Both the position numbers and the translations under genes were made by a program. A stretch of DNA of 16,893 nt, from positions 1 to 16,893 of the forward strand of contig USLH01000038.1 of assembly GCA_900555435.1 (NCBI GenBank), read 5' to 3'. The notes beneath the pieces were generated by a model. It saw nothing but the letters and a program-made list of their open reading frames with translations, made no database searches and was not told the origin of the DNA. The DNA is from an uncultured Oscillospiraceae bacterium. GTDB lineage: Bacteria; Bacillota; Clostridia; Oscillospirales; Ruminococcaceae. Below are positions 1-16,893 of the stretch, piece by piece (the first letter of the stretch is position 1; every line of letters begins with the position of its first letter).

Positions 1-88
1 CTCCACTGGCTTTCTCCTATTGAGTTCGCTGTTCAATATGTTTGACAAACCTACAAAAGTTTGTCTGTTTTATGAATTTTCCGGCGAT

Positions 89-1678
89 TTATTTTTCAAA
101 AAAGGCTTCAATGCCGTCTGCCGTCGCCTTTGCAAAAATCGGATTGTTCGCTTCGTTGACGCAGACGCTCAATTCTTCCTTGTTGCTCAAAAATCCGTAT
201 TCCACCAGAATAGACGCAAACTGTTTGGTACGGTTCACGGCAAATTCGCTGAACTTGGCGCCCCGATTTTTCGCATTGCTGCCGTACTCCATGGTTTTGT
301 ACGCTGCAAAGATCTCGTCGTTGACCGCTTTGGCCAGCCGCTGGGAATAGGGGTTGTTATAGTAGACCTCAATTCCCCGGGCCGAGGTGTTGTCCGCCCA
401 GTTGTGGTGTACGGACACATAGACATGGGGCATCCACTCGGTAGCCATGTCTACCCGTTCGTAAAGCCCCACTCGGTGGGCGCCGTTGACCTCCAGCATA
501 TAGACCTCCGCACCCCGGGCTTCCAGCTCTTCCTTCAGAGCTTTTGCCTTCTGCAAGTTTAATACGGATTCGTAATAGCCGCTTCCGGCATTGCCCACGT
601 CGTCGGTACCGTGACCGGGATCAATGACGATTCGGGCGTCCTCCAGGCTGTCCACCGGATTCAAAAACGTCAGGACCAAATCGCCGGAGGAGTTATACTT
701 CGCATAAGCCCCGTAATACCCACCCTGATGGGACAATTCCAACCGCAGCTGCAGCTGTGCGATCCCGTTGGTGGTCACCAGCTTCCAACTGGCGGAGGTA
801 AAGGCACTGTTTCTGGGGAAGCTGATCCGGGAGGGGGTAAAAGCGGTCGTATAGTCAAAGGTCAGGATCACCGCCGTGGGATCACAGCTGGTGACAGTGT
901 TGCTGGTGGAGCTTGCATAAGTGAGCGGGGTCGGGGTCAGGTTGAAGGGAACCTTCCAGCTTTCCTTGATGGTCAGTGTGGTGTATGTCCCGTCGTTCTT
1001 TACGGTCACGTTGGAGATCGTGTTGTTCCCCTTGGAGCCGGATCCCAAATTGGTCACGTTGCTCTTGGAGATCCGACGTCCCGACCGCAAGATATAGGTG
1101 GAGGCGGTGCTCCCCGTCACATAATCGATGGTTCCGGCAGGAAGATTGAAATAATAAGGCGCTGCGTACTCCTCGCCCCGATCTACGGAGCTGTAAATAT
1201 CCGCATAGGCTGGCTTTACCGCCACCATGTCGCCGCTGACCGGCTCCACGTTTTCGTCAGCAGGAGGATCTACCGTCACCGTGACGTTTTTCTCCGCCAC
1301 TTTGACGGATCCGCCGATCCGGGTCTCCGTCCGGCTCCCGCTTTGGGCGGTGAAGCGGATCGTTCCCAGATCCGTCCCTTCGGCAGATTTCGGGATGGTG
1401 TAGGTACCCGTGTACCAATATCCGCCGTCCTCCTGTTCCGAAGTGGCGGAAAGGGTCACGGTCTGGCCGTTGACCGATGCAGTAACTGCAGCACCTGCCG
1501 CCGTCAGCGCCCGCAGTTCCACCTTTTTCCCGGCGGGGGCGCTGACGTTCCCTTTCGGGGACACATCCTGCAGCAGGGCGGTCATCCCGGCTCCTGCCGC
1601 CGATGCAGGAAACGCCGCAGTGATCATCACAAACATAAGTAAGAGGGATACGATCCCCAGTTTCCATTTTTTTCTCAT
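89..1678 (-). CDS. Secreted N-acetylmuramoyl-L-alanine amidase (Amidase_3 / CwlD-AmiC type catalytic domain at C-terminus) with a large uncharacterised N-terminal domain
   Basis: N-terminal signal peptide MRKKWKLGIVSLLLMFVMITAAFPASAAG. The C-terminal ~180 aa (IVIDPGHG...HHNWADN...IEVYY) match the Amidase_3 zinc-amidase fold. The track ORF starts at TTG 1696. ATG at 1678 gives a canonical signal peptide and AAGGA lies 9 nt upstream. Confidence 0.8.
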   Translation of the reverse strand: MRKKWKLGIVSLLLMFVMITAAFPASAAGAGMTALLQDVSPKGNVSAPAGKKVELRALTAAGAAVTASVNGQTVTLSATSEQEDGGYWYTGTYTIPKSAEGTDLGTIRFTAQSGSRTETRIGGSVKVAEKNVTVTVDPPADENVEPVSGDMVAVKPAYADIYSSVDRGEEYAAPYYFNLPAGTIDYVTGSTASTYILRSGRRISKSNVTNLGSGSKGNNTISNVTVKNDGTYTTLTIKESWKVPFNLTPTPLTYASSTSNTVTSCDPTAVILTFDYTTAFTPSRISFPRNSAFTSASWKLVTTNGIAQLQLRLELSHQGGYYGAYAKYNSSGDLVLTFLNPVDSLEDARIVIDPGHGTDDVGNAGSGYYESVLNLQKAKALKEELEARGAEVYMLEVNGAHRVGLYERVDMATEWMPHVYVSVHHNWADNTSARGIEVYYNNPYSQRLAKAVNDEIFAAYKTMEYGSNAKNRGAKFSEFAVNRTKQFASILVEYGFLSNKEELSVCVNEANNPIFAKATADGIEAFFEK

Positions 1679-1738
1679 GATTCTTATCCTTTTCAACGTC
1701 GCATTTTACCGCTTTTTGCGGCTCTCTCTTTTTTCCGG

Positions 1739-3022
1739 CTATCCAGCCGATGGATCCTCTCCCGCAAGTGCCGGGAAAAATGTTTTTTGCGCTTCTTCCA
1801 TTGCCGGTGCATTTGCCGCTTCCGGCTCAAAAATGCTTCCGTAACGAAAGAGCATCACCCCTCCGCAGGTCGAAAGCTCCCGGACTGCCCGGATCTCCCG
1901 GGCCAGCAGATCCGGCTCTTCCAGCCACTCCCCGCTGCCGCTTCCGGCATAGAGGTCTTCCCTGCCCACCTTATAGGCGGCAAGTCCCGGAATCAGCAAA
2001 ACGCCGCTGCCCGCTGCCAGTCGATCCCACCCCGCCGCTGCCGCTTCAAAAGACGCCGCTTCGTTGCGGAAGCCATAATAAAGCTGCGGTGCAAGATAGT
2101 CGAGACATCCGGCCTCCTCTGCGCATCGTTCCGGATCAAAGTACAGCTGCTCCACACTCTGGGACAGCTGCCCCCGAGGGCTGACCCCGAATAAGATCGA
2201 AGCCGAAACCGCCTTCACGGCCGTTCCCAGCTCCTTCACCATCCGGAAGGTGTTTTCCCTTCGCCAATCGACTTGGGAAAGCGTCCCGCCTGCAGCCTGA
2301 TAGGCTTTGTAAGACGGCTCATCTGCCGAAAAGCCGAGCCCCGACGGATAAAAGTAGTCGTCGATCTGGACGCCGTCTACTCCGTACCGTGCCAGCTCTG
2401 CTCCTCCATCGGCGATCAGCTTCCGCACCTCCGGTGAACCGGGATTCAGGTAGATCCTTCCTTCCGAAAGGATCAGCCGTTCTTTCCGAAAGGCCGGGTC
2501 GTCATACCACTGCCGCAGCGGAAACGTTTCCGGGACCGATCCGATCTCCGCCTCAGTCATACCCCGCATGGGATTGATCCAGCCGTGGAAGGCAAGCCCT
2601 TTTTCCTTTGCAATCTCCGTCATGATCGAAAGAGGATCGTAAGAAAGCGCTCCTCCAACCAGCGAAGACCAAGAAAAGTACTCCGACGGATAAAAGCTGT
2701 CGCAAAAGGGGCGAACCTGCACCACCAGCGTGTTGAAGAAAGCCTTCCGGCAGTTCTCCGCCATTTCGGAAAATGATTCCCGGAAATCCGCCTCCGTCCG
2801 CCCTTTTATCAGCGGCGCCAGATCCAAATAGGCGATCCAGACCGCCCGCATTTCTTCAGAAAGCTCCTCTTCCCCGCTTCCAATCTCCCGAAAGATCTCC
2901 GTAAGAGTACCCGGATCCCCCAAAGACGGAACACGGCTTTCCGACACTTCTTCCAAAACCCCGCAGGACGTCAGCATTCCCACTGCCAGCAAAGTTACCA
3001 GCATCTTTCGCAGCTTTTCCAA
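1739..3022 (-). CDS. Lipoprotein, glycoside-hydrolase-like family 10 (GHL10/DUF187, YngK-like TIM barrel)
   Basis: Lipobox LTSC after a basic n-region (MEKLRKMLVTLLAVGMLTSC). Motifs RAVWIAY, HGWINPMRG and GVQIDDYFYP are typical of GHL10. Start is either TTG 3022 (track; gives charged n-region) or ATG 3004. No promoter in the 39-nt gap to the upstream gene, so it is probably co-transcribed. Confidence 0.6.
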   Translation of the reverse strand: MEKLRKMLVTLLAVGMLTSCGVLEEVSESRVPSLGDPGTLTEIFREIGSGEEELSEEMRAVWIAYLDLAPLIKGRTEADFRESFSEMAENCRKAFFNTLVVQVRPFCDSFYPSEYFSWSSLVGGALSYDPLSIMTEIAKEKGLAFHGWINPMRGMTEAEIGSVPETFPLRQWYDDPAFRKERLILSEGRIYLNPGSPEVRKLIADGGAELARYGVDGVQIDDYFYPSGLGFSADEPSYKAYQAAGGTLSQVDWRRENTFRMVKELGTAVKAVSASILFGVSPRGQLSQSVEQLYFDPERCAEEAGCLDYLAPQLYYGFRNEAASFEAAAAGWDRLAAGSGVLLIPGLAAYKVGREDLYAGSGSGEWLEEPDLLAREIRAVRELSTCGGVMLFRYGSIFEPEAANAPAMEEAQKTFFPALAGEDPSAG

Positions 3023-3061
3023 TTCGCTTCCCCCGTTCTGCTGCCCGGAGAAAACCTTCGA

Positions 3062-4036
3062 TCACTGCTCCGGCGCAACGGTAATATCTATTCGATACCC
3101 GTTGACCTTAACACTGACCTCCTTAGAGCCGGACAAAGGAAGCTCCGCCGTTTCCTTCCCGTCGATGGTCAGGCACAGTACCGAAGGGTGGGCGTCGGCA
3201 GGCCCGTCGGGAATGATGACCTGCTCCACCCCGAAGCTGTGCTTCTCCTGAATGGGATTGAAATCCAGCGCACTGTATTTATCGGAAAGGCTGTCCTTGG
3301 AAACATCTTCCTCGGGCTCCCCGGAAAACCGGGAACTCCGGAACGAACTTTCCTCGGCCATCTCCCGGCGAAGGGGCGATCGATACAACCGTGCAGGACC
3401 CCGACCGGTATAATCGGCGGTGACGTCCACAAAATTTTCCCGCTGGTCGTCCGCCGTATGGGAGGCGAGCTTCTTTTGAAGACCGCCGCTCTCCTCCTGC
3501 CGACGTCCTGTGCAGGCATAAACGATCAATTGGATCAATTCAATGAGGAAAAAGACCCCGCAGGGAATCACGATGACGCAAAGAAGCCCTTTTCGGGTCA
3601 ATAGAAAATCCCAGACCGTTCCCAGATACGGCATCGATCCTGCGGCGCGATAGCCGATCTCTCCACGGGAAAGCTCATAAGACTCCGAAAGGCGATCCTC
3701 TTTCAGCAAAACAGAGGAAATGCCATCCTTTTCCGCCAGGTTCACGATCCGGGTCAGCGTGCCGCCCTGACCGTTTTCCCGGCCGTAGACTACAACGTCG
3801 CCGGACTTCAAGCTCTGCGGCTGCACTTTCGTGAGAAAAACGAGACTGCCGTCCGGAAATTCCGGTTCCATCTCCTCGCCGTGCAGGCTCATCAGCTCAT
3901 ACCCTAAAACCCGGGGAGCCGAACCGGTACTGCGGCAGTGCCAGAGCCACCAGCACAGTCCGGAAAGCAGCAGCATAAGGATCACGAAAATCACGATCCC
4001 GGCTAATCCGATCTTCCGCCCAACACTTTTTCCCAT
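3062..4036 (-). CDS. SipW-type (ER/archaeal-type S26B) signal peptidase I homologue, predicted catalytically inactive, with ~140-aa C-terminal extension
   Basis: TM1, then ...LHGEEMEPEFPDGSLVFL...GDVVVY...TLTRIV..., then TM2. This aligns to the SipW SGSMEPEF / THRIV motifs, but the nucleophile Ser is Glu and the His is Thr. ATG at 4036 lies 8 nt after GGAGG. The track start GTG 4045 lies inside the RBS. Confidence 0.65.
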   Translation of the reverse strand: MGKSVGRKIGLAGIVIFVILMLLLSGLCWWLWHCRSTGSAPRVLGYELMSLHGEEMEPEFPDGSLVFLTKVQPQSLKSGDVVVYGRENGQGGTLTRIVNLAEKDGISSVLLKEDRLSESYELSRGEIGYRAAGSMPYLGTVWDFLLTRKGLLCVIVIPCGVFFLIELIQLIVYACTGRRQEESGGLQKKLASHTADDQRENFVDVTADYTGRGPARLYRSPLRREMAEESSFRSSRFSGEPEEDVSKDSLSDKYSALDFNPIQEKHSFGVEQVIIPDGPADAHPSVLCLTIDGKETAELPLSGSKEVSVKVNGYRIDITVAPEQ

Positions 4037-4094
4037 TTTACTCACCTCCGCACTCTCCCGAAAAATTCGGGAGGATTCGACAAACTATATCACT

Positions 4095-4124
4095 TATTAT
4101 GATACAGTTTGCCTTTCTTGTCAA
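4095..4124 (-). promoter_or_regulatory. Sigma-A type promoter TTGACA-17-CATAAT reading into the sipW-like/GHL10/amidase gene string
   Basis: Minus strand reads TTGACAagaaaggcaaactgtatCATAAT, about 60 nt upstream of ATG 4036. Confidence 0.5.
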
Positions 4125-4142
4125 GAACTGCGGCCGGATTTC

Positions 4143-4814
4143 CTATTTTTCCGTTCCGTAATCGTTGAGATCCCGGATGATCTCCCGCTCTTCGGTGATC
4201 ACCTGCGTATAGCTTTCCGGTACCCGGCCCACCAGCACCGTTTCCGCCAGAACATACTCTCCCGGCTCCGTAACTTCCACCTGCTGTCTCCCCAGAATGG
4301 CGCAGCACTGCACCTCCAGCGAAAGCAGCAGCTGGTGCCGGGTCTGGTTCACCCCACAGGCTTCAAAACGGGTGCTGATCCGTGCGGAAACGCTGCCTTC
4401 CGGAAGGAACCGGTACCGGAGCGTCGGCCCTCGTCCGGAGAGGATCCCGCTTCTCATCAGCGATCCGATCGGGATGAGAAGTTCCCCCTTTCCGGCTTCC
4501 TGAAGATTCCGGAGTATCCGCTCAGTTATTTCCGTTTTCATCCGGTTCACCGCCGAAATCTGCACTTCTACCGATTGAACTTCCCCATCCCCGTCCCGGA
4601 AAACTTCGGTCAGCTTCTCCTCCGGAAAACGGGAAAGGATCTCCTCCACTCCCTCCACCATCGCCGCAGTTGCCATTCTCCGGGCATGATGCTCCGCCAG
4701 AGCCGCGGCTGCCGGAGCCAGGTTCCGCTCCATCCGGCTGTAAAAAAGAACCGACGCCAGCAGCATCCCCGCAAGGATCCACCCGAAAAATTTTCGTCTT
4801 CTTCTCCGCCGCAT
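4143..4814 (-). CDS. yunB: Sporulation protein YunB
   Basis: Basic N-terminus plus a single TM (MRRRRRRKFFGWILAGMLLASVLFY) and the conserved IPIGSL...GILSGRGP region, typical of the YunB family. ATG at 4814 has GGAGG at -8. The longer track ORF from 4928 has no RBS. Confidence 0.7.
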   Translation of the reverse strand: MRRRRRRKFFGWILAGMLLASVLFYSRMERNLAPAAAALAEHHARRMATAAMVEGVEEILSRFPEEKLTEVFRDGDGEVQSVEVQISAVNRMKTEITERILRNLQEAGKGELLIPIGSLMRSGILSGRGPTLRYRFLPEGSVSARISTRFEACGVNQTRHQLLLSLEVQCCAILGRQQVEVTEPGEYVLAETVLVGRVPESYTQVITEEREIIRDLNDYGTEK

Positions 4815-4833
4815 TTTCCCGCCTCCTTCCCCG

Positions 4834-4872
4834 TATCCTATGAAAATCGGAACCGATCGGTCCCGGTTCCGA
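4834..4872 (-). promoter_or_regulatory. Possible mother-cell sporulation sigma (sigma-K/sigma-E-like) promoter upstream of yunB: AC-17-CATAGGATA
   Basis: Minus strand reads ggACcgatcggttccgatttt-CATAGGATA, about 20 nt before the yunB ATG. This matches the sigma-K consensus AC-N16/17-CATANNNTA. No sigma-A-like hexamers are present. Confidence 0.3.
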
Positions 4873-4885
4873 CAAAAAGCCTCCG

Positions 4886-4935
4886 AAAAAACAAAAAACC
4901 GCCGTGCAGGGGATCTCTCCACCCACACAGCGGTT
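4886..4935 (-). terminator. Rho-independent terminator after pfkA
   Basis: Minus strand: ccgctgtg...(19-nt loop)...cacggcgg followed by TTTTTTGTTTTTT. Confidence 0.55.
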
Positions 4936-4948
4936 TTGCTTCCTTCTT

Positions 4949-5914
4949 TTAGAAAGAGATGTCGTTTGCGATCTTATAAAGATCCATGGGGAACTCTTTC
5001 TTCATGGCAAGAGCTTCCTTGATGTCGAAGTCCACGATCTCGCCATGCTGCTGGCCAACAACCCGGTTGCCGATTCCCTGCCTCAGCAGTTCCACAGCAT
5101 GGTAACCCATTCGGCTTGCAACCACACGATCCATCAAAGAGGGGTTGCCGCCCCGCTGCACATGACCCAGAACGGTTTCACGGGACTCGATGCCGGTGCG
5201 GGCTTCGATCTCCTGAGCGATGCCTTTGACGTTGCCGATGCCTTCCGCCACCATGATGATGAAGTGCTTCTTGCCCAGAGCACGGGCAGCTTCGATCTTC
5301 TCGATCATCTCGTCCATGTTGAGGCCAATCTCCGGAACCACGATGTAGGTAGCGCCGCAGGCAATGCCGCAGTTCAGGGCGATGTAGCCGGCCCGGCGAC
5401 CCATGACCTCAACTACACTGCAGCGGTCGTGAGACTGAGCGGTATCCCGGATCTTGTCGACCATCTCCACCGCCGTATTCATAGCCGTGTCGTAACCGAT
5501 GGTATACTCGGTGCAGGCGATGTCGTTGTCAATGGTCCCGGGAAGCCCCACGCAGGGGATGCCCACGGAAGACAGGTCGCCGGCGCCCCGGAAGGAGCCG
5601 TCGCCGCCGATCACGACCAAACCGTCCATGCCGACCTTTTCGCACATGGCCTTCGCCTTTAAAACGCCTTCCATCTCCCGGAACTCTTTGCAGCGGGCCG
5701 TATAAAGAATGGTGCCGCCCCGCTGAATCATGTCGGAGACGCTGCGCATATTCATTTCAACCATGTCGCCATTGATCAGGCCGTTGTAGCCCCGCATGAC
5801 GCCCAGAACTTTCATATCTTTCTTAATTGCCGCACGAACGACCGCACGAACTGCCGCGTTCATGCCAGGAGCGTCGCCGCCGCTGGTCAATACGCCGATG
5901 GTCTTTACGTTCAT
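4949..5914 (-). CDS. pfkA: ATP-dependent 6-phosphofructokinase
   Basis: MNVKTIGVLTSGGDAPGMNAAVRAVV..., GGDGS and the remaining PfkA motifs are present. ATG 5914 has GGAGGG 7 nt upstream. The track ORF begins 13 codons earlier with no RBS. Confidence 0.9.
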   Translation of the reverse strand: MNVKTIGVLTSGGDAPGMNAAVRAVVRAAIKKDMKVLGVMRGYNGLINGDMVEMNMRSVSDMIQRGGTILYTARCKEFREMEGVLKAKAMCEKVGMDGLVVIGGDGSFRGAGDLSSVGIPCVGLPGTIDNDIACTEYTIGYDTAMNTAVEMVDKIRDTAQSHDRCSVVEVMGRRAGYIALNCGIACGATYIVVPEIGLNMDEMIEKIEAARALGKKHFIIMVAEGIGNVKGIAQEIEARTGIESRETVLGHVQRGGNPSLMDRVVASRMGYHAVELLRQGIGNRVVGQQHGEIVDFDIKEALAMKKEFPMDLYKIANDISF

Positions 5915-5968
5915 GGTAAACCCTCCAATAATCCTTTTGGAATTTTCATGCATTTTTATCCAAACTCT

Positions 5969-5994
5969 ATTTTAACGTTTTTTTGAAACCTGTC
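5969..5994 (-). promoter_or_regulatory. Sigma-A promoter TTGACA-16-TAAAAT for pfkA
   Basis: Minus strand reads TTGACAggtttcaaaaaaacgtTAAAAT, about 55 nt upstream of the pfkA ATG. Confidence 0.5.
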
Positions 5995-6035
5995 AAGAGA
6001 TTTTCCGAAGTTTGCACGAAACATCCATAATCTTA

Positions 6036-7748
6036 TCAAATTTTCAACAATTTCGTGAAGCTATCCTGCAGATGCGCTTCCTTTTCCCGAGCGGCCGCCT
6101 CATCCTTTGCAAGGATAAAGTAGTAGACCTTGATCTTCGGCTCGGTGCCGGAAGGCCGGATCACCGCCTTGGAGCCGCCCTCCATCTCATACATCAGCAC
6201 ATCGGACTTGGGCAGATCAATGTGAGTCTGCTCGCCCGTCAGCCGATCGGTGCGCACGTTCTTCAGGTAGTCGCCGAAAGCGATCACCTTATCGCCGTCG
6301 ATCCGATCCGCCGGATTCTCCCGGAGGTGATTCATGAGCTTTTTCATGATCTCCATGCCCGCTTCCCCTTCAAAGCCGAAGCTCTGCTGAGTGCACAGAT
6401 AGTAACCATAGGTCGCATACAGCTCATTGAGCACGTCGACCAGATTCTTGCCCTGCCTGGAATAAAATGCCGCCATCTCGCAGATGAGCATGGAAGCCAC
6501 CACAGCGTCCTTGTCCCGGACATAGGTACCGGCCAGATAACCGTAGCTCTCCTCGAAGCCGAAAATGTACCGATCGGCTTCCCCCGCCGCTTCCATGCGG
6601 CCGATCTGCTCTCCGATGAATTTGAAGCCGGTGAGCACATCCAGAAGCTCCACACCGTGCTTTTCCGCCACCCGTGCCGCCAGATCGGTAGTCACGATGG
6701 TCTTCACCGCCAAAGGCCGCTCCGGAAGCGTACCCATGGCCTTTCGCTGGGAAGCAATGTAATCGAGGAGCAACGTGCCCACTTCGTTTCCGGTCAAGAG
6801 TTTATAGTCGCCCTGATACTTGACGGCGATGCCCACCCGGTCGCAGTCCGGGTCGGTTGCCAGCAGCAGATCCGAGCCAGTCTCCTCGCAATATTTCATC
6901 CCCAACTCCAGTGCCTGCTTGATCTCAGGGTTCGGGAAGGGGCAGGTGGGGAAATCTCCGTCCGGGTTCTCCTGCTCTTTGACCACGGTGACGTCCTTGA
7001 TGCCGATGCGCTTTAAAATCTCCCGGACCGGCTTGTTGCCCGTGCCGTTCAAAGGAGTATAGACCACCCTGAAGCCGCTGGCCTTGACGATCTCCGAATG
7101 AATGGACTGCTTCTGGACGTTTTCAAAATACCGTTCTACGGTATCTTCGCCGATATAGACGATCTTCCCTTCTGCCAGGGCTTCGTCAAAATCTGCCAGC
7201 TTCACGCTGTCAAACTCGTCTACCGCTAAAATGTTTGCCAGAACCGCATCTGCCGTTTCATTGGTGATCTGGCAGCCGTCGGCGCCGTATGCCTTGTAGC
7301 CGTTGTATTTGGCGGGATTGTGGGACGCCGTAATCATAACGCCCATGGAGCACTTCAGATCCCGAACCGCAAAGGACAGCATGGGAGTAGGCATCAGCTG
7401 AGGATAGAGATACGCCTTTACCCCGTTGGCCGCACAGACTCGCGCTACCTCTTTGGCAAACACATCGGATTTATGCCGGCTGTCGTAGCTGATGGCAACG
7501 GAGCCGTTTTTACAGGTCTGGTTGATGTGATCCGCCAAACCCTGGGTTGCCTTCCGAACCGTGTAAATATTCATCCGGTTGGTTCCTGCGCCGATCACGC
7601 CCCGAAGACCGCCGGTGCCAAACTCCAGATCCCGATAAAAGCGGTCGTTAATCGCCTCCGGATCATCCTTCACCGCCTGTAGCTCCGCCGTAAGGTCCGG
7701 ATCCTCCAGCGTATGAGCCAGCCATTCCTGGTATTTCTTATTTTTCAT
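6036..7748 (-). CDS. Alpha-D-phosphohexomutase family protein (phosphoglucomutase/phosphomannomutase, PgcA-like)
   Basis: 570 aa. Active-site loop TASHNPAKYNGYK and Mg loop DPDCDR are present. N-terminus resembles PgcA-type alpha-phosphoglucomutases. Confidence 0.85.
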   Translation of the reverse strand: MKNKKYQEWLAHTLEDPDLTAELQAVKDDPEAINDRFYRDLEFGTGGLRGVIGAGTNRMNIYTVRKATQGLADHINQTCKNGSVAISYDSRHKSDVFAKEVARVCAANGVKAYLYPQLMPTPMLSFAVRDLKCSMGVMITASHNPAKYNGYKAYGADGCQITNETADAVLANILAVDEFDSVKLADFDEALAEGKIVYIGEDTVERYFENVQKQSIHSEIVKASGFRVVYTPLNGTGNKPVREILKRIGIKDVTVVKEQENPDGDFPTCPFPNPEIKQALELGMKYCEETGSDLLLATDPDCDRVGIAVKYQGDYKLLTGNEVGTLLLDYIASQRKAMGTLPERPLAVKTIVTTDLAARVAEKHGVELLDVLTGFKFIGEQIGRMEAAGEADRYIFGFEESYGYLAGTYVRDKDAVVASMLICEMAAFYSRQGKNLVDVLNELYATYGYYLCTQQSFGFEGEAGMEIMKKLMNHLRENPADRIDGDKVIAFGDYLKNVRTDRLTGEQTHIDLPKSDVLMYEMEGGSKAVIRPSGTEPKIKVYYFILAKDEAAAREKEAHLQDSFTKLLKI

Positions 7749-7810
7749 TGTCTATTCCTCCTGTTCCGCCCTCTTTCGAGGCCGGTTTCTGCACAATTCC
7801 ACTCTCTTTT

Positions 7811-7839
7811 ATCATAATATATCCCGGCATTCCTGTCAA
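7811..7839 (-). promoter_or_regulatory. Sigma-A promoter TTGACA-17-TATGAT for the phosphohexomutase gene
   Basis: Minus strand reads TTGACAggaatgccgggatatatTATGAT, then AGGAGG and ATG. Confidence 0.55.
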
Positions 7840-7852
7840 CCGGCACAACTGC

Positions 7853-7887
7853 CGAAAAAAAGAAAAACCGCCGGGTTTCCCCGGCGG
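7853..7887 (-). terminator. Rho-independent terminator after oadB
   Basis: Perfect 8-bp stem CCGCCGGG/CCCGGCGG with loop TTTC, followed on the minus strand by a T-run (A-run on plus). Confidence 0.6.
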
Positions 7888-7896
7888 CAATTTGCT

Positions 7897-9039
7897 TTAA
7901 CCTAAGATGGAGATCAGGACGCCTGCCGCAACAGCAGAGCCGATAACTCCGGCCACGTTGGGCCCCATGGCGTGCATCAGCAGGAAGTTGGTCGGATCCG
8001 TTTCAGCGCCCACCTTCTGGGAAACACGAGCGGCCATAGGAACCGCAGATACACCGGCCGAGCCGATCAGAGGGTTCACCTTTCCGCCGGTAGCCAGATA
8101 CATGAGTTTGCCGAACAGGACGCCGCAGGCGGTGCCCAGGCAGAAGGCCACCAGGCCCAGTACAACGATCTTGATGGTGGCCCAGGTCAGGAACACGTCG
8201 TAGGTGGTGGTAGCGCCAACGGTGACACCCAGGAAGATGGTGATGATGTTCATCAGCTCGTTCTGAGCGGTCTTGACCAGACGGTCGACCACGCCGGATT
8301 CCCGCATCAGGTTGCCCAGCATCAGCATGCCGACCAGAGGAGCTGCATCCGGGACGAGGAAGGAGACCAGCAGGGTGACAATGATCGGGAAGATGATCTT
8401 TTCGGTCTTGGAAACGGGACGGAGCTGGCCCATGACAACAGCGCGCTCCTTCTTAGTGGTCAGAGCCTTCATGATCGGAGGCTGGATCAGCGGAACCAGA
8501 GCCATGTAGGAGTAAGCAGCCACGGCGATGGAGCCGATCATCTGCTCGTTGCCGCCGGCCAGCAGGGTCTTTGCCGTATAGATAGCGGTGGGACCGTCAG
8601 CGCCGCCGATAATGGCGATGGAACCTGCCTCCTGAGGAGTGAAGCCCAGAACCATAGCGCCGATGAAGGTAAAGAAGATGCCGCCCTGAGCCGCAGCGCC
8701 CAGCAGGAAGCTCTTCGGGTTTGCAATCAACGGGCCGAAGTCGGTCATGGTGCCTATGCCAAGGAAGATCAGAGGCGGATAAATGCCCAGCTTTACGCCG
8801 CGGTAAAGCCAGTAAAGAAGCCCGTTCTCGCTATAGGAGCTGAGCCCGGCCAGAGGAATGTTCGCCAGCAGCATACCGAATGCGATAGGCAGCAGCAGCA
8901 GCGGCTCAAACTGTTTTACGATTGCAAGATAGATGAGCAGGCAGGAAACGCCGATCATGACCAGCTGTCTCCAGTCCAGATTCATAAATCCGGAACCCAT
9001 CCAGAGGTCTTTAATGCTCGTTACAAAAGTGTCGATCAT
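7897..9039 (-). CDS. oadB: Na+-translocating decarboxylase beta subunit (OadB/GcdB/MmdB family)
   Basis: 380-aa polytopic membrane protein. The stretch [25 protein letters not shown] matches the signature N-terminal region of OadB-family pumps. Confidence 0.85.
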
Positions 9040-9071
9040 CTTTCCAGATCCTTTCTGTCCGTATTTTCAAG

Positions 9072-9449
9072 TTAGAAGGGGCGGGTATTTTCCACAGCGG
9101 CGGCCTTACCCCAGGCAAACCGGTTCTTGCGGACCCGCTTGATGCTCTTTACCACATAGGATTTCCCGTCGCCCTCTTCAGCAAGGATGGCGGAAACCGC
9201 AGCGGTAATGGCAGCGACTACGTCATCGGTCAACCCATCGGAAGCGATCTCTACGACCGGAACCTCAGGCTTCCCTTCCTTTTTTTTTTCAGTCTTGGGC
9301 GCAGACGACGCTCTTCCTACGGAAGTCATGATCTTTCCAAAAAGCCAGATGATGAAAACCAGCAAGATCAGCGCAGCAAAAACGACTACGATGCCGGTGA
9401 GGACGACTGCCATGGTGAATCCCCAATCGACGTTCAGCAAAACGTTCAT
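9072..9449 (-). CDS. oadG: Na+-translocating decarboxylase gamma subunit (OadG-like)
   Basis: 125 aa with a single N-terminal TM (MNVLLNVDWGFTMAVVLTGIVVVFAALILLVFIIW). Charged linker and Ala-rich C-terminus (VVAAITAAVSAIL). RBS GGAGATAGGAGAT precedes ATG 9449. Lies 32 nt upstream of oadB. Confidence 0.7.
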   Translation of the reverse strand: MNVLLNVDWGFTMAVVLTGIVVVFAALILLVFIIWLFGKIMTSVGRASSAPKTEKKKEGKPEVPVVEIASDGLTDDVVAAITAAVSAILAEEGDGKSYVVKSIKRVRKNRFAWGKAAAVENTRPF

Positions 9450-9595
9450 ATCTCCTATCTCCTTTTTCAATAATAACCTTTGTATGTCGACTCCGCCGCA
9501 TCTGCGGCAGAAGAAAAGAAAGAGAACATCAGACGGAAGAAGCATTCCTTTTAAAAAAGAAACACCAAACTCCCCCATCTTAATATATTGTTCTT

Positions 9596-9624
9596 ATTAT
9601 AGCGCAGTTTTCTCCTTTTGTCTA
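9596..9624 (-). promoter_or_regulatory. Sigma-A promoter TAGACA-17-TATAAT for oadGB, giving a ~145-nt leader
   Basis: Minus strand reads TAGACAaaaggagaaaactgcgcTATAAT. Confidence 0.45.
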
Positions 9625-9649
9625 CCTTTTTTTAAAAAACGGCAACAAA

Positions 9650-9700
9650 AAATCCCGCCGGACACTTATGCAAAATGTCTGCGGCGGGATTTTTTTATTC
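9650..9700 (-). terminator. Bidirectional rho-independent terminator after the SPFH gene
   Basis: Plus strand reads AAAAAATCCCGCCGGacacttatgcaaaatgtcTGCGGCGGGATTTTTTT. It is a long imperfect hairpin with an A-run to its left and a T-run to its right. Confidence 0.6.
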
Positions 9701-10807
9701 TTCCGAAACCCCTCTTCCCCGAAGCAGCTCCGAAAGCTGCGCCAGAATGTCGCCGGATCCGTTTAAGCTGATGTTCCCCACGTTGCTGCAGATCCGCTCA
9801 ATGGATTCCAGCTCCTTCAGTTGATACAACGTGCGGTTTTCCTCCATGAGCCGGGCGGTGTTCAGAAGCGACCGAGTGGAGGCGACCTCTTCCCGGCGGG
9901 TGATGATGCTGGCCTGCGCCCGTTTTTCCGCCGCCAGCACCGTGTTCATGATCTCCCGGATCTCCCCGGGAAGGATCACGTCCTTGATGCCTCCGTCTTC
10001 CACTTCCGTAAAGAACGTTTCCGCCTTTTCCCGCAGCTTTTTAAGAACCTCCTCCGAGACGCCTTCCTTCCGCTCCAGCAGCTCATCCAGCGTGAGCCGC
10101 CCTACGGATTCCCGCAAAGCCAGCTGCGCCGCCACATGGAGCTGTTCCGGAAGGTCGTCGATCTCCGTCAGCGCCCGGACCGGATCCGTGATCCGGTAGC
10201 TGCAGACAAAATTGAGCCGCAGGCTCACCTTATCCCTCGTCAGGATCTCCTGTCCGGAAACCGTAAGCTGCGTCAGCCGGGTATCGAAAAATTCCGTCGT
10301 GACCTGAACCGCCCCGTTCCAGAACCGATAGATTCCCGGTTCCAAAACCCGCACCGGCTTCCCGTCGAACAAAAGTCGTGCCTTCTGATAGGGCGCTACC
10401 TCCACCGTATCATATAATTCCCCGGGGATCTCCCGGAAAAGATAAGCCGGCACGCTCTCCCCCATCTCCGGGTGAGAAGCATCCTCCAACTGGAACCGAT
10501 GCTCCCCTGCCGCTTTCCAGAAAGCGTGCTTCCCGGAAGTCAAAACGTCTGTAAATGTTCCGTCAACAAAGTGAAGCCCCAGCTCCTGATCCTTTACCTC
10601 TGCTGTGACCAGCTCTCCTGCCGTTTCCGGATCCGCAAGCAGCACGGAAAGCGGACACATCTCCGACTGCACCTCATTGGCAAGCTCCAGGACCTCAATA
10701 CTCCGGTCGCCGAACGTCCGGTATTTTCCCGGATTCAAAAGCCGTTCATACCGCCCATTTTTAAAAAGAAGCCCCCGTTGATTGTCCTGCACAATGACCT
10801 TTTTCAT
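9695..10807 (-). CDS. Cytoplasmic SPFH/Band-7 (stomatin/prohibitin/flotillin-like; YdjI/COG4260-like) protein with internally duplicated N-terminal segment
   Basis: 370 aa with no TM segment. The SPFH core is ...VRVLEPGIYRFW...QEILTRDKVSLRLNFVCSYRITDP... with a C-terminal coiled-coil AEKRAQA. Residues 8-35 (RGLLFKNGRYERLLNPGKYRTFG) repeat at ~155-180 (ARLLFDGKPVRVLEPGIYRFWNG). AGGAGG RBS present. Confidence 0.6.
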   Translation of the reverse strand: MKKVIVQDNQRGLLFKNGRYERLLNPGKYRTFGDRSIEVLELANEVQSEMCPLSVLLADPETAGELVTAEVKDQELGLHFVDGTFTDVLTSGKHAFWKAAGEHRFQLEDASHPEMGESVPAYLFREIPGELYDTVEVAPYQKARLLFDGKPVRVLEPGIYRFWNGAVQVTTEFFDTRLTQLTVSGQEILTRDKVSLRLNFVCSYRITDPVRALTEIDDLPEQLHVAAQLALRESVGRLTLDELLERKEGVSEEVLKKLREKAETFFTEVEDGGIKDVILPGEIREIMNTVLAAEKRAQASIITRREEVASTRSLLNTARLMEENRTLYQLKELESIERICSNVGNISLNGSGDILAQLSELLRGRGVSEE

Positions 10808-11066
10808 ATCAAAACCTCCTGAAAGGATTTGCTTGCATCGCTTTCCCTGACAGCCTGCCCGGCGGCAGAGAGCTTAAAGCCGGAGCGCCTGCCGGCGGAA
10901 GCGCAAGGCTCTGGCCGTACATTTGCTCCGGCGGGATCCGCTTTCCGGCAAGGCCGGACCGCTGCGGGAAAAGGAAGCCCTCGGCCTCCCTTCCACCGGG
11001 AAAGCGCTTGTTTTGTGCTGTTCCGAAGAACTCATAAAAAGAATACCAAAACCGCTTGGCCGCACC

Positions 11067-11100
11067 CGAGGGCACGGGCAGGATTCGAACCTGCGATTGG
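11067..11100 (-). other. tRNA-like 3' fragment (T-arm GCAGG-TTCGAAT-CCTGC plus 7-nt acceptor-like strand); no intact tRNA could be folded
   Basis: Minus strand reads gcaGGTTCGAATCCtgcccgtgccc, a canonical T-stem/loop. No complementary 5' acceptor strand, D-arm or anticodon arm could be found in the 90 nt upstream. Confidence 0.35.
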
Positions 11101-11206
11101 TAAAACCGTCGGCATACACTTCGGAAATTCCTCATGCACCGCCGCGGGATAGTCCATCCGCCAGCAAAGACGGTCTTACTGCCTTTATCTTATCAGATTC
11201 TTCCTT

Positions 11207-11252
11207 AAAAAGCAAGAAAAAGCTGCGGAACTCCCAAAAGGATCCCGCAGCT
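11207..11252 (-). terminator. Rho-independent terminator after the alpha-galactosidase / small zinc-ribbon protein operon
   Basis: 8-bp stem AGCTGCGG/CCGCAGCT with a 16-nt loop, followed on the minus strand by TTTTTCTTGCTTTTT. Confidence 0.55.
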
Positions 11253-11264
11253 TCCGGGCCCGCC

Positions 11265-11456
11265 TTAAAAAAGCGTACAGCCCATCTTCTTAAAATGCTC
11301 GATCTTTTCCCGGATCAGCTCCTCGCTGACCTTGAATTTTTTCGCAAAACAAGTGATGCAAAGGTACTCCTTCGCCCCCCGGTTCACCATACGTTTGTAA
11401 ATGGCGATCTCGTCGTGTGTCAGTTCTCTGCCGCACTGCATACAGTGCTCGCTCAT
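11265..11456 (-). CDS. Small (63 aa) Cys4 zinc-ribbon protein (CxxC-N25-CxxC; DUF2197/YlaI-like)
   Basis: MSEHCMQCGRELTHDEIAIYKRMVNRGAKEYLCITCFAKKF... The start ATG overlaps the alpha-galactosidase stop (ATGA), and a terminator follows. Confidence 0.55.
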   Translation of the reverse strand: MSEHCMQCGRELTHDEIAIYKRMVNRGAKEYLCITCFAKKFKVSEELIREKIEHFKKMGCTLF

Positions 11457-12586
11457 TCCACCCGCACCAGCTTTGCCTTATACATCCGGCAGCCGTGAGG
11501 CTCTACGGCAGGCAGGAAGTAATCCCGCTTAACGCCCAGATTCTCTCCGGTGAACACATCGGTCAGCTCCAAGCCGTAGCCGCTCTCATAAGGGATCCCG
11601 AGATCCGCAAAAGAAGCGCTGTAACGGTACACGTGACCGGCTTCGCTCAAATTGAAGTAAGCCAATACAAATTCATTGTTGGACAGATGCCGGATGAAGA
11701 AATACGGATCCTCACCGGATTTTCCGGCCAGATAAGGCGGACGGCACTCCTCGTCCTGATCGATGGCGATCAGCTCTTTGTTGAGCATCAGCGCTTTGCT
11801 GGTCTCGTTGACCGTGCGAAGGTCGCAGCCCATCATCAGCGGCACGCCGAAGAGGCACCACAAAGCAAAGTGCGTCCGGTATTCCACGTCGGAGCAGCCG
11901 CCGAAGCCAACGTTGCCCTTGCCGTACATTCCCACCACCAGCATATCCGGATCGTTGAAGCTGCCGGAAGAAGACATACACAACTTGTCAATCTGGCTGA
12001 CGGCAATGTCCTTGAAGGACTGGTAATTATCTTGGATATCGCCGGTGGAGCGGTACATATGGACGCCGATGGACTTCATCCACTTCCATGGTTCCTGCAT
12101 GCCCCAGTTGCAGGCGGAGAAGAGAATCTCCCTGCCGGAGGCTTTCAGAGCCATGCTCATGGTGTGGTAACGGTTTATGCAGTTTCCGCTTTCCGGGAAG
12201 TTGCAGAAATCGTATTTCAAGAAGTCAACGCCCCATTCGGCAAAGGTTTTGGCGTCGATGAACTCGTGATCGTAACTGGAGGGGTATCCGGCACAGGTAC
12301 GCACGCCGGCGCAGGAATACATACCGAATTTTAAGCCCTTGCTGTGGACGTAGTCGGCCACGGCTTTCATGCCATTGGGGAATTTCACATGATCGGGGAC
12401 CAGTCGGCCGTTTTCGTCCCGTTCCATCTCCGCCCAGCAGTCATCGATGACCAGATACTCATAACCTGCGGCCAGGTACCCCTGATCTACCATAACGTCT
12501 GCCATTTCTTTAATAAGGCTCTCGTTGATATTTTCTCCGAAGGTGTTCCAGGAATTCCAACCCATAGGGGGACGTTTTGCCAGCAT
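11453..12586 (-). CDS. Alpha-galactosidase, glycoside hydrolase family 27 (cytoplasmic, no signal peptide)
   Basis: N-terminus PPMGWNSWNTFG...YLVIDDCW plus the downstream GH27 catalytic motifs. 377 aa. RBS AAAGGAG present. Confidence 0.85.
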   Translation of the reverse strand: MLAKRPPMGWNSWNTFGENINESLIKEMADVMVDQGYLAAGYEYLVIDDCWAEMERDENGRLVPDHVKFPNGMKAVADYVHSKGLKFGMYSCAGVRTCAGYPSSYDHEFIDAKTFAEWGVDFLKYDFCNFPESGNCINRYHTMSMALKASGREILFSACNWGMQEPWKWMKSIGVHMYRSTGDIQDNYQSFKDIAVSQIDKLCMSSSGSFNDPDMLVVGMYGKGNVGFGGCSDVEYRTHFALWCLFGVPLMMGCDLRTVNETSKALMLNKELIAIDQDEECRPPYLAGKSGEDPYFFIRHLSNNEFVLAYFNLSEAGHVYRYSASFADLGIPYESGYGLELTDVFTGENLGVKRDYFLPAVEPHGCRMYKAKLVRVE

Positions 12587-12644
12587 ATGCGACGCTCCTT
12601 TTTATCGTTTCTAATAATTTTTTTGACACGATCTCGGTCAACCT

Positions 12645-12674
12645 CATTATAACGGCCTAAAATCTGCTTGTCAA
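12645..12674 (-). promoter_or_regulatory. Consensus sigma-A promoter TTGACA-17-TATAAT for alpha-galactosidase
   Basis: Minus strand reads TTGACAagcagattttaggccgtTATAAT. The ~45-nt leader contains the inverted repeat TGAC-N9-GTCA (12625-12641). Confidence 0.65.
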
Positions 12675-12782
12675 CCACTTTTTTTCAATTTTTTCCCTGC
12701 GTTTTTTTGCAGAAGGGTCATCTCTGTTTTTCACTTGGCTTTATGTTGCATTTAAAAAAGAGAAATCCCCCATAAAGCCGGT

Positions 12783-12815
12783 CTTTCCCTTTCTTTCCCT
12801 TTCTTTCCCATCTTT
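12783..12815. repeat. Short pyrimidine-rich tandem repeat (CTTTCTTTCC x ~2.5)
   Basis: gtctttccctttctttccctttctttcccatcttttt lies in the divergent intergenic region between the alpha-galactosidase and HD genes. Confidence 0.5.
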
Positions 12816-12897
12816 TTCTCCGCAACATTTTGAAAAGCAAAGATTCCCGAAAAAATTTTGCCCTTCCCTCGTTTTCTTTATAGAAAAGGAAATTCCG

Positions 12898-12926
12898 TTG
12901 CATCCGTGAAAAAAATGTGCTATACT
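12898..12926 (+). promoter_or_regulatory. Sigma-A promoter TTGCAT-17-(TGc)TATACT for the HD/DUF1113 operon
   Basis: Plus strand reads TTGCATccgtgaaaaaaatgTGcTATACT (extended -10). TSS is predicted near 12934. Confidence 0.6.
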
Positions 12927-12942
12927 GAAATTATCCTTTTTC

Positions 12943-12959
12943 CTCCGGAATCATTCCGG
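12943..12959. promoter_or_regulatory. 17-bp perfect palindrome TCCGGAAT-c-ATTCCGGA at +10 of the HD-operon promoter (candidate operator)
   Basis: It lies immediately downstream of the predicted TSS and upstream of the HD ATG. As RNA it would have a sterically awkward 1-nt loop, which favours a dimeric protein binding site. Confidence 0.35.
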
Positions 12960-12986
12960 AAAACTCCCGAAAGCCCGGTGATTTTC

Positions 12987-13502
12987 ATGCAGCTCACGAC
13001 CGAAGAGCAGATCTTCTTCCACCGTCTTTTAAAAGATGTGGCGGAACACACCGACCTGCTTCAAATGGATTCCTTTCTCCAGCACGGCGACACCTCCACT
13101 CTCTGGCACAGCATCGCCGTCGCTTATTACAGTTTTCTCATCGCCCGCAGGCTCAAACTCTCCTGCCGCTGGAAAAGTCTGGTAGCAGGCGCCCTGCTCC
13201 ACGATTATTACCTTTACGATTGGCACATCCCCGCCCCGGATCACCGGCTCCACGGCTTCACCCATCCGAAAGCCGCTTTAAAAAATGCCTGCCGGGACTG
13301 GAAGGTGGACAAGATCCAGAAAAGCATCATCGCCCACCATATGTTCCCCCTGACTCCCGTTCCTCCCCACTGCCGGGAAGGAATCCTGGTCTGTCTGGTG
13401 GACAAGTGGTGTTCTCTTGCAGAAACCTTCCGCAGCCACAGCTACAAACGGCTCCACAAGCTCTACGGATCCCTGCTCCGGAAAGAAGGCGTTCCATGCT
13501 GA
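12987..13502 (+). CDS. HD-domain metal-dependent phosphohydrolase (small, single-domain)
   Basis: H...HD...D pattern (LWHSIAV ... GALLHDYYLYDWH ... IAHHMFPL ... LVDKW). The track ORF begins at TTG 12858, upstream of the promoter. First ATG after the TSS is 12987 with a weak RBS, so the start is uncertain by a few codons. Confidence 0.6.
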   Translation: MQLTTEEQIFFHRLLKDVAEHTDLLQMDSFLQHGDTSTLWHSIAVAYYSFLIARRLKLSCRWKSLVAGALLHDYYLYDWHIPAPDHRLHGFTHPKAALKNACRDWKVDKIQKSIIAHHMFPLTPVPPHCREGILVCLVDKWCSLAETFRSHSYKRLHKLYGSLLRKEGVPC

Positions 13503-14305
13503 CGCTTTGCCGACTGTTCCTCTGGTTCCTTTTCTACAGCTTCGCCGGATGGGTCTATGAATCCATCCTCTGCTCCATCACCGAGCGGAAATGGGTGGAC
13601 CGGGGATTCCTCTACGGCCCCCTCTGCCCCATTTACGGATCCGGCGCTGTCCTGATCCTGCTGGCTTTAGGAAGGCTTACCAATCCGCTGGTCCTCTTTC
13701 TCTCTGGCATGACCCTCTGCAGTATTCTGGAATACGCCGTTTCCTGGCTGATGGAAAAGCTCTTCCACGCCCGCTGGTGGGATTACTCCCATATGCGCTT
13801 CCAATTAAACGGCCGCATCTGCCTGCTGGGCGCTGTGGTCTTCGGACTTTTTGCCATGGTGCTGGTTCTCTGGATCCATCCGGCCGTTTACCGGATGACC
13901 CTGCTGATCCCGGATCTTTGGATCTACCTCTCCTCCGGATTTCTTGCAGCCGCAGTCATTGCCGATACAGCCGTCACCACCGTCCGCACTCTGGAGATGA
14001 ACCACAAGCTTCAGGAGATCCAAAACGCCCTCAATGGCTTCCTTGAGGAATCCAGAGAAAAAGTAAAAGAGCTGAAAGGCGCCGCTTCTCTGGAGCGGAT
14101 CCGTGCCTTCCGTGCGAACCTCTTGGAGAGCTTTGAAAGCAGCCGCTTCTGCAGCGACCGGATCCGCACCCTTCTGCAAAAACGCAGCTCCCAGGAAAGC
14201 CGCTTCCTCCGCACCTTCCCCCGGATGCATTCGATCCGTTATGCCGAAGCGTTCCAGAAGCTGCGGGAAGCCGCCGCAAAGAAACTTCCCTCCCGCAAAG
14301 ACTGA
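13496..14305 (+). CDS. DUF1113 / 'putative ABC-transporter type IV' (CmpB-like) polytopic membrane protein with ~80-aa charged coiled-coil C-terminal tail
   Basis: FLWFLFYSFAGWVYESILCSITERKWVDRGFLYGPLCPIYGSGAVL matches the PF06541 signature. ATG 13496 overlaps the HD stop by 7 nt. RBS GAAAGAAGG present. Confidence 0.6.
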   Translation: MLTLCRLFLWFLFYSFAGWVYESILCSITERKWVDRGFLYGPLCPIYGSGAVLILLALGRLTNPLVLFLSGMTLCSILEYAVSWLMEKLFHARWWDYSHMRFQLNGRICLLGAVVFGLFAMVLVLWIHPAVYRMTLLIPDLWIYLSSGFLAAAVIADTAVTTVRTLEMNHKLQEIQNALNGFLEESREKVKELKGAASLERIRAFRANLLESFESSRFCSDRIRTLLQKRSSQESRFLRTFPRMHSIRYAEAFQKLREAAAKKLPSRKD

Positions 14306-14311
14306 GAAAAA

Positions 14312-14347
14312 GCACGATCGGAAAAACTCCGACCGTGCTTTTTTATG
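14312..14347. terminator. Bidirectional terminator between the convergent DUF1113 and AraC genes
   Basis: AAAAAGCACGATCGG-aaaaactc-CGACCGTGCTTTTTT, a 10-11-bp stem with one mismatch, flanked by A and T runs. Confidence 0.6.
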
Positions 14348-15164
14348 GTTCTTCCCGCCGCTCCACCTTAGAGGGCAGCTCCCCCATATACTTCTTATAG
14401 GTTTTCGCAAAATAGGACAGATTGGAAAATCCGCTCAGTTCCGCACTTTCACTGACGTTGCATTTTCCCGAAAGCAGCAGCCTTCTTGCATAGCAGCATC
14501 GGGTGTAATTGATGTGATCCACCACCGTCCGTCCGGTGATCTCCTTGAACCCCCGGCAGAAGTAGTATTTGCTGAACCCGGCGGCAGCGCTGATCTGCTC
14601 CACGGAAAGCTCTTCGGAAAGATGCAGCTGGATGTAGCTGATCGCCGCTTTTACCATATCCAGACGTTTATCCTTCCGCTCCCCGTCGAACTCCTTCCGC
14701 TCCACCCAATGGCGGCACAGATGGACCAAAAGCCCCCCTAAATCCGCCCGAACCGCAGGTTTATAGTAGGCACTCCGGGTCAGCATCTCGTCCACGATCC
14801 GGTCAAAATATTCCCTTGCCATAGCGTCGGATACCCGCAGGCAGAACTGCACCTGTCCCACCGGCGCTCCCAACTGCTCACAAAGCTCCCGCTCCGCCAG
14901 AAGGCAATAATACCGGGTCACCGGCGTCAGCGCACGGATCTCATGAATGTGCCCGCTGTTGATGACGGCGATCTCCCCGGTGCGGATCACCTGCCGCAGA
15001 GTATCGGAAGAAACCTCCGCCTCCCCTTCCACCATATAAAGCATTTCCAGGCTATCCTGCCAGTGAATATTGAAGGGTCGCCCCGGCCATGTGGTGTCCA
15101 GATGGAAGATCACCGGCAGTTCCGGATCCTTAAAAGCCGCCGATTCATACGCAAGCCGCTGCAT
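14343..15164 (-). CDS. AraC-family transcriptional regulator (N-terminal cupin sugar-binding domain, C-terminal double HTH)
   Basis: C-terminus ...LSVEQISAAAGFSKYYFCRGFKEITG...ESAELSGFSNLSYFAKTYKKYMGELPS is a canonical AraC HTH. ATG 15164 has AGGAG 7 nt upstream. The longer TTG/ATG-less N-terminal extension in the track lacks an RBS. Confidence 0.8.
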   Translation of the reverse strand: MQRLAYESAAFKDPELPVIFHLDTTWPGRPFNIHWQDSLEMLYMVEGEAEVSSDTLRQVIRTGEIAVINSGHIHEIRALTPVTRYYCLLAERELCEQLGAPVGQVQFCLRVSDAMAREYFDRIVDEMLTRSAYYKPAVRADLGGLLVHLCRHWVERKEFDGERKDKRLDMVKAAISYIQLHLSEELSVEQISAAAGFSKYYFCRGFKEITGRTVVDHINYTRCCYARRLLLSGKCNVSESAELSGFSNLSYFAKTYKKYMGELPSKVERREEP

Positions 15165-15237
15165 TTTCCGCTCCTTTCCCAAAAAGAAATTGGTTCTAAA
15201 AAAGCAAGATTCTGTCAATTTGAGGCAACTTCTTGCC

Positions 15238-15265
15238 TTTACAAATCTGCCTTCTATTATATAAT
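15238..15265 (+). promoter_or_regulatory. Sigma-A promoter TTTACA-16-TATAAT for the isomerase-oxidoreductase operon, divergent from araC-family gene
   Basis: Plus strand reads TTTACAaatctgccttctattaTATAAT, about 45 nt before ATG 15311. Confidence 0.45.
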
Positions 15266-15310
15266 AAGAGTAGCGAGACGTCAATATTTCACTTGAAAAG
15301 GAGCGTTTTT

Positions 15311-16153
15311 ATGTATCAGTTTCCCATCGGTGTCATTCTCGATTCCTTCCGGGTGGACATTCCCACTGCACTGAAAAAAGCCGTTGAAGTCGGCGCTCAG
15401 GGCATTCAGGTCTACTCCACTTACGGCGAAATGTCCCCCGAAAACCTGGTGGGCCAGAAGCGGAAGGACTTCCTTAAAATGGTCAAGGACAACGGCCTTG
15501 TGATCTCCGCTCTCTGCGGCGACCTGGGCCACGGCTTCGGTAACGCCGAAAAGAATCCGGAGCTGATCGAACGCTCCAAACGAATTCTGGATCTGGCCAA
15601 AGAGCTGGAGACCAACATCGTCACCACTCACATCGGCGTCGTTCCTAACGATCCCGAGCACGAGCGTTATAAGATCATGCAGGAGGCCTGCTTCCAGCTG
15701 GCGCAGTACGCCGATTCTCTGGATGCTCATTTCGCCATTGAGACCGGCCCTGAGATTGCCGTTACCCTGAAGGGCTTCCTGGACGCCCTCCATTCCACCG
15801 GCGTTGCCGTCAACCTTGACCCCGCAAACCTCGTCATGGTCACTGGCGACGACCCCGTACAGGCGGTCTACACCCTGAAAGACTACATCGTCCACACCCA
15901 TGCCAAAGACGGCAAGCGGAACTACTACCGTGCTCCCGAAGAGGTATACGGTCTGGTGGAATCCGAAATGCTGGCAAGCCCTTCCTTCGTCGAGCTGCCC
16001 CTGGGCGACGGAAACGTCCCCTTCCCCGCCTACCTGAAAGCACTGGAAGACATCGGCTACAAAGGCTTCCTGACCATTGAGCGGGAAACCGGCGATAAGC
16101 CCGAAGCCGACATCCGCAAGGCTGCCAACTTCTTAAAAGACCTGATGAAATAA
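15311..16153 (+). CDS. Sugar phosphate isomerase/epimerase (xylose-isomerase-like TIM barrel, IolE/AP-endonuclease-2 fold)
   Basis: 281 aa. Pattern GAQGIQVY...TTHIG...AIETGP...HTHAKD...FLTIERE is typical of this fold. RBS AAGGAG lies 9 nt upstream. Confidence 0.75.
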
Positions 16154-16183
16154 ACAACCATATTCTCAGAAAGAAGGATCCTC

Positions 16184-16893
16184 ATGAACAAGAAACTGAA
16201 AATCGCCGTGATCGGTACCGGTAACATCTCCGAGTCCCACATCAACGGCTACCTGAAAAACCCCAACGTGGAGCTTTATGCGTTCTGCGACATCCGGGAA
16301 AACCGCCTGAAAGAAATGGGCGAGAAATACGGCGTTACCCGTCTTTACACCGATAAAGACGTGATGCTCAAAGAACTCCCCGAGATTGACGCTGTCAGCG
16401 TCTGCACCTGGAACAGCCAGCACGCTCCCTGCACCATCGCCGCTCTGAACGCCGGCAAGCACGTCCTCTGTGAAAAGCCCATGGCGACCAACGCCGCCGA
16501 GGCTCTGGAGATGAAAGCCGCCGCGGAAAAGGCTGGCAAACTCCTGATGATCGGCTTCGTCCGCCGCTACGGCAACGACTGCGCCATCCTGAAGGACTTC
16601 ATCGGCGCAGACTACTTCGGCGACATCTACTACGCCAAAGCCACCTATCTCCGCCGCAACGGCAGCCCCGGAGGCTGGTTCGGCGACAAGAACTACTCCG
16701 CCCATGACATGAAGCGCCGGTTCTACGACATTGCCGCGGACTACGCGACCATTCCCATCACCCGCGTGCCGAAGGTCAAGGTCGGCGTCGTCGGCGAGAT
16801 TTATGTCAAATACTCGCCGCTGGGCAACAATGATCTGGAAAAATTTCTGGAAAGTCAGGACTGCGAGGTCAACCTGCCCGGCCTGATGGGCTT
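16184..16893 (+). CDS. Gfo/Idh/MocA-family NAD(P)-dependent oxidoreductase (partial, runs off window end); distal 60 aa diverge abruptly to a DUF2229/CoA-enzyme-activase-like sequence
   Basis: Not in the supplied track because it has no stop. MNKKLKIAVIGTGNISESHINGY...CEKPMA...GFVRRY...GGWFGDK is a canonical MocA N-domain and the start of the C-domain. RBS GAAGGA present. It lies 30 nt after the isomerase gene. Confidence 0.7.
   Translation, partial: MNKKLKIAVIGTGNISESHINGYLKNPNVELYAFCDIRENRLKEMGEKYGVTRLYTDKDVMLKELPEIDAVSVCTWNSQHAPCTIAALNAGKHVLCEKPMATNAAEALEMKAAAEKAGKLLMIGFVRRYGNDCAILKDFIGADYFGDIYYAKATYLRRNGSPGGWFGDKNYSAHDMKRRFYDIAADYATIPITRVPKVKVGVVGEIYVKYSPLGNNDLEKFLESQDCEVNLPGLMG

Follow-up and report, generated by a model that had tools for sequence, protein, structure and literature searches.

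The gene located at positions 3062..4036 of the 16,893-nucleotide stretch of DNA analysed here (the window) codes for a 324-residue protein, hereafter X, which on the evidence of its sequence is a conserved, predicted non-catalytic member of the SipW/Sec11 (S26B-type) signal peptidase fold. It is a homologue of these enzymes without their nucleophile and general base, and it carries a cytoplasmic tail. X belongs to a small protein family of Oscillospiraceae from the gut that has not been described before, and the members of this family are almost always encoded beside two exported cell wall hydrolases. All features described below lie on the minus strand, like the gene itself.

A signal peptidase fold without its catalytic pair

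The ATG start codon of X (4034-4036) is found 6 nt 3' of a GGAGGTG sequence (4043-4049), and the orthologues start at the same Met. From N to C terminus, X is composed of a first transmembrane segment (TM1), a SipW/Sec11-like beta domain, a second transmembrane segment (TM2) and a tail of ~150 residues. TM1 (3941..4012; approximately residues 9-32) was identified by Kyte-Doolittle hydropathy and corresponds to a helix predicted by AlphaFold2 at residues 4-37. The N terminus that precedes it is basic (MGKSVGRK) and is thus predicted to be cytoplasmic. The putative extracytoplasmic domain (3599..3925; residues 38-146) contains the beta strands predicted by AlphaFold2 between residues 46 and 135, and G45, M56-E57-P58, G63, K112, D114 and G139 are invariant in the family. 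TM2 (3521..3595; approximately residues 148-172) is supported by hydropathy and by a longer predicted helix, residues 148-199. As basic residues directly follow TM2, the C terminus is also predicted to be cytoplasmic. This topology, deduced using the positive-inside rule and the SipW/Sec11 proteins, places a hydrophobic helix on each side of the beta domain and basic residues on the cytoplasmic sides, as in the arrangement of SipW. The signal peptidase architecture proposed in the initial annotation is therefore borne out by hydropathy, AlphaFold2 and homology.

Profile searches matched X to the NCBIfam SipW model NF046067 (E-value 2e-13; 50.2 bits, under the curated cut-off of 190), to the archaeal-type signal peptidase I model TIGR02228 (E-value 6e-12; 45.7 bits, under the cut-off of 51.85) and to Pfam Peptidase_S24 (15.5 bits, under the cut-off of 23.3). 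A phmmer search of the PDB retrieved SEC11C (E-value 5e-5) and SEC11A, which also ranked top in Foldseek. Thus, X is homologous to the S26B catalytic domain both by sequence and by fold.

The positions of the Ser47/His87/Asp106 triad of SipW are occupied in X by Glu55 (codon 3872..3874), Thr95 (3752..3754) and Asp114 (3695..3697). In the alignment with SEC11, E55 of GEEMEP is opposite the Ser of SGSMEP, T95 of LTRIV is opposite the His of HRV, and D114 of KEDR is opposite the Asp of GDN. MAFFT and hmmalign gave the identical register with canonical SipW-like proteins, which were retrieved together with the family of X and retain the GSMxP, H.R and GDAN motifs. Sequence, profile and fold comparisons all agree on these three residues, and the replacement of Ser by Glu and of His by Thr next to a retained Asp can be regarded as established at the level of alignment. 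A Ser/His dyad at shifted positions was ruled out, the only His of the ectodomain (H53) and Ser51 being unconserved in the family. No active SipW paralogue was found within the window or in the 20 loci of the X family.

We collected ~30 intact homologues of X from ~12 species (Candidatus Merdivicinus, Fumia and uncultured Oscillospiraceae), a narrow distribution given that 185,579 species genomes were scanned. No Pfam or NCBIfam family covers X, and the only database name found is 'hypothetical protein'. Over the whole family, the nucleophile position is E, D, G, A or S and the general base position T, S, V, Y, L, C, K or R. His is found at the latter in none of the 20 aligned proteins and none of the 21 gene copies, two overlapping sets. 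In the clade of X, the nucleophile site is E, D or G, with Ser in one species, and the general base site is T, S, V, Y, L or C; the orthologues have thus retained the catalytic loss. Residues at the nucleophile site differ even between close sisters, with Ser in P0161 and Ala in P0162 and P0163. The Fumia subclade harbours both Ser and Lys at the two catalytic sites (SSMEP and VKRV), a dyad resembling that of P-type enzymes (boxes B and D), and its proteins might still be active. The term 'pseudo-peptidase' of the initial annotation is consequently unsafe for the whole family.

The alignment of the family comprises 23 invariant columns at identities down to 27%, 13 of them in the tail. They include the MEP box (M56-E57-P58), R96, K112-x-D114 and three tail motifs. 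In the species of X, the 90% identity cluster has 201 members (metagenome copies), and every full-length one has GEEMEP and KEDR. This pattern suggests that residues other than the catalytic Ser and His are under purifying selection. The ~12 species, the 201 near-identical metagenome copies and the invariant motifs rule out a strain-specific degenerate copy or pseudogene.

The tail (3065..3520; residues 173-324) has a net charge of -8 and is mostly predicted to be disordered. AlphaFold2 confidence is low for residues 182-271, and four strands are then predicted at residues 286-320 (pLDDT ~70-78). The first motif, D-D-x-x-E-N-F-V-D-V-T (3419..3448; residues 197-206), reads DDQRENFVDVT in X; D197, E200, F202, D204, V205 and T206 are invariant family-wide. 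It is followed by L-D-F-N-P (3254..3268; residues 257-261), with L257, N260 and P261 invariant, and by the small C-terminal beta module to which the four strands belong (3071..3226; residues 271-322), with V273, E295, A297 and L301 invariant. The extension after TM2 noticed initially is thus real and conserved across the family. Pfam scans of 12 tails at E-values up to 5 revealed no detectable similarity to any family, only scattered single matches. A profile search with the tail of X alone yielded nothing beyond family fragments and no other architecture carrying it. Beyond the signal peptidase/LexA fold, the PDB fold matches are generic small beta barrels (Tudor, chromo and BAH). On these grounds, a known or shared domain in the tail was ruled out.

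Gene neighbourhood and expression signals

Downstream of X by 39 nt is a gene for a GHL10 (PF02638) lipoprotein (1739..3022; E-value 5e-44) with the lipobox LTSC. After a 42-nt gap, it is followed by the gene for a 535-residue Amidase_3 (PF01520) protein, an N-acetylmuramoyl-L-alanine amidase (89..1696; E-value 5e-38), whose Sec signal peptide carries the AxA site PASA/AG. The best NCBIfam match of the amidase is CwlD, with a score far under the cut-off. The GHL10 domain of Clostridioides difficile Cwp19 is a lytic transglycosylase. The order X-GHL10-Amidase_3 is found in 19 of the 20 related loci, at identities down to 23-28%, and the linkage holds also where other genes have been inserted in between. 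All orthologues of the two hydrolases have kept the lipobox and the AxA signal peptide, respectively. Locus L019 harbours X but neither of the hydrolase genes. The presence of two cell wall hydrolase genes beside X, as first annotated, is thus a conserved feature. Over the same loci, X evolves faster than its neighbours, with identities of 26-41% vs 43-57% for the amidase and 41-56% for the GHL10 protein.

Upstream of X is yunB (4143..4814; TIGR02832, 112.3 bits vs a cut-off of 111.9), which probably starts at MRRRRRRK. It adjoins X in 14 of the 20 loci, including that of the cultured Fumia xinanensis, but not in L006-L008, L016, L019 and L020. In L006, spoIIM is located <10 kb from X.

A sigma-A-type promoter, TTGACA-17-CATAAT (4096..4124), is present in the spacer between yunB and X, with 11 matches out of 12, and TTGACA-17-(G/A/C)ATAAT precedes X in every related locus. 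The link to yunB and sporulation drawn in the initial annotation is thus weak and partial: it holds as to adjacency in most loci, but the promoter of X looks to be of the housekeeping type. In the relatives of the Fumia clade, a terminator is found 3' of X, and the GHL10-amidase pair has a separate sigma-A-like promoter. In that clade X is thus monocistronic, which indicates that co-regulation with the hydrolases is not required. The proposal that X heads an operon is plausible in the species of the window; given the conserved promoter of X and the terminator in relatives, it applies at best to that species. In the window, no terminator separates yunB from X. In addition, yunB is preceded by AC-17-CATAGGATA, a mother-cell (sigma-E/K)-like promoter, and read-through into X is therefore possible.

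The sequence TGTCGAA (4076..4082), 14 nt 3' of the -10 box of X, has kept its position in part of the family. It resembles a Spo0A box, the candidate site being TTTGTCGAA. There are two matches to TGTCGAA in the window vs 2.3 expected, which rules out significance from the window alone. It is a lead solely through its positional conservation across loci. The 5'-UTR of X may also form a hairpin, CTCCCGAA-ttt-TTCGGGAG (4055..4073), with complementarity between its 5' arm (CCUCC) and the Shine-Dalgarno sequence. Compared with shuffled sequences, it has no significant extra stability (z-score -1.6), and Rfam gave no match anywhere in the window; a leader containing a riboswitch or a known RNA was thus ruled out.

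A putative adaptor for wall hydrolases and its alternatives

As X is almost always encoded beside two exported hydrolases and has lost its catalytic residues, its most likely role is that of a transmembrane, non-catalytic adaptor or regulator of these peptidoglycan hydrolases rather than a protease. We put this reading forward tentatively, as one with somewhat less than an even chance of being right. It draws on synteny and on the precedents of SipA of Streptococcus pyogenes and the tail of SipW, and the clients are assigned from gene order. The dead peptidase domain would be exposed on the extracytoplasmic side of the membrane, with the ~150-residue tail in the cytoplasm. Motif conservation suggests that a groove lined by Met56-Glu57-Pro58, with Lys112-x-Asp114, may still bind a peptide in extended form but leave it uncleaved. 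The likeliest clients would be the GHL10 lipoprotein and the 535-residue secreted amidase with its classical AxA site, and X might hold, position or gate both enzymes at the membrane. The tail motifs (DDxxENFVDVT, LDFNP and the C-terminal beta module) would dock X to a cytoplasmic partner. Such a model matches the support of pilus assembly by the dead P-type protein SipA, as well as the regulation of cell wall hydrolases by dead enzymes. A more specific version, which we consider speculative and rather doubtful, is that a dead ER-type signal peptidase uses its intact groove to capture either the AxA cleavage region of the pre-amidase or part of the GHL10 lipoprotein, and leaves it uncut. The hydrolase would thereby be tethered to the membrane or silenced, and its release would follow a cytoplasmic cue sensed through the tail motifs. 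Proteins of the 'dead SipW plus long tail' kind, of which several families were encountered, would be a widespread and so far unrecognised type of transmembrane adaptor in Firmicutes.

The function of X could instead be centred on its tail, with the dead domain a mere anchor or sensor. The tail would then control a process in the cytoplasm, for example gene expression or contact with the divisome or elongasome, as has been reported for the C terminus of Bacillus subtilis SipW, and the adjacency of the hydrolase genes would be regulatory or historical. Beyond the MEP and KxD boxes, the strongest invariance is indeed in the tail motifs. The tail of SipW also has a peptidase-independent role, X has its own promoter, followed by a terminator in relatives, and long tails are found on other dead SipW-like proteins in other contexts. 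However, the MEP box and K112/D114 in the ectodomain are invariant too, which argues that the outer domain has a specific task. Moreover, no regulator gene is consistently found beside X, and the tail is unrelated in sequence to known domains, so that we consider this explanation somewhat unlikely. We judge it unlikely, and a shade more so, that X is a sporulation morphogenetic factor acting with YunB and the hydrolases in the mother-cell or forespore envelope, in engulfment, cortex remodelling or mother-cell lysis. The frequent position of yunB directly upstream, the possible read-through from its mother-cell-like promoter, the Spo0A-box-like element of part of the family, the CwlD match of the amidase, weak as it is, and spoIIM in L006 are all compatible with it. 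Against it are the near-perfect housekeeping promoter of X in every locus, the six loci without adjacent yunB and the sigma-A-like promoter of the GHL10-amidase pair in the Fumia clade. Furthermore, a 0A box 3' of the -10 box would more likely mediate repression at the onset of sporulation.

It is improbable that X is still a peptidase that processes the neighbouring amidase, be it with unconventional residues such as Glu55 together with Lys112/Asp114 or, in Fumia, with the Ser-Lys dyad. The resemblance of SSMEP and VKRV to boxes B and D of P-type enzymes and the invariance of K112 and D114 are in favour of activity, and a His87Lys variant of SipW is reportedly active. In contrast, the nucleophile site varies between E, D, G, A and S even among close relatives, and Gly and Ala cannot serve as nucleophiles. 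The variety of residues at the base position in the clade of X, none of them His or Lys, also argues against catalysis, as does the fact that the Asp of SipA equivalent to Asp114 has no part in activity. Least credible of all is a decaying, functionless paralogue, the relic of a SipW gene. The rapid evolution of X and the loss of its catalytic residues would fit such a relic, but intact reading frames (in ~12 species, and in metagenome copies numbering in the hundreds), 23 invariant columns, and a conserved promoter and ribosome-binding site do not.

Relationships to known systems and significance

In both sequence and fold, the best matches of X are SipW and Sec11, with which it shares the hairpin of two transmembrane segments around a beta domain, the cytoplasmic C terminus, and the MEP and KxD boxes. 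X differs from them in the replacement of the Ser and His of the triad. The tail of X, with its own invariant motifs, contrasts with the ~20 residues of that of SipW. SipW genes adjoin those of their dedicated substrates, TasA-like fibre proteins, whereas X adjoins cell wall hydrolase genes. In Bacillus subtilis, the cytoplasmic C terminus of SipW has a second, non-proteolytic function.

SipA (LepA; PDB 4n31) of S. pyogenes has Asp (Asp48) in place of the catalytic Ser and Gly in place of Lys. It has kept its peptide-binding cleft, has no peptidase activity and is essential for pilus polymerization; exported proteins encoded nearby depend on it. Like SipA, X has the fold of signal peptidase I but other residues at both catalytic positions, the one at the nucleophile site being acidic, and substitution is kept among the orthologues of X. 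In contrast, SipA is a P-type protein (S26A, Ser-Lys lineage) with a single transmembrane segment and no cytoplasmic tail, encoded in streptococcal sortase/pilin clusters, whereas X is of the S26B type, with a second transmembrane segment, a long tail and hydrolase neighbours, in Oscillospiraceae. X is an analogue of SipA that is outside the SipA family. The author of the initial annotation was aware of no earlier description of such a module. No Pfam or NCBIfam family covers X, but non-catalytic signal peptidase homologues and a non-proteolytic role for the SipW tail were already known.

Other, likewise uncharacterised, His-less SipW-like proteins with long tails exist, for example P0048, P0069, P0071 and P0152, P0122, P0126, and P0114 and P0147. 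They share with X the N-terminal SipW-like domain between two transmembrane segments, degenerate catalytic sites and acidic, largely low-complexity cytoplasmic tails of 100-320 residues. Their tail motifs loosely resemble those of X (an acidic-hydrophobic stretch after TM2; 'VDKNGKAxL' vs 'IDGKExAxLPL'), but these proteins can be confidently aligned with X over the peptidase-like domain only. The P0069-like family, from metagenomes, has unrelated and unconserved gene contexts, with no GHL10 or amidase gene. The dead domain is thus not tied to hydrolases generally; a general link was ruled out, and the association is specific to the X family.

How cell wall hydrolases are controlled is a central and only partly solved question in the growth, separation, autolysis and sporulation of Gram-positive bacteria, and several of the known regulators are dead enzymes. 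The degenerate LytM proteins EnvC and NlpD activate AmiA, AmiB and AmiC, and GerS is paired with CwlD in C. difficile. These systems may resemble that of X in that a non-catalytic protein acts on, or is encoded with, an envelope Amidase_3 enzyme. However, they have no homology to X and a different fold, so that the likeness would be functional.

The impact of these observations is limited by the narrow distribution of X, to ~12 species genomes. The adaptor idea is directly testable, because one of the carriers, the isolate Fumia xinanensis NSJ-33, has been cultured. If true, it would add a new fold, of the SipW/Sec11 type, to the dead-enzyme regulators of hydrolases, and X would be the first S26B-type counterpart of the streptococcal SipA.

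Homology and catalytic positions of X

The minus-strand gene at 3062-4036 codes for a protein of 324 residues, called X here. Its ATG (4034-4036) lies 6 nt after a GGAGGTG sequence, and the same Met opens the orthologues. Several independent comparisons tie X to SipW/Sec11. It matches the NCBIfam SipW model with an E-value of 2e-13 and 50 bits (cut-off 190) and the archaeal-type signal peptidase I model with 45.7 bits (cut-off 51.85); in Pfam, the only match is a weak one to S24. Human SEC11C and SEC11A were the sole real matches in a sequence search of the PDB, and their chains ranked first in a Foldseek search with the AlphaFold2 model of X, followed by Staphylococcus aureus SpsB, Streptococcus pyogenes SipA and Escherichia coli LepB. 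That model, computed from a 20-sequence family alignment, has a mean pLDDT of 71.6, with residues 11-180 at 80-90. Together with the hydropathy profile, it delineates an N-terminal helix (TM1, residues 4-37), a beta domain (strands 46-135) and a second long helix comprising TM2 and an extension (148-199); the model adds a low-confidence stretch (182-271) and four short strands (286-320). As basic residues are found before TM1 and after TM2, the beta domain is predicted to be extracellular and the tail intracellular.

In the alignment with SEC11, Glu55, Thr95 and Asp114 of X correspond to the Ser of SGSMEP, the His of HRV and the Asp of GDN, respectively, and this register is unchanged with canonical SipW-like proteins (GSMxP, H.R, GDAN). 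The catalytic triad of SipW is Ser47/His87/Asp106 (PMC8767453). A shifted Ser/His dyad was ruled out, since the box-adjacent His53 and Ser51 vary within the family. The initial annotation, a SipW-type homologue with Ser replaced by Glu, His by Thr and the Asp retained, is therefore accurate. Because X lacks two residues that define S26B and scores below both curated cut-offs, it is not an S26B member in the functional sense.

Among 5.8 billion proteins, a word-indexed search yielded 11 relatives. When 1.84 billion cluster representatives were scanned in full with HMMER, 11 reached E<1e-30, eight of them covered over both tail and domain; beyond these come thousands of ordinary SipW-domain proteins. 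Scanning one genome for each of 185,579 species identified 12 loci, in Candidatus Merdivicinus, Fumia (F. xinanensis NSJ-33 is cultured) and Oscillospiraceae/Clostridia MAGs. The only database name encountered was 'hypothetical protein', and no published account of a protein of this kind emerged from the literature searches.

Throughout the family, judged from two overlapping sets of 20 aligned proteins and 21 gene copies, the base position is T/S/V/Y/L/C/K/R and never His, and the nucleophile position is E/D/G/A/S. In the Merdivicinus-like subclade, which includes X of the window, the nucleophile is replaced by E, D or G, with Ser in one species (P0006/P0009, locus L012), and the base by a small or hydrophobic residue. 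In Fumia-like proteins, a basic residue (Lys or Arg) occupies the base position and Ser or Ala that of the nucleophile, where even close sisters disagree (Ser in P0161 versus Ala in P0162 and P0163). Given these substitutions, selection across the family maintains something other than catalysis. Orthologues share the loss of His, but not the exact Glu and Thr.

Conserved residues are found both in the ectodomain (G45, M56-E57-P58, G63, K112, D114, G139, G150, P158) and in the tail (D197, E200, F202, D204-V205-T206, L257, N260-P261, V273, E295, A297, L301). At 90% identity, the window's species forms a cluster of 201 members, in which all full-length ones read have GEEMEP and KEDR. X is under purifying selection, and we regard it as very probably a non-catalytic SipW-type homologue that selection retains.

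Genetic association with two cell-wall enzymes

The gene order on the minus strand of the window is pfkA, yunB, X, a gene for a GHL10 lipoprotein and an Amidase_3 gene. The GHL10 gene and that of the ~535-residue amidase follow X in 19 of 20 related loci, an order kept down to 23-28% identity of X. The link with yunB is looser, as it immediately precedes X in 14 of the 20. All GHL10 orthologues have a lipobox, and all amidase orthologues a Sec signal peptide, an AxA site and then a conserved (L)xxVSPKG start. Describing these neighbours as two cell-wall hydrolases is reasonable, by analogy for this GHL10, because the GHL10 domain of Clostridioides difficile Cwp19 is experimentally a lytic transglycosylase (PMC6016235). 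Over the same loci, X diverges faster (26-41% identity) than the amidase (43-57%) and GHL10 (41-56%).

Between X and the GHL10 gene, L006 has an inserted 23S-rRNA-IVP (intervening-sequence protein) gene and L007 a gene for a 1983-residue LRR protein, and both loci are among the 19. The exception is L019, where X (1494-2516) is followed by an ABC-transporter cluster and the hydrolases are absent. In five loci (L002, L004, L006, L008, L017), yajC and genes for DUF3792, a SCIFF peptide, a radical-SAM maturase and proC lie downstream of the amidase gene; in the window, fewer than 90 nt remain beyond that gene, and any such continuation is out of view. An 'uncultured thaumarchaeote' MAG (L011, CAKXAF010000112.1) has the same pfkA-to-amidase block with a PFK 92% identical to that of the window, and hence is a bacterial contamination or a mislabelled bin.

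Promoters, terminators and leader

A predicted promoter, TTGACA-17-CATAAT (4096-4124, minus strand; 11 of 12 consensus positions), lies in the yunB-X spacer. As all related loci examined (L001-L020) carry TTGACA-17-(G/A/C)ATAAT 67-107 nt 5' of X, the gene appears to have its own housekeeping-type, near-consensus sigma-A promoter, whose conservation is unusually strong for proteins as little as 23-28% identical. Following the -10 by 13-20 nt is TGTCGAA (4076-4082, minus strand), which we take to be a Spo0A-box core. Besides the window, five loci have an exact copy, in the + orientation in L002, L009 and L012 and reversed in L006 and L007; the box carries one mismatch in five further loci and is missing from the others; the background rate of exact matches is 8e-5 per nt. 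This similar placement in about half of the family suggests Spo0A control of X, probably repression, but as a lead only, since the 7-mer is not significantly enriched in the window alone. A leader hairpin (CTCCCGAA/TTCGGGAG; 4043-4073, minus strand) might form a translational switch, as its 5' arm, CCUCC, could pair instead with the Shine-Dalgarno GGAGG. The stability of this hairpin (z -1.6) is not significant; in relatives, hairpins that differ in sequence occupy the equivalent position.

An intrinsic terminator follows pfkA, and AC-17-CATAGGATA, resembling a mother-cell sigma-E/K promoter, then precedes yunB (both within 4815-4948, minus strand). For yunB, the annotated GTG start (4928) probably lies too far 5'; translation is likely to begin at MRRRRRRK, at about 4814.

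That X heads an operon is plausible in the window, where the 39-nt gap before the GHL10 gene contains no terminator, but this is not a family feature. In the Fumia clade (L008, L017, L018, L020), a clear intrinsic terminator after X and a separate TTGCAT-17-TATAAT promoter for GHL10-amidase would make X monocistronic. Merdivicinus-clade relatives (L001, L003, L004, L009, L012-L016) share a conserved motif between X and GHL10, TGCAACA-N16/17-CAC(T/G)ATT, whose AAC-containing -35 resembles those of ECF-type promoters and which the window's short gap lacks.

Possible roles of X and of related proteins

X is a conserved membrane protein of SipW/Sec11 fold, non-catalytic in this clade, with a conserved tail and a genetic link to two exported cell-wall enzymes. 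Its intact MEP and KxD boxes may preserve a peptide-binding groove that would hold a client without cleaving it, and the tail would dock to a cytoplasmic partner; X would then span the membrane as an adaptor for, or a regulator of, the neighbouring hydrolases. We put forward this adaptor role tentatively, at somewhat under an even chance. By analogy, X might work like S. pyogenes SipA, the closest precedent, in which Ser is replaced by Asp and Lys by Gly, the cleft is preserved and activity is absent, and which is essential for pilus polymerisation (PMC4049620). X nevertheless falls outside the SipA group, as lineage (S26A versus S26B for X), topology and context differ.

Alternatively, X might have a tail-centred signalling role. 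The SipW cytoplasmic C-terminus has a peptidase-independent function (PMC8767453); the tail of X matched no Pfam family, and a tail profile search never found it joined to another architecture. X might also act with YunB in a sporulation-specific role: no terminator separates yunB from X in the window, so read-through during sporulation is possible. Residual or unconventional proteolysis is a further rival; the pseudo-peptidase proposal holds for the window's clade, but single Ser+Lys members of the Fumia-like clade (box-D-like VKRV) may still be active. Lastly, decay of X is improbable; the conserved residues, with GEEMEP and KEDR kept in full-length cluster members, rule out a pseudogene.

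Dozens of proteins (P0021-P0045 and others) are oddly built fusions of 650-760 residues, in which a response-regulator receiver at the N-terminus is joined to a SipW-type peptidase domain, apparently intact, at the C-terminus. Of the 150 best SipW-domain matches, ~25 more proteins, like X, lack the His, and several have long acidic tails. Those lacking His, and often Ser, include P0048, P0069, P0071, P0152, P0122, P0126, P0114, P0147 and P0102, with cytoplasmic tails of 100-320 residues. One tailed His-less family has the conserved end ...APPKKxS..T.xELMSMIDAEExKL. In metagenomic loci of one such family (L021-L027), the neighbours are unrelated to those of X, and hence the hydrolase link is specific to X. 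Dead SipW-like proteins with tails thus represent a wider, undescribed phenomenon.
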